A DNA stretch of 64,000 nt from an uncultured Alphaproteobacteria bacterium (GCA_963807015.1 CAWEAS010000013.1:175897-239896), one strand, 5' to 3'. Numbered from the stretch's first letter, positions 1 through 64,000 are shown. The notes: a model not told the origin generated them from the sequence alone. Made by a program: numbers and translations.

Positions 1-283
1 CGGTAACGGCGTTCTGGAAGTCAACGCTCGCGATGCCCGGGACGGGCGCGCCGTTACGCTCGAGACCGGCGACTGCCGGTAGTTCGGTCTGCGGCGCCGG
101 CCGGCCGATCAGGGCGGACGGAATGCGCGAGGAGTCACCGGCAAAGAGGCGCATATAGAATAGCGCTGCTAGTCCGAGGAACAGCACCAGCGGCAGCACC
201 ACCAGCAAGCGGCGGTTGATGCTTGACGGCGGCGGCGAAGTCGTGTCCGACGGCGCATTGTCGGGTGAGGATGTCACGCTCAT
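1..283 (-). CDS. ccmG: Thiol:disulfide interchange protein CcmG/DsbE (CycY), N-terminal part; the gene runs off the window edge
   Basis: Minus-strand translation gives [14 protein letters not shown]...[21 protein letters not shown], a membrane anchor. The ATG overlaps the ccmD stop (ATGA). It sits in the ccmABCDG cluster. Confidence 0.7.
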
Positions 284-471
284 GCCAGTTCCTTCACTTC
301 GGATCGCCGCGGCTCCGCGGATCGGCGGGTAATGCCGCGCCGGTCAAGCTCGGACAACGCGCGCCGCTGCGCTGCATAATCGATCGTCACCCACGCGATG
401 AGGAGCGCCACCACCACGATCGCCGCGACATACGACGCGATGATGAAGTCCGCGTGAGGTCCGAGGTCCAT
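280..471 (-). CDS. ccmD: Heme exporter protein D CcmD (CycX)
   Basis: 63-aa protein with a single TM helix, lying between ccmC and ccmG. Confidence 0.7.
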
Positions 472-492
472 GGCTTCAGATCTCCCGCGCGA

Positions 493-1224
493 TCATGCCG
501 GCGCGCGCTCGGCCTGGGTCAACAGCAACGCGCGGACCCGGCGACGCAAAATTTCGTTGCGCATCGCCGCGAGATGCAAGGTGACGAACAGGAGCGTGAA
601 GGCGACCGCCATGACAAACAGCGGCATCAGCATGCTCGAATCGATGGTCGAACCGCCCATGCGGAACACAGAGGCCGGCTGGTGCAGCGTGTTCCACCAG
701 TCGACCGAGAATTTGATGATCGGCAGATTGATGGCACCGACGAGCGTCAGCACGGCGGCGGCGCGGCCGGCGCGTGAGGGGTCGTCGACCGTGCGCCACA
801 GCGCGATCAGGCCGAGATACATCAGGAACAGCACCAGCACCGAGGTCAGCCGCGCGTCCCACACCCAGTAGGTGCCCCACATCGGCCGGCCCCATAGCGA
901 GCCGGTGACGAGCGCGAGAAACGTGAAGGCGGCGCCGAGCGGGGCGGCGCATTTTGCCGCCACGTCGGCGAGCGGATGGCGCCACACCAGCGTGCCGAGC
1001 GCCGCGACGCTCATGACCCCCCACACGAACATGCACAGCCACGCATTGGGCACGTGGATGAACATGATCTTGACGGTCGCGCCCTGCTGATAATCGTCCG
1101 GCACGTAGTAGACGCCGCGCAAACCGATTGCGAACGCGATCAGCGTCGCCGCGGCAAGCCACGGCAAAACGCGCTCGACCAGCGCAACGAAGCGGGTCGG
1201 GTTGGCGAGATCAATCAGCGGCAT
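493..1224 (-). CDS. ccmC: Heme exporter protein C CcmC (CycZ)
   Basis: 243-aa polytopic membrane protein with the WGxxWxWD tryptophan-rich motif (WGTYWVWDARL). Confidence 0.9.
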   Translation of the reverse strand: MPLIDLANPTRFVALVERVLPWLAAATLIAFAIGLRGVYYVPDDYQQGATVKIMFIHVPNAWLCMFVWGVMSVAALGTLVWRHPLADVAAKCAAPLGAAFTFLALVTGSLWGRPMWGTYWVWDARLTSVLVLFLMYLGLIALWRTVDDPSRAGRAAAVLTLVGAINLPIIKFSVDWWNTLHQPASVFRMGGSTIDSSMLMPLFVMAVAFTLLFVTLHLAAMRNEILRRRVRALLLTQAERAPA

Positions 1225-1309
1225 GGCGTCACTCTCATGGCCTTTGTCTTAGTCCGCGGGCAGTAGTGAGGCAATGCGGCGCCGGCGCCCAGCCAACGGG
1301 CCGTCCGGT

Positions 1310-1978
1310 TCATTCCAGCACGTGCCGCAGCGTGGCGGCGGCGGCGAAAGGTCCGATAACCGCACTCATCAGCGTGAGCGCGCACAGAATCGTGAACGGG
1401 GTTTCGAACGGCATCGGGCCGACGATCGCTGCCGTCGACGCCGCCACCCCGAAGATCAAAACCGGAATCGTCAGCGGCAGGACCAGGACCGGCAGCAGCA
1501 GGCCACCGCGGCGCAGCGCACTCGCAAGCGCCGCGCCGATTACGCCAGTGAAGGTCAGGGCAGGAGTGCCGACGAGGAGCGTCAGCGCAGTCGCAGCGAG
1601 AGCCTTCGGCTCCAGATTGAGAAAGAGACCGAGGATCGGAGACGCGACGACGAGCGGCAGCCCGGTCGTGACCCATTGGGCAAGCGCCTTGGTGGCGATC
1701 GCGAGTTCGAGCGGCGGCCGCGCCATCAGGATGAGATCGAGCGAGCCATCCTCCTGATCGTTGGCGAACAACCGGTCGAGCGCGAGCAGCGATGACAACA
1801 GCGCCCCGAGCCACAGGATTGCCGGTCCGATCCGGCGCAGCAGCGTGAGGTCGGGTCCAAGGGCAAACGGCACCAGGATCACGACGGCGAGAAAGAAGAG
1901 CACGCCCATCATGGCGCCGCCGCCGATCCGGACGGCAATGCGGGCATCACGTGCAAACAGGGCGGCTAGCGCAGTCAT
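1310..1978 (-). CDS. ccmB: Heme exporter protein B CcmB (CycW)
   Basis: 222-aa membrane permease. Its stop overlaps the ccmA start region. Confidence 0.85.
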   Translation of the reverse strand: MTALAALFARDARIAVRIGGGAMMGVLFFLAVVILVPFALGPDLTLLRRIGPAILWLGALLSSLLALDRLFANDQEDGSLDLILMARPPLELAIATKALAQWVTTGLPLVVASPILGLFLNLEPKALAATALTLLVGTPALTFTGVIGAALASALRRGGLLLPVLVLPLTIPVLIFGVAASTAAIVGPMPFETPFTILCALTLMSAVIGPFAAAATLRHVLE

Positions 1979-2670
1979 GTCGTCGCGCGCGCCATGGCAA
2001 GCAGTGCTTCGTCCACAGTGGAGGCCAGGCCCACGGCTGGGACAACCCGGTCGGCCCCTGCTCCGAGCCTCAACTCGCTCGCGGCCTCGAGGCCGAGCGG
2101 CCCGTGGGTCGCTGCCACGACGATGCCCCCGCCGCCGAGATGGTCAAGCATCAGCTGGCGCAGACGGCCCTGGGAGGCATCGTCGAGCGCCGCGGTCGGC
2201 TCATCGAGCAGCCAGATCGGCCGCGGCGCCGCCAGCACCCGTGCGAGCGACAGCCGCCGCCGCTGGCCGGCGGAGAGATAGCCGGCCGGCAAATCGCCAA
2301 GGTCCGCAAGCGCGGTTGCGGCGAGGCTCCGCTCGATGACATCGGCAAGGCCGGCCGTCGTCTTGCCGTTGAGGAAGCGCGCCCAGAACGATAGGTTCTC
2401 CTTGACCGTCAGGGCGGGTTTGAGCGGATCGACATGGCCGACGTAATGGGCCTGTTCGCCGACATTCAGCTCAGCATCCCCGCCATCGAACGTGATCGCA
2501 CCCTCCGCTGGGCGTATGAGCCCGGCGATCATCCGCAGGAGCGAGCTTTTGCCCGCCCCGTTTGGGCCCGTCAGGACCAGAGCCCGGCCGGCCGCGACGG
2601 AGAAATTAATCCTAGAAAACACGTGCCGGCCGCCGCGGATGCAGGCGAGGTCGTAACCGGACAGGTTCAT
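1975..2670 (-). CDS. ccmA: Cytochrome c biogenesis ATP-binding export protein CcmA (CycV)
   Basis: Walker A motif GPNGAGKSSLLR, ABC signature LSAGQRRRLSLAR and a Walker B motif. Confidence 0.9.
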   Translation of the reverse strand: MNLSGYDLACIRGGRHVFSRINFSVAAGRALVLTGPNGAGKSSLLRMIAGLIRPAEGAITFDGGDAELNVGEQAHYVGHVDPLKPALTVKENLSFWARFLNGKTTAGLADVIERSLAATALADLGDLPAGYLSAGQRRRLSLARVLAAPRPIWLLDEPTAALDDASQGRLRQLMLDHLGGGGIVVAATHGPLGLEAASELRLGAGADRVVPAVGLASTVDEALLAMARATT

Positions 2671-2915
2671 TGCGGCAGTCCTGGATGGTCCGTTGGATGG
2701 AGAGGCGGCATTTGCAGAGAGGCGCCTGATTTTTTTGCATCTTGGGCTTGTTCAAAACTATCGTGCATATGGCAGAACCGGGGAAATGCCCTTATAGACT
2801 GATGGTTAAGACGCTTTACGGGCGAACCCGCGCGCTCCCGCGCGCGACCGGCGATCCGTTAGCGGTCAGGCCGGCCGCAACGGCACCGGCGATCTTTCCG
2901 GATGGAAACCCACAA

Positions 2916-5622
<2,707 letters not shown>

Positions 5623-5770
5623 CGATGCCGGGCGTCGCCTGCCGCACATTTGCGTTAACGTCAATGGACTTCGGCGGGCGAACTGCTAGCTTTCACTCCG
5701 ATGTGAGTAGCCGGTGAACGCGCCCCGACGTATGGGAAGGTGACGGCTGGCCTTGGGGAGGAAATCGGAA

Positions 5771-6508
5771 ATGACGACCGCGCGCGTCCTCATCGGCTCG
5801 ATCGGTGCAGCTCTCATTGTTGCCGCCACCTCTGCAGGTGCCGAAACCCGCGCCGTCGTTGAACTCTTCACCAGCCAAGGCTGCTCATCCTGTCCCGCCG
5901 CTGACAAGGTACTCGCCGAGTTGCGCAACGATCAGACAGTCGTGCCGCTGACGCTTTCGATCGATTACTGGGATTACCTCGGGTGGAAAGACACGCTCGC
6001 GATCCCCGGTCACACCAACCGCCAGAAGGCCTACTCGCAGATGCGCGGCGATCGCGAGGTCTACACGCCGCAAGTCGTCGTGAACGGCGTCGTCCAGGCG
6101 CTCGGCAGCGACCGCGCCGAGATCGAAAAAGCGGTCGCCCTCAGTCACGATAAGAAGGAAACGCTGACGGTGCCGGTCGCTGTTGCCATTGCCGACGATC
6201 GCGTCGCGGTGACGTTGCCGAACGGCAGCGGCGAGCCGATCTCGGGCGAGGTCTGGCTGTGCCCCATCAGCCGCATGGTGCAGGTCGTGATCGGCCGCGG
6301 CGAAAATCGCGGGCGCACGATCACCTACACCAATGTCGTGCGGCGCTGGGTGAAACTTGGCATCTGGTCCGGCAAGAGCGAAACGCTGACCGTACCGGTC
6401 GACGCCATCAAGTCCGCCGGAGTCGACGGCATCGCCGTGCTGCTGCAGGAAGGCAATGCCCAGCACCCGGGCGCGATGCTGGGTGCGACCGTCGCCGCGA
6501 TCCGCTGA
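5771..6508 (+). CDS. DUF1223 thioredoxin-like secreted protein
   Basis: Signal peptide followed by the FTSQGCSSCPAAD motif. A GGAGG RBS precedes ATG 5771. Confidence 0.7.
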   Translation: MTTARVLIGSIGAALIVAATSAGAETRAVVELFTSQGCSSCPAADKVLAELRNDQTVVPLTLSIDYWDYLGWKDTLAIPGHTNRQKAYSQMRGDREVYTPQVVVNGVVQALGSDRAEIEKAVALSHDKKETLTVPVAVAIADDRVAVTLPNGSGEPISGEVWLCPISRMVQVVIGRGENRGRTITYTNVVRRWVKLGIWSGKSETLTVPVDAIKSAGVDGIAVLLQEGNAQHPGAMLGATVAAIR

Positions 6509-6564
6509 CGCGACGTTGAGCTGCCCGCCGAGGGGCGGCCGTTAGGTTCCTGACAATTCGACCT

Positions 6565-6665
6565 GTAGCCCGGATGGAGCGGTCGTTCTTGCGACCGCGC
6601 AATCCGGGGCGGCGTGACGATTGGAAATGGTGTCCCCGGATTGCGCTCCGCTCCATCCGGGCTAC
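6565..6665. repeat. REP-like nested imperfect palindrome (Bradyrhizobiaceae interspersed repeat)
   Basis: Outer arms gtagcccggatggagcg / cgctccatccgggctac. Inner arms gcgcaatccgggg / ccccggattgcgc. The same motif recurs at 49910-50079. Confidence 0.8.
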
Positions 6666-6700
6666 GAATTTGGCGCCGTTGATTGCGGAAACTCGCGCAC

Positions 6701-6733
6701 GAAAAAAAGCGGGCCGGAAAACACCGGCCCGCT
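6701..6733 (-). terminator. Rho-independent terminator on the minus strand
   Basis: On the minus strand, the hairpin GCGGGCCGG-tgttttc-CCGGCCCGC is followed by TTTTTTT. Confidence 0.7.
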
Positions 6734-6900
6734 CAAATGGAGGTTGATCAAAAAGCTGTACTCAAAAAACTGCCTGGGTCCGGTCCAAAGAAGCCCGGGG
6801 GGCTGGGGGGCTGAGGAATCCGAACTCGCATCGAACCGGACCCTGAGGCATCTTTGTTATCTCAAGCGACGGCGACAGCGCCACGGCTGAATTTTGGCGG
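6734..6900 (-). ncRNA. Candidate small RNA (intergenic, minus strand) ending at the 6701-6733 terminator
   Basis: No credible ORF on the minus strand. A strong intrinsic terminator lies about 60 nt inside an intergenic region. There are internal G-rich and T-tract segments, and a weak -10 (cataat) near 6915. Confidence 0.25.
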
Positions 6901-7060
6901 TATTATGAATCACCTAACGAATGCGTGATTGAGCCGGCGCCAACTCGCTCATCCTTGCTCTCAACCAAGGTCACGTCGCGACCATCTGCAGCGTTACGAA
7001 ATGCTTGCCGTCGGCGCGGATTCGGAGCGATCATGGCGGCAGCGTGAAAGGAGGCGCCCG

Positions 7061-7432
7061 ATGACCACCGGCGATACCGAACCCAGCCAGTCTTCGGGCG
7101 GCGAACGGGCGGGTGGAGCTCCGCCTGCCGCCGCCCGTGTAACATTCGATCGGTGCGAGCTCGACCGCATCCTGGGGCTTTACGGGCGCAAGGTGGCCGC
7201 GGGCGAGTGGCGCGATTACAGCATCGATTTTCTCAAGGATCGCGCGGTGTTTTCGGTGTTCCGCCGCACCAGCGAGGTTCCGATTTATCGCATCGAGAAG
7301 AACCCCAAGGCGGCGCGACGCCAGGGCGCCTACAGTGTGATTTCGGCGACCGGTCTCATCCTGCGGCGCGGTCATCAGCTTGATCGCGTCCTGCTCGCGA
7401 TCGACAAGTCCCTGAGTCTCGTGGCGAATTGA
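7061..7432 (+). CDS. DUF2794-like small conserved protein
   Basis: An AGGAGG RBS lies 6 nt before ATG 7061. The conserved segment FDRCELDRILGLYGRKVAAGEWRDYSIDF is present. Confidence 0.5.
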   Translation: MTTGDTEPSQSSGGERAGGAPPAAARVTFDRCELDRILGLYGRKVAAGEWRDYSIDFLKDRAVFSVFRRTSEVPIYRIEKNPKAARRQGAYSVISATGLILRRGHQLDRVLLAIDKSLSLVAN

Positions 7433-7438
7433 TCGGCG

Positions 7439-7729
7439 TTAGGAGGGAGCGGCTCCCGCGCCGAGCGGGTGTCGCATCAGCGCCGTGTCGAGCCAGCGGC
7501 CGAACTTGAAGCCGACCGCCTCGAAGGTGCCGACCATCCGGAAGCCCGCACCGCGGTGCACCGCGACGGACGCTGCCTGCGCCGAATCGCCGATCACCGC
7601 GATCATCTGGCGAAAGCCGCGATCAGACGCCTCGGCGACGAGCTTGGTGAGGAGCGCGCGGCCGATACCGCGGCCATGAAAGTCCGGCGCGATGTAGATC
7701 GAATCCTCAACCGTATGGCGATAAGCCAC
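7439..7729 (-). pseudogene. GNAT N-acetyltransferase, C-terminal remnant only (phosphinothricin acetyltransferase-like)
   Basis: The 96-aa ORF holds only the C-terminal acetyl-CoA-binding half (RGIGRALL...HRGAGFRMVGTF). No N-terminal half exists upstream. Confidence 0.6.
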
Positions 7730-7792
7730 GCGAGTGCGGTAAAGCCCGGACGCAACGCGTCAGGTCAAAACTGAGATGGCTGTTTGCCTCAT

Positions 7793-7825
7793 ACAAAAAA
7801 ACGCCCCGGGTTGCCCCGGGGCGCC
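7793..7825 (-). terminator. Rho-independent terminator downstream of BI-1 gene 1
   Basis: On the minus strand, the hairpin CGCCCCGGGG-caa-CCCGGGGCG is followed by a T7 tract. Confidence 0.75.
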
Positions 7826-7853
7826 GCGCGTTGCCAGGCGCTCGTGCAGCGGA

Positions 7854-8615
7854 TCAGCGGCGGTCGCCGAAGAACCGCAACATGAACAGGAACATATTGA
7901 TGAAGTCGAGGTAGAGGCTCAGGGCCCCCATCACCGCCTTGCGGCCGGCGACGGTGCCATCATCCATGGGGCTGAACATCTCCTTGATCTTCTGGGTATC
8001 CCAGGCGGTCAACCCGGCGAAGATCAGCACGCCCATGACCGAGAGCGCCCAGTCAAGGCCCGACGACTTCAGGAAGATGTTGACGAGGCTCGCGATGATG
8101 AGGCCGAACAGGCCCATGATCAGGAACGAGCCCATGGCATCGAGGTTACGCTGGGTCGTGTAGCCGTAGAGGCTCAGCGCGCCGAAAGCGGCGGCGGAGA
8201 TGAAGAACACCCGCGTGATCGAGGTCGTCGTGTAGACCATGAAGATGGTCGCGAGCGAGATGCCGAGCAGCCCCGCATAGACGAAGAACAGCGTGCGCGC
8301 CGTCGACGCCTGCAGGGTCTGTATCCGGAAGCTCATGAAGAACACGAGCCCGAGCGGAATCAGCATCACGACCCACATTAGCGGCGTGCCGAACAGGGCA
8401 TGGCCGAGCGGGGTCAAACTGGTGATTGCGCCGGCCGAATTCGTAACAACCGACATCTGGAAGGTCAGCCAGGCGAGCGCACCCGTAATCGCGACGCCGC
8501 CCGCCATATAGTTGTAGACGCGGATCATGTGGGCCCGCAGGCCCGCGTCGTAGGCGACCGCGCGATCGGTCCCTACGCCGCGCACCGTGGCATAGTTCCG
8601 GTCGAAATCCGACAT
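7854..8615 (-). CDS. Bax inhibitor-1/YccA family membrane protein (paralog 1)
   Basis: Seven-TM protein of 253 aa with a C-terminus typical of the BI-1/TMBIM family (...DTQKIKEMF...ALSLYLDFINMFLFMLRFFG). Confidence 0.85.
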   Translation of the reverse strand: MSDFDRNYATVRGVGTDRAVAYDAGLRAHMIRVYNYMAGGVAITGALAWLTFQMSVVTNSAGAITSLTPLGHALFGTPLMWVVMLIPLGLVFFMSFRIQTLQASTARTLFFVYAGLLGISLATIFMVYTTTSITRVFFISAAAFGALSLYGYTTQRNLDAMGSFLIMGLFGLIIASLVNIFLKSSGLDWALSVMGVLIFAGLTAWDTQKIKEMFSPMDDGTVAGRKAVMGALSLYLDFINMFLFMLRFFGDRR

Positions 8616-8811
8616 TGAAGGGTCCTTTCGTACGCCCGAGAGGCCTGCGGGCGCCAGGGGCGGACGGAAAGTTCCGCGACCGCCGTCTGGAGGCGAATTT
8701 AATGCGTATCTGATCCGCCGTGAAGATGGTTGCGGCGAATTAAGTTAGTGCCCAGTAGCGTCCTTTGGCCGCTTACAGAGCACTCCGCCAACGCTTCGCC
8801 CACCCTGCCGC

Positions 8812-9636
8812 TCACTCCTCGCGCTGGCCGAGAAGTTCAAGCAACATGGTGAATAGGTTGATAAAATCGAGGTAGAGCGAAAGCGCCCCGGTCACGGCCG
8901 CCCGCTCGGCCGCTTCGCCATCCATCGCACCATAAAGGTACTCGTTCTTGAGGCGCTGGGTGTCCCAGGCGGTCAGGCCCGAAAACACGCCGACCCCGAC
9001 GACGGAGACGACCCATTGCAGCACCGAGCTCGCCAGGAACATGTTCACGATGCTTGCGAGGATGACGCCGAACAGCCCCATGATCAGGAACGAGCCCATC
9101 CCGCCGAGGTCGCGACCGGTCGTATAGCCCCACAATGACAGCGCGCCGAACGACGCGGCGGTGATGAAGAAGACCCGCACCACCGAGGTCTGCGCGTAGA
9201 CCATGAACACCGCGCCGAACGAGATGCCGATCAGCGCCGCGTAAATCCAGAACAGCACTTGAGCAGTCGAGGGACGCAGGCGATCCCCGCCAAAGCTCAA
9301 TCCGAACACCACCAGCAGCGGCGCCAGGATCACAAGCCATTTGAGCGGGCCGACGAACAACGAATAGCCAAGCGGCGTGAGATAGAGATGGCCGGACAGC
9401 CGCGCCGGGAGGTCGGCGCCGCCGCGCATGGCCTTCGCCGCGGCCGCCGGATCCTCGGTCACCGAAACCATGTAGATGGCAAAGGCCGCGATCGCGGTGA
9501 TGACGAGGCCAAGCGCCATGTACCAATAGATGCGCAGCATGTAAGCGCGCAGGCCGGCGTCGATCGCAGCAGCCTCGGCGCCGCTCACGGCGCCAGCTAC
9601 GGGCATCGACATCAATCGGCGATCGACCTCCGCCAT
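8812..9636 (-). CDS. Bax inhibitor-1/YccA family membrane protein (paralog 2)
   Basis: Paralogous to 7854-8615: same length class, and the AWDTQ...ALSLYLDFINLF motif is conserved. Confidence 0.85.
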   Translation of the reverse strand: MAEVDRRLMSMPVAGAVSGAEAAAIDAGLRAYMLRIYWYMALGLVITAIAAFAIYMVSVTEDPAAAAKAMRGGADLPARLSGHLYLTPLGYSLFVGPLKWLVILAPLLVVFGLSFGGDRLRPSTAQVLFWIYAALIGISFGAVFMVYAQTSVVRVFFITAASFGALSLWGYTTGRDLGGMGSFLIMGLFGVILASIVNMFLASSVLQWVVSVVGVGVFSGLTAWDTQRLKNEYLYGAMDGEAAERAAVTGALSLYLDFINLFTMLLELLGQREE

Positions 9637-9814
9637 GAATCCCTCGGAAGCGCGGGCGGCAAACGCGACAACGGGAGCATCTCCCGTTCCTCGGCCCTCT
9701 GTGCGTAAGTGGCAGAGGTTTACGACATCTCAATGGATCAGGTGGGCGTCACCTTACCGCAGTGCGGGAGATGCAGCGCGACCGATTGTCGCGAAGGCGG
9801 CCCATATATCTTTT

Positions 9815-12400
9815 TCATAAATGCCGCAGCACCGCCGCGGGCTTGCGCCCCAGCGCCGGCCAGCTGCCGACAAGGCCGAACGCCACCGTGATCAAGACCG
9901 CAATCGCGGCGGCTGCAACGGCGGGCACGACCTCCCAGTGAAACGGCAGCGTCATGACGTCGGCAACGACGCCCCAGCCGGCGATCGATCCCGCGGCAAC
10001 ACCAAACATCATCGTCGCGCATCCGAGCAGCAGATATTCGATGGCGTACGCGCTGATGAGCTGCCGGCGCGTGGCACCGAGGGTCTTCAGGATCACTGCA
10101 TCGTACACGCGGTGGCGGTGGGCGGCCGCGAGCGCGCCGCCGAGCACCAGCGCTGCGGCAGCAAGCGTCAGCGCGCTCGCGATCCTCACCGCGAGCACGA
10201 GATTGACGACGATGCCGGCGAAAGCGTCGAGGGCATCCTTGACCCTGACCGCGGTGACGGCCGGGAATGCGTCGGTCACCGCCTTCAGCAGCGCCGTTTC
10301 CTCCGCGACGTTGCCGCCGCCGGGATAGGCCACGGTGGCGATCTCGGTGTAGGGCGCGCCGCTGAACGCCCCCGGCGAGAACACCAGCACGAAATTGATG
10401 CCGAGCGAATTCCAGTCGAGGCTGCGCAGATTGCCGATGTGAGCGGTCATGTTGCGGCCGAGCACGTTGACGGTGATGTCATCGCCGATCTTGAGGCCCA
10501 GTCCGTCAGCAATCTGTTTCTCCATCGAGACGAGCGGCGGCCCGGAATAATCCGCGCCCCACCATTCGCCGGCGACCACCCGCGAGCCGGCCGGAATCTT
10601 TGCCGCGAAGGTCAGGCCGCGATCGCTCTGGAGCACCCAGGCGGCGTCAGGCTTCGGCTTGAGGTCCTCGGCTGGAACGCCGCGAGCGCCGACAATCCGT
10701 CCGCGCAGCATCGGCACCCGTTCGAGAATGGCGTTGGGCGCCACTTTGTGAACGAAGTCGTCGAACTGCTGGATCTCCTGGGCCGGAATGTCGAGGAAGT
10801 AGAACGCGGGCGCCTTTTCCGGCAGTGCCGCCATGAACTGCTGGCGCAGATTGGCATCGATCTCGAGCACGGTGACGACAAGCGCAAGGCCGAGGCCGAG
10901 CGACATCACGACCGTTGGCGTCCGCGCGCCCGGGCGGTGGATGTTGGCGATCGCAAGCCGCAGCATCGCCGAGCGCGGCCGCGGCAGACGGCGCGCAACA
11001 GCCATGATGAGGAGCGCAAACAGGCGGAGCACACCGAACACGACGATGGCAGAGGCGATGAACGCGGCAGCGATCTTGTGATCGAAGGCAGCAGCGACCG
11101 CGAGCGCCGCAAGCGTGATGCCGGCAACGGCGACCGCGACGATGTAACGGGCGCGCGGCAGCTGCCGCCGCGGCGCGACCTCGTCTCGAAATAGCGCCGA
11201 TACCGGTACGTCATGAGCACGGCCAAGCGGCCACAGCGCAAAGGCCGCCGCGGTCAAGAGACCGTAGGCAAGCGCAAGGGCAAGCTCGCTGGGATAGATG
11301 GACGCGGACAACGGCAGGGGCAGCATGCTGCTGAACAACGCGACGACGACGAAGGGCGCTGCGGCGCCGAGTGCCAAGCCGATGGCGACGCCGACCGCGG
11401 CCAACAGCACGACCTCGATGAAATAGATGGCGACGACACGCGTTCCGGTCGCACCGATCGACTTCATCGTAGCGATATCGTCGCGCTTGCGCTCGAGGTA
11501 ATGCTTCGCCGAATTGGCGACGCCGATGCCGCCGACGAGCAGCGCCGCGAGTCCCACCAGCGTGAGGTACTGGGCAAAGCGTTCGACGTTGCGTTCGAGC
11601 TGCGGGGCTGCCTTGGTGCGGCTGCGAATCTCCCAACCGGCGTCCGGCAATTGCGCCTTGGCAGCCTCGATCACCCCCTGCGCCGCTGCATCGCTCGACG
11701 CGCCCGCCGGCAAGCGCAAGCGGTAATGCCAGCGCACGAGGCTGCCGGGCTGCACCAGGCCGGTCGCGCGCAGCGCCTGCTCGCCGATGAGGAACCGCGG
11801 ACCAAATCCAATCCCGCCGGCAAGCTTGTCGGGTTCGCTCGTCAGCACCGCCCGCACTTCGAACGTCGCTTGTCCCACTGTCAGCCGGGCGCCGGGCTTG
11901 AGATCGAGGCGCGTCAGCAGTGCCGGATCGACGACCGCACCGTAGACGCCGTTGTCGCGCCCGAGCAACACCGCGAGGTCGCCGGCCGGCTCGGTGCGGA
12001 CCGAGCCGTAGAGCGGATAGGCCGCGTCGACCGCCTTGACCTCGACGAGCGCAAGGCGGTCATCGCCGGCGCGCGCGATCGCCCGCATGGTGGCCGCAAC
12101 CGAGACGTCGCCGTGGGCGGCGAGGAACGCCCTCTCCTGCGCGTTCGCTTCGCGCTGGATCAGGGAAAATGCGACATCGCCGCCGAGGATCACGCGGCCT
12201 TCGCGACCGATCCCATCGGCAAGGCCGCGCGCGAACGAGCCTACCGCGGCGATTGCCGCGACGCCGATCGCGATGCAGGCGATGAAGACGTAAAACCCGC
12301 GCACGCCACCGCGCAGTTCGCGCAGCGCGAGCCGCCACGTCAGGGCGAAGCCGGGTTGACCGACGGCAGGCGCGCGCGGGGGAAAGGCGGGCGCGTTCAT
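9815..12400 (-). CDS. ABC transporter permease with duplicated FtsX domains (YbbP/LolE-like)
   Basis: 861-aa polytopic protein with two FtsX-type 4-TM modules and large periplasmic loops. Its start overlaps the stop of the ATPase gene. Confidence 0.85.
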   Translation of the reverse strand: MNAPAFPPRAPAVGQPGFALTWRLALRELRGGVRGFYVFIACIAIGVAAIAAVGSFARGLADGIGREGRVILGGDVAFSLIQREANAQERAFLAAHGDVSVAATMRAIARAGDDRLALVEVKAVDAAYPLYGSVRTEPAGDLAVLLGRDNGVYGAVVDPALLTRLDLKPGARLTVGQATFEVRAVLTSEPDKLAGGIGFGPRFLIGEQALRATGLVQPGSLVRWHYRLRLPAGASSDAAAQGVIEAAKAQLPDAGWEIRSRTKAAPQLERNVERFAQYLTLVGLAALLVGGIGVANSAKHYLERKRDDIATMKSIGATGTRVVAIYFIEVVLLAAVGVAIGLALGAAAPFVVVALFSSMLPLPLSASIYPSELALALAYGLLTAAAFALWPLGRAHDVPVSALFRDEVAPRRQLPRARYIVAVAVAGITLAALAVAAAFDHKIAAAFIASAIVVFGVLRLFALLIMAVARRLPRPRSAMLRLAIANIHRPGARTPTVVMSLGLGLALVVTVLEIDANLRQQFMAALPEKAPAFYFLDIPAQEIQQFDDFVHKVAPNAILERVPMLRGRIVGARGVPAEDLKPKPDAAWVLQSDRGLTFAAKIPAGSRVVAGEWWGADYSGPPLVSMEKQIADGLGLKIGDDITVNVLGRNMTAHIGNLRSLDWNSLGINFVLVFSPGAFSGAPYTEIATVAYPGGGNVAEETALLKAVTDAFPAVTAVRVKDALDAFAGIVVNLVLAVRIASALTLAAAALVLGGALAAAHRHRVYDAVILKTLGATRRQLISAYAIEYLLLGCATMMFGVAAGSIAGWGVVADVMTLPFHWEVVPAVAAAAIAVLITVAFGLVGSWPALGRKPAAVLRHL

Positions 12401-13110
12401 GCGGAAGCGACCTCTTCTTCGACATGGCCGGAGCGCAGTCGCACGACGCGGTCGCAGCGTTTGGCGAGCGCGAGATCATGGGTCACCAGCACGAGCGTCA
12501 TCTTCTCCGCGGCAAACCGCGCGAACATGAGATCGATCACTTCGGTACCCGTGGCCTCATCGAGATTGCCGGTCGGCTCGTCGGCAATGATGATCGACGG
12601 GCTCGGCGCGAGCGCGCGCGCAAGCGCAATGCGCTGCTGCTCGCCGCCGGAGAGCTGTGCCGGATAATGGCTGGCGCGCGCCGCAAGCCCGACCGCGGCA
12701 AGTTCCGTGGCCGCGCGCTCGAACGCATCCCGCACGCCGGCGAGTTCGAGCGGCACTGCGACGTTCTCAAGCGCCGTCATGGTCGGGATGAGGTGGAAAG
12801 ATTGGAATACGATGCCCACTTGGCGGCCACGGAAGCGCGCAAGCGCATCTTCATCGAGTTGGCCGATGTCCTGGCCTGCGACGATCACGGTGCCTTCATC
12901 GGGGCGTTCGAGCCCGGCCATGACCATCAGCAAGGTCGACTTGCCGGAACCCGACGGCCCGAGCAGGCCGACCGCCTCGCCACGGCCTATATCAAGGGCA
13001 ATGTCCTTGAGGATATGCACCCGTGCGGCGCCGTGACCGAGGGAGAGATTGACGCCCGTGAGCGAAATTGCCGGTATAACGGGGCGCGTCGTCGCTGAGG
13101 TAGCATCCAT
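12397..13110 (-). CDS. ABC transporter ATP-binding protein (YbbA/LolD-like)
   Basis: Walker A motif [11 protein letters not shown], signature [15 protein letters not shown] and Walker [13 protein letters not shown]. The true start is ATG 13110 ([10 protein letters not shown]); the longer ORF upstream of it is non-coding overprint. Confidence 0.85.
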
Positions 13111-13198
13111 GGGATTCGTGAATTTCCGTGTCGTCCGCGTGAGTTCGGGTCGGTCGCCGCGCTCATATGGGAAATTCCCGGGCCGAGTGAAGAGCCGA

Positions 13199-13864
13199 GT
13201 GAAGATAGGCGCCTGGGCGACCGCTGTCATAATTCTTTGCGCCGGAATCGGGGCGGCCGGCCCCGTGCGCGCCGCCGACCCGCAAGTGAAGATCGTTGCG
13301 CTCGGCGATTCGCTGACGGCCGGGTTCGGACTGCGCGCGAACGAAGCCTTCCCGGTCAAACTGCAGCAGGCGCTCATCGCCACGGGACAAAACGTCAGCA
13401 TCGCCAATGCCGGTGTGTCCGGCGATACCGCGTCAGGCGGGCTCGCGCGGCTCGATTGGTCGGTGCCGGAGGGGACCGATGGCGTCATCATCGAGCTCGG
13501 CGCGAACGACGCGCTGCGCGGGGTCGATCCGAAAATCACCCGCAAGGCACTCAGCGACATCCTGAACCGGCTTCAGCAGCGCAAGATCCCGGTCCTTCTC
13601 TGCGGCATGTTGGCACCCCGCAATCTGGACGACGAGTATCGCCGCGCCTTTGACAGCATCTACCCGGACCTGGTGGCCAAGTACGGGGCGATCCTCTATC
13701 CGTTCTTCCTCGACGGGGTCGCTTTGGAAGCAAAGCTCAATCAACACGATGGACTGCATCCGACCGCCGCCGGGGTCGACGTCATCGTAAAAAATATCTT
13801 GCCCGCCGCGGAGGCGCTGGTGGCCAAGGCGCGGGCGGCCGAAAACGGCGCCTCATTGCGTTGA
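13199..13864 (+). CDS. tesA: SGNH/GDSL arylesterase (TesA-like acyl-CoA thioesterase I / lysophospholipase)
   Basis: Signal peptide then GDSLTAG block I. It lies divergent to the ybbA-ybbP-like pair, matching E. coli tesA-ybbA-ybbP synteny. A GTG start is proposed. Confidence 0.8.
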   Translation: MKIGAWATAVIILCAGIGAAGPVRAADPQVKIVALGDSLTAGFGLRANEAFPVKLQQALIATGQNVSIANAGVSGDTASGGLARLDWSVPEGTDGVIIELGANDALRGVDPKITRKALSDILNRLQQRKIPVLLCGMLAPRNLDDEYRRAFDSIYPDLVAKYGAILYPFFLDGVALEAKLNQHDGLHPTAAGVDVIVKNILPAAEALVAKARAAENGASLR

Positions 13865-13911
13865 GCGCCCGAATCCGCACATAAAAGGGTATCGCAGTGT
13901 AGTTTGCCGCC

Positions 13912-14442
13912 ATGCCTCGCCTCTTTACCGCCGTCGAAATCCCTTCGGAGATCGGCCAGTCGCTGGCGCTGCTGCGCGGCGGCCTGCCGGGTGCACGCTG
14001 GATCGACCCCGAAAATTATCACCTGACGCTGCGCTTCATCGGCGACATCGACGATGCCCTCGCCCACGAAATCGCGTTCATGCTGGGCAAGGTCAAACGC
14101 GCGCCCTTCGACCTGCGCATCGAAGGCCTCGATTCCTTCGGCGGCAACAAGCCTCGCGCCGTGGTCGCGGCGGTGCGCGCCGTGCCGCAACTCGTCGAAC
14201 TCCAAGCCGACCACGAACGGCTGATGCAACGGGTCGGCCTCGAGCCCGATCGCAAATACAAGCCTCACGTGACGCTCGCGCGGTTGCGCGACGCCTCGAG
14301 CCGCGATGTGGCAGCGTATCTCTCCACCCGTCCGTTCCGCTCGACGTCGTTTCCCGTATCGCGCTTCGTGCTCTATTCTTCCCGCTCCTCCGTCGGCGGC
14401 GGGCCGTACGTGGTCGAGGCCGAGTACCCGCTCGCCGCGTGA
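13912..14442 (+). CDS. thpR: RNA 2',3'-cyclic phosphodiesterase ThpR (LigT family)
   Basis: Two H-x-T/S-x motifs (HLTLRF and HVTLARL) characteristic of the 2H phosphoesterase superfamily. Confidence 0.85.
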   Translation: MPRLFTAVEIPSEIGQSLALLRGGLPGARWIDPENYHLTLRFIGDIDDALAHEIAFMLGKVKRAPFDLRIEGLDSFGGNKPRAVVAAVRAVPQLVELQADHERLMQRVGLEPDRKYKPHVTLARLRDASSRDVAAYLSTRPFRSTSFPVSRFVLYSSRSSVGGGPYVVEAEYPLAA

Positions 14443-14579
14443 GCCGGGTTCCACACCTGCCGCCACTGCAACCCAGGCGTTTCCCTCGCCGCTCCATGCT
14501 GCTATGACCTTGCCCCAGGGGCCCGTTGCCGGCGCCGAGCCATAAAGCGCGTGCGCCGGCAGCGCGAAGGGGAAGGTTC

Positions 14580-15671
14580 ATGACCGCGCTGACGCTGTCA
14601 CGCTATTTTGCTCACCGCTTCCTGGTGGCGGTGGTCGGCGTGTTCGTCGGCGTCTTCGTGCTGGTCGCGCTCGTCGATTACATCGACCTCATGCGCAAGG
14701 CCGCCGATGTCCCCAATGCGCCGACCGGGCAGGTCATCCTGATGTCGGTCTACCGCGTTCCACAGATCATGGAGCGCCTGTTTCCGTTCAGCGTCCTGAT
14801 CGGCGCCATGGCCTGCTACCTCAGCCTGTCGCGGCGGATGGAACTCGTGGTCGCGCGCGGCGCCGGCATGTCGGTCTGGCAGATCATCACCCCGGCCCTC
14901 GTCGTCGCACTGCTGCTCGGAGCGTTTGCGACCCTCGTCTACAATCCGGCGTCGGCGGCGCTGCGCGAAGCCTCGAAGCGCATCGAGTCGCAGATCTTTG
15001 GGCAAGGCCAGTCGGCACTCGAAGGCTACAGCAACGGCTATTGGGTGAGGCAGCGCGGCATCGACGGCGAATCGATCCTCAACGCGGTGCAAAGCCACGA
15101 CCAGGGCCTGCGGCTCACCACCATCGTGGCGTTCACGTTCAGCTCGACCGGCGAGTTCAAGGAGCGGATCGAGGCGCAGAGTGCCGAGCTTCAGCGCGGC
15201 GGCTGGCTCCTGAGCCAAGCGAGAGTCTTCGCCGTCAACGCGCCGGCGCAGGACTTCGACACCTACATCCTGCCGACCCGGCTGACGCGCGAACAGGTCG
15301 CCGAGAGCTTTGCCGCGCCGGACACGGTCGGCTTCTGGCATTTGCCGACCTACATCCGCTTCGCTGAAGACTCAGGCTTTGCCGCGGCCGGCTATCGGCT
15401 GCAGTACCAGCTTCTGATCGCGCGGCCGTTCCTGCTGGCTGCGATGATCCTGCTCGCCGGCTCGGTGAGCTTGCGAGCGTTCCGGTTCGGCGGCGTGCCA
15501 CAGCGAATCCTGCTCGGCATCGCGGCCGGCTTTTCGATCTACGTGCTGTCCAAGGTGACCGAAGACCTGAGCAAAGCCGAACTGCTGACGCCGGTCCTCG
15601 CGGCCTGGCTGCCGATCGTCGCCGGCGGCCTCTCCGGCTTCCTCGTCCTGCTGTGGGAAGAGGACGGGTGA
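14580..15671 (+). CDS. lptG: LptF/LptG-family LPS export permease
   Basis: 6-TM YjgP/YjgQ-family protein. A GGAAGG RBS precedes ATG 14580 (MTALTLSRYF). Confidence 0.75.
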   Translation: MTALTLSRYFAHRFLVAVVGVFVGVFVLVALVDYIDLMRKAADVPNAPTGQVILMSVYRVPQIMERLFPFSVLIGAMACYLSLSRRMELVVARGAGMSVWQIITPALVVALLLGAFATLVYNPASAALREASKRIESQIFGQGQSALEGYSNGYWVRQRGIDGESILNAVQSHDQGLRLTTIVAFTFSSTGEFKERIEAQSAELQRGGWLLSQARVFAVNAPAQDFDTYILPTRLTREQVAESFAAPDTVGFWHLPTYIRFAEDSGFAAAGYRLQYQLLIARPFLLAAMILLAGSVSLRAFRFGGVPQRILLGIAAGFSIYVLSKVTEDLSKAELLTPVLAAWLPIVAGGLSGFLVLLWEEDG

Positions 15672-15727
15672 ACAGGGGTCAGGAGTCAGTCATCAGAAGA
15701 GCAGTATCTGCCTTCTCTGATTACTGA

Positions 15728-17368
15728 TCACTGCGCGACCGCGGCCTCTCCCGTCGTTTCGAGATTGAAGGCGGCGGAGAAGAGGGCGCGAGTGTAGGGC
15801 GACTTCGGCTTCGCGAAGATGTCGGCTGCGGCGCCTTCCTCGACTACTTTGCCGTTGCGCATGACGATGAGCTTGCTCGCGAGCGCCGCCACGACCTTGA
15901 GGTCGTGGGAGATGAACATGTAAGTCAAATTCTTGCGCTTCTGCAGGTCGCGCAAGAGATCGACGATCTGGGCCTGAATCAGCATGTCGAGCGCCGAGGT
16001 CGGCTCATCGAGTACCACGAAAGTGGGCTCCAGTGCGACGGCGCGGGCGACGGCGATGCGCTGGCGCTGGCCGCCGGAGAACTCGTGCGGATAGCGCGAG
16101 CGGCACATCGGATCGAGGCCGACTTCCTTCATGGCGCGTATGACGCGCTCTTCCCGCTCGTGGCTCTTGAGGTGCGGCTGGTGGATCGGCAGTCCCTCCT
16201 CGATGACGTCGCCGACGGTCATGCGCGGACTCAATGAACCATAGGGGTCCTGGAACACGATCTGCATGTCGCGCCGGAACGGGCGCATCTGTTTGAATTT
16301 CAGCCCCTGCATCTCGCGGCCGAGAAACACGATCGGCCCCTCGGAGGAGATGAGGCGCAGGATCGCGAGCCCGAGCGTCGTCTTGCCGGAGCCGGATTCG
16401 CCGACGACGCCCAACGTCTCGCCGCGCCTGATCTCGATCGAGACGCCATCGACAGCCTTGATGTGGCCGACGACTTTGCGCATCAGGCCTCTCTTGATCG
16501 GGAACCAGACCTTCAGGTTGTCGGTCTTGATCATGACGTCGCCGCTCGGATTCATCGGCGCCGGCTTGCCCTTCGGTTCGGCGGCAACGAGTTGGCGCGT
16601 GTAGGCATGCTGGGGCGCCGAGAACAACGCCTCGACCGGGCCCTCCTCCACGATCTTGCCGTACCGCATCACGCAGACCCGATCGGCGACCTTGCGCACC
16701 ACGCCGAGATCATGAGTGATGAACAGCACCGCCATCCCGAGGCGCGCCTGGAGGTCCTTGAGAAGCTGGAGGATCTGCGCCTGCACCGTAACGTCAAGCG
16801 CGGTCGTCGGCTCGTCGGCGATCAGCAGGTCGGGGCTGTTCGCGAGCGCCATTGCGATCATGACGCGCTGGCGTTGTCCGCCCGAGAGCTGGTGCGGGAA
16901 GCTCGCCAATCGGCTTTCCGGATCGCGGATGCCGACTTGGCCGAGAAGCTCGATGGTCCGCGCCCGCGCCGCGCGGCCGACGATGCCGCCGTGCAGCAGC
17001 AGGATTTCGGCGATCTGCCTCTCGATGGTGTGCAGCGGATTGAGCGATGTCATCGGCTCCTGGAAGACGATGGTGATGTCCTTGCCGCGCACCTCGCGGA
17101 TCTCGCTCTCGCGCAGGCGCATCAGGTCGCGCCCCTTGAACGTCACGGAGCCGCACGGGTGCGAGCACGCCGGATAGGGCAGAAGCCGCAGGATCGACAG
17201 CGCGGTGACCGACTTGCCGGAGCCGGATTCGCCGACCAGCGCCAATGTCTCGCCCTTGGCGATATCGAAGGACACACGGTCGACGGCGACGAGCCGGTTG
17301 CGACCTTGGCCGAACTCGACCGACAGGTCGCGGACCGAAAGGAGAGGTTGTACCGAAGCGTCCATCAC
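15728..17368 (-). CDS. yejF: ABC transporter ATP-binding protein with duplicated ATPase domains (YejF-like)
   Basis: Two Walker A motifs (GESGSGKS x2), two LSGGQRQR signatures, and an oligopeptide/dipeptide-type C-terminal extension. Confidence 0.85.
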   Translation of the reverse strand: MMDASVQPLLSVRDLSVEFGQGRNRLVAVDRVSFDIAKGETLALVGESGSGKSVTALSILRLLPYPACSHPCGSVTFKGRDLMRLRESEIREVRGKDITIVFQEPMTSLNPLHTIERQIAEILLLHGGIVGRAARARTIELLGQVGIRDPESRLASFPHQLSGGQRQRVMIAMALANSPDLLIADEPTTALDVTVQAQILQLLKDLQARLGMAVLFITHDLGVVRKVADRVCVMRYGKIVEEGPVEALFSAPQHAYTRQLVAAEPKGKPAPMNPSGDVMIKTDNLKVWFPIKRGLMRKVVGHIKAVDGVSIEIRRGETLGVVGESGSGKTTLGLAILRLISSEGPIVFLGREMQGLKFKQMRPFRRDMQIVFQDPYGSLSPRMTVGDVIEEGLPIHQPHLKSHEREERVIRAMKEVGLDPMCRSRYPHEFSGGQRQRIAVARAVALEPTFVVLDEPTSALDMLIQAQIVDLLRDLQKRKNLTYMFISHDLKVVAALASKLIVMRNGKVVEEGAAADIFAKPKSPYTRALFSAAFNLETTGEAAVAQ

Positions 17369-17380
17369 CGGCTCACTTGC

Positions 17381-18622
17381 TCATTTGAAGGTCTTGCGCG
17401 GATCGTAGGCGTCGCGCACGCCTTCGCCGACGAAGATCAATAGCGAAAGCATGATGGCGACGGTGAAGAAGCCCGTGAGCCCGAGCCACGGCGCCTGGAT
17501 GTTGGCCTTGCCCTGCTGGAGCATTTCGCCGAGCGACGGCGACCCGGGCGGCAGGCCGAAGCCAAGGAAGTCGAGCGCGGTGAGCGTCATCACCGAGCCT
17601 GACAGGATGAACGGCACGAACGTCATGGTCGCCACCATCGCGTTCGGCAACAGGTGGCGGAACATGATGACCCGGTTGGTGACGCCGAGCGCGCGGGCCG
17701 CCTGGACGTATTCGAAATTGCGCCCGCGCAGGAATTCGGCGCGGACGAGGCCGACCAGCGACACCCAGGAGAACAGGAGCAGAATCCCGATCAGTATGAA
17801 GAAGCCCGGGATGAACATCGACGATATGATCAACAGCAGATAAAGCTCGTTGATCGACGTCCAGATTTCGATGAAACGCTGGAACAAAAGATCGGTCCAG
17901 CCGCCGAAATAGCCTTGCACCGCGCCGGCCCCGATGCCGATCACCGACGACACCGCCGTCAGCACCAGGCCGAACAGCACCGAAAGGCGGAATCCGTAGA
18001 GCATGCGCGCGACGACGTCGCGGCCCTGGTCGTCAGTGCCGAGCCAGTTGTATTCGAGGTCCCGGCAGCCCGACAGGTGGTTCTTCTCCACGACCGCCTG
18101 GCATTCCTTCTCGGTCAGCATCCAGGTCGGCTTCGACGGCGCCGGCGTCGGCAGATCGAGATTGTGGGTATCGTAAGAGAACCGGATCGGCGGCCAGATC
18201 ATGTGGCCGCCCTTGTCGGCAATGAGCTTTTGCAGGAACGGATCGCGATAGTCGGCGGCCGTCTCGAAGTCGCCGCCGAAGGTCGTCTCAGGATAGGCGA
18301 AGAACACCGGGAAGTAGAGCTTACCCTCGAAACTCACGACAAACGGCTTGTCGTTCGCGATCAGCTCGGCACACATCGAGACCACGAAGAGAACGAGGAA
18401 CAGCCACAGCGACCAGTAGCCGCGCTTGTTGGATTTGAAGTTGTCCCAACGCCGGCGGTTGAGCGGCGACAACGCAAAGCGCGACCGCGTGCGCAACGGG
18501 ATGTCGGGTCCGACCGGCGCCACATCGAGGATCGGGGGCGCCTCATGCGAAGCGCGATCCGGGACCGGGTGCCGCAACACACGGTCTTCGGGTTCGGGCT
18601 CGAGGGTGGTGCGGTCGTCCAT
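17381..18622 (-). CDS. yejE: ABC transporter permease (YejE-like)
   Basis: BPD-transport permease with a long N-terminal periplasmic region, in an operon with yejF and yejB. Confidence 0.8.
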   Translation of the reverse strand: MDDRTTLEPEPEDRVLRHPVPDRASHEAPPILDVAPVGPDIPLRTRSRFALSPLNRRRWDNFKSNKRGYWSLWLFLVLFVVSMCAELIANDKPFVVSFEGKLYFPVFFAYPETTFGGDFETAADYRDPFLQKLIADKGGHMIWPPIRFSYDTHNLDLPTPAPSKPTWMLTEKECQAVVEKNHLSGCRDLEYNWLGTDDQGRDVVARMLYGFRLSVLFGLVLTAVSSVIGIGAGAVQGYFGGWTDLLFQRFIEIWTSINELYLLLIISSMFIPGFFILIGILLLFSWVSLVGLVRAEFLRGRNFEYVQAARALGVTNRVIMFRHLLPNAMVATMTFVPFILSGSVMTLTALDFLGFGLPPGSPSLGEMLQQGKANIQAPWLGLTGFFTVAIMLSLLIFVGEGVRDAYDPRKTFK

Positions 18623-18623
18623 C

Positions 18624-19739
18624 TCAAACCTCTCGCGTCTCGAAATCGATCCGCGGATCGGTCCAAGTATAGGTCAGATCGGCGATGAGGTTGAGCACAA
18701 GCCCGACCAGGGAGAAGATATAGAGGGTTGCAAACACAACCGGGTAGTCGCGGTTGAGCACGCTCTCGAACCCGAGCAGGCCGAGACCGTCGAGCGAAAA
18801 GATCGTCTCGATCAGCACCGAGCCGGCGAAGAAGGCGTGGACGAAAGCGCCGGGAAAGCCGGCAATGATCAGCAGCATCGCATTGCGGAAGACGTGACCG
18901 TACAGCACCTGGCGGTCGGTGCAGCCCTTGGCGCGGGCGGTCAGCACGTACTGCTTGCGGATTTCATCGAGGAAGCAATTCTTCGTGAAGATCGTCAAAG
19001 TGGCGAACGCGCCGACGCCGAGCGAGATCAGCGGCAGCGTCAGGTGCCAGAAATAATCGAAAATCTTTCCGTACCACGGCAGCATCGCCCAGTTGTCGGA
19101 GGTGAGCCCGCGCAGCGGAAACCAGTCGAGGAACGATCCGCCGGCGAACACCACGATCAAGAGCACCGCAAACAGGAACCCCGGAATCGCGTTGCCGAGA
19201 ATGATGACGCCCGAGGTCCAGACATCAAAGTGCGTGCCGTCTTTGATGGCCTTCCGGATGCCGAGCGGAATCGAGATCAGGTAGGAGGCCAACATCATCC
19301 AGATGCCGAGCGAGATCGACACCGGCAATTTCTCGCGGACAAGTTCAAGCACGGTGGTGTCGCGGAAATAGCTGCGGCCGAAGTCGAACCGCGCGTAGTT
19401 CCACATCATGATGAAGAAGCGCTCGTAGGCCGGCTTGTCGAAGCCGAACTGCTTCTCCAGGCGCTTGATGAATTCCGGATCGAGACCCTGGGCGCCGCGA
19501 TATTTCGATGTGGCAGCGTCGAGCTGGCCGGCGCCCTGCACGCCGCCGCGGGCACCGAAATCGCCGCCGGCAGAGCCGGAGATGCGCGAGGTCGCCCCGG
19601 TGTCGGAGCCTGACAGCTGGGCAATGATCCGCTCGATCGGTCCGCCCGGCGCAAACTGCACGACGGCGAACGAGACGAGCATGATGCCGAACAGCGTCGG
19701 GATCATCAGCAGGACGCGGCGGAGGATGTATGCGGACAT
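18624..19739 (-). CDS. yejB: ABC transporter permease (YejB-like)
   Basis: DppB/OppB-type permease with N-terminus MSAYILRRVLLMIPTLFGIMLVSF. Confidence 0.8.
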   Translation of the reverse strand: MSAYILRRVLLMIPTLFGIMLVSFAVVQFAPGGPIERIIAQLSGSDTGATSRISGSAGGDFGARGGVQGAGQLDAATSKYRGAQGLDPEFIKRLEKQFGFDKPAYERFFIMMWNYARFDFGRSYFRDTTVLELVREKLPVSISLGIWMMLASYLISIPLGIRKAIKDGTHFDVWTSGVIILGNAIPGFLFAVLLIVVFAGGSFLDWFPLRGLTSDNWAMLPWYGKIFDYFWHLTLPLISLGVGAFATLTIFTKNCFLDEIRKQYVLTARAKGCTDRQVLYGHVFRNAMLLIIAGFPGAFVHAFFAGSVLIETIFSLDGLGLLGFESVLNRDYPVVFATLYIFSLVGLVLNLIADLTYTWTDPRIDFETREV

Positions 19740-19770
19740 GCGGCTCTATTCGATCACGATGGATGAGGGT

Positions 19771-21639
19771 TCAACCGGGCTTGTCGAGCTTTGCGGCTTT
19801 GTCACGGTCATACCACCAGGTTTCCGGGATGCCGCGCATATAGGTCGGATGACCCTTCGGCTGGCCGAAGACGTCCCAGTAGGCGACGCGGTGGGCGGCC
19901 TTGAACCAGTGAGGCACCCAATACTGTCCGGCGCGCAGCACCCGGTCGAGGGCGCGGGTGGCGACAACAAGCTCGGGCCGCGAGTTGGCGTCGATGATCT
20001 TTTCGATCAGGGCATCGACAGCCGGATCGGCGATCCCGGCGACATTCTGCGATCCCTTGGTGGCCGCCGCTCGCGACGAAAAATAGGTGCGAAGCGAATC
20101 GCCGGGGACGGTCGAGAAGCTCATGCGGTCGACGACCACGTCGAAATCGAAATCGTCGACCCTCGCCTTGAACTGGACCGCATCGACGAGGCGCAGCGTT
20201 GCCTCGATGCCGAGCGTCTTGAGGTTCTTGATGAACGGCATGTGATGCGGTTCGAACGTCGGCTCGTCGATCAGGAATTCGAACACGATCGGCTCGCCCT
20301 TGGCGTCGACCCGCTTGCCGCCTTTGATGGGGAAACCGGCGTCCTGGAGCATCTGCGAGGCCTTGCGCAACAACGTGCGGTCTTGGCCCGACCCGTCGGA
20401 TACCGGGGGCGTGAATGGTTCCCCGAACACCTCGTCCGGCACCTTGCCGCGCCAGGGTTCGAGCAGCTTCAGCTCCTCGGGGCTCGGCAGTCCTTCGGCC
20501 ATCAGGTCGGAGTTTTGAAACACCGACACCGTGCGCCGATAGGAGCCGTACATGATGTTCTTGTTGGTCCACTCGAAATCGAAGGCGTAACTCACCGCCT
20601 CGCGCAGACGCCGGTTGGCGAACTTGGCGCGCCGCGTGTTGAACATCCAGCCCTGGCCGCCCGACGGCGTATCGTCGGGAAATTCCTCGCGATGGACCCG
20701 GCCATCCTTGATAGCCGGGAAGTCGTAGCGCGTCGCCCAGGTGCGCGAGGTGAACTCCTCGCGGAACAGATAGTTCTTCGCCGTGAAGCCTTCGAAGCCG
20801 ACCTCGCGATCGCGATAATACTCGAAGCGCACCACGTCGAAATTGTTCTGGCCGACATTCACCGGCAGGTTGGTGCCCCACCAATCGGAAACGCGCTGAT
20901 ATTCGATGAAGCGGCCCGCATCGAAGCGGCCGACCCGATAGGCGCCCGAGCCGAGCGGAATATCGAGACCCGTCTCCTCGAACGAGCGCGTCGCGTAGTA
21001 GGCGCGCGAGAAAATCGGCAGGCCGGCCACGAACAGCGGTACGTCGCGCGCGCGCTTCGGAACAAAGCGCACCGTGAGCACCTCGTCATCATCCGCTTCT
21101 GCGCTCGCCATCTCGCGCGTCAGCTGCTGGATGATCGGATGCCCCTTCTCCTTGAGGAGGTTGAGCGAAAATGCGGCGTCGCGGGCCGTCAGCTTGGTGC
21201 CGTCGTGGAACCGCGCCTCGGGACGGATGTGGAAGCGATAGACGAGGCCGTCAGCCGATACCCGCACCTTGTCGGCGGCGAGGCCGTACATCGCGTCGGG
21301 CTCGTCCTCCGCCCGCGCCATCAGCGTCGCGAACGTCGCCTCCATGCCGAGCGCAGCGTCACCGCGCAGGATGAAGCTGTTGAGCGAATTGAAGGTCACA
21401 AAGTTCTGATTGAAGATCCGGTTCGATCCGATCTGGGAAAACACGCCGCCCTTCGGGGCATTCGGGTCAACGTAATCGAAGTGGCGGAAATCGGCGGGAT
21501 ATTTGAGATCACCGAACGCCGACATGCCGTGGGTTTCAGTATCGCCTTCGGCTGCCGCGGGGATGCCGGTCGCAAACGCGCCGGCCGCGCCGGCGCTCAG
21601 CACCAGCACGTCACGGCGCGTCAGGCGATAGCGATTCAC
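19771..21639 (-). CDS. yejA: Extracellular solute-binding protein, family 5 (YejA-like), copy 1
   Basis: A TAT/Sec signal (RLTRRDVLVLSAGAAGAFA) follows GTG 21639 with a GGAGG RBS. This is a 622-aa cluster C SBP. Confidence 0.8.
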   Translation of the reverse strand: MNRYRLTRRDVLVLSAGAAGAFATGIPAAAEGDTETHGMSAFGDLKYPADFRHFDYVDPNAPKGGVFSQIGSNRIFNQNFVTFNSLNSFILRGDAALGMEATFATLMARAEDEPDAMYGLAADKVRVSADGLVYRFHIRPEARFHDGTKLTARDAAFSLNLLKEKGHPIIQQLTREMASAEADDDEVLTVRFVPKRARDVPLFVAGLPIFSRAYYATRSFEETGLDIPLGSGAYRVGRFDAGRFIEYQRVSDWWGTNLPVNVGQNNFDVVRFEYYRDREVGFEGFTAKNYLFREEFTSRTWATRYDFPAIKDGRVHREEFPDDTPSGGQGWMFNTRRAKFANRRLREAVSYAFDFEWTNKNIMYGSYRRTVSVFQNSDLMAEGLPSPEELKLLEPWRGKVPDEVFGEPFTPPVSDGSGQDRTLLRKASQMLQDAGFPIKGGKRVDAKGEPIVFEFLIDEPTFEPHHMPFIKNLKTLGIEATLRLVDAVQFKARVDDFDFDVVVDRMSFSTVPGDSLRTYFSSRAAATKGSQNVAGIADPAVDALIEKIIDANSRPELVVATRALDRVLRAGQYWVPHWFKAAHRVAYWDVFGQPKGHPTYMRGIPETWWYDRDKAAKLDKPG

Positions 21640-23511
21640 TGACGACCTCCGACCTTGGCTGCGAGCGCGGTGTCCCACCACCAGATCGTCGGAAACGCGC
21701 CGAGCCCGTATTCGGGCAGCTTGTCGGGATGGGCGAAGCGGTTCCACCGTGCGGTGCGCACGCGAGGATAGGTCCACTGCGGCACCACATACTGGTTCCA
21801 CAGCAGCACGCGGTCGAGCGCGTGGGTCGCGGCGACAACCTCGTCGCGATCCTTTGCGAAGACGATGCGTTCGATCAGCTTGTCGACTGCCGGATTCTTG
21901 ATGCCGATGAGGTTGCGCGAGCCCATGGTATCGGCCGACTTCGAGCCCCAGTATTCGCGCTGCTCGTTGCCGGGCGTCAGCGATTGGCGCCAGGTGCTGA
22001 CCACCATGTCGAAATCGAAGTTGCGCTCGCGGTTTATGTACTGCGCTTCGTCGACGCTGCGAACGGTGACCGTGATGCCGAGCCGCTCCAACGAGGGCTT
22101 GTAGAACAGGAATAAGCGTTCGAAATCAGGCGAAGTCGCGATGTTGAGGATTTCCACCGTCATCGGTTCGCCGGTCTTGGTGTTGACGAGCTTCTGGTCA
22201 CGGATCTCCCACCCGGCCTGGCGCAACAAGCGCGTTGCCGTACGCAAATTGTTGCGCACCGCTTCCGGATTGCCGTTCACCGGGGGCTTGTATTCGGTGG
22301 TGAACACCTCCGGCGGCACTTCGTTGCGGACGGTTTCCAGAATTTCAAGCTCGCGCCCGGTCGGCAGGCCGGTGGAGGCGAGCTCGGTGCCCTCGAAATA
22401 ACTGCCGATGCGCGAATACATTCCGAAGAACATCTGCTTGTTCATTTCTTCGAAATCGAGCGCATGGTTGAACGCGAGGCGCACCCGCGGATCGGCGAAC
22501 TTCTCGCGCCGCGTATTGAGCACGAAGGCCTGCATCACCCCGGAGATGCGGATCGGAAATTCCTCGAGCACCACCCGCTTGTCCTGGACGGCGGGGAAAT
22601 CGTAGGCGGTCGCCCAGTTCTTGGCGCTGTTCTCCGAGCGGTAGTCGATCCGATCCGCCTTGAAGGCTTCGAGCGACACCAGCGTGTCGCGGTAATATTC
22701 GTAGCGGATTTCGTCGAAGTTGTTGGTGCCGATGCGGACCGGAAGGTCCTTGCCCCAGTAGTTCTTGACGCGCTCGTAGACGATCGAGCGGCCCGCTTGG
22801 AATTCCTTGATCTTGTAGGGGCCGCTGCCAAGCGGCGGCTCGAGCGAGGTCGCGCCGATGTTGCGCTTGTTGCCGGACTTGTCGACGCCTTCGTACCAAT
22901 GCTTCGGCAGAACGAACAGCTCGCCGACGATCATCGGCATCTCGCGATTGCCGGGCGCATCGAAGGTGAACGTCACTTCGTGATCGCCGTTCTTCTCGAG
23001 CTTCTTCACGTGCTGGTAATAGCTCGAATAGAGCGGATTGTTGGTCTTGAACGCCTCGAACGAGAAGATCACGTCGTCGGCGGTGATCGGCTCGCCGTCG
23101 TGCCACTTCGCCTCAGGACGCAGGCGATAGGTCACGGAGGAGAAATCATCGGGATGGCTCACGCTCTCGGCGATCAGACCATAGCCAGTCGACACCTCAT
23201 CGAGCGAATTCGTCATCAACGTGTCGTAGATGAGGTTCACTCCCATGGCCTGGGTGCCTTTGAGGCCGGAGACCACGAGGTTGAAATTGTCGAAGGTCCC
23301 GAATCCGCCGAGCCGCACCGTCGCCGCCCTTCGGCGCATCGGCGCGCACGTAATCGAACTGCTTGAAGCCGGGCGGATACTTGAGATTGCCGAACAGCGA
23401 CAGTCCGTGCCGCCAGGCCTCTTCGGGAGCCGGGGCCTGAGCTGTAAGCACGAACGAGGCCGCAATCAGGGCGACGGCCGCACCGACGCGGCGCAGGAAT
23501 TTCGAGTTCAA
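21636..23511 (-). CDS. yejA: Extracellular solute-binding protein, family 5 (YejA-like), copy 2, interrupted by a +1 frameshift near 23322
   Basis: The N-terminal 63 aa with signal peptide (ORF 23197-23511, MNSKFLRRVGAAVALIAASFVLTAQA...DAPKGG) continues in another frame as TVRLGGFGTFDNFNL of ORF 21636-23465. An extra G sits in 'ggcggcGacgg'. Confidence 0.8.
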
Positions 23512-23745
23512 CCCGGCTCTCCTTGGGTATGCGAACGGCCCCCACTTTAGCCGAGGGCCACGGACCGGTCAGGACTAAATATGTTGGCGCTCGATTGCGG
23601 CGCCACCATGCCGCACCAGGCCACCTCTCACGAGAGGCTCGCACTGCACAAAGGTTTCGAAAATTTAATGCGCGTTTGCCGGGCCACCTCGAATGGCCGC
23701 GGCGAACCTTCCTTCCTCAGGGGAGGATGCGCATCTCCCTGCGCA

Positions 23746-24300
23746 TTATTGATTGGCAACCGGCAGCGGCTGCGGATTCTCTGACAGCGAATTGAGGTAA
23801 TCGATGACGTCGGCGCGCTGGTTGCCGCGCGGCAGGCCGGCGAACGTCATCTTGGTTCCGGCAATGTAGCCGCGCGGATTGGTCAGGAATTTGTTCAGTT
23901 CATCGATCGTCCACGTCCCGCCCTTGGCCTTCATGGCATCGGAATACATGAAGCCGGCTTCGGACGCGCGCGGCCGGCCGACGACGCCGTAGAGGTTCGG
24001 ACCGATCCCGTTGGGGCCGCCTTTGGTGAAAGTGTGACAAGCCTGGCATTGCTTCGCGACCGTCTCGCCGCGGGCGATGTCGGCGTGGGCGAGCAGCTTT
24101 TCGATCGATTCTTCGGGTGCCGCCGCCGGGGCTGCTCCGCCGCCGGCCGGAGCGGCGGCTTTCTTGACGTCGATCTCGTAGCCGGGCTTCGCCGGCTCGG
24201 CAGGGGCGTACAGCGCTTCCGCGGCGATGTTGAGCCCGACGAGGCACAACAGGGTAAAAAGCAGCGCACCAGCGAACTTGTTGAATTCGAAGGAGTTCAT
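23746..24300 (-). CDS. cycM: Membrane-anchored cytochrome c (CycM-like)
   Basis: N-terminal TM anchor, an Ala/Pro-rich linker, then a class I cytochrome c domain with heme motif CQACH. Confidence 0.8.
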   Translation of the reverse strand: MNSFEFNKFAGALLFTLLCLVGLNIAAEALYAPAEPAKPGYEIDVKKAAAPAGGGAAPAAAPEESIEKLLAHADIARGETVAKQCQACHTFTKGGPNGIGPNLYGVVGRPRASEAGFMYSDAMKAKGGTWTIDELNKFLTNPRGYIAGTKMTFAGLPRGNQRADVIDYLNSLSENPQPLPVANQ

Positions 24301-24449
24301 CACTGTTCCGTCGCGTTGAAAGCTGGGGCGCGGGACCCCTCAGGTGGCGCACAGATAGCTGGTTTGCCTCGCCCCTGGCAACCCGTATAAGCGAAGCGGC
24401 ACATGAATTTAGGAATGGCTGAAAGGCGCGCCGAATCGGCACGGAATGC

Positions 24450-25175
24450 ATGGCGACAGACGTCATTATCATCATCCCGGCGCGCATGACGGCAACCCGT
24501 CTTCCCGGCAAGCCGCTTGCTGATATTGCCGGCCGGCCGATGATCGCCCATGTGCTCGACCGTGCCGCCGCCGCGGCCGTCGGCCCCGTGTTCGTGGCGA
24601 CGGATTCGCCGGAGATCGCGAGCGCCATCGAAAAAGCCGGTGGCCAGGCCGTGATGACGCGGTCCGATCATGCCTCGGGCTCCGACCGAATCTACGAGGC
24701 GCTCACCCGTGTCGCTCCCGACGCCGGTATCGTCATCAACGTGCAGGGCGATCTGCCGACGCTTGACCCTGCCGATATCCGCGCCGCGCTCGACCCGCTC
24801 GCCGATCCCGCTGTCGACATCGCGACCCTCGCCGCGGAAATCCGCAAGACCGAGGAGCGGACCAATCCGAACGTGGTCAAGGTGGTCGGCACGCCGGTCG
24901 GCAAAGACCGCCTGCGCGCCCTCTATTTCACCCGCGCCACCGCGCCCACGGGCGAAGGCCCGTTCTATCACCACATCGGCCTCTACGCCTATCGCCGCGC
25001 GGCGCTCGAACGCTTCGTGAGCTTGCCGCCGTCGCCCCTGGAGCGGCGCGAGAAGCTCGAGCAGCTGCGCGCGCTCGAGGCCGGCATGCGCATCGATGTG
25101 GCGATCGTGCGTTCGGTGCCGCTCGGCGTCGACACGCCGGAGGACCTCGCGGTCGCGCGCGCGTTGTTGACTTGA
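24450..25175 (+). CDS. kdsB: 3-deoxy-manno-octulosonate cytidylyltransferase KdsB
   Basis: N-terminus [18 protein letters not shown], and a length of 241 aa typical of KdsB. Confidence 0.9.
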
Positions 25176-25201
25176 CGGCCGCACCTCCGTACGCAGCGCG
25201 G

Positions 25202-26068
25202 ATGACCGACACCAAGCGTTTGAAGATCGTCTTTCAAGGCGAGCCCGGGGCGAACTCCGATATCGCCTGCCGGGAAGCGTATCCGCAGGCCGAGCCCGTG
25301 CCCTGCCCGACCTTCGAGGACGCGCTCAACGCCATCGCGTCCGGCGAAGCCGATCTCGGCATGATCCCGATCGAAAATTCGGTCGCCGGCCGGGTCGCCG
25401 ATATCCATCACCTGATGCCGGTCGCGGGCCTGCACATCATCGCCGAGTGGTTTCTGCCGATCCGCAACCAACTGATGGCGCTCAAGGGCGTCCGGCTTGA
25501 CGAGATCAAGTCGGTCGAGAGCCACATCATGGCGCTCGGCCAATGCCGCAACTACATCCGCAAGCTCGGCATCAAGAGCGTGGTCGCGGCCGATACTGCC
25601 GGCGCCGCGCGCGAGGTCGCGGCACGCGGCGACCGCACCGTGGCTGCGATCGCCTCAAAACTTGCCGCCGAAATCTACGGGCTCGACATTCTGGCGTCGA
25701 ACATCGAAGACGCCTCGCACTCGACCACCCGCTTCATCGTGCTGTCGCGCGAGGCGGCGCCGGCCAAACGCGGCACCGGCCGGATCATCACCACGTTTAT
25801 TTTCCAGGTGCGCAATATTCCGGCGGCGCTCTACAAGGCGCTCGGCGGCTTTGCGACCAACGGCGTCAACATGACCAAGCTCGAAAGCTACATGCTCGAA
25901 GGCACCTTCACCGCGACCCAGTTCTATTCCGACGTCGAAGGCCATCCGGACGACCCCGGCCTCAAACTGGCGCTCGACGAACTGGCGTTCTTTTCCCAGC
26001 CGGGCTCGCTCAAAATCCTCGGCGTCTATCCGGCCCATCCGTTCCGGGCCACCATGGGAGGCAAGTGA
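25202..26068 (+). CDS. pheA: Prephenate dehydratase PheA
   Basis: PDT domain followed by an ACT domain; the conserved TRF and ESRP-like motifs are present. Confidence 0.85.
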   Translation: MTDTKRLKIVFQGEPGANSDIACREAYPQAEPVPCPTFEDALNAIASGEADLGMIPIENSVAGRVADIHHLMPVAGLHIIAEWFLPIRNQLMALKGVRLDEIKSVESHIMALGQCRNYIRKLGIKSVVAADTAGAAREVAARGDRTVAAIASKLAAEIYGLDILASNIEDASHSTTRFIVLSREAAPAKRGTGRIITTFIFQVRNIPAALYKALGGFATNGVNMTKLESYMLEGTFTATQFYSDVEGHPDDPGLKLALDELAFFSQPGSLKILGVYPAHPFRATMGGK

Positions 26069-26102
26069 GGAAGCAAGTGAGGACGCGGGTTATAGGAGGC
26101 AA

Positions 26103-26585
26103 GTGACCATGGGCTCGCTCACGTTGGCGCAGGCGAACCGCATCATCGAGGCGATTCTGGCGCGCGGTGCCGAACTCGGCTGCCGGCCGCTCGCCGCGAT
26201 CGTGGTCGAGCCGGGCTGCAAGGTGAAGGCGTTCCAGAAGGAGGACGGCGCCTCGATGATCCGGTTCGAGATGGCGTTCGGCAAGGCCTATGCGGCGCTC
26301 GCGCTCGGCCGATCGTCGCGGCTCGTGCGCATCCGCAACGAGGAGAAGCCGGCGTTCATGCGCTACCTCATCGCCGCGAGCGGCGACCAGCTTTTTCCCG
26401 AAGGCGGCGGCCTGCCGATTCGCGATGACAACGGCGAGGTGGTCGGCGCCGTCGGCGTCACCGGCGATACCGAGGATCGCGACGAGGAGCTTGCCGTCCA
26501 CGGCATCCATGCCGCCGGCCTCAAGACCGACGACGACTGCCGCGACATGGGCCGCCGCACCAACGCCCGCCTAGCCGACAAGTAG
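26103..26585 (+). CDS. GlcG/HbpS-like heme-binding protein (DUF336)
   Basis: About 160 aa with an ...AVGVTGDTEDRDEELA... region typical of the GlcG/HbpS family. Confidence 0.65.
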   Translation: MTMGSLTLAQANRIIEAILARGAELGCRPLAAIVVEPGCKVKAFQKEDGASMIRFEMAFGKAYAALALGRSSRLVRIRNEEKPAFMRYLIAASGDQLFPEGGGLPIRDDNGEVVGAVGVTGDTEDRDEELAVHGIHAAGLKTDDDCRDMGRRTNARLADK

Positions 26586-26810
26586 CGGCTACTCTCCGCG
26601 GCCCCTTTCCCTGGAGCCGGCGCGGGCGTAAGGTTGCCTATAAAGGCATCAAAGGGAGGCTTTCGAGTCCCAATCCTTGCGGTTCGGCCGCCGCGATCTT
26701 CGCGCCGGTGCATTTTTTACGAACCTGCCGTTTCCAGTTCCTCGCGGCGCGCCCGCGCAACATCCCAACGCCAGCGTCAGGTCGGTGCCACCACCAACAG
26801 CCCAGCGGGT

Positions 26811-26831
26811 GCATGCATGGCGCATGCATGC
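26811..26831. promoter_or_regulatory. Palindromic GCATGCATG-gc-GCATGCATGC element, 32-52 bp upstream of the 26863 start codon
   Basis: Perfect 9-10 bp inverted/direct palindromic units; a candidate transcription-factor operator. Confidence 0.35.
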
Positions 26832-26862
26832 GCTGCAGAGCCGCGTGAAGGAGAGAGACCCT

Positions 26863-28755
26863 ATGACCCATTCGAACAGCACAAGCGCAAAAAGCACTCC
26901 CGTGAAAGGTTGTTTGTTGCTCGGCGTCGCCACCCTTGTGTTGACCGGTGCGGCCGCGATGACGGCGCCGGCCTCGGCCGATCAGTTGCTGAGCGGCGCG
27001 ATCACCTCGGCCTCGGGCCAGAAGCTCGAAGGCATCCAGGTCTCTGCCAAGAAGGAAGGCTCGACGATCACGACGAGCGTGTTCACCGACCAGAACGGCC
27101 AGTATTTCTTCCCGGCGCTCCCGGACGGCAAATACCGGGTGTGGGCGCAGGCGCTGGGCTTCGAGACCAGCAAGACCGCCGTCGATCTCACTTCGGCTTC
27201 GCATCAGGATTTCAAGCTCGCCGCGATCACCGATCCCGAGCAGAAGATCAAGCAGATGCCGTCCGAGATGCTGGCAGCGGCGCTGCCCGATGAGACCGAA
27301 GCCGACGCGCAGATGAAGCGCATCTTCCACAACCAGTGCACCGGTTGCCATACGCCGGGCTATCCGCTGCAGTTCAAGTTCGATGAAGCCGGCTGGAACA
27401 AGATCATCAACCTGATGAAGATGGTCGCCAACACCGGCGAATACATGGGCCCGAATCACAAGCCGAACGGCATCATCGAGTTCAATCGCAAGGAGCTTGC
27501 CGCCTATCTCGCCCGCGCCCGCGGCCCCGGCGAAACCTCGATGAAGTTCAAGGACCGTCCGCGGCCGACCGGCGAAGCCGCCCGCGTCGTATGGCAGACC
27601 TATGATCTGCCGCTCAGCCCGGTGAGCGGCATGGGCGTGCGCGGCGCGAAATACACCGTCAATGACGGCTACGACTGGAACCTCGGCACGCCCTCGAAGC
27701 TCGGCCAGCTTCCCCACGACGGCGCCATGGGGCTCGACGGCAATCTCTACTACACCGTCAACAATCCGAACCCCGACGTGACCGTCGGCAAGGTCGACAC
27801 CAAGACCGGCGAGGTGAAGTATCTCAAGGTCGAGCGCAAGGACGGCAAATGGGCCGCGACCGCCCATGGCCTCACCCGCGACGCCAACGGCGACCTGTGG
27901 TTCGACGTCAATCCGGGCCGCCGCAGCCTCGGCAAGCTCGAAGCGAAGACCGAGAAGATCAGCGTCTACGAGACGCCGGAGCCGATGTCGCCGCTCGGCG
28001 GCGCCGTCACCCTCGATGTCGACGGCAAGGGCCGCATCTGGGCGTCCGCGCCCGACGGCGTCGTCGCCTTCGATCCGGCGACCGAGAAGTTCACCGACTT
28101 CAAGTCGATCCTGCCGTTCAAGAACGCCAAGGGCACCAACTCGACCTACGGCGCCGCGGGTGACCGCGACGGCAACGGCTGGTGGGCGCAGATGGCGTTC
28201 GACACCATCGGCAAAGCCGACATGGCGAGCGGCAAGACCACCGAGATCGTGCTGCCGTCGCTCAAGGACGAGATGGCGCGGTTGCCGGAGGCGAAGCGCG
28301 CCTTCTACGAGAACTTCACCGACCGCACCAACGGCAATCCGGTTCCCTGGAGCCAGGGTCCGCGCCGCATGGGCACCGACAAGAACGCCGACGTGCTGTG
28401 GGTCGGCAATTCATGGGGCGCGACGCTCGCCCGCATCGACACCAAGACGGGCCAGACCTCGATCATCCCGTTCCCCGATCCGGCCTATCAGCCGTATCAC
28501 ATCGCGGTCGACATGAACCACAATGTGTGGGGCAACCTCTGGACCGCGGACCGGATCGCAAAATACGACCCGGCCGCCGGCCAATGGACGCTGTTCGATC
28601 TGCCGATGCGCGGCACCGAGATCCGCCACATCTCGCTCCTCGAGCGCGACGGCGTGACCAAGGTGATCGTGCCGGTCTATCGCGACAGCATGATGGGCGT
28701 GATGACGCTCCGCAGCGAAGCCGACATCGCCGCCCTCAAGACGGCGGCGAAGTAA
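26863..28755 (+). CDS. Secreted multidomain protein: CarboxypepD_reg-like domain + mono-heme cytochrome c domain + C-terminal beta-propeller
   Basis: An AAGGAGAG RBS precedes ATG 26863. Signal peptide (LLLGVATLVLTGAAAMTAPASA). CarboxypepD_reg motif (GQYFFPALPDGKYRVWAQALGFET). Heme motif CTGCH. About 6-7 repeats of the D/NG-x-LW/Y type in the C-terminal 400 aa. Confidence 0.7.
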   Translation: MTHSNSTSAKSTPVKGCLLLGVATLVLTGAAAMTAPASADQLLSGAITSASGQKLEGIQVSAKKEGSTITTSVFTDQNGQYFFPALPDGKYRVWAQALGFETSKTAVDLTSASHQDFKLAAITDPEQKIKQMPSEMLAAALPDETEADAQMKRIFHNQCTGCHTPGYPLQFKFDEAGWNKIINLMKMVANTGEYMGPNHKPNGIIEFNRKELAAYLARARGPGETSMKFKDRPRPTGEAARVVWQTYDLPLSPVSGMGVRGAKYTVNDGYDWNLGTPSKLGQLPHDGAMGLDGNLYYTVNNPNPDVTVGKVDTKTGEVKYLKVERKDGKWAATAHGLTRDANGDLWFDVNPGRRSLGKLEAKTEKISVYETPEPMSPLGGAVTLDVDGKGRIWASAPDGVVAFDPATEKFTDFKSILPFKNAKGTNSTYGAAGDRDGNGWWAQMAFDTIGKADMASGKTTEIVLPSLKDEMARLPEAKRAFYENFTDRTNGNPVPWSQGPRRMGTDKNADVLWVGNSWGATLARIDTKTGQTSIIPFPDPAYQPYHIAVDMNHNVWGNLWTADRIAKYDPAAGQWTLFDLPMRGTEIRHISLLERDGVTKVIVPVYRDSMMGVMTLRSEADIAALKTAAK

Positions 28756-28878
28756 GCGGCGCGGCGCCGACTGCGCGAAGGCGAGAGTGAACGAAAGCCG
28801 GGCCGCGGAAACGCGGCCCGGACCGCAATGACGGATGCGGCATAGTTAATTTGATTATCGCTCCCCGGTGTTAGTATC

Positions 28879-29853
28879 ATGGATATTTTCAAGGCGACCG
28901 TTCCGGAGGACAAGTTTCATAAGAACTTTGCGCGCACTCTGCAACCAAGCGGCCATGGCGTCCGCGAAGTACTGAAGTGCTGGGCAGACGGTTTCACGGA
29001 TCGCGACGGCAAATTTGTTCGAGAATTCCAAACAACCTATAATTCGAGCTTCTGGGAGCTATATCTATTTGCCGTCCTCAAGCGACTAGGCATCAAAGTT
29101 AATATGACCTACGACTCTCCTGATTTCGTAGCGGCGGACCATCCCTTTGCCATTGAAGCTACCATAGCGGGACATGCTGCGGATGCCGTTGCAGAATGGG
29201 AGAAGACTTTTGAGGTTATTCTGTCCGAAGATCCCAAAGAAGCTATTGATCAAACGACTATTCGCCTAGCGAATGCATTAAGCGCAAAGTCGACGTCATA
29301 TCAAACGAAATATAATACTTTGCCGCACATGGCGAATCGCGCTTACGTTGTTGCCATCTCCAATTTTGCAACGCCCGGCTTTTTTTTATTGGGTGATACC
29401 GCGCTCCAGCGGTTGCTCTATGATCCAGCCGGCGAGACGGCGCTTGCAAAGGCGAACGGCGCTCTGGTGCCGCTTGGCTTGTTCCGCGACGATGGGATAT
29501 CCCATATCAGCGGCATACTTTATTCGTCGGTAGCTAGCTTCGGCAAGGCACGTGCCCTTGGACCGGATGGCGATGAATTCACATTTCAGGCCGTCCGAGA
29601 ACGTAATGGCGGCGAGCGCATTCACATCGTCGCGAAGAAATCAGAGTACAAGGAAACGCTGACCGATGGCTTGCGCTACTTCTCAAATCCCTTCGCCACG
29701 GTACGGCTTGATCCACAGTTGTTTCGCGACGACGGAATCAAGCGATATCTGGGAGAGAAGGACGGCACGATGCTTATCACATGCAATCCCGAAGGTGATC
29801 TCGAGTGGCGGCAGGTAATTCACCTTAACCCGAGCCTCATCAACCGCAGTTGA
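28879..29853 (+). CDS. Hypothetical protein encoded in a low-GC island (possible PD-(D/E)xK-like core)
   Basis: 324-aa ORF in about 48% GC DNA against a 65% background. The DSPDF...FAIEAT segment is weakly reminiscent of a restriction-endonuclease-like fold. It contains a T8 tract (29380-29387). Confidence 0.6.
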   Translation: MDIFKATVPEDKFHKNFARTLQPSGHGVREVLKCWADGFTDRDGKFVREFQTTYNSSFWELYLFAVLKRLGIKVNMTYDSPDFVAADHPFAIEATIAGHAADAVAEWEKTFEVILSEDPKEAIDQTTIRLANALSAKSTSYQTKYNTLPHMANRAYVVAISNFATPGFFLLGDTALQRLLYDPAGETALAKANGALVPLGLFRDDGISHISGILYSSVASFGKARALGPDGDEFTFQAVRERNGGERIHIVAKKSEYKETLTDGLRYFSNPFATVRLDPQLFRDDGIKRYLGEKDGTMLITCNPEGDLEWRQVIHLNPSLINRS

Positions 29854-30035
29854 CACCCGTCGAAGCAGTTCCGACGCATTCCTGTTTAGCGTTCAGTTGA
29901 TGGGCGACCAGGGGCCAATCAGCTGGTAGCGAACCCGCGCGGGCTTAAAACCGATGAATACCTCGATTGTCCCTTTCCGTTGACTGCCCCTAGGTGCTGA
30001 TGGTGAACAGCCCACGTACGTCAATCGCTATCATG

Positions 30036-31077
30036 CTAACGCACCGCGTTTCCAAATATTATTATGTCGTCAGGATCGCTCCAAATATCGGCACTCACCT
30101 TATCGAACAACCCGGTTGTAAACTTCTGAACCGGGAGATCAGAATAGAACATTGGCGACGTTAGATCGATCCCGGACATGATGTCGATGCCGAACTGTCT
30201 TCGGGCGTATTCGACGGTGCGCAAGAGGTCTTCTATAGGACTCGATCGCTTTGTTTCATCAATTTGGAAGTCTCTGACCTCGGGTGGATCGAGCCTGAGG
30301 TGTTGCATAATTACTCGCATCTCAGCGGACCATGCTTTCAAATACCTCTGCTCGAACGCTAAACGTCTTGCGAAGTCAAGGAAGAAGCGGCCCTTAAGTG
30401 TCGGAACTCGGATCATCGAGTGCTCAACTGAGGCAATAAAACCCACTCCCGCAAGCATAGCCATGGCTTCCCGAAGCGGAGAGCCCTTTGAGCCAACCTC
30501 CTTTTCAAATGAAGGGCCATGATAGCATCCTGACGTAGCCACGACTTGCAAAGCGGCCATTTTTAATCCCAGTACCCCCCCCATGATTCGCAAATGTTGT
30601 TACATCAGAATGGGAGAGCTTGCCGAATACAACACCAAAAAGAAGGTCTGACGAAACTTCATTAAATATGTACGCATTCATCCAGTTTCTTTGCTCGACC
30701 GCGTCCACATCGAAACTTTCGGGGATGGGGATGATCCTTAGCCCTCGCAAAAGAGATCGGGTTGTCGAGTTGTCGCGGTACGTGCGAAGAACTTCGTCAA
30801 TTTTTGCCCGATTCCGAATGCGATCACGGACGAAATACAATTTAAGTGATGATTCGGCATCGAACAGAAGGGTGCGCAGGTCTTTCTCGATCCCTTCTTC
30901 ATGGCCCCAAAGAACCTGTGAAACCAGCGGTCGACTAGCGTCGCGAAGAATTACGCACCCGTAATCGAAAGTTCGCCGCTCGGCCTCTCTTAGTCCAAGC
31001 AAGCGTGTGCCGGAGAACCTTTGTAAGGCCCCATCTAGCGATTCTGAAATAAATTTATGTTCAGCACTGTCTACCAC
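30036..31077 (-). CDS. Hypothetical protein in the low-GC island, split into two overlapping ORFs (30505-31077 and 30036-30593) at a poly-G(8) tract
   Basis: With 7 rather than 8 G's at 30575-30582 the frames fuse to about 350 aa (...TTFANHGG|VLGLKMAALQ...). The two ORFs overlap by 89 nt, and no independent RBS is placed for the downstream one. Confidence 0.55.
30575..30582. repeat. Homopolymeric C8/G8 simple sequence repeat at the frameshift site
   Basis: Eight consecutive C's on the plus strand lie exactly where the two island ORFs change frame. Confidence 0.9.
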
Positions 31078-31180
31078 CGGACTGGCCCTCCGGGTGCCAG
31101 TTTCATTTCCTTCCGTAACTACGTATAGGCGACCCGCCTAGACCGAGTCGATAAGAGCCACGTTTGGTATCAGGCCGTCC

Positions 31181-31942
31181 CTACCGCGCGACGGGGTCCA
31201 TGCCGCTTTTCCGAATAGCCTCGGACGCATGCGGCGAAGCCAGAAACGCGATCAGTCGTTTGGCGCCTTCAGTGTTGCCCGAGCCGGCGACGACGGCGGC
31301 TGAAAACGTCTGAACGAACTGGATCTCCGGGGCGATGTTGCCGGCGAATTCGACGCCTGATGCGTGCAAAATTTCGCTGACCGGCATGACCGCAAGATCG
31401 GCAGTTCCAGCGGCGACCATGTCGGTGGCGTCGCTGCCGCGCGCCGCCGGCTTCGCGTTGACTTTGTCCGCGATGCCGAGCCGCGGGAAAAGATCTTTCA
31501 TCAGCCAGATGCCGCTCGTGCTTGCGGGCATCGCCACGGTCTTGGCCTTGACCATGAGTTGCTTGAAGGCCTCGACGGTGCTCACGTCGGGCTTAGCAGT
31601 GCCCGCCCGGACGGCGATGCCGAGGGGTACGCGCGCCAGATCCATGTCCGTGCCGGCAGCGATCCGCTTCTCGGCGATCAGGTCATTGAGGCCCTCGCGC
31701 GAGAGGATCACGACGTCGGCGGCCGCACCGCCGGCGAGCTTCGCAGCAATGGTTTGCGGCCCCGATCCCTGCGACGCACCTGATCCGGTCGTGACCTTGA
31801 GGCCGCTCGCCCGCTCGAACTCCGGCAAAAGCTGTTCGTACGCGCCACCAAATCCGCCCGACATCAGAACGTTCACCTGCGCCGAGGCCGAAACCGGCGA
31901 AAGCAGCAGCACGGCCAAGACGACGAATGAGAAACCCTTCAT
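31181..31942 (-). CDS. ModA-like periplasmic substrate-binding protein (molybdate/tungstate-type, PBP2 fold)
   Basis: A GAGGAGG RBS precedes ATG 31942. Signal peptide (MKGFSFVVLAVLLLSPVSASA); about 254 aa; C-terminus ...AKRLIAFLASPHASEAIRKSGMDPV. Confidence 0.7.
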   Translation of the reverse strand: MKGFSFVVLAVLLLSPVSASAQVNVLMSGGFGGAYEQLLPEFERASGLKVTTGSGASQGSGPQTIAAKLAGGAAADVVILSREGLNDLIAEKRIAAGTDMDLARVPLGIAVRAGTAKPDVSTVEAFKQLMVKAKTVAMPASTSGIWLMKDLFPRLGIADKVNAKPAARGSDATDMVAAGTADLAVMPVSEILHASGVEFAGNIAPEIQFVQTFSAAVVAGSGNTEGAKRLIAFLASPHASEAIRKSGMDPVAR

Positions 31943-32010
31943 GATTGCCTCCTCGCGGGCCTGCTCCCGCGCTCCCAGCGTGTGAACGACGGTGGATCGC
32001 GTCCGGTCCT

Positions 32011-32821
32011 CTACTTGGCTGCGGGCGGCGCGAGGGCGACGACGGCTTCGGTCGTCAGCAACAGAAATGTCAGCGTCTCCTGCAGGTAGAGGCGCACAAC
32101 GCTGTCGGTGTGGCTGAGATAGCCGATCGAGACGTCCTGGCCGACATGCAGATCGAAATCGCCGCCGCGGGTGGTAAGCACGAAGCCGCCGGTGATGGCA
32201 GGAGTTCCAGATGATCTCGTCTTTGACGAGCTTCTTGACGTGTTCCAGCACCGGGTAACCGTTGTCGCTGACCTCGGCGAGCGCCGTATAGGCATCGGCA
32301 CCGAGCAGGACCGAATATGGCCCGTTGACCCCGACGAGACGCAGCTGGCTCAAAGCCTTTGCAATGGCGTCAGGGTACTGACGCACGTCGGCCGGGAGCG
32401 TGATCGGCGGATTGCTCGTCCCTTGGCGCAGGCCGACAATACTCGCCGCGGAGTACCCCTCGAAAATCGCCCGGTCCTCGGCATAAGCGATCTTCTGCGC
32501 GGCGTCCTTCGCAGGTTGCCAATCGGAATCGTCTGCGCCGCGTTCCACGTCGTCGATCTGCTGGCGATCGAGTTCGAACGGGACCCGAAACTCCACCAGC
32601 GCCTTGACCTCACGCTGCCGCGCAAGAATCCCGTCGCCGGGCGCTGTAATCGTCTTGAGGTGGCCGGTCCCGACGGCGGAAAGGCCGACGCCGCCGGCGC
32701 CATGCACGTCGACCACGCGCCGCCCGGCGAGATAGCGCTTGAGCGTGCGCGTCGTCTCCTCCTCGATGTCCGCCCACGCCGCGTCGGAGATCGGGGCAAG
32801 CTCGCGATGAAGATTATTCAT
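32011..32821 (-). CDS. Family 1 encapsulin shell protein (linocin M18-like), interrupted by a +1 frameshift near 32205
   Basis: The hallmark N-terminus MNNLHRELAPISDAAWADIEEE is present. The C-terminal third (GGFVLTTRGGDFDLHVGQDVSIGY...) lies in another frame (ORF 32011-32301). An extra A sits in TGGAaCTCC. The ATG overlaps the dyp stop (CATGAATAA). Confidence 0.85.
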
Positions 32822-33887
32822 GCCGGTTTTCTCCTTTGAGGGAACCGATGCCCAGCGAACCATCCGACGCTGCTGTCGCGGATGGTGCAGGCTCGGCCAC
32901 CGATGCTGCGGCGGGCGTCGCAACGGCATCGTCGTCGTTGACGGATTCCAAGAATGACGCGGATGGCACAAAGAACAAGGTACCGGTCACCGCGCGGCTG
33001 AAGTCAAGCAGCCGGTCGTAATTGCCGGGCGGCCGCCCGACGAACATGTTCTCGATCATCTGCTCGGTCACCCGGGGCGTGCGGCAATAACCGATGAAAT
33101 ACGTGCCGAACTCGCCCGCGACCGCATTCCCGAAGGGCATGTTGTCGCGCAGAATCTTGACCTCTTTGCCGTCCTCAGTGATCGTCGTCAGCGCGTTGTG
33201 GGCCGAGGTCGGCTTTATCTTGTCGTCGAGTTCGATGTCGGACAGCTTGGTGCGGCCGATGATGCGTTCCTGCATCTCGGTCGACAGCGCGTTCCAGCCG
33301 TCCATGTCATGCAGATATTTCTGCACGATCACGTAGCTGCCTCCGGCAAATGCAGGGTCCTCATCGCCGATGATCGCGGCCTCGGCCACGGCCCCTCCGC
33401 GCGGATTCTCGGTGCCATCGACGAACCCCAAGAGGTCGCGCTCGTCGAAGTAACGAAAGCCATGAACCTCGTCGACCGCCGACACCGCGTCACCGAGGCT
33501 CTCCATGATCCTGGTCGCGAGTTCGAAGCAGAGATCCATGTGTTTCGCGCGGATATGGAATAGCAGATCGCCAGGCGAGGAGACCGCGTGGCGGGATCCC
33601 GCCCTGATCTCGCGGAAAGGATGCAGCTCGGCCGGCCGCGGGTCGCCGAACAGGCGGTCCCAGGCGTCGGAACCGATCCCCATCACGCAGGTGAGACCGG
33701 CTTCCAGGTTACGAAATTCCACCGCACGGAATAAAGCAGGGAGGTCGCCACAGAACGATCGAACCGTCGTGCAATTGTCGGGGCCTGGGTTGATCGTCAC
33801 CACGAGAAAAATCGCCGCCCGGGTCAGCGGCGCTGCGACCGGCTGCGAAACAATCAAGCCATCGATGCCCGCTTTGGCGGCAGTCAT
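32814..33887 (-). CDS. Dye-decolorizing (DyP-type) peroxidase with a C-terminal encapsulin targeting peptide
   Basis: DyP motifs (GFVDGTENP; the distal Arg region). The C-terminal tail ...DGSLGIGSLKGENRHE matches the encapsulin cargo-loading consensus (SLGIGSLK). Confidence 0.9.
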   Translation of the reverse strand: MTAAKAGIDGLIVSQPVAAPLTRAAIFLVVTINPGPDNCTTVRSFCGDLPALFRAVEFRNLEAGLTCVMGIGSDAWDRLFGDPRPAELHPFREIRAGSRHAVSSPGDLLFHIRAKHMDLCFELATRIMESLGDAVSAVDEVHGFRYFDERDLLGFVDGTENPRGGAVAEAAIIGDEDPAFAGGSYVIVQKYLHDMDGWNALSTEMQERIIGRTKLSDIELDDKIKPTSAHNALTTITEDGKEVKILRDNMPFGNAVAGEFGTYFIGYCRTPRVTEQMIENMFVGRPPGNYDRLLDFSRAVTGTLFFVPSASFLESVNDDDAVATPAAASVAEPAPSATAASDGSLGIGSLKGENRHE

Positions 33888-34126
33888 TAAGGGAGCACTC
33901 GTTGGGCGACATCAGGGAGCGACGTCAGGGGTGAGCTTGATAAGTCCACATTGCCCTGCTCATCAAGAGATAGCAAAGGCCAGTCTTGTCTGAAATTGAC
34001 ACAAAGTGATCCCGCAGCAGAGGCAGTTTGTCCGCCGCGCGGTGTCGCGTCGCCTGTGCCTTGCGGAGCGGCCCTATCGCGAAGTCCGTTCGCTCGCTCC
34101 GCGATGTGTGAGGCCGGACAGCAGAG

Positions 34127-34552
34127 CTATGGCTGCTTGGTCAACACCGTGCAGGACGCGACGCGCGTAACCGGCGACTGCAACATATAACAGAGTTCCA
34201 ACCGGTTTGGCGCGAGCAGCGTTCCGATGCTGTATCCGTCGTCGTCCACCAGATAGATCGGACCGGTGTGCGATATCACGGCGATGACTTTGTCATTGCC
34301 GCGCGTCGACGAAAACGTGCCGGAGAAACGCCGGCCATCCTGCTTGTCGACTGTCAGCGTGAACGCCACGCTGTTCAACCGCGGCTCGGCCCCTGCCGTG
34401 GCGGCAGCGTGATGAGGGTTGCCGGTACCCAGGATGATCGTTTCACTGTCGCCTTTCCACGTGCCGCGCAGGTCGGGAACGGCGGTTTGTGCCATCGCCG
34501 AAGTCGCAACCGTCAACGTCGTAAGTGTCACCATCCAAGCAAGTTTCGACAT
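34127..34552 (-). CDS. Secreted hypothetical protein
   Basis: Signal peptide (MVTLTTLTVATSAMA); 141 aa; no recognisable motif. Confidence 0.5.
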   Translation of the reverse strand: MSKLAWMVTLTTLTVATSAMAQTAVPDLRGTWKGDSETIILGTGNPHHAAATAGAEPRLNSVAFTLTVDKQDGRRFSGTFSSTRGNDKVIAVISHTGPIYLVDDDGYSIGTLLAPNRLELCYMLQSPVTRVASCTVLTKQP

Positions 34553-34904
34553 GGTTGGCTCCTTTTGCAGGTAGAACGCTCGATAGTCGCGAAGTCACTG
34601 CAAATCAGCGCATAGTCGCCGATGGTCCCGGCGACCTGAGCGATATAACACTCGTACGTGTTGCTTTTACTTCGGTTGTTGGTGCTTTCCTATTCCCGCA
34701 ACCGGGCTTGACCCCCTCCCCCGATTTTTTCGTAAACATTTTGTGTCCGCGGCTCTGATAAGTCGAAGCGCCTCGCAATCTATGAGATACCTGGGCGCGG
34801 CATTTTCGATACCCGCTCGCGTTGTGGCTGGGACGAGGATCGCAGCCTTCGCGACCACTTTCGGATGCCGGCAAAATCAGCCAATGTAGTCCGATGGCAA
34901 AGCT

Positions 34905-34926
34905 GCAATCGCAAAGACGCGATTGC
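34905..34926. promoter_or_regulatory. Inverted repeat GCAATCGC-n6-GCGATTGC, about 20 bp upstream of the esterase start
   Basis: Perfect 8-bp arms; an operator-like site. Confidence 0.3.
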
Positions 34927-34946
34927 GCATCGTAGGGAGGACGTCA

Positions 34947-36566
34947 ATGACAGCGGCGCGCATCTTGTTGTGTTTGATGATCGGCTTTGCAGCGTCGATG
35001 CCTGCTCAAGCCGATCCGATCCGCACCACCGGCGGCCTCGTCTCCGGCGTCGCCGTCGGCGGCGGCGTGCAGGCCTACAAGGGCATCCCCTTCGCAAAGC
35101 CGCCGGTCGGCGACCTGCGATGGCGTGCGCCGCAACCGGCGACGCCATGGAGCGGGACGCTTGTTGCCGACAAGTATCGCGACGTGTGCGTGCAACGCCC
35201 GCCGCTCGGCGGCAATTCGATCTTTACGGAAATCTTCTTCACCCCCATCGCGCCGCAAAGCGAGGACTGCCTCCATCTCAACATATGGACGGCCGCAGCG
35301 CCCGGCGAAAAGCGGCCGGTCATGGTTTGGGTTCACGGCGGCGGCTTCGTCGGCGGGTCGGCGGCAGCGGAAATTTATGACGGCGCCGATCTCGCCAAAA
35401 AGGGCGTCGTGATGGTGTCGTTCAACTACCGGGTCTGGAAGTTCGGCTTCCTTGCCCTGCCGGAGCTCTCGAAAGAGTCCGAGCATCACGCGTCCGGCAA
35501 CTACGGTCTGCTCGATCAGGTCGCGGCGCTGCAATGGGTGAAGGAGAACATCGCGGCGTTCGGCGGCGATCCCGACAACGTCACGATCTTCGGCCAGTCC
35601 GCGGGGGCCGCGGCCACGAATTTCCTCATGGCGACGCCCCTGGCGAAGGGACTGTTCCATCGGGTCATCGGCGAGAGCGGCGGCGCGTTTGCACCGCCGG
35701 TTGGGCGATCGTTGGTACTGCGCAGCCTCTTCATCTCGTATCAGCTGGACCTTCGCGATGCGGAGGCTGAAGGATCGAAGCTCATGGCAGCCCTCAATGC
35801 AAAGAGCCTCGCCGAACTGCGGCAAAAAACGCCCGAGCAGATTCTCGCGATCCCGTCTGCCTACCGCTTCGAGTCGTCGATCCCGATCAAGGACGGCTAT
35901 GTGCTGCCGGCGACGACGGAGGAGATTTTTGCGAGCCACAAGTACATCGACGTGCCCTCTCTGATCGGCTCGAACTCCGATGAAGGTTCGAACTTCCCGA
36001 CCATGAAGACGCTCGCGGCGTTCCGCGAGGATGCGCACAAGACCTTCGGGCCGCTTGCCGACGAATTCTTGAAAGCCTACCCGGCAAACGATGACGACCA
36101 GGCCGCCCGCGCGAGCGCAGCGTCCGTTCGCGACATGCGTCTCTATTGGCCGAGCATGCAGTGGGCCGAGGCGCAAGCCCGCACGGGACAGTCGAAGGTC
36201 TTCTATTATTACTTCGCCTATCACCCGCCGGCGCCCGCCAACGAGGTCTACGTCGAAAACCTCGGCAAGAACCTCGGCGCCTACCACGGCGCGGAACTCG
36301 CTTACGTGTTCGGCAACTACATTCCACACAAATTTACGTGGACCGATGCGGACCGCGGGCTCACGCGCAAAGTCTCGCAGTACTGGATCAATTTCGCCAA
36401 GACTGGCGATCCGAACGGACCGGGGCTGCCGCAGTGGCCAGCCTTCAATCCGCGTACGAACTCGGTCCTCTACATCGACAAGACAATCACGACGGGACCC
36501 ATTCCGAACCAGAAGAACTACGACCTGTGGAATTCCTTCGCCGCGAAATGGAAGGCGCAGAACTAA
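34947..36566 (+). CDS. Carboxylesterase/lipase family protein (type B carboxylesterase)
   Basis: Signal peptide; oxyanion-hole motif HGGGF; nucleophile elbow GQSAGA; about 540 aa. Confidence 0.85.
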   Translation: MTAARILLCLMIGFAASMPAQADPIRTTGGLVSGVAVGGGVQAYKGIPFAKPPVGDLRWRAPQPATPWSGTLVADKYRDVCVQRPPLGGNSIFTEIFFTPIAPQSEDCLHLNIWTAAAPGEKRPVMVWVHGGGFVGGSAAAEIYDGADLAKKGVVMVSFNYRVWKFGFLALPELSKESEHHASGNYGLLDQVAALQWVKENIAAFGGDPDNVTIFGQSAGAAATNFLMATPLAKGLFHRVIGESGGAFAPPVGRSLVLRSLFISYQLDLRDAEAEGSKLMAALNAKSLAELRQKTPEQILAIPSAYRFESSIPIKDGYVLPATTEEIFASHKYIDVPSLIGSNSDEGSNFPTMKTLAAFREDAHKTFGPLADEFLKAYPANDDDQAARASAASVRDMRLYWPSMQWAEAQARTGQSKVFYYYFAYHPPAPANEVYVENLGKNLGAYHGAELAYVFGNYIPHKFTWTDADRGLTRKVSQYWINFAKTGDPNGPGLPQWPAFNPRTNSVLYIDKTITTGPIPNQKNYDLWNSFAAKWKAQN

Positions 36567-36580
36567 GCGAAGCGTTTAGT

Positions 36581-36611
36581 GAAGCGGCCGGCCGTCACCG
36601 CCGGCCGCTTC
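36581..36611. terminator. GC-rich hairpin between convergent genes (bidirectional terminator candidate)
   Basis: The hairpin GAAGCGGCCGG-ccgtcaccg-CCGGCCGCTTC lies between the esterase stop and the TPR-sulfotransferase stop. Confidence 0.5.
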
Positions 36612-36616
36612 GGTTC

Positions 36617-38929
36617 TCAGCCGTCGGATAGGCTGGAGGGCGTGCTCGCCCGGTCGTTCGGACGGCCTATTTCCGCGAGCAACGTTCCAAGAAAAGCTTC
36701 ATGCTTACGCCAGCGGCCGATTGAGCGGTCGTAGATCGGCTGCCGCACCTGGGTCGCACTTGCCGTGCGGACGGGCCGTTCCGTTTGATAGAACGCGAGG
36801 CAGCGCGGGTCCCACTCAAGGCCGCAGTGAGCAACGATGCGGCGCGCCTGACCTTCGAGGTCGGCGACCACATCCTCGTATCGGACATCGAGAATGCGGC
36901 CCGCCGGCAACACGTTGTGCCAGTGCGCCATGAGCGCCCGGTAATGCCGATAATATCTTCCCAGCTCCGCGAGATCGCAGGTGTAATTGAGTTCGGCGAT
37001 GAAGAGCTTGGAGAAGCAGGAGAGGCACGTGTCGAGCGGATCGCGGACGGTGTGGATGATCGTCGCGTTCGGTAGCGCGAGGTGAATGAGCCCGGCGAAC
37101 TGGAAATTGCTCGGCATCTTATCGGTGATGCGCGCGGCATCCGGCGCAAGGCGCGCGAGATCCGCAAGGTAGCGCGTTCCGAGGCCTTGAAGGTCCGCGT
37201 CGGTCGTTCCCGCAACGAATTGCGCGACCGTAGTTGCGTCATGGCGCGAAGCGCGCAGGCCGTTCACGGCGGCCGCGAAATACGGCAACTCGCCGCCGCC
37301 GACGACTTGCGGGTGGCTTGCCAGAATCTGCTCGACAAGGGTCGTGCCTGACCGCGGCATGCCGATAATGAAAATCGGAAGTGCAGACGACGGCGCGCCC
37401 GTTTGCGGCGACCGGATCAGGTCCGGCGTGAACGCCGCTTCCATCTGCTTGAGCGACGAGAGCGTCGCCTCCTCGTCGTAGATGATTTGGCCGCGCTTGA
37501 GCGCATTACCCTCCAGCCATTGACGGAACGCGTCGGCATGGCGACCGAGATCATCGTAGGCTTTTCCCAATCCAAAATGCAGTTCGATCCGATCTTCGAC
37601 GCTGAGCGACGCGCTGTCTGCAGCCAGCCGCTCAAGTCCGGCAAGACGCGAGTCGTTTTCTTCGAAACGGGCAATCTCACTCAGGTTGCGATGGTACTTC
37701 GGGTTAGCCGGCGCGAGACGGACCGCTTCCTCCAAAGCGGCTTTTGCTTCCGACAATCTGCCGATTGCGCGCAGCGCGAGGCCGAGGTTGTTGTAGGTCT
37801 CGACAAAGTTCGGTTTCAGGGCGGTTGCCCGGCAAAACGCCTCAATCGCCTCCTCGGTCTTGTTGGCCTCGAGCAGCGCCCGGCCTAGGTCGGCATAAGC
37901 GTCCGCGTAGTCGGGCCGGATGCGGATCGCCGCGTGATGGGCGGCGATGGCGTCGTCAAATCGGCCCTGCGTGCGAAACACCATGCCGAGATTGGAGTGA
38001 GCTTCCACATGGTCGGGCGCCAGACGGATCGCTTGGTCGCAGGCGGCGGCCGCCTCATCGAGCTTGCCCTGCGCGAGGAGCGCCAGGCCGAGATTGGAAT
38101 ACGCGTCCGCGTAGCTCGGTCTTAAGCGGATGGCCGCGCGGTGTGCCGCGACCGCGTCATCGAGTTTGCCCTGGGTGCACAGCAGCGTCCCGAGACTGGT
38201 TTGCGCCTCGGCATGGCCCGGATTGATGCGGATCGCCTGACGACACCCGGCAACCGCGTCCTCCAGGTTGCCCTGCCGGTGCAGCGCGTGTGCAAGATTG
38301 AAGTGCGCCTGCGCCGACTGAGGATCGATGTGCACCGCTTGCCGGAACGCCGCAACGGCCTCATCGAATTTGTCCTGATCGCAGAGCAACACTCCGAGAT
38401 TGGTAAAAGCCTCGGCGTAGTCCGGCCGAAGCGTGATGGCTTCCCGGCAGGCCGCGAGCGCCTCGTCGAGTTTCCCCGCATCGCGCAGAAGCGCACTCAG
38501 ATTGATGTGAGCGTCCGCAAGATCGGGCTTGAGCGAAATCGCTTGGCGAAGCGCTGCAAGCGCGTCGTCGAACCGCCCCTGCGCTTTGAGAACCGCGCCG
38601 AGATCGGAGTAGAACCCGGCGTTTTGCGGATGCCCAGCGATGGCGCGCCGGATCAAATCAGCGGCCGCATCGTGACGGCCTACCTGATGTGCAATCAGCC
38701 CCAGGAGGTGCAAGGCATCGGCGTGATCGGGCTGAAGGGCCAGCGTTTGCCGGTAACAGGATTCCGCCTGCGCCAACTCTCCGGCGCGATGGTGGACAAG
38801 GCCCCGACGCAGGATTTCCGCTGCCTTGAGCGAGTCGATTGACTGCCGGGCGTCGGCGTTGGCCCCACCTTGTTGTCGGTCCATACCGATAACAGTACCG
38901 CAACAGCGTTGCTGACGCGAAGCGCACAA
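36617..38929 (-). CDS. TPR-repeat protein with a C-terminal sulfotransferase domain
   Basis: About 12 TPR units in the N-terminal 430 aa, then a PAPS-binding 5'-PSB motif (GMPRSGTTL) and a sulfotransferase-like region. Confidence 0.8.
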   Translation of the reverse strand: MCASRQQRCCGTVIGMDRQQGGANADARQSIDSLKAAEILRRGLVHHRAGELAQAESCYRQTLALQPDHADALHLLGLIAHQVGRHDAAADLIRRAIAGHPQNAGFYSDLGAVLKAQGRFDDALAALRQAISLKPDLADAHINLSALLRDAGKLDEALAACREAITLRPDYAEAFTNLGVLLCDQDKFDEAVAAFRQAVHIDPQSAQAHFNLAHALHRQGNLEDAVAGCRQAIRINPGHAEAQTSLGTLLCTQGKLDDAVAAHRAAIRLRPSYADAYSNLGLALLAQGKLDEAAAACDQAIRLAPDHVEAHSNLGMVFRTQGRFDDAIAAHHAAIRIRPDYADAYADLGRALLEANKTEEAIEAFCRATALKPNFVETYNNLGLALRAIGRLSEAKAALEEAVRLAPANPKYHRNLSEIARFEENDSRLAGLERLAADSASLSVEDRIELHFGLGKAYDDLGRHADAFRQWLEGNALKRGQIIYDEEATLSSLKQMEAAFTPDLIRSPQTGAPSSALPIFIIGMPRSGTTLVEQILASHPQVVGGGELPYFAAAVNGLRASRHDATTVAQFVAGTTDADLQGLGTRYLADLARLAPDAARITDKMPSNFQFAGLIHLALPNATIIHTVRDPLDTCLSCFSKLFIAELNYTCDLAELGRYYRHYRALMAHWHNVLPAGRILDVRYEDVVADLEGQARRIVAHCGLEWDPRCLAFYQTERPVRTASATQVRQPIYDRSIGRWRKHEAFLGTLLAEIGRPNDRASTPSSLSDG

Positions 38930-38996
38930 ATCGATCCCGATGGCAAACGGAAAAGAACCAGCTCTTACCGGTTCTTCGCCTGCAAAAGATGCGTTC

Positions 38997-39692
38997 CTAC
39001 CAGCGGTCGAAAAGCGACGCCGGCATGAAGTGGTAGCTCACGCCGAGCTTGAGCTCGTTCACTTGCGTGCTGACGTTGGGGGTACCGAACGGCCCGAGGC
39101 CGACCGTGCTCGATCCGAAGTCGAGATAAGAATACTCGAGCTTACCCGACCAGGCCGGCGCGAACATGTATTCAATCCCTGCTCCCGCCATCCAGCCCTC
39201 GCGTGATGTTGTATTCGTCGCCGCGGGGATCGTTATGTCGGCATTCATCCAAGCGCCGCCCGCCTTGGCGTAGAGCAGCCATGGGCCCTGCGTGAAGCCA
39301 AGCCGGGCCGCCAGCGTGTCGTACCAATTGTAGTTCGACGTAAGTGCGCCACCGACGGGCCCGGTCAGGGTCGCGCTGCCGCTTGCCGCGGTCCAGCTGA
39401 ATTCAGCCTCGGCGCCAAGCAATATGTTGTCGGACTGCCAATTGTAGCCGACCTGAAAGCCGCCCACGAGACCGCTCGGATTCGTGGACAAGCCGGTCGT
39501 ACCGAAGCTTTCTTGGGAGAACGAGCCGCCCAAATGCCCGCCGAGATACAAACCACTCCAATTGAAGAGCGGCGCGTACACCGGAGGTGGCGGCGGGGCT
39601 CGCGCGATGATATCGGCAGCGGCGGCAGGCAAGCAAAACCCAATCGCGAGTACTGCTGCAGCGATTTTTGCCAAACTGAATTTGCGCCCCAT
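38997..39692 (-). CDS. Outer-membrane beta-barrel protein (Omp25/RopB/OmpA-like TM domain family)
   Basis: Signal peptide; alternating hydrophobic beta-strands; a C-terminal aromatic residue (…DRW) typical of OMPs. Confidence 0.75.
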   Translation of the reverse strand: MGRKFSLAKIAAAVLAIGFCLPAAAADIIARAPPPPPVYAPLFNWSGLYLGGHLGGSFSQESFGTTGLSTNPSGLVGGFQVGYNWQSDNILLGAEAEFSWTAASGSATLTGPVGGALTSNYNWYDTLAARLGFTQGPWLLYAKAGGAWMNADITIPAATNTTSREGWMAGAGIEYMFAPAWSGKLEYSYLDFGSSTVGLGPFGTPNVSTQVNELKLGVSYHFMPASLFDRW

Positions 39693-39762
39693 ACCGGTGC
39701 TCCTGCATCCCATTTGTCGACGTGCGTCGCTTGTATTCACCTGCGCTTAAAAGTGCGGCTCT

Positions 39763-40557
39763 CTAAAAGCGTGCGTTCAGGCCAAGCCGCCCGATGTCTT
39801 CGGTCAGCGTGTGATTGTGAAGGATGGTCGCGAGAGGATTGACCGCGGGAAGGCTATTGGCGCTGGTGTAGCTGACATTTCCCAAATTGACGTGCAGATA
39901 CTCCGCCTTGACCGACCAGCGCGGCGCAAATGCCCATTCGACGCCGCCACCGACGGTCCAGCCCGTCTTGACCTGATCGCTTGACGCGGCGTTGCAGCCG
40001 CCTTCGCCGAAGGGGAAGCAGGCGGAATCGCTGAACTGGACCCGGGCAAAAGCGACCCCGCCCGTCGCGTAGAGCATCCATGGGCCGTCGGCCAATCCCG
40101 CGCGACCGCGGATGGTGGAAAGCCAATTACTCTGAACCGTCTCGGTCACTCCAAAAGACGGAGCGTTGCGCCCAGGCGAATTAGTGCTGCGCGTGCCGTT
40201 GACGCCGGTGTAGTCGAAATCGCCCTCCGCGCCCCAGACAAATGCTCCGGTCTGGTAGTTGCAGCCTGCCTGCCCGCCGCCGCCAACGTTTGTTGTCATA
40301 TAAAGCGCGTTCGCGGTCCCGGTGGAGTTCAAATCGACGGCCGATATTGGAAATCCGGCCTGATTCGGAACCCAGCTGATGTTGTCGCTGGCGAGCCCGA
40401 CCTCAAAATTGCCGCCCGCATAGCAGCCAGTCCACCCGACGATCGGGGCGACAGGCGGCCCGGGAAGAACGGGCAGGATATCGGCCGGCATCGCCGGCAC
40501 CGTCATCGCCCAGACGGCTGCCGCAGCCCCAACGAACCTTCTCATGGCTTTCCCCAT
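39763..40557 (-). CDS. Outer-membrane beta-barrel protein (Omp25/RopB-like), second paralog
   Basis: Signal peptide (MRRFVGAAAAVWAMTVPAMPA) and a C-terminal ...GLNARF. The longer ORF 5' extension is judged non-coding. Confidence 0.7.
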   Translation of the reverse strand: MGKAMRRFVGAAAAVWAMTVPAMPADILPVLPGPPVAPIVGWTGCYAGGNFEVGLASDNISWVPNQAGFPISAVDLNSTGTANALYMTTNVGGGGQAGCNYQTGAFVWGAEGDFDYTGVNGTRSTNSPGRNAPSFGVTETVQSNWLSTIRGRAGLADGPWMLYATGGVAFARVQFSDSACFPFGEGGCNAASSDQVKTGWTVGGGVEWAFAPRWSVKAEYLHVNLGNVSYTSANSLPAVNPLATILHNHTLTEDIGRLGLNARF

Positions 40558-40714
40558 CGGTGATCCCGCAAACCAATCTCTGCATTGCTTTTGCTGGAGC
40601 GAATTCGATGTCCCAAATAAAGAAAAAAGGCAGACGGGCCCGGATGGGCCACGTCTGCCTTCGAGTGCGCCGGTCCCGGCGGGAGGATGTTCGCCGTCGG
40701 CTGGATCAAGGTTG

Positions 40715-43213
40715 TCACCATTTGAATGAAAGCGAAGCTTCATACGTGCGCGGCTCGCCAAGGATGACTTGGTTTTGCAACGACGGATCGGCAAAGGCCG
40801 CGTAGACGGTGTTCGTCAGATTGCGGACGCGAAATCCGAGCCGCGCGATGTCCATATTGGGAAACCAGCCCGGCCTTTTGAAATCGATGAACATATAGGC
40901 GTCAGCGATGAGGTAATTGTCCATCACGACCTGATTGTCGTCGAAGAGATAACGGTTGCCCACATAGCGGACCGACGAGCCGAATTCGATCGGCATCCAA
41001 CGCCACCAATACTGGTCTTCGAACCGATAGGATGCACCGGCATTGACGATGACCGGCGCGACGTTGGGCGGCGTCGTACCGCTGATCAAGGTGCCGTTGA
41101 TCGAATCGTTGACGAAGCGCGAGTGCGTGAGGGCGATGTTGCCCCACAGCTTGAACCCTTGGTACGGGCGTATCGCGGTATTGAACTCGATGCCGCTTGT
41201 CTGGATTTCTCCAGCGAGAGCGAAGAGCGGCGGATTCACCTGGGTCTGCTCATAGACGTTGCGCCGATCGAGGTTGTAGGCCGCGAACGTCCATTCCACC
41301 GCGTTGTTCCAGAGCGACTGCTTGACGCCGGTTTCGTAGATGCGCGAACTCGTCAGCGCCGTCGCCTGCCCCGGTTGCAGTTCAAAGATGGCGGTCGCCG
41401 CCGGATCATAAGAGGTGCTGTACAAGCTGTAGAACACCATCTTGGGGATCGGCTCCCACGTATAGGCGGCGCGGTAAGAGACCGGGTTCCACGCGGCTGA
41501 AAACGGGAAGCCCGGCTCGACGATGCCGGTCGAGTCGATGCTTGCGCTGCGATACATCGAGAATTCGTCGACACGGATGCCGCCGATCAACGCAAAATTG
41601 GGGGTGAGCTTCAGGCGGTCCTCGAACGATTCCGAGACAGTATCGAGGACGCCGATTCTGGTCTGGGTCGCAAGCGGTCCGAACAGGCCGCGGGCCGGGC
41701 CGACCAAGCTGACCGAATCGGTAAAGCTGTTGGTGAAGGTCGATTCCTTGAAGGTGATCTTGTTGTGGCTTGCAGCGAGCTCGGCCGCGAAGCGGTTGTC
41801 CATGCCGAGGAGATGCGAATTAAAGGTCATGTTGGCGATGTTGCCGATGAGATTCTGGTCGTGCGATACGAAAAACCGGTCGCGGTCGACCATGTTGGTC
41901 GCGGTATCGAAGGTGTAGGTTTCGCTGTTCAGAAACGTGCGCGTAGCGTGGTAGCCGTAGGCTTGGTCCTTCACTGTGATGTTCGGTGCAATCTCCAAAT
42001 CAAAGCCGCCGCGCAGAAAGTACTGTGTCGACGCATTGTAGTTGTCGAGCACGTTGTAGTTCGTGGTCAGCGTGCGCGAATCGATCGTCACCGGCCCCAG
42101 AAGGGCGTTCGCACCGGAGACGACGCCGTGCGTCGCGAACGGACCGGAGAATGCAACCGGCACCAGCGGCGTTCCGAAATAGGCATTGCCCGCATCGTGG
42201 TAATATTCGAAGGCGATCCAGGTCTTCAAAACATCCGAGTTCTGGTAGTTGAACCGCGTGGCAACGCTCGACAGCTGCTTGGTATCGCCGTCGATGAAGC
42301 TGTTGACGTGCGAGTAAGCGATATCGAAGCGGTAATCGAGACCTTGGATCGGGGTGCTGCCGCCCGAGCCGAAGCCCGACCGGACCGAGCCGAAGGAGTC
42401 GAGCGACGTGAACGCCTCGTTCTTGATCGGACCGCTGGTCGGCTCCTTGCTCACGTAATTGACCGAGCCGCCGATCGCCCCTTGCCCTGATTCCAGCGCC
42501 GAAGCGCCTTTGAGGAATTCGACCCGATCGAACATGAACGCGTTCATCGAGCGTCCGGTCAGGTCCTGCGGGCCGAGGTTGATGCCGTTATAGAGGATGT
42601 TGATCTGGTCGAACGTAAACCCGCGCATCGAAAAGCCCGCGGGCGCGCCGCCGACGTCGACCGCCAGCACGCCGACCGCGCCCTGCGCGACATCGACGTT
42701 GGTGCGATAGCCTTGTTCCTGGATGGTGGCCTGGTTGACGACGTCAACCGACACCGGGGCTTCAAGCACTGGAAGGCCCAACCGCGTCGCGCTGCTCGGC
42801 ACCGCGTTCAGGTTGGGCCCGGGCGTCGTTGCCGTTCCGGCCGCCGCGCTCTGGGCTGTCGATGCCGTCTGTTGTTGCTGCGGCTGCTGGGGTGGTTGCG
42901 ATGCTGAAGCGCGCTGACGCTCAGCGTTGGTTGGGGCGGCCGCACGCCGGGGAGGCACGGCCGGCGGAGCCGGAGCGGGCCGGGTTGCGGCGGGTCGCGG
43001 GCGGTTCGGAGGCGGCTCAACCGTGACAGGCGGCAGCTTTGGCTGCGCGGTTGGGGACGGCGTAGTCGATGATGCCGGAGGGGTCGGACCGGAAGCAGGC
43101 GGTGTCGGTGGTGTCGATTGATCTTGAGCGGCCGCTAAGTCCCATGGCGAAATCAACGACGCCGCCACGATCGTAGAACTCAGCCACCGAGCACGGCGCA
43201 GAGCAACCGACAT
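40715..43213 (-). CDS. TonB-dependent outer-membrane receptor with a ~130-aa Pro/Gln-rich low-complexity N-terminal extension
   Basis: TonB box / plug region (LPVLEAPVSVDVVNQATIQEQG), a 22-strand barrel region, and the C-terminal ...TYEASLSFKW. The start (MSVALRRARWLSS) is approximate. Confidence 0.85.
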   Translation of the reverse strand: MSVALRRARWLSSTIVAASLISPWDLAAAQDQSTPPTPPASGPTPPASSTTPSPTAQPKLPPVTVEPPPNRPRPAATRPAPAPPAVPPRRAAAPTNAERQRASASQPPQQPQQQQTASTAQSAAAGTATTPGPNLNAVPSSATRLGLPVLEAPVSVDVVNQATIQEQGYRTNVDVAQGAVGVLAVDVGGAPAGFSMRGFTFDQINILYNGINLGPQDLTGRSMNAFMFDRVEFLKGASALESGQGAIGGSVNYVSKEPTSGPIKNEAFTSLDSFGSVRSGFGSGGSTPIQGLDYRFDIAYSHVNSFIDGDTKQLSSVATRFNYQNSDVLKTWIAFEYYHDAGNAYFGTPLVPVAFSGPFATHGVVSGANALLGPVTIDSRTLTTNYNVLDNYNASTQYFLRGGFDLEIAPNITVKDQAYGYHATRTFLNSETYTFDTATNMVDRDRFFVSHDQNLIGNIANMTFNSHLLGMDNRFAAELAASHNKITFKESTFTNSFTDSVSLVGPARGLFGPLATQTRIGVLDTVSESFEDRLKLTPNFALIGGIRVDEFSMYRSASIDSTGIVEPGFPFSAAWNPVSYRAAYTWEPIPKMVFYSLYSTSYDPAATAIFELQPGQATALTSSRIYETGVKQSLWNNAVEWTFAAYNLDRRNVYEQTQVNPPLFALAGEIQTSGIEFNTAIRPYQGFKLWGNIALTHSRFVNDSINGTLISGTTPPNVAPVIVNAGASYRFEDQYWWRWMPIEFGSSVRYVGNRYLFDDNQVVMDNYLIADAYMFIDFKRPGWFPNMDIARLGFRVRNLTNTVYAAFADPSLQNQVILGEPRTYEASLSFKW

Positions 43214-43889
43214 TGCCCTCCCTTGAGTGGAATACACCATCCGGAGCCCCCCCGCGTCATTCGCGATCAAACTCGCGATGCGCCCAACGCGTCCCGGTTG
43301 CACAGCGAAGCGATTGATGACGCCGCTTCAAGCGCTCCCAGATCGTTAATATAAGTTAGGAAGGCGTTCCGAATATTGTCAACAAAACACTCACCTGTTT
43401 TCTTATTAAAAATGCGAGAAACAATTATCGTGTTGTTGCTCGATCACAGAAAATAACTCATCAAAAATATTATAGGTGGGGTATCTTAACGGACGTATGG
43501 CGGGGCAAAAAGTGTGAAAGATAGTGTAGGGCATTATGGTTTTTGCCTAACAGAATGCCGGCCGCTCAGCGCTTTTCGGCGGTCGGCTGCAGCATTCGAG
43601 CGCGCAAACGAAACTCCAAAAATCATATAGGGGAGGATAGTATCTCGCGGCGCGCACGATTTGGCCGTGGTCCCGCGCTGTCAGATGATTGGTTTGACTC
43701 CGAGCCCGCCACGGGATCAACATCTTCGCCAAGCTTTCCGAGCGAGGCACGAACCAACGCCATCACGAACGCACAGGTGAAGAATGGGAGGAGTACTACC
43801 GGCGGCAATGATCGGGGGAATAGCGGGTCGCTCGCCGTGGTCAGCCGCGCGATCGGCACCGCTCGATCCCTGAACAGCCGCATCGTCCG

Positions 43890-44681
43890 ATGTCACCCTA
43901 CGGTGGTTCGCAAGGAATCTCGCTGCGCGTATGGACGTGCGCCGCGCTTGGCGCCATCGCGCTTCATGCCGGCGTCGCCGCACTGGCGAGCAAATACCTG
44001 AGGGAAGACGACAGCGAAGAGCTGGGAACTCCGGCGATCGAGATCGGTCTTGAATTTCTATCTCCGCATGTGGAGAGAGATGACCTGCCGCCCGGTCCTG
44101 ACGTCGAGGCCTCGTTGCCCACGCCGCCGGTCATCGAACAGACGCAGGTCATCGATCCGCCGGTGCTGCCGCGGGATACTCCGATCGAGACGGACGATCC
44201 CGACCGTGTCGTCGCGCCACTCGAGACCGAGAAGCCAAGGATTGAGGAGCCGACGACCCCGACCATCCCCGCGCTGCCGACGGTCGCCTCCTTGGCGGCC
44301 GAAGCGACGGCTCCGCCAACATCCGAGATCATCGAAAAATCGACCCGTTCGATCACTCCGGCGCAAGGGACCGGTGAAAGTCCCGACCGCGTGCGGGCGA
44401 CTTGGCAAAAAGACCTGATCGCTCATCTCAATCGACACAAACTCTATCCGGTCCGGCATTCGCTCGCGGGCGCAAACATCCTGGTCACCTTCGTGCTCGA
44501 CGAGACGGGGCACGTGCTGTCCTCGCGCGTCGTCGAGGGATCCGGCGACAGTTCCTTCGACGAGGCTGCGCTTTCGATGATCCAGCGATCGGACCCGGTA
44601 CCAAAGCCCCCAGCGCTCATCGTGCAGGGCGGTTTGGAATTCACGCTTCCGGTCGTGTTTAGAGCAAACACCGGGCGCTGA
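43890..44681 (+). CDS. tonB: Energy transducer TonB
   Basis: N-terminal anchor, a Pro-rich spacer, and a C-terminal TonB domain (...ILVTFVLDETGHVLSSRVVEGSGDSSFDEAALSMIQRSDPVPKPP). It is divergent from the TBDR. No exbBD is adjacent. Confidence 0.8.
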   Translation: MSPYGGSQGISLRVWTCAALGAIALHAGVAALASKYLREDDSEELGTPAIEIGLEFLSPHVERDDLPPGPDVEASLPTPPVIEQTQVIDPPVLPRDTPIETDDPDRVVAPLETEKPRIEEPTTPTIPALPTVASLAAEATAPPTSEIIEKSTRSITPAQGTGESPDRVRATWQKDLIAHLNRHKLYPVRHSLAGANILVTFVLDETGHVLSSRVVEGSGDSSFDEAALSMIQRSDPVPKPPALIVQGGLEFTLPVVFRANTGR

Positions 44682-44758
44682 AGTCTGCGACAAAAAAACG
44701 ACCGGCACGGACGGATAGGGGGTCTCGAAACCGGCGACGTCACCAGGCTGTTCGGCCC

Positions 44759-44959
44759 GTGATGGAGGAGTTGCAGAAGCGAGGCAAATTTGCCGGCGAC
44801 ATTGTCAACGTCGTGGGCGCTCCGGTTTCGATCGTCGTGCGCGCCGGAGCGCCGAAGCCCGGCAGCAAATCAGCGGAAGCGGTGAAGGCGCTCATCAAAT
44901 TCCTCACCGGCCCCGAAGCAGCGCCTCGCCTCAAGGCCAATGGATTTGAACCGGGGTAG
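44759..44959 (+). pseudogene. C-terminal remnant of a ModA-like substrate-binding protein
   Basis: The 66-aa ORF ends ...AEAVKALIKFLTGPEAAPRLKANGFEP, resembling the C-terminus of the intact SBP at 31181-31942. No upstream domain is present. Confidence 0.5.
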
Positions 44960-45053
44960 GTACCGCGAGGCGCGTCGGCAGTGCGCCTCTTCACGACGCG
45001 TCGAGCAGCAACGCGGAGAGCAGCAACCCGCAGAACAAGATGTCGGCGCCGTC

Positions 45054-45470
45054 CTACTGCGGCGCTGGCGAAGCGGAGACGGCGTGCCGTTTCGGTGGCG
45101 GCTTTTTCGCCGGCGGCGTCAGAGGCTGGAGCGTGGCGACCAGTGGGGCCGGCGTGAACACCGGCGCTGCCGGCGTCACGTAACTGCCGCCCTCCATCAC
45201 CGAGTGAACCGTCAGCGTTTGCGGCTCGTATCCGGCGAGTGAAAAGGTCACGGTGAAGTCGTTGGGAGACCCGATCTGCATCGTGCAGGGGGTGTGGCAG
45301 GTTCCGCCGAGCGACGTCCGCGCTTCCGCGCCCCCAGGATTCGATTCGATCAATAGCAGCGTGGTCGTCGGCTTCGGCTTTAAAGCCTCCATCGAGGTGC
45401 AGGCCGCGAGCGCAAGGCCGCAGATCGCGACGGCAACGGTTCGATTAGTGACTACGGACACAGCACCCAT
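45054..45470 (-). CDS. PEGA-domain lipoprotein
   Basis: Lipobox LALAAC, followed by an ...SNPGGAEARTSLGG...GYEPQT pattern typical of the PEGA domain. Confidence 0.6.
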   Translation of the reverse strand: MGAVSVVTNRTVAVAICGLALAACTSMEALKPKPTTTLLLIESNPGGAEARTSLGGTCHTPCTMQIGSPNDFTVTFSLAGYEPQTLTVHSVMEGGSYVTPAAPVFTPAPLVATLQPLTPPAKKPPPKRHAVSASPAPQ

Positions 45471-45623
45471 TTCGTGGGTCCCGCTGTTCGGTTGGCATGA
45501 TGTCCCGCGTGAAACGCGTGAATCTCTAATCTGAATCTGAATCGACGCAAGCGCAACCGGTAGGCGCGCTCGTTTCCACAGCAGGATGTCTGCGGAACGG
45601 ATAGGCCATTTCGTAGCGTCCGA

Positions 45624-46613
45624 TCATGCGGGCGGCGGCAGCCGGTGCACGCTCGTAACCTCAAGATCCTCCTCTGTGCGAATCCGGGCAATGGCGGGTG
45701 CGATTGCCTCGATCGCGACGGCCATGTGATGCCCGCTGGCGTGCACCATGGTCGTTTCGTCGCGCACGATGGCGACGTGGCCCTTCCAGAAGATGAGATC
45801 GCCGCGCCGTAGCTGCGCAAGGTCGCCTGGGTTCGCGAGCGCGCTGCCCAGCGCCCGTTCCTGCATGTCGCTGTCGCGCGGACACTTCACGCCGCAGGCG
45901 GTGAGCGCAAGCTGCACCAGTCCCGAGCAGTCGAGACCGTCGCTGGTCTTTCCGCCCCACAGATACGGCGCGCCCAAGAATCGCTCCGCCACCGCGACGA
46001 AGTCGGTTTCCATGGTCGCGAGCGGCGCGACATGAACAAGAGGCACGTGACCGCCGGCAGGGGTGATCGCAAACGGCCCCTCCATGCGTGCGATGGCAAG
46101 CTCGCTGCCGAACGGCAGCGTCTCGAGCGGCGGAAGTTTGATCGAGGGGCCCGGGAAAACGAGCGTGCGGAGCGCCGTCACCTTATGGGTCGTGGCGGGT
46201 CCGGGAGGGCCGAGCGCACTCGCGGGCAGGAACCCGACATAGCCGTCGGCGGCGAGCTGACCCCACGCCCAGCCGTCTTCGCTGACGTCGTAGATCGTCA
46301 CCCGCTCGCCCTTGAGCGCTTCGGTCAGCAGTTCCGCCGCGGCCGAAGGCGAGCGGCGCACCGGCGCTTGCGGGGCTACGATCTCGTAGGCCTTTCCTTC
46401 GACGAAACGCTCCGCGTCGACAGTGCCGGCGAGATGCTTTGCCGCGAGGTCGCGGCGCGCCGGTGTCAGCCGCGGGTCGAATTTTGTCGATCGCGCCGGA
46501 CCATCGCCACCCGATGGGGCCGCCGGTTGCTGCGCGCGCGCCGCAAGCGGCCAGGCGACCGCGCTGCCCAGAAGCGCCACGAACTCGCGTCGTTTCATCC
46601 AATCGAACTGCAT
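45624..46613 (-). CDS. NlpC/P60 family cell-wall peptidase (C40) with an N-terminal SH3b-like region
   Basis: Signal peptide; catalytic Cys context (DCSGLVQL), His (GHVAIV) and the third residue (MVHAS). Confidence 0.8.
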   Translation of the reverse strand: MQFDWMKRREFVALLGSAVAWPLAARAQQPAAPSGGDGPARSTKFDPRLTPARRDLAAKHLAGTVDAERFVEGKAYEIVAPQAPVRRSPSAAAELLTEALKGERVTIYDVSEDGWAWGQLAADGYVGFLPASALGPPGPATTHKVTALRTLVFPGPSIKLPPLETLPFGSELAIARMEGPFAITPAGGHVPLVHVAPLATMETDFVAVAERFLGAPYLWGGKTSDGLDCSGLVQLALTACGVKCPRDSDMQERALGSALANPGDLAQLRRGDLIFWKGHVAIVRDETTMVHASGHHMAVAIEAIAPAIARIRTEEDLEVTSVHRLPPPA

Positions 46614-46742
46614 CCGATCACCGCTCGGGCGACTCTAAGCTCCGACGTTTTCGCTCCCATTCTCCAACGCATGCCAGTCGCCCGGTCAAGCCGGGTGACT
46701 GCAAAAATGGGCCGCGAAGGCGGACCGCCGCGACGTCGCCGG

Positions 46743-48782
46743 TTACCCTGTCCCGCGCGCCGGACGGCGCCGCTCGTGGAACCACGAACGGTATTGCGTC
46801 ATCTTCGAGCGCTGCGCCGATGGTGCATGGCGCTTGCAGGTCGACGCCTCAGGGCTCCGCTCGGGCGCGCCCCACCGCAGTTCGACGCAATCGTTGACAT
46901 TGTAAGCCATCTCGATATCGACCATGCGGTCGATGACGTCTTTCAGCGTGAGCGTCCACGGCGAGCCATCGCTGCGCGGATACGAGAACTTGCGCTCAGC
47001 AAGCTCCGACGCCAGGATGCCATCCAGTTCCGCCTTGACGTCGGCGACGCTCTTGCCCGCGGGCATGGCATAGCGCTCAGGGCGCCGTGCGACGCGCTCC
47101 GGGAACCGATGCACCACGTCGATCGCGATCAGCAGACGCAGATCGCGCGATGGCGTCGCGAAATCTTCCCACGCGCCCGTGGTCTCGAAGATCGCCGCAC
47201 CATCCGGCATTTCGGCATCGCCGCGCGCGCTGTTCTGATACTTGCGGCCGTTCTCGACCGAGGTGACGCGCGCCTTCACCTGTTCGTCAAGCGACGCGAT
47301 CGCCTCTCGCATCGCGCGCGCGGGATCGAGCGGCGACGGCGACATCACGTCGTCCATGCGATCGTAGAAGTCATCGATCGACATCTGCGCCTGGTCGAGC
47401 GAAAAATTGCCGTACTGCGGATTCTTCGCGATTTCGGCGTTGGTCAGGCGATGCAGGTTGCCGTTCTTCTCCCGCACGATCGGCCGGAACCGCTTAAAGC
47501 CGGGGCCGCCGAGTGCCGGATCCTGCGCGAACAGGAAGTTGCCGCGCCAGAAGCGTTTGCGCGCGACGGTGCCGTCCGGCTGGGCGTCCACGGCAAAAAG
47601 GATGCCCGCCGTGTCGCCGGTCTGCGCGATGCGCTTGGCGAGCACCAGCACGTGTCCGTACGGATCGGCGAACAAGGTGCCCGGGCGCAGCGCGTCCTCG
47701 TTGAGCGCCACCGGATAATAATCAGTGTTGTCGTCGTTGAGCCGCGTGCGCGCCGAACCGGAATGGACGCCGTCGGCGACGACCGGCAGGTAACGGGCGA
47801 ACCCCGGCACGAGCCCCTGCGGCTTCGGCGGTCCCGGCACCGGCTTCATGGCAACCGGCGTGGCCGGATGCGGCACCTGCTGGCCGAACATGTCGAGCAC
47901 GCCGTGCGCCGCGGTCTTCGGCTCGGGCGGCGGACGCTCCTCGACGCGCTGGATGTTGAACCATTCGAAGCACTTCGGCGGCTCGCCGCCGTCGCCGCGC
48001 GTGCACTTCGAGTAGCCGAAGGGCAGCCCCATCTTGAACGCGAAATAGGCGCGCAAGAAGTACGGCAGATCGGCGCAATCCGGACGGATGGTGATGTTCG
48101 ACTTGTCTTCGTTGAGACCGAGATGGTTGTAGAGCGCATTGCGCGATTGATCGCGCAGCACTTCGTGGAGTGCCTTCCACGACAGCGTATCTTCGACCGG
48201 CGCGTCGAAGAGCTTCTCGATCCATGCGGAATAGAGATTTTCCGTCGCCCGGTTCCAGGTGTTGCGCACCGGCCAGAGCGTGCCGTCGGCGGTGCCCGGC
48301 CGCGGCGGCTGCTTGGCAGCGACGGTGATCTCACGGGACAGCGTGCCGCACTCGCTCGGGCTGCCGTCGCGCACCAGCGTGGCGTGCCACGAGCCCGGCG
48401 CCGGCAAGTCCACCTCGGCATACCAGAAATACGGCGGGCCCCCGTGCCGCTCTTTCGACGTGACCGCGACGGTACCGTCGGGCGCGATCAGCGAGAACTC
48501 GCCATCGAGCGGTTTCTCCGCGGTGAAGAAGACGTGCAGCGGCGCGCCCTTCCACGGCGAGATCGGAGAGGCGAGGACCGCGAGTTCGGCCGCCTCCTCG
48601 CATGCGTTGAGAGGAGCTTCGGCCCGCGAATCCACGACCGGGCCAAGCAAAACGGAAAAGGCACCTGCGGTCAGCACCAAAGCCGACGCAGCCGCAAGAA
48701 GCTGGCGAGCACGTGTCAATGGAGTCCCCCTCCCATCCACAATTCTCGCGGACAGCTTTGGCTGAATCAAGGCAATCTCCAC
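46743..48782 (-). CDS. Large secreted hypothetical protein (about 650 aa)
   Basis: Signal-like N-terminus (LLAAASALVLTAGAFSVLLGP). No recognised catalytic motif. It lies upstream of the NlpC/P60 gene on the same strand. Confidence 0.6.
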   Translation of the reverse strand: MEIALIQPKLSARIVDGRGTPLTRARQLLAAASALVLTAGAFSVLLGPVVDSRAEAPLNACEEAAELAVLASPISPWKGAPLHVFFTAEKPLDGEFSLIAPDGTVAVTSKERHGGPPYFWYAEVDLPAPGSWHATLVRDGSPSECGTLSREITVAAKQPPRPGTADGTLWPVRNTWNRATENLYSAWIEKLFDAPVEDTLSWKALHEVLRDQSRNALYNHLGLNEDKSNITIRPDCADLPYFLRAYFAFKMGLPFGYSKCTRGDGGEPPKCFEWFNIQRVEERPPPEPKTAAHGVLDMFGQQVPHPATPVAMKPVPGPPKPQGLVPGFARYLPVVADGVHSGSARTRLNDDNTDYYPVALNEDALRPGTLFADPYGHVLVLAKRIAQTGDTAGILFAVDAQPDGTVARKRFWRGNFLFAQDPALGGPGFKRFRPIVREKNGNLHRLTNAEIAKNPQYGNFSLDQAQMSIDDFYDRMDDVMSPSPLDPARAMREAIASLDEQVKARVTSVENGRKYQNSARGDAEMPDGAAIFETTGAWEDFATPSRDLRLLIAIDVVHRFPERVARRPERYAMPAGKSVADVKAELDGILASELAERKFSYPRSDGSPWTLTLKDVIDRMVDIEMAYNVNDCVELRWGAPERSPEASTCKRHAPSAQRSKMTQYRSWFHERRRPARGTG

Positions 48783-49045
48783 GGAATTCGCAGGCGGACT
48801 GCAAAGGTAACATCATCAGTCAGCCGGCGCACGCGAGGAAAAAGCGGCTTTGCTTACACGCACTTAACCACTTTGTGCTCCACGCATCCGCCTCCTACGC
48901 GCGGGCGCTTGGTCAGCCAGCCGACCATCGTGCGATATTGCAATCCCACTGCGCCCGAAGGACTGCGCGCCAACGACTGAGATGGGCGAGTCGTCCAAAG
49001 CTGATACTCTGTTTGACCCGATGGCGCCGGCATGGGTGATTAGCC

Positions 49046-49885
49046 GTGAGATTGGTCCTACGCTATTTCCGACGTCTGATCGTCCTGGGGCTCGGCGTTT
49101 TCACTGTCTGGCTGATCGTCTCCGTCTTTGATTTCGCGGATCAAAGGCTGCCGTGGATTGTGGCTTTGAGCCTCACATACGGCGCGGCGGCATACATCAT
49201 TCTCCCGCGCGCCGTTCGCATGGGGCTGAAAATCCTCCAGCGCAAACGCGTTCCGTCCTACACGATCACCGGCGACGGATTGCCGGGTGACCCCGTCAAT
49301 CTTGCATTGATCGGCACGCTGCAACAGCTTCGCGGCGCCTTCGCCAAGGCCGGCTGGTCGCAGGCTGATCGGCTCAATCTGGCAAGCTCGTGGCGCATGG
49401 CCCGCGCGTTCGTGCTGAAATCGCCTTATCCGACGGCGCCGTTCAGCACTTTGTATCTTTTCGGACGCGGCCAGGACATCGGTTTTCAGAAGCCCATCGA
49501 TGACAGCCCGCGCAAGCGCCACCACATTCGGTTCTGGGCATTGAGCAGTGCGCACGTCGAAACGCTGGGAACTGCGAACTTCTGGCTCAACAAGGATCGC
49601 CCCCCGGATGAAGAACACGTTCTTTGGGTCGGCGCCGGGACGATGGATACCGGTCTTTCGCTAACGCGAATGACGTTCCAGATCACTCACGCCACCAATT
49701 CCGATACGAATATCGAACGCGATTATATCGTCGGCGAATTGAAGACCCATCAAGTCATCGAGGACGTGAGAGCCTATCAATCCGGCGACCAGCTGGGTGC
49801 GGCGCCCGTCAACCACTACGTCACGGATGGGGAAGTGACGGTCGCCAGCCTCGTAAAATGGCTGCTGCACTCGGCGAGTCGATGA
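49046..49885 (+). CDS. Membrane-anchored protein with an LssY C-terminal-like domain
   Basis: GTG start, a single N-terminal TM helix, then a soluble domain. The family assignment is from memory only. Confidence 0.45.
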   Translation: MRLVLRYFRRLIVLGLGVFTVWLIVSVFDFADQRLPWIVALSLTYGAAAYIILPRAVRMGLKILQRKRVPSYTITGDGLPGDPVNLALIGTLQQLRGAFAKAGWSQADRLNLASSWRMARAFVLKSPYPTAPFSTLYLFGRGQDIGFQKPIDDSPRKRHHIRFWALSSAHVETLGTANFWLNKDRPPDEEHVLWVGAGTMDTGLSLTRMTFQITHATNSDTNIERDYIVGELKTHQVIEDVRAYQSGDQLGAAPVNHYVTDGEVTVASLVKWLLHSASR

Positions 49886-49909
49886 ATTGGGAAGGTGTCG
49901 GCCTGTGGC

Positions 49910-50079
49910 GTAGCCCGGATGGAGCGCCGGCTTGCCGGCGCGTAATCCGGGGCGGCGTCTCCTAATCCGGCGGCGTCTCCTAATCCGGCGACGCGGCCTA
50001 ATCCGCGGGCGGCGTATGCGATTGTTGAAGTGCTGGCCCCGGATTACGCGCCGGCAAGCCGGCGCTTCATCCGGGCTAC
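49910..50079. repeat. Large REP-like element: 43-bp near-perfect inverted arms flanking three tandem ctaatccg-containing units
   Basis: Left arm gtagcccggatggagcgccggcttgccggcgcgtaatccgggg. The right arm is its reverse complement with one mismatch. The core contains ...gtctcctaatccggcggc gtctcctaatccggcgacgcggcctaatccgcgg. Confidence 0.85.
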
Positions 50080-50089
50080 CACTTAAGGA

Positions 50090-51187
50090 CTATTTCATCG
50101 GCGCCCATTTCTGAACGCGTTTCCCGGTGTCGACTTCGCCGGTGTAGAAGTTGCCGCGCGAGTCGAACGCGCCGACATGCACCCAGTGGAATGCGCCGGC
50201 ATCGCGCCCGGGGTGTCCGAACGTCGCGATGATTGCGCCGTCGCTGGCGCGGACGGTTTTCAGCTCATTGTTGGTGCCGTCGATCAGCACGAAATAATTC
50301 TGGTCCGGGTCGAGCGGAGAAAACGCAACGCCCCACGACGAGCCGGAGCCGAGCGTCTTGGCATCGAACACGGACTGCCGCACGAAGCTGCCATCCTTGT
50401 GGAAGATCTGCACCCGATTGTTCCTGCGGTCGCAGACGTAGACGAGACCATCCTTGGCGAGCGTCACGCAATGCACCGGATTGGCGAATTGCGGCGAGTC
50501 CGGATTGGGACCCGTCACGGTGTCGTCGGTCGGCGGTTTGCCGTAGGCGCCCCAGATGCGCTTAATCGCGCCGGTCTCGGTGTCGAACACCGCGACGCGG
50601 TGATTGCCGTAGCCGTCCGCCACATACATCTCGTTCGCCGGCGCATCGAGCGCGAGCGCGGCGGCCTGGCCGAACTGGGTCAAATCCTTGCTGCTCGTCA
50701 GCGGGCTACGTTTGCCGATCTGCTTCACGAACTTGCCGTCGGTGGTGAATTTCAACACCATGCCGTCGTCCTTGCCGCTGCCGGTGAGCCAGACGAAGCC
50801 CTTGTTGTCGACGAGGATGCCGTGCTCGACCGCCGGCCAGTCGTAACCCAGATTTTCGCCCGGCCCGCCCCACGCCTTGACCACGTCGCCGGCGGAATTG
50901 AAGACCAGCACCGACGGCGCCGGCACGCAGCATTTCGACCGCGGCGGCGTAAGGGCCGCGCCCTTCTCGTCCTCGGTCAGCGAGCGCGGACGCTGGAACA
51001 CCCAGATGTTGTCCTGCGCGTCGACCGCCATGCCGCCGACCTGGCCAAGAATCCAATTGTTGGGCAGCGGCTTCGGCCACGACGCATCGACTTTGAAGGC
51101 GAGGCTTTCGGCATGTGACGACGACAGCGCCGCAAGCGATGCACTGCACGCGACAACCGCCCACACCCAGGCGCGTTTGATTTTCAT
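50090..51187 (-). CDS. Secreted NHL-repeat six-bladed beta-propeller protein (peptidyl-alpha-hydroxyglycine lyase-like)
   Basis: Signal peptide (MKIKRAWVWAVVACSASLAAL) and repeated YVAD/YVCD...N.RV..F blocks. Confidence 0.75.
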   Translation of the reverse strand: MKIKRAWVWAVVACSASLAALSSSHAESLAFKVDASWPKPLPNNWILGQVGGMAVDAQDNIWVFQRPRSLTEDEKGAALTPPRSKCCVPAPSVLVFNSAGDVVKAWGGPGENLGYDWPAVEHGILVDNKGFVWLTGSGKDDGMVLKFTTDGKFVKQIGKRSPLTSSKDLTQFGQAAALALDAPANEMYVADGYGNHRVAVFDTETGAIKRIWGAYGKPPTDDTVTGPNPDSPQFANPVHCVTLAKDGLVYVCDRRNNRVQIFHKDGSFVRQSVFDAKTLGSGSSWGVAFSPLDPDQNYFVLIDGTNNELKTVRASDGAIIATFGHPGRDAGAFHWVHVGAFDSRGNFYTGEVDTGKRVQKWAPMK

Positions 51188-51602
51188 TTCGGCTTCCTCC
51201 CGATCGTCTCTCAACGCCGTAATTTCGGCATTCACGGATGAACATCGACCTTGGGCAAATGGTAACGACTTTTCAGATGGCCCGGAAGTCTCCCAGCCCG
51301 ATCGCGCTGCCATGAGGATGCCCGCGACAAGCGTTCGACAAGCGCGGGCATGACGACTGGGAGCTGTTCTTTTAGACTGAGTTGCGCGACCGGTGCGCGG
51401 ACCGCGATTGGCTCGATGATGGACGGCGGACGCCGGACCGTCATGCGTGGGGTCCCCGTAAGGATCGGATAAGAATAAAGGGCGATATTACGCCCTGCTG
51501 GCAGCGAAGCGAGCGTGCGTCTCCTGCGGAGCGACCGTCATCGAACGGACGCAAACTCCGGTAGCGCACTGATGCACAGCATCACTTCGAGAGGGACGTG
51601 GC

Positions 51603-53315
51603 ATGGCGGCGGGCACTGACTTCATCCTCGACGCGTTGGTGCGCGAGGGGATCAATCATTTGTTCATGGTCCCGGGCGGCCTGATCGATCCGTTCCTGCC
51701 GGCGCTCGCGCGCCATCCCGAGCTGACGCCGATCGTCGCCGCGCACGAAGGGGCCGCGGCTTACATGGCCGACGGCTATGCCCGTGCGAGCGGGCGCTTT
51801 GGCGCGGCGATCGGCATCGGCGGACCGGGCCTTTGCAACATGGCGACGGCCGTGGCTGCGGCAAAAACCGACGCTTCGCCCGTTCTGGTCCTGAGCGGCG
51901 AAGTGCCGGTCGAGATGGAGGGCCTTGGCGAATTCCAGGATGCGAGCCAGGCCACGCTCGACGATACCGCGATCATGCGGCCGGTCACCCGGCTCTCCAT
52001 GACCGTCGCGAGCGCGAAGAACCTCAATCATTGGCTTCGCCACGGCCTGACGACGATGCTCGCCCAGCCGAGCGGGCCGGTACATCTCTCGATCACGCAT
52101 GATGCGATGATGCAGGAGTGCGCGGCGGCCTATGTCCCGGTCTCCAATTATTTCGCGGAGGCGGCGCCGCTCAGCCTGCCCGCAGCGGAGAAGGCGATTG
52201 CGCTGTTAGGCAAGAGCGGGCGCATCGCGATCCTCGCCGGTGCCGGCATCGAGCACGATTCCGCGGCTTCGGAGCTGCGCACCGTGGCGGAGCGCTGGTC
52301 GATCCCCGTCGCGACGACACTGCGCGCCAAAGGGGTGTTTCCCGAGGACCATGCGCTGTCGCTCGGCGTGTTCGGCTATGCCGGAACGCGCCACGCGACG
52401 GCGGCGCTGATCAGCGGCGACCTTGAGGCGCTGCTCATCGTGGGGTCCGGCCTCAATGAACGCGACTCCATGCACTGGACGCTGCGCGACAAATCGAAGG
52501 CGCTCATGATTCACGTCAACACCGACATGGAGGAGATGACGTCCCAGGGCCAACCCGGCCACGTCGTGCTCGGAAGCGGCCGCGCTTTTCTCGAATTGCT
52601 GGGCCGCGTGGACAATGGTCCAGCGACAGCGCTCGCCCAGAGCGCATCCGCCCGCAACACGTGGCTCAAATCGGTGAAGGCGGGGCCGCGGCTTTACGAC
52701 ACCGAGAATTGTCATCGGACGGCGAAGCCGATCCACCCGGCGGCAGCGGTGACCGCGCTGCGCAAAGCCTTACCGCGCGATGGCATCGTGCTCGTCGATT
52801 CCGGAGCGCATCGGGCCTTCGCCGGACATTACTGGAGCGCCTATGCGTCGCGCACCTATATCTCGGCGACCAATCTCGGCCCGATGGGCTGGGCGATCCC
52901 CGCGGCCGTCGGCGTGCAATGCGCGCAGCCGAATCGCCGCGTCGCGGTGATCACCGGCGACGGTTGCATGCACATGCATGGAATGGATGTGCAGACTGCC
53001 GCCCGTTACCGCCTGCCGATCATTTTCATGGTGCTCAACAACGGCGCGCTGGGCAACGTCTGGCTGCGCGCGCACCAGTACGGTGCGCTGCCCTCGGAGT
53101 TGACGTCTCTCCCCGACCACGACTGGGCAGGTTTTGCGCGCGCGCTCGGCGCGCGGGGCATGACGGTGGACGATCCCGCCACCCTCGATGATGCCTTCGC
53201 AAAGGCCGTCGCCGCCAACACCACGGTGCTGATCGACGTGAAGGCCGACAAGAACTGTCCGACGCCGGTCTATGACTTCAGCGCCGGCGCGCGGGCGTGG
53301 TCCTATCACGAGTGA
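51603..53315 (+). CDS. Thiamine pyrophosphate-dependent enzyme (acetolactate synthase / benzoylformate decarboxylase family)
   Basis: N-terminal Pyr domain (GINHLFMVPGG, ...HEGAAAYMADGYAR); TPP-binding motif GDGCMHM...NNGALG. Confidence 0.85.
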   Translation: MAAGTDFILDALVREGINHLFMVPGGLIDPFLPALARHPELTPIVAAHEGAAAYMADGYARASGRFGAAIGIGGPGLCNMATAVAAAKTDASPVLVLSGEVPVEMEGLGEFQDASQATLDDTAIMRPVTRLSMTVASAKNLNHWLRHGLTTMLAQPSGPVHLSITHDAMMQECAAAYVPVSNYFAEAAPLSLPAAEKAIALLGKSGRIAILAGAGIEHDSAASELRTVAERWSIPVATTLRAKGVFPEDHALSLGVFGYAGTRHATAALISGDLEALLIVGSGLNERDSMHWTLRDKSKALMIHVNTDMEEMTSQGQPGHVVLGSGRAFLELLGRVDNGPATALAQSASARNTWLKSVKAGPRLYDTENCHRTAKPIHPAAAVTALRKALPRDGIVLVDSGAHRAFAGHYWSAYASRTYISATNLGPMGWAIPAAVGVQCAQPNRRVAVITGDGCMHMHGMDVQTAARYRLPIIFMVLNNGALGNVWLRAHQYGALPSELTSLPDHDWAGFARALGARGMTVDDPATLDDAFAKAVAANTTVLIDVKADKNCPTPVYDFSAGARAWSYHE

Positions 53316-53327
53316 ACGGAGGCGATC

Positions 53328-53867
53328 ATGTCGGCCCTGCCCGATCCGACGGCGACGCTTACGGGCGAAGACCGCGCGATCTACGAGGACATCCTGGCGC
53401 GGCGGCGGGCGAAGGGGGTCGATCATCTCGGGCCCTATATCCCGCTCCTCAACCATCCTCAGCTTGCAAAGCTGATCGAGCAGCTCGGCTACTACTACAA
53501 ATTTGAATCGGTGTTGCCGCGCGAGATCTACCAGTTCGTTGTCCTGCTTTCGGCGAAGCGCTCGGGCGTCGCCTTCGAATGGGCCGACCACATCGCATCG
53601 GCCCGCGCCGCCGGCCTGTCCGATGCGCTCATCGACGGCATCGCGGCGGGGGCCGAACAATTTGCCGCGCCGTTCGACATGGTCGATCAGCTGGCCGACT
53701 GCGCCTTTGCCTATCGCTCGATCCCCGCGCCCTTGCAGGACGCCGCTATCGCCAAATTCGGCGTGCCCGGCCTGATCGAGATCGTCACCCTATGCGGATA
53801 CTACGCCCTGATCGGGATGGTGAACTGCTGCTTCGACGTGCCCTTACCGCACCGGCAGGGGCAATGA
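53328..53867 (+). CDS. Carboxymuconolactone decarboxylase (AhpD-like) family protein
   Basis: About 180-aa all-helical protein of AhpD-like pattern, lying 12 bp after the TPP-enzyme stop. Confidence 0.6.
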   Translation: MSALPDPTATLTGEDRAIYEDILARRRAKGVDHLGPYIPLLNHPQLAKLIEQLGYYYKFESVLPREIYQFVVLLSAKRSGVAFEWADHIASARAAGLSDALIDGIAAGAEQFAAPFDMVDQLADCAFAYRSIPAPLQDAAIAKFGVPGLIEIVTLCGYYALIGMVNCCFDVPLPHRQGQ

Positions 53868-53995
53868 CGCGCCCGTCCTGCACGTTTCAGCGGGAGGCGT
53901 GTTCGCCGAGCACGACGCCACCTTTGGTGCCGGTTCGCATGCTGTTTCAAATCAAGCCCGGCGTCGTGACGGTCTGCGGCATGAGCAGATGGCAA

Positions 53996-54024
53996 TTGAC
54001 ATCATAGGAATAGTCCTATAATAT
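53996..54024 (+). promoter_or_regulatory. Near-consensus sigma70-type promoter (TTGACA-n15/17-TATAAT/TAATAT) with no obvious downstream gene
   Basis: TTGACA lies at 53996-54001, TATAAT at 54017-54022 and TAATAT at 54019-54024. Downstream on the plus strand there is only antisense of the 54405-54788 gene, plus a 44-codon ORF. Confidence 0.4.
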
Positions 54025-54351
54025 GACTGCCGACATTGCCGCCACAAAGGATGAAAGATCGCTTTTATGGCACGCGAGCGCCAATTCCCTGCTTCCGCCA
54101 AGGATTACGCTGTTCTGTCGGCCCGGGTCGCGGCTTCGGCTTGGACTACGGTCTTGAAACTGCTGCGTGAATTGCGGAGCCATGCGCCGGCGGAAGGCCG
54201 ATTTTTAGGATTCCCTGTTATTTTCCCTGTTCTCAGGGAAAAACCGGCATCTGTGGGGGACCGTTTGCGACCGCATGGGAGGTTCGTGCTTGCGTTCCCG
54301 TGCGGCGTTCACGCCGCGTCCTGCCGCCTCCTCACGCCGAAGATCACCACC

Positions 54352-54384
54352 AAAAAAAGCGCGCCCGCCTTCCGGCGAGCGCGC
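54352..54384 (-). terminator. Rho-independent terminator of the 54405-54788 gene
   Basis: On the minus strand, the hairpin GCGCGCTCGCC-ggaa-GGCGGGCGCGC is followed by TTTTTTT. Confidence 0.75.
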
Positions 54385-54404
54385 TTCTTCGAGATGACGA
54401 TGCG

Positions 54405-54788
54405 TCAGTGCGTGACGACGATCGGCTCGCCGCTCTTGAACTTGATCTTGCCGACGTTCCATGAGCCACCCGGGGCGCCGCTGCGCAGCGGGTGGACCTC
54501 CAGCTTGACCTCATCGCCCGGCTTGAGCGTCTTGCTCGTCCAGCCGTCGCGAATGAGACCGCTCGGCGCGCCGCCTTCGAGGCTCCAGACCTGGCTGGTA
54601 CCGTCGGATTCCTTGACTTCCAGGATGATGAAGGCGTGCGGTGCCGTGTACTTCCATTCCTTCACGGTGCCGCTCAATTCGACCGGGTGTTCCTGATCGA
54701 ACATGGCAAAGGAGTGATGCGCGAGCGCCGTTCCGCCCAGAGCAAGAAGGGCTGCACCGACCAGAAGCGATTTCCTCTTTGAGTTCAT
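54405..54788 (-). CDS. Small secreted protein of unknown function (DUF)
   Basis: Signal peptide (MNSKRKSLLVGAALLALGGTALA), then HHSFAMFD...; 127 aa. Confidence 0.6.
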   Translation of the reverse strand: MNSKRKSLLVGAALLALGGTALAHHSFAMFDQEHPVELSGTVKEWKYTAPHAFIILEVKESDGTSQVWSLEGGAPSGLIRDGWTSKTLKPGDEVKLEVHPLRSGAPGGSWNVGKIKFKSGEPIVVTH

Positions 54789-54950
54789 TTATTTCCCCTG
54801 TGACCTTTTGAGGTTCGTCGGCCCGGCGGATGGTCCGGCGGTCGCCGCCGCGAGCCAATCATCGGCTCGATCAATTGACGCCGAAAAAGCACCGGCGTTT
54901 GAAAGGGTTTGTGCGCCTGCCGCAGGCGAGGGATTCTGCCGTTTGTGACG

Positions 54951-54981
54951 ATCGGGATTTCGGCACGCTCCCGATTTTTTG
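54951..54981 (+). terminator. Rho-independent terminator-like hairpin on the plus strand inside an intergenic region
   Basis: The hairpin ATCGGGA-tttcggcacgc-TCCCGAT is followed by TTTTTT. There is no annotated plus-strand gene upstream, so it may mark a possible sRNA or leader. Confidence 0.4.
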
Positions 54982-55143
54982 GCAGCGATCGCTCATATGT
55001 ATATCACTGTTTCGTGATTGAGAAGAGGCTATGCCAGCCTACTGCAACACATTCCGGCTATGCTCCGGCCCGGCGTTAAGCACGATCCGACGGCTAACGC
55101 GCTGGCGGTTAAAGCCGGCCGCATAATGATTTAACCTCGTGCC

Positions 55144-55956
55144 ATGCCGGAACCGACACCCCTTCCCTTGCCTGTCACGCGCTGCACCGCGCGCGCCATG
55201 CTGCTCGGCGAACGCATCGACACGGCGGGGCTCGAACGCAGCGACGTGATCTCGACCGCGCCGCTCGCCTTTCGCGTCGGCAACACCGGCTACGCGGTGC
55301 TGATGCGCTACGGCATTGTCGTGCTGCTCGGGCTGTCGCCGATCGAGGAGGATGAGGTGCTGCGCGGCATCCGCCCGCGCGTCATCGGTCCCTATGACAA
55401 GATCGAGGACGAGGTCGCGATAATCGACATCGTGCCCGACCGCGACGACCAGGTGACGACCGGCGGTCCGATCACCGTGAAGGATTTGACCCCGCCGCGG
55501 CTGCTGGTGGTCGCTGACGTGCTCGCGAAAAACGTCGCACTCGTGCGCGACGAGCGCGAGGTGAACAAGGTGCTCGAACTGATCGAGCCGTTCGCGACGC
55601 GTCTTGCCCAGACCGGCCGCGCACCGTTCAACCGCCGTCGCATGCTGCGGCTGATCGGCCAGATGCTGCTCGTCCACCAACGCATTTCCGGCCGCGTCGC
55701 GATCGAGGAGAAACCGGACGTGTTGTGGGACCGCAGCGATCTCGAGCGGCTGTTCGCGCGGCTCGCCGACGAATATGAGCTCAAGGAGCGGGCGAACGCG
55801 CTGGGCCACAAGCTTGCGATCGTCGACCAGACGACGCAGGCCCTCACCGACATCATCGACACTGAGCGCAGCGTGCGGCTTGAGGCCATGATCATCGCGC
55901 TCATCGTGGTCGAAGTCCTGATCGCGTTCTACGATCTCTTCATCCGCATCAAATGA
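55144..55956 (+). CDS. RMD1/DUF155 family protein
   Basis: Soluble N-terminal domain plus a C-terminal TM helix (...[23 protein letters not shown]), as in the DUF155/RMD1 family. Confidence 0.55.
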   Translation: MPEPTPLPLPVTRCTARAMLLGERIDTAGLERSDVISTAPLAFRVGNTGYAVLMRYGIVVLLGLSPIEEDEVLRGIRPRVIGPYDKIEDEVAIIDIVPDRDDQVTTGGPITVKDLTPPRLLVVADVLAKNVALVRDEREVNKVLELIEPFATRLAQTGRAPFNRRRMLRLIGQMLLVHQRISGRVAIEEKPDVLWDRSDLERLFARLADEYELKERANALGHKLAIVDQTTQALTDIIDTERSVRLEAMIIALIVVEVLIAFYDLFIRIK

Positions 55957-56858
55957 GCGCGACGGGCGCCATGCCGACCTCGCCCGCGAGCGGACATGAG
56001 GCGCGCTGGCAGCCCGAGAAGGTCGCGGCTTGCGCCATCGTCATCGCGCCGGCGCTGTGGCTTGCCTATCTTGCCTATGACGGCGACCTCGGCGTGCGTG
56101 CCGTTCACCAGGCAGTGCGCGACAGCGGCGATTGGGCGCTGCGCCTCTTCTGGCTCACGCTCTTCGTCAGTCCGGCGCGTCGCATTTTCGCGGCGCCGCG
56201 CCTCTTGCGCGCGCGGCGCGTTCTCGGGCTTGGCGCCTTCGCCTTCACGCTCATCCACATCGGCCTCTATGTGCTCGACCAGCAGTTCGCGTGGAGCCGG
56301 ATCGGCCTCGAACTGATGCTGCGCCTCTACCTCACAATCGGGACGGTCGCGACCATCGGACTTGCGGTGCTCGCAGCGACGTCGAGCGACAGAGCCTTGG
56401 TCGCCCTCGGCGGCGCGCGCTGGGCGAGACTGCACCGCTTCGTCTATGCGACCGCGGCGCTGGCGCTCGTGCATTTCACGCTGCGGTCGCGCACCGACAC
56501 GTTCGAACCGATGCTCATGCTCGGGCTCCTCGCCTGGCTGGTCGGCTATCGCCTGCTGCAGCGGCGCGGCCGCGATACGTCAGCGCCGCGGCTTGTTGTG
56601 TTGGCGCTCGCAGCGGGTGCCCTGACTGCGGGCGCCGAGGTCGCTTGGCACGCGGCGATGACGGGCATCGATCCGTGGCGCGTTCTCGCCGCGCAGTTCG
56701 ACGTGGACTACGGCTTACGTCCCGCCTGGTGGGTGCTGATCGCCGGCGCCATTGCCGCGCTCGCGACATGGCGATGGGGTGCGCCTCAGCGGGCGAGTTC
56801 GGCCATCAACGCCTCGAATGCCGCCTCGGGGGCAACGCGAGGCCAGTCGGCGAGCTGA
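55953..56858 (+). CDS. Ferric-reductase-like transmembrane protein (MsrQ/YedZ-like heme-binding subunit)
   Basis: Six-TM protein with conserved His in TM helices (...[11 protein letters not shown]..., ...[18 protein letters not shown]...). No msrP is adjacent. Confidence 0.55.
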
Positions 56859-57724
56859 TGGCGAAACCAGGTGAACTGGCGCTTGGCATAATGCCGGGTG
56901 TCCTTCTTCGCCTCCTCTGCGGCAGCCTCGAGCGTGGTCGTACCTTCAAGGAAGCGGATGAGCCACGGCACCCCGTGCGCTTTCATCGCGGGCAGCAGCG
57001 GATCGAGGTGGCGCGCCGCGAGCGCACGGACCTCATCGATCGCACCCGCCGCCAGCATCGCGTCGAAACGCACGTCGATGCCGCGGTAGAGCACCGCCCG
57101 CTCGGGGCTGAGAAAAATGCGCGCGACGCGGGCCGGATCGAGCAGCGGCGCCATGCCTTCGCTGTGCCAGTCGGTGATCGAGCGTCCCGTCGCCTCCAGC
57201 ACTTCGAGGGCGCGCGCGATGCGCGGCCGATCGGCCGGCCGTAGCCGCGCGGCCGTCACCGGGTCGCGCTTCGCGAGTTCGGCGTGGAGCATCGGCGCGC
57301 CCTCGGCCTCGATCCGCGCGCGCACCGCCGCGCGGATCTCAGGCGGCACGGGCGGAATCGCCGCAAGCCCCGTGGTTAGGCTCTTGAAGTAGAGGCCGGT
57401 GCCGCCGACGAAGATCGGCACGCGCCCAAGGCGACGGGCCTCGTCAAGCGCACCCGCCGCATCGGCAAGGTAGCGGCCGACCGAATAATTCTCTGCCGCG
57501 TCGACGTGACCGTAGAGAAGGTGCGGCGCGCGCGCTTCCTCTTCTGCTCCCGGCCGCGCGGTGATGATCTTGAGGTCGCGATAGACCTGCATGGAATCGG
57601 TGTTGATCACGACGCCGCCGAGGCGTTCCGCGATCGCGACCGCAAGCGCCGACTTGCCGCTCGCAGTCGGCCCTGCGATAAGCACGGCAGTTTTGGCCCG
57701 CGCGGCGCTCATTTCATGACTCAC
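56786..57724 (-). CDS. miaA: tRNA dimethylallyltransferase MiaA
   Basis: P-loop [12 protein letters not shown] and the conserved DSMQVYR motif. Confidence 0.9.
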
Positions 57725-57729
57725 GTCTC

Positions 57730-58629
57730 ATGACTCACGTCGCCACCTTGATCGCGACTCCGGTTCACCCGATCACCGATGCGCTCGCCCGCGCCGCGGC
57801 CGACGCGTTGCCGGGCGCCGCGGCATCCGCGTGGCTCAATCCCGGCACCGCGATCGACATTCCGTTTAGCGCCGCCCGCGAAAACGACAACCGGGTCCTG
57901 GCAGCGCGCGTGCGCGCGGCGCTTGGCACGGTGCCGGTCGATATCGTCGTGCAGAAGACGGGCCCGCGCCGCAAGCGGCTTCTCCTCGCCGACATGGATT
58001 CCACCATGATCGGCCAGGAGTGCGTGGACGAACTTGCCGACTTCGTTGGCCACCGGGCCCGGGTCGCGGCCATCACCGAGCGCGCCATGCGCGGCGAGAT
58101 CGAGTTCGCGCCGGCTCTGCGCGAGCGCGTCGCGCTGCTCGCCGGGCTGCCGGGCTCCATCGTCGAAGAGGTGATTGCGAAACGAATCTCGCTCACGCCC
58201 GGAGGGCGGACGCTCGTCCTCACCATGCGCCGCGCCGGCGCCTACACCTGTCTCGTGTCCGGTGGCTTCACGGCATTCACGGATCCGATCGCCGCGCGGA
58301 TCGGATTCGAGGAAAACCGCGGCAACACGCTCATCATCGGGGAGGACGGGCGCTTCTCCGGCAACGTCGCCGAGCCGATCCTCGGGCGCGAAGCCAAGCT
58401 CAACACGCTCGTCGAACTGCGTAGCCGCCTCGGCTTAGGCGACGACGATACGCTGGTGGTCGGAGACGGCGCCAATGACCTGTTGATGATCAGCGCCGCC
58501 GGCCTCGGCGTCGCCTACCACGCCAAACCCATGGTGGCGGAGACCGCGAGCGCCCGCATCGACCACGGCGACCTCACCACGCTCCTCTACGCGCAAGGCT
58601 ATCGCCGCGAGGAGTTTGTGGAGGGTTGA
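57730..58629 (+). CDS. serB: Phosphoserine phosphatase SerB
   Basis: HAD motif I DMDSTMI, an ACT-like N-terminal domain, and motif III GDGANDL. Confidence 0.85.
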   Translation: MTHVATLIATPVHPITDALARAAADALPGAAASAWLNPGTAIDIPFSAARENDNRVLAARVRAALGTVPVDIVVQKTGPRRKRLLLADMDSTMIGQECVDELADFVGHRARVAAITERAMRGEIEFAPALRERVALLAGLPGSIVEEVIAKRISLTPGGRTLVLTMRRAGAYTCLVSGGFTAFTDPIAARIGFEENRGNTLIIGEDGRFSGNVAEPILGREAKLNTLVELRSRLGLGDDDTLVVGDGANDLLMISAAGLGVAYHAKPMVAETASARIDHGDLTTLLYAQGYRREEFVEG

Positions 58630-58635
58630 GCGGGG

Positions 58636-58732
58636 CCCGTAGGGCGGATTAGCGTAGCGTAATCCGCCGCTTGACCGATCGCCCGGCGGACCGACGGCGG
58701 GATAGGCCTTGCGGCTATCCCGCCCTACAGGT
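58636..58732. repeat. REP-like element with two nested hairpins
   Basis: Hairpin 1: gggcggatta-gcgtagc-gtaatccgcc. Hairpin 2: ggcgggatag-gccttgcgg-ctatcccgcc. The whole is flanked by ccgtaggg...ccctacagg. Confidence 0.7.
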
Positions 58733-58739
58733 CGTGTGA

Positions 58740-60287
<1,548 letters not shown>

Positions 60288-60509
60288 AGGGAAAATGGCG
60301 ATTCCCGTGGGCGCAATGTGTCACACTGCGCCTGCGCACGGCACTGCGCAAGTGCGTAATCACCCATCTGAATACGTTCAGATTCCGGCGGAATGGCGAC
60401 TTGTCGGCCCAATTTCAATACGTTGCAGAAGAGCCGGCATCTTGTTGAGACTATTCACGTTGCAGTGACAAGGACGGAAAAGACACAACGCTTTTGGCCC
60501 TTCGGTTCG

Positions 60510-60695
60510 TCATCCCCGCACAAGCCAGAGGACCGCAAGGCCGAACACCGCGCTCGCGAGCCCGATGGTCCGCAGCCCTTGGTCCGGGGTTTCGATCATC
60601 GAAGCGATCGCCCGCTTGGCGGCACCGGGGAACGCCGCGAACACGAGCCCCTCGATGACGAACACGAGCCCGAGAGCGGCCAGGAAGTCCGACAT
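60510..60695 (-). CDS. DUF2065 small membrane protein
   Basis: 61-aa protein MSDFLAALGLVFVIEGLVFAAFPGAAKRAIASM..., conserved downstream of hflC in alphaproteobacteria. Confidence 0.65.
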   Translation of the reverse strand: MSDFLAALGLVFVIEGLVFAAFPGAAKRAIASMIETPDQGLRTIGLASAVFGLAVLWLVRG

Positions 60696-60726
60696 TGCGA
60701 TCGACGGCGAAGGAGCAACGGCGCCC

Positions 60727-61668
60727 TTACTGAGGCGCCGCCTTGAAGTCTGATTTCGGCGCGGGCGCCTTGCCGTCTGATTTCGGCGCGGTCGCTGTCT
60801 TGCCGTCCGGATCACCGAAATATTTGAAGAAATCGGAATCCGGTCGCAGCACCAGCCGCGTGTCATTGGGGCGCAGTCCCGCCTCGTAGGCCTGCATGGA
60901 GCGATAGAAGCCAAAGAAGCTCGGGTCCTTGCCGAACGCCTCGGCGAAGATCCGGTTACGCTCGGCATCGCCTTCGCCGCGAGTCTGCTCGCCCTTGGCC
61001 GTCGCTTCGGCGACCGTGACCGTGACGTCGCGATCGGCACGGGCGCGGATCTCCTGGCTCTTCTGGGTGCCTTGGGCGCGCAGTTCGGCCGCCTCGCGTT
61101 GCCGCTCGGTCTGCATGCGCGCATAGACCGCCTGGCTGTTCTGCTCCGGCAAGTCGGCGCGCCGGATGCGCACATCGACCACCTGAATGCCGAACGCCTG
61201 TGCCTCGTGATCGAGTTGGGCGCGCACCCGTCCCATCAGCACTTCACGTTCGTCGCGCACGACGTTGATCAGCGTCACTTCGCCGAGCACGCGCCGTAGC
61301 GCGGAGTTGAGCAAGGTCGACAGCCGCGAATTGGCGCCCTCGATTGTGCTCACGCTCCTGTAGAACAGCAGCGGGTCGTGGATGCGATAGCGCGCGAAGG
61401 CGTCCACCACGAGCCGCTTCTGATCCGAGCAGGTGACTTCCTGCGCTGCGTTCTCGAGATCGAGAATGCGGTTGTCCACGTAGATCACCGTATCGATGAA
61501 CGGGACTTTGGTGTGCAGACCGGGGTTGGGTAGCGTCCTGATGGGATCGCCAAGTCGGACCACCAGCGCCTGCTGGGTCTGCTGCACGATGAACAGCGAC
61601 GTGGCTGCGATGATCAGCAGAACGATGATGATGATGGCGGCGACGCCGCCCCAAATGCCGGGTTTCAT
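60727..61668 (-). CDS. hflC: Protease modulator HflC
   Basis: SPFH/band-7 domain with an N-terminal TM helix. Its start overlaps the hflK stop. Confidence 0.9.
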   Translation of the reverse strand: MKPGIWGGVAAIIIIVLLIIAATSLFIVQQTQQALVVRLGDPIRTLPNPGLHTKVPFIDTVIYVDNRILDLENAAQEVTCSDQKRLVVDAFARYRIHDPLLFYRSVSTIEGANSRLSTLLNSALRRVLGEVTLINVVRDEREVLMGRVRAQLDHEAQAFGIQVVDVRIRRADLPEQNSQAVYARMQTERQREAAELRAQGTQKSQEIRARADRDVTVTVAEATAKGEQTRGEGDAERNRIFAEAFGKDPSFFGFYRSMQAYEAGLRPNDTRLVLRPDSDFFKYFGDPDGKTATAPKSDGKAPAPKSDFKAAPQ

Positions 61669-62834
61669 CGGTTGCCTCCCGTCGTCTGAGCCGGGCCGGA
61701 TGGCGACGGGGTTGCCGTGCGCGCTCGCAGCTCCGGTAACGGCAGGTAGGGTACGACGCCTCCGCTGCCTGGGCCGCTGGGCGCATCGAGGATGATCTTG
61801 TCCGTGCCGCCGAGCACACGCTCCATGGTCTCGAGATAGAGCCGCTGACGGGTGACCTCCGGCGCCTTCTTGTATTGGTCGTAGATCTGGTTGTAGCGCG
61901 CGGTCTGGCCCTTGGCCTCGGCGACGGTCTGCTCGCGATAGGCTTCGGCGGCCTGCACGATCTGGGCGGCGCGGCCACGCGCCTCGGGAACGACGCGGTT
62001 CTGGTAGGTTTGCGCCTCGTTCTGCAAGCGGTCCTGATCGGTCTTGGCGGCCTGGACGTCGCGGAACGCGTCGATCACCTGTGCCGGCGGGTTGACCTGC
62101 TGCATCTGCACCTGCGTGACCAGGATGCCCGATTTGTAGGAGTCGAGCGTCTTCTGCATCAGCTCGCTCACCGCGGTCTCGATCGTCTGACGCGCGCCGG
62201 TGAGGATCGGCTGGATTTCGGAACGCCCGATCACTTCGCGCATGGCGCTTTCGGCCACGGCCTTCACGGTGCCGACCGGGTTTTGAATGTTGAACTGGTA
62301 GTCAGGCGCGCCGCCGGCGGGAAATCCCGACGACGGCGGCTTGACCATCCACAGCACGGTAAAATCGACGTCGACGATGTTCTCGTCGCCGGTGAGCATC
62401 AGGCTCTCTTCAGGAACGTCGCGCATCTGCGTGCCGCGCCGGCTGTCTTCGACGATGCGCATGCCGATGTTGATCGGATTGACGCGGGTGACCTTGGGCA
62501 GTTCGACGGTCTCGATCGGATACGGCAGGTGGTAGTTGAGGCCGGGATGGGCGTCCCAGCTATATTTGCCGAACTTCATGACGAGGCCGAGTTCGTCGGG
62601 CTCGACCCGAAAGAAGCCGGTCAGGCCCCATACCACAAGAGCGCCGATCAGGATCACCGCAATCCCGCCGCCGCGGAAGTTGCCGCCTGGAAGGATGCCG
62701 CGCAGCTTGTCCTGGCCGCGCCGCAGCCACTCCTCAAGATCGGGCGAGGAGGACCCCGAGGGTGGGGATCCCGAACCCCACGGTCCTTTTGGCCCCGAAC
62801 CCCACGGTCCGCCGCCTTGGTTACTCCACGGCAT
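61665..62834 (-). CDS. hflK: Protease modulator HflK
   Basis: Gly-rich N-terminus (MPWSNQGGGPWGSGPKGPWG), a TM helix and an SPFH domain. Confidence 0.9.
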   Translation of the reverse strand: MPWSNQGGGPWGSGPKGPWGSGSPPSGSSSPDLEEWLRRGQDKLRGILPGGNFRGGGIAVILIGALVVWGLTGFFRVEPDELGLVMKFGKYSWDAHPGLNYHLPYPIETVELPKVTRVNPINIGMRIVEDSRRGTQMRDVPEESLMLTGDENIVDVDFTVLWMVKPPSSGFPAGGAPDYQFNIQNPVGTVKAVAESAMREVIGRSEIQPILTGARQTIETAVSELMQKTLDSYKSGILVTQVQMQQVNPPAQVIDAFRDVQAAKTDQDRLQNEAQTYQNRVVPEARGRAAQIVQAAEAYREQTVAEAKGQTARYNQIYDQYKKAPEVTRQRLYLETMERVLGGTDKIILDAPSGPGSGGVVPYLPLPELRARTATPSPSGPAQTTGGNR

Positions 62835-63058
62835 GGTGAACTCTCCGTAATGGCCGAATCGGTGGCCCCGCGTCGGGGCCGGATGGCCGAAATATCAAAT
62901 CTGGGCCGGTTTATAGGGGACGCACTCGCCCCTTTCAACGCGCGCTAGCGCTCGCAGGCTGATCATCCTTTCCGGCCGGCAAAGGCATTCAGCAATGCGC
63001 GCTCGTTTCAAGCAGCTTTAGCATGCAGGGCAAGCTCCGCCGCCGCGCGGCATCAGCG

Positions 63059-63589
63059 TTACTCTTCAACTCTTCGATAAGTCAATGTGGTAAAGGATAC
63101 CTCGTCGTCGGGCCCGGCGGGGTGTTCCTCTCGCGCGGTTTCGTGCCACTGCGTCGGATCGATTTCCGGAAATTTGGTATCGCCTTCCGGGCACGCATGA
63201 ACGCGGGTGATTTCGAGCCGCGCAGCACACCCGATCGTATCGGCATAAAGACCCGCGCCGCCGCCGATGATGATCGCATCAGCGCCGCGGCGACGCGCGT
63301 CGCCTTGCGCCACCGCGAGCGCCGCCGCGAGGTTCGGAACAACGACAATTCCCGACCTCGCGAAGTCGGGATCACGACTGATGACGATGTTGGTGCGGTG
63401 CTGCAACGGCGTGCCGAAGGACAGGAAGGTTCTGCGGCCCATCACCACGGGATGGCAAAGGGTCAGTGCGCGAAACCGCTTGAGGTCACTTTTGAGCCGC
63501 CACGGCAGCCCGCCGTCCCGCCCGATCATGCCGTTCTCGGCGACCGCCGCAACCAAAACGAGGGGCACGTCGCCGGACGTCTGCGTCAC
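63059..63589 (-). CDS. folA: Dihydrofolate reductase FolA
   Basis: ...[23 protein letters not shown]..., a canonical DHFR N-terminus. Confidence 0.9.
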
Positions 63590-64000
63590 ACCGCGACCTT
63601 GGCCTTGATGTGCGGATGGGGATCGTAACCCTCGACCGTGAAGTCCTCGTAGCGGAAGGCAAAGAGATCGGTGACGGCCGGATTGAGCTTAAGCTGCGGC
63701 AACGCTCGTGGCGGCCGCGCCAGCTGCTGCCGCGCCTGATCGAGGTGGTCGAGATAGAGGTGGGCGTCGCCGAAGGTGTGCACGAAATCTCCCGGCTTCA
63801 AGCCGGTGACCTGCGCCACCATCACAGTCAGCATGGCATAGGAGGCGATGTTGAACGGAACGCCGAGGAAGACATCGGCGGAGCGTTGGTAGAGCTGACA
63901 CGACAGCTTGCCGCCCGCGACATAGAACTGGAACAGGCAATGGCACGGCGGCAGCGCCATCTTGTCTACATCGGCCGGATTCCAGGCGGTAACGATGAGG
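63586..64000 (-). CDS. thyA: Thymidylate synthase ThyA (C-terminal part; the gene runs off the window edge)
   Basis: ...[40 protein letters not shown]..., with the catalytic Cys region. Confidence 0.9.

What the first reader, a model, noticed from the sequence alone, without database searches (positions are those of the whole stretch)
28790..31160. Low-GC island with two convergent genes of unknown function inserted between core genes
This stretch is about 45-48% GC against about 65% for the rest of the window. It sits between a core secreted cytochrome c / propeller gene and a modA-like gene. It encodes a 324-aa protein with a weak PD-(D/E)xK-like pattern (DSPDF...FAIEAT) and a roughly 350-aa protein split by a frameshift. 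Neither resembles a family I can name. No integrase, tRNA or transposase is nearby. The size and the composition shift are typical of small horizontally acquired defence, abortive-infection or toxin modules. This is the best candidate in the window for an undescribed system.
Basis: partly seen in the sequence, partly recalled or inferred. Interest (0 to 1): 0.8.

Follow-up and report, generated by a model that had tools for sequence, protein, structure and literature searches.

The report
PD-T7-5 defence gene plus broken nuclease-like gene
The low-GC stretch is a real, horizontally acquired 2.35-kb insert, but it is not a new two-gene system: one gene belongs to the already described single-gene anti-phage family PD-T7-5, and the other is an unrelated, frameshift-inactivated copy of a rare uncharacterised nuclease-like DNA-binding protein.

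Summary
The island is real. Window 28822-31175 has 51.5% GC against 64% elsewhere, and a close relative carries different cargo in the same slot. It lies between the 3' ends of two convergent core genes. No tRNA, integrase or border repeats were found.

Gene 1 (28879-29853 +, 324 aa) matches the PADLOC model PD-T7-5 over its full length (E 7e-87). This single-gene anti-phage family comes from an E. coli functional screen and is predicted to be a PD-(D/E)xK nuclease.

Gene 2 (31077-30036 -) is split by a +1 G in a G7 tract. Removing one G restores a 346-aa protein that aligns end to end with a rare family: 54 homologues in 5.8 billion proteins, with no Pfam, NCBIfam, PHROG or PADLOC hit. Modelling suggests a restriction-endonuclease-like N-domain followed by a winged helix.

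The two genes are not partners. No gene 1 relative lies within 10 kb of gene 2 homologues in 32 loci. Gene 1's closest relatives lack gene 2.

Gene 2 homologues are stand-alone, almost always GC-poor relative to their hosts, and sometimes sit beside Wadjet, Septu-like or SEFIR genes. That makes the family a plausible but untested defence candidate.

The parts
28822..31175 (.). Variable island: 2354 bp of low-GC cargo between two convergent core genes
   Evidence: Window 20000-28821 and 31176-36593 align to L037 at 94.8% and 92.3% identity. Nothing between them aligns. L037 carries 1742 bp of different cargo there. GC is 51.5% against 64%.
28798..28821 (.). G+C-rich hairpin (10-bp stem, 4-nt loop) downstream of the cytochrome c/propeller gene. 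It is the last conserved bases before the island.
   Evidence: Inverted repeat I9. The terminator-like call is on the minus strand. Homology to L037 ends at 28821.
28851..28880 (+). Sigma-70-like promoter match (TTGATT-18-TATCAT) abutting the gene 1 start codon. This is a consensus match only.
   Evidence: One site was found against 2.1 expected by chance, so it is not evidence of function.
28879..29853 (+). Gene 1: intact 324-aa PD-T7-5 family protein, a single-gene anti-phage defence with a predicted divergent PD-(D/E)xK nuclease
29854..30035 (.). 182-bp spacer between the two convergent stop codons, with no detectable feature
   Evidence: No Rfam match. Fold energy is no better than shuffles, z -0.30. 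No terminator call.
30036..31077 (-). Gene 2: frameshift-disrupted copy (346 aa when repaired) of a rare uncharacterised family with a restriction-endonuclease-like N-domain, a winged helix and a helical C-terminus
30575..30582 (-). G8 homopolymer (C8 on the + strand): a +1 insertion in a G7 tract inside the conserved H-G-G codons, which causes the frameshift
   Evidence: The same G8 is present in an independent assembly (L036, 99.6% identical). No other homologue has a homopolymer at this site.
26863..28755 (+). Left flank: core 630-aa secreted cytochrome c / CarboxypepD_reg / beta-propeller (Vgb-lyase-like) gene. It is not part of the island.
31181..31942 (-). Right flank: core 253-aa SBP_bac_11 (ModA-like) periplasmic binding protein gene. 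It is not part of the island.

Best explanation
The island is a small variable slot between the 3' ends of two convergent core genes. It has been filled with two independent, horizontally mobile single-gene cassettes.

Gene 1 is an intact member of the PD-T7-5 family. It most likely acts alone as an anti-phage effector, cutting nucleic acid through a divergent PD-(D/E)xK-type site (P81-D82 ... E93).

Gene 2 is a separate cargo gene from a rare uncharacterised family. Its most likely activity is DNA binding through a winged helix, coupled to a restriction-endonuclease-like domain, as in a solitary restriction-like or abortive nuclease. In this lineage a +1 slip in a G7 tract has inactivated it, so only gene 1 is expected to function.

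Shown: the island borders, the family assignments, the frameshift, the lack of linkage between the two genes, and the GC-poor, patchy distribution.

Inferred: nuclease activity of either protein, a defence role for gene 2, and cargo exchange by homologous recombination in the conserved flanks.
For: - Island and replacement: blastn against L037, the L037 gene map and GC values.
- Gene 1 is PD-T7-5: full-length HMM match, E 7e-87.
- The gene 1 family is mobile: 91 plasmid records, 66 IMG/VR viral contigs and a PHROG match.
- PD-T7-5 and PD-T7-1 are listed as predicted PD-(D/E)xK nuclease systems from Vassallo et al. 2022 (PMC10952713). The screen itself is PMC9519451.
- Gene 2 conserved residues: acidic and basic E6, H7, E31, R34, D38, Q54, K65, D66 in the N-domain.
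- Independence of the two genes.
- The frameshift is real and inherited: the same G8 and the same modA junction occur in L036, which differs by 4 SNPs.
- Gene 2 family behaviour: GC-poor in 26 of 30 hosts. It is spread over Proteobacteria, Acidobacteria, Cyanobacteria and Actinomycetes.
- Gene 2 family neighbours: Wadjet JetC (L026), a PDC-M62/Septu-like pair (L007), a bSEFIR/TIR gene (L034), a SIR2-like gene (L021), TA pairs, transposases and integrases.
Against: - No experiment on this gene 1 homologue exists. It shares only about 27-33% identity with the E. coli plasmid-borne homologues.
- Strand beta-3 of gene 2 carries S-Q-V rather than (D/E)xK, so catalytic competence is unproven.
- Only about a fifth of the gene 2 loci examined have a recognised defence gene within 3.5 kb, and no background rate was computed.
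- No gene 2 family member was found in phage or IMG/VR collections.
- The insertion mechanism is unknown: there are no repeats, tRNA or recombinase.
Confidence: 0.72

Rival explanations
1. The two convergent genes form one novel two-component defence, abortive-infection or toxin-antitoxin module.
For: They lie together in one 2.35-kb low-GC insert with similar GC, 51.7% and 49.5%. Both have nuclease-like folds.
Against: - No gene 1 relative lies within 10 kb of gene 2 homologues in 32 loci.
- No neighbour is conserved around gene 2 homologues.
- The closest gene 1 relatives lack gene 2, and their homology to the window stops at the ORF ends.
- PD-T7-5 is listed in PADLOC as a one-gene model and matches over its full length.
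- The convergent orientation excludes co-transcription.
- Gene 2 is a pseudogene here while gene 1 is intact.
Confidence: 0.04
2. The gene 2 frameshift is a phase-variable ON/OFF switch, with slipped-strand mispairing in the G tract controlling a costly nuclease, rather than a dead gene.
For: The break lies exactly in an 8-nt homopolymer. The window's only two 8-nt runs are both in the island. A change of one base restores the full ORF. Apart from the frameshift the ORF has no stop codons or other lesions.
Against: Two independent assemblies both show the OFF length, G8. No other family member has a homopolymer at this site, so this is not a family trait. A tract of 7-8 G is at the short end for efficient switching; this last point rests on general knowledge and was not tested.
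Confidence: 0.12
3. The gene 2 family is a DNA-binding regulator or mobile-element maintenance protein. Its endonuclease-like domain is non-catalytic and it has no defence role.
For: - The only sequence-level domain signal is winged HTH.
- The canonical (D/E)xK is missing from strand beta-3.
- The best Foldseek hit is the non-catalytic endonuclease-like N-domain of an RPB5 subunit.
- Many loci carry transposases, integrases or plasmid genes rather than defence genes.
Against: A cluster of near-invariant charged residues (E6, H7, E31, R34, D38, K65, D66) lies in the N-domain across members at 21-43% identity. That is more typical of an active site than of a scaffold. Some loci lie directly beside Wadjet, Septu-like or SEFIR genes. 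The gene occurs alone with no conserved target operon next to it.
Confidence: 0.3
4. The frameshift, or the island itself, is an assembly or sequencing artefact.
For: Homopolymer indels are a common sequencing error. A second frameshift, in the encapsulin gene, lies 1.6 kb away.
Against: An independent Logan assembly from another run, with 4 SNP differences, has the identical G8 and the identical island/modA junction. The encapsulin indel is not in a homopolymer. The truncated 190-aa product is also in the NCBI/ENA record of a 377,761-bp contig. The island borders coincide exactly with the loss of homology to a relative.
Confidence: 0.06

Closest known systems
PD-T7-5, a single-gene anti-phage system from the E. 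coli pangenome functional selection (Vassallo et al. 2022; PADLOC model PDLC04110)
   Same: Gene 1 matches the model over nearly its whole length (1-316 on 1-341/346, E 7e-87). It has the same size class, about 320-350 aa. It stands alone. It occurs on plasmids and prophage-like contigs. It carries a PD...E motif consistent with the predicted PD-(D/E)xK nuclease.
   Different: The host is a 64% GC soil-type alphaproteobacterium, not an enterobacterium. Identity to the E. coli plasmid copies is only about 27-33%. It sits in a chromosomal intergenic slot without prophage genes. Activity is untested.
PD-T7-1, a single-gene system from the same screen (PADLOC PDLC04073)
   Same: It shares a homologous core of about 300 aa with gene 1 (E 2e-35, profile positions 108-419 of 452).
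   Different: The PD-T7-1 model has about 100 extra N-terminal positions that gene 1 lacks, and the match is much weaker than to PD-T7-5.
Solitary restriction-like nucleases that combine a PD-(D/E)xK domain with a winged helix, such as Mrr-type Type IV enzymes, and Can2/Card1/VC1899-type nucleases
   Different: No sequence-level relationship exists to any of these (Pfam, NCBIfam, PADLOC and PDB profile searches are negative). The domain order is nuclease then winged helix, whereas Mrr is winged helix then nuclease (from memory, not tested). There is no CARF domain. The canonical (D/E)xK is not in beta-3. The Foldseek whole-chain search found no significant match.
Core-genome defence or cargo hotspots, meaning variable slots between conserved genes, as described for Pseudomonas and Acinetobacter
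   Same: The flanks are conserved, the cargo differs between close relatives, a defence gene is present, and the cargo is GC-poor.
   Different: Only two alleles of the slot were seen here. One of them carries a peptidase/hemopexin gene rather than a defence gene. No recombinase or tRNA anchor is present.

Membership tests
PD-T7-5 (gene 1) | Full-length match to the family HMM (PADLOC PDLC04110) | tested here: met
   E 7.1e-87, 289.7 bits, protein 1-316 on profile 1-341/346.
PD-T7-5 (gene 1) | Single-gene system with no obligatory partner gene | tested here: met
   In the closest relatives (L040, L041), homology to the window is confined to the ORF and the neighbours differ. Gene 2 is not linked to it.
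PD-T7-5 (gene 1) | Predicted PD-(D/E)xK-type nuclease core | tested here: inconclusive
PD-T7-5 (gene 1) | Confers resistance to phage (T7 in the original screen) | not testable with these tools
   This needs cloning and plaque assays. The screen is described in PMC9519451.
PD-T7-5 (gene 1) | Carried on mobile elements or defence islands | tested here: met
   91 plasmid records, 66 IMG/VR contigs, and here a variable low-GC slot.
Two-gene defence or toxin-antitoxin module (genes 1 and 2) | Conserved co-location of the two gene families | tested here: not met
   0 of 32 gene 2 loci have a gene 1 relative within 10 kb. 0 of 2 closest gene 1 loci have gene 2.
PD-(D/E)xK restriction-endonuclease-like superfamily (gene 2 N-domain) | Alpha-beta-beta-beta-alpha-beta core fold | tested here: met
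PD-(D/E)xK restriction-endonuclease-like superfamily (gene 2 N-domain) | Catalytic D ... (D/E)xK motif on beta-2 and beta-3 | tested here: inconclusive
   D38 precedes beta-2 and is near-invariant. Beta-3 carries S53-Q54-V55 instead of (D/E)xK. K65/D66 on helix 2 and E31 on beta-1 are conserved and could substitute.
Winged-helix DNA-binding domain (gene 2, about residues 171-245) | Sequence or structure match to wHTH families | tested here: met
Known anti-phage defence systems (gene 2) | Match to any PADLOC-DB v2 model | tested here: not met
   No hit at E <= 10 for the repaired protein or for either fragment.
Defence-island-associated gene family (gene 2) | Enrichment next to known defence genes | tested here: inconclusive
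   Known or candidate defence genes lie within about 3.5 kb in several of 30 loci: Wadjet (L026), PDC-M62/Septu-like (L007), bSEFIR (L034), SIR2-like (L021), plus a Type IV restriction enzyme and mad2/mad8 in loci not identified. No background rate was computed.

The most novel reading that the evidence does not exclude
The gene 2 family is a previously unrecognised single-gene, DNA-targeting defence (restriction-like or abortive) system. The family has about 185 clusters at 50% identity, an endonuclease-like domain plus a winged helix, is GC-poor in nearly every host, and is scattered across four phyla. The copy in this window would then be a recently inactivated, or G-tract-switchable, allele lying next to a PD-T7-5 gene in a small defence slot.
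Probability: 0.3. Interest if true: 0.55.

Novelty: new member of a known kind. Interest (0 to 1): 0.33.

Why it matters
For genome annotation, the stretch can now be labelled as a PD-T7-5 family defence gene plus a pseudogene, rather than two unknown proteins. It also documents a recombinase-free variable slot between convergent core genes in a soil alphaproteobacterium. Close relatives carry different cargo in that slot.

The wider value lies in gene 2. It points to a rare protein family with no database annotation, and its fold, solitary occurrence, foreign GC and occasional defence-island neighbours make it a cheap candidate to test for anti-phage or anti-plasmid activity. Testing would need an intact homologue, because this copy is broken.

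Tried and rejected
- Pfam, NCBIfam, PHROGs and PADLOC on both gene 2 fragments and on the repaired protein gave nothing.
- PDB sequence-profile searches for both families gave only chance-level hits. S19e winged helix at E 0.57 is compatible with the wHTH but not significant.
- hhalign of the two families against each other showed no relationship (probability 0.4%).
- Foldseek of the gene 2 model against PDB found nothing at E <= 0.001.
- The AFDB50 library was not available.
- Model coordinates are not exposed, so the active-site geometry could not be checked.
- A search for domain fusions among odd-length family members found none.
- Gene 2 family in phage genomes and IMG/VR: absent.
- Border repeats, target-site duplications and tRNA: none.
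- RNA elements in the island or the spacer: none.
- The exact source record could not be retrieved by protein look-up. The source's 100%-identical protein is recorded on a 377,761-bp NCBI/ENA contig without a name.
- L038, a relative with 88% flank identity, is not syntenic downstream and was not useful for the empty-site test.
- The idea that the G tract is a conserved phase-variation site was rejected. It is unique to this allele.

Full report
**1. The observation**

- Window 28790-31160 has 51.5% GC against 64.1% for the rest. It is the lowest 2.4-kb stretch of the 64-kb window, 4.4 SD below the mean.
- The ORFs are as described. There is a 324-aa ORF at 28879-29853 (+). A convergent minus-strand gene is split into a 190-aa ORF (31077-30505) and a 185-aa ORF (30593-30036).
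- The split lies in a run of eight G (C8 on the + strand, 30575-30582). Removing one G gives a 346-aa ORF.
- There is no tRNA in the window.

**2. The island is a real, exchangeable insert**

- A metagenomic contig, L037, encodes a cytochrome c/propeller protein 98% identical to the window's left-flank gene.
- L037 aligns with window 20000-28821 at 94.8% and with 31176-36593 at 92.3% nucleotide identity. Nothing between these blocks aligns.
- In that gap L037 carries 1742 bp encoding a 499-aa Peptidase_C1/C39_2/Hemopexin protein. The window carries 2354 bp.
- The island is therefore 28822-31175. It begins right after a G+C-rich hairpin downstream of the left gene (28798-28821) and ends 5 bp from the stop codon of the ModA-like SBP_bac_11 gene.
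- There are no flanking direct or inverted repeats.
- No recombinase appears among the syntenic neighbours.
- Cargo exchange by homologous recombination in the conserved flanks is the simplest explanation. This is an inference.
- Relatives of the flank protein carry the label 'Xanthobacteraceae bacterium', which suggests a soil alphaproteobacterium as the source.

**3. Gene 1**

- The 324-aa protein matches PADLOC model PD-T7-5 over its whole length (E 7.1e-87). It matches PD-T7-1 more weakly (E 2.2e-35).
- It also matches phrog_8571 (E 1.8e-75). It has no Pfam or NCBIfam family.
- The PD-T7 systems come from a functional selection of E. coli genomic fragments against T4, lambda and T7 (PMC9519451).
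- A review lists PD-T7-1 and PD-T7-5 among systems with a predicted PD-(D/E)xK nuclease domain (PMC10952713).
- Another paper notes a low-probability RmuC-like prediction for these systems (PMC10270631).
- No mechanistic study was found among the 15 papers that mention PD-T7-5.
- In an alignment of 32 homologues the invariant residues include P81, D82, F83, E93 and A94. The canonical lysine is missing.
- The AF2 model is confident (pLDDT 89.5).
- The family has more than 523 members in the protein database. It occurs in 91 plasmid records, 15 of them from E. coli, and on 66 IMG/VR viral contigs.
- Gene 1 is therefore a new member of a known single-gene defence family. Its biochemical mechanism is still only predicted.

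**4. Gene 2**

- The repaired protein has only 54 homologues among 5.8 billion proteins. All are labelled hypothetical and are 340-354 aa when complete.
- An exhaustive profile search finds 185 clusters at 50% identity among 1.84 billion representatives. No informative domain fusions were found.
The frameshift therefore interrupts a genuine gene.
- An independent Logan assembly, L036 from run ERR11523672, is 99.6% identical over 1157 bp with four transitions. It includes the ModA junction and has the same G8 run.
- The truncated 190-aa product is also present in the NCBI/ENA record. The lesion is therefore most likely real and inherited.
- No other homologue has a homopolymer at this site.

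Fold and domains of gene 2:

- The AF2 model is confident (pLDDT 90, pTM 0.88). Its layout is an N-terminal alpha-beta-beta-beta-alpha-beta-alpha-beta domain (1-120), a long helix, a winged-helix region (about 171-245) and a helical C-terminus.
- Foldseek finds no significant whole-chain match. Its best hit is an RPB5 subunit at E 0.034. From memory, the RPB5 N-domain is classed as restriction-endonuclease-like.
- Pfam detects winged HTH families in up to 19 of 59 divergent family members, best E 6e-7.
- Residues E6, H7, E31, R34, D38, Q54, K65, D66 and D144 are near-invariant at 21-43% identity.
- D38 sits where the 'PD' aspartate is expected. Strand beta-3 has S-Q-V instead of (D/E)xK. Catalysis is therefore plausible but unproven.

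**5. The two genes are not a system**

- No gene 1 relative lies within 10 kb of gene 2 homologues in 32 loci.
- No other neighbour is conserved either.
- In one metagenomic alphaproteobacterial-type contig, the gene 2 homologue sits alone between hflX and mazG.
- The closest gene 1 relatives (83-84% identity, L040 and L041) share only the ORF with the window and have no gene 2.
- Profile comparison shows no relationship between the two families.

**6. Behaviour of the gene 2 family**

- It occurs in Acidobacteria, Pseudomonas, Pantoea, a betaproteobacterium, Cyanobacteria and many Actinomycetes.
- It also occurs on one conjugative Agrobacterium rubi plasmid, next to IS110, a VapC/Phd pair and an AddAB-like pair.
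- It is GC-poorer than its surroundings in 26 of 30 loci, by 9.6 points on average.
- Among 147 neighbouring ORFs within about 3.5 kb in 30 loci there are several known or candidate defence genes:
  - a Wadjet JetC/JetD pair (L026);
  - a PDC-M62/Septu-like pair directly adjacent (L007);
  - a bSEFIR/TIR gene (L034);
  - a SIR2-like gene (L021);
  - a Type IV restriction enzyme and mad2/mad8, in loci not identified.
- Transposases and integrases are also present.
- This pattern is compatible with a defence-island gene, but it was not tested against a background rate.
- The family is absent from the phage and IMG/VR collections.

**7. Verdict**

The stretch is acquired and defence-related, but it is neither undescribed nor a two-gene system.
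- The finding reduces to a new member of the PD-T7-5 family plus a pseudogene of a rare, unannotated nuclease-like winged-helix family.
- The latter family is the only part with real discovery potential, and it has to be tested with an intact homologue.

Noticed in passing
window 32011-32821 (minus strand), indel at about 32200: The encapsulin (Linocin_M18) gene next to the DyP peroxidase gene is frameshifted by a 1-bp insertion relative to L037, where it is an intact 269-aa gene. The indel is not in a homopolymer. The shifted frame runs on without a stop into the ModA-like gene, giving a spurious 596-aa ORF.
   Followed up: partly
L037 11965-13706 (same slot as window 28822-31175): In a close relative the slot between the cytochrome c/propeller gene and the ModA-like gene holds a 499-aa Peptidase_C1/C39_2/Hemopexin gene (GC 60.7%) instead of the two island genes. 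The slot is therefore variable and has no recombinase or tRNA.
   Followed up: partly
window 29380-29387 and 30575-30582: The only two 8-nt homopolymers in the 64-kb window both lie in the island. T8 is in frame within gene 1 (codons G-F-F-L). C8/G8 is the gene 2 frameshift site.
   Followed up: yes
L036 (Logan ERR11523672) against window 30244-31400: The independent assembly differs from the window by four substitutions in 1157 nt, all G-to-A or C-to-T transitions. It shares the island junction and the G8 run.
   Followed up: no
L041 3322-3831 and 2-664: The closest gene 1 relative (84% identity) is flanked by an ORF starting MKYAYEDL... with a GPDGGRD motif, which looks Mrr-like from memory, and by a recombinase-like ORF. 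This suggests a small defence or mobile context there.
   Followed up: no
L007 11191-14032 (Pseudomonas rossensis) and L026 1499-8322 (Streptomyces sp. yr375): Gene 2 homologues lie directly beside a PDC-M62/Septu-like two-gene pair in L007 and beside Wadjet JetC with a following 444-aa ORF in L026. In L026 the ORF as called carries about 430 extra N-terminal residues before the JetC match.
   Followed up: partly
one search hit list (P0059, P0076, P0084, P0110 and others): A subset of gene 1 homologues is 390-419 aa rather than about 320 aa. This may reflect an N-terminal extension like the one in the PD-T7-1 model. It was not examined.
   Followed up: no
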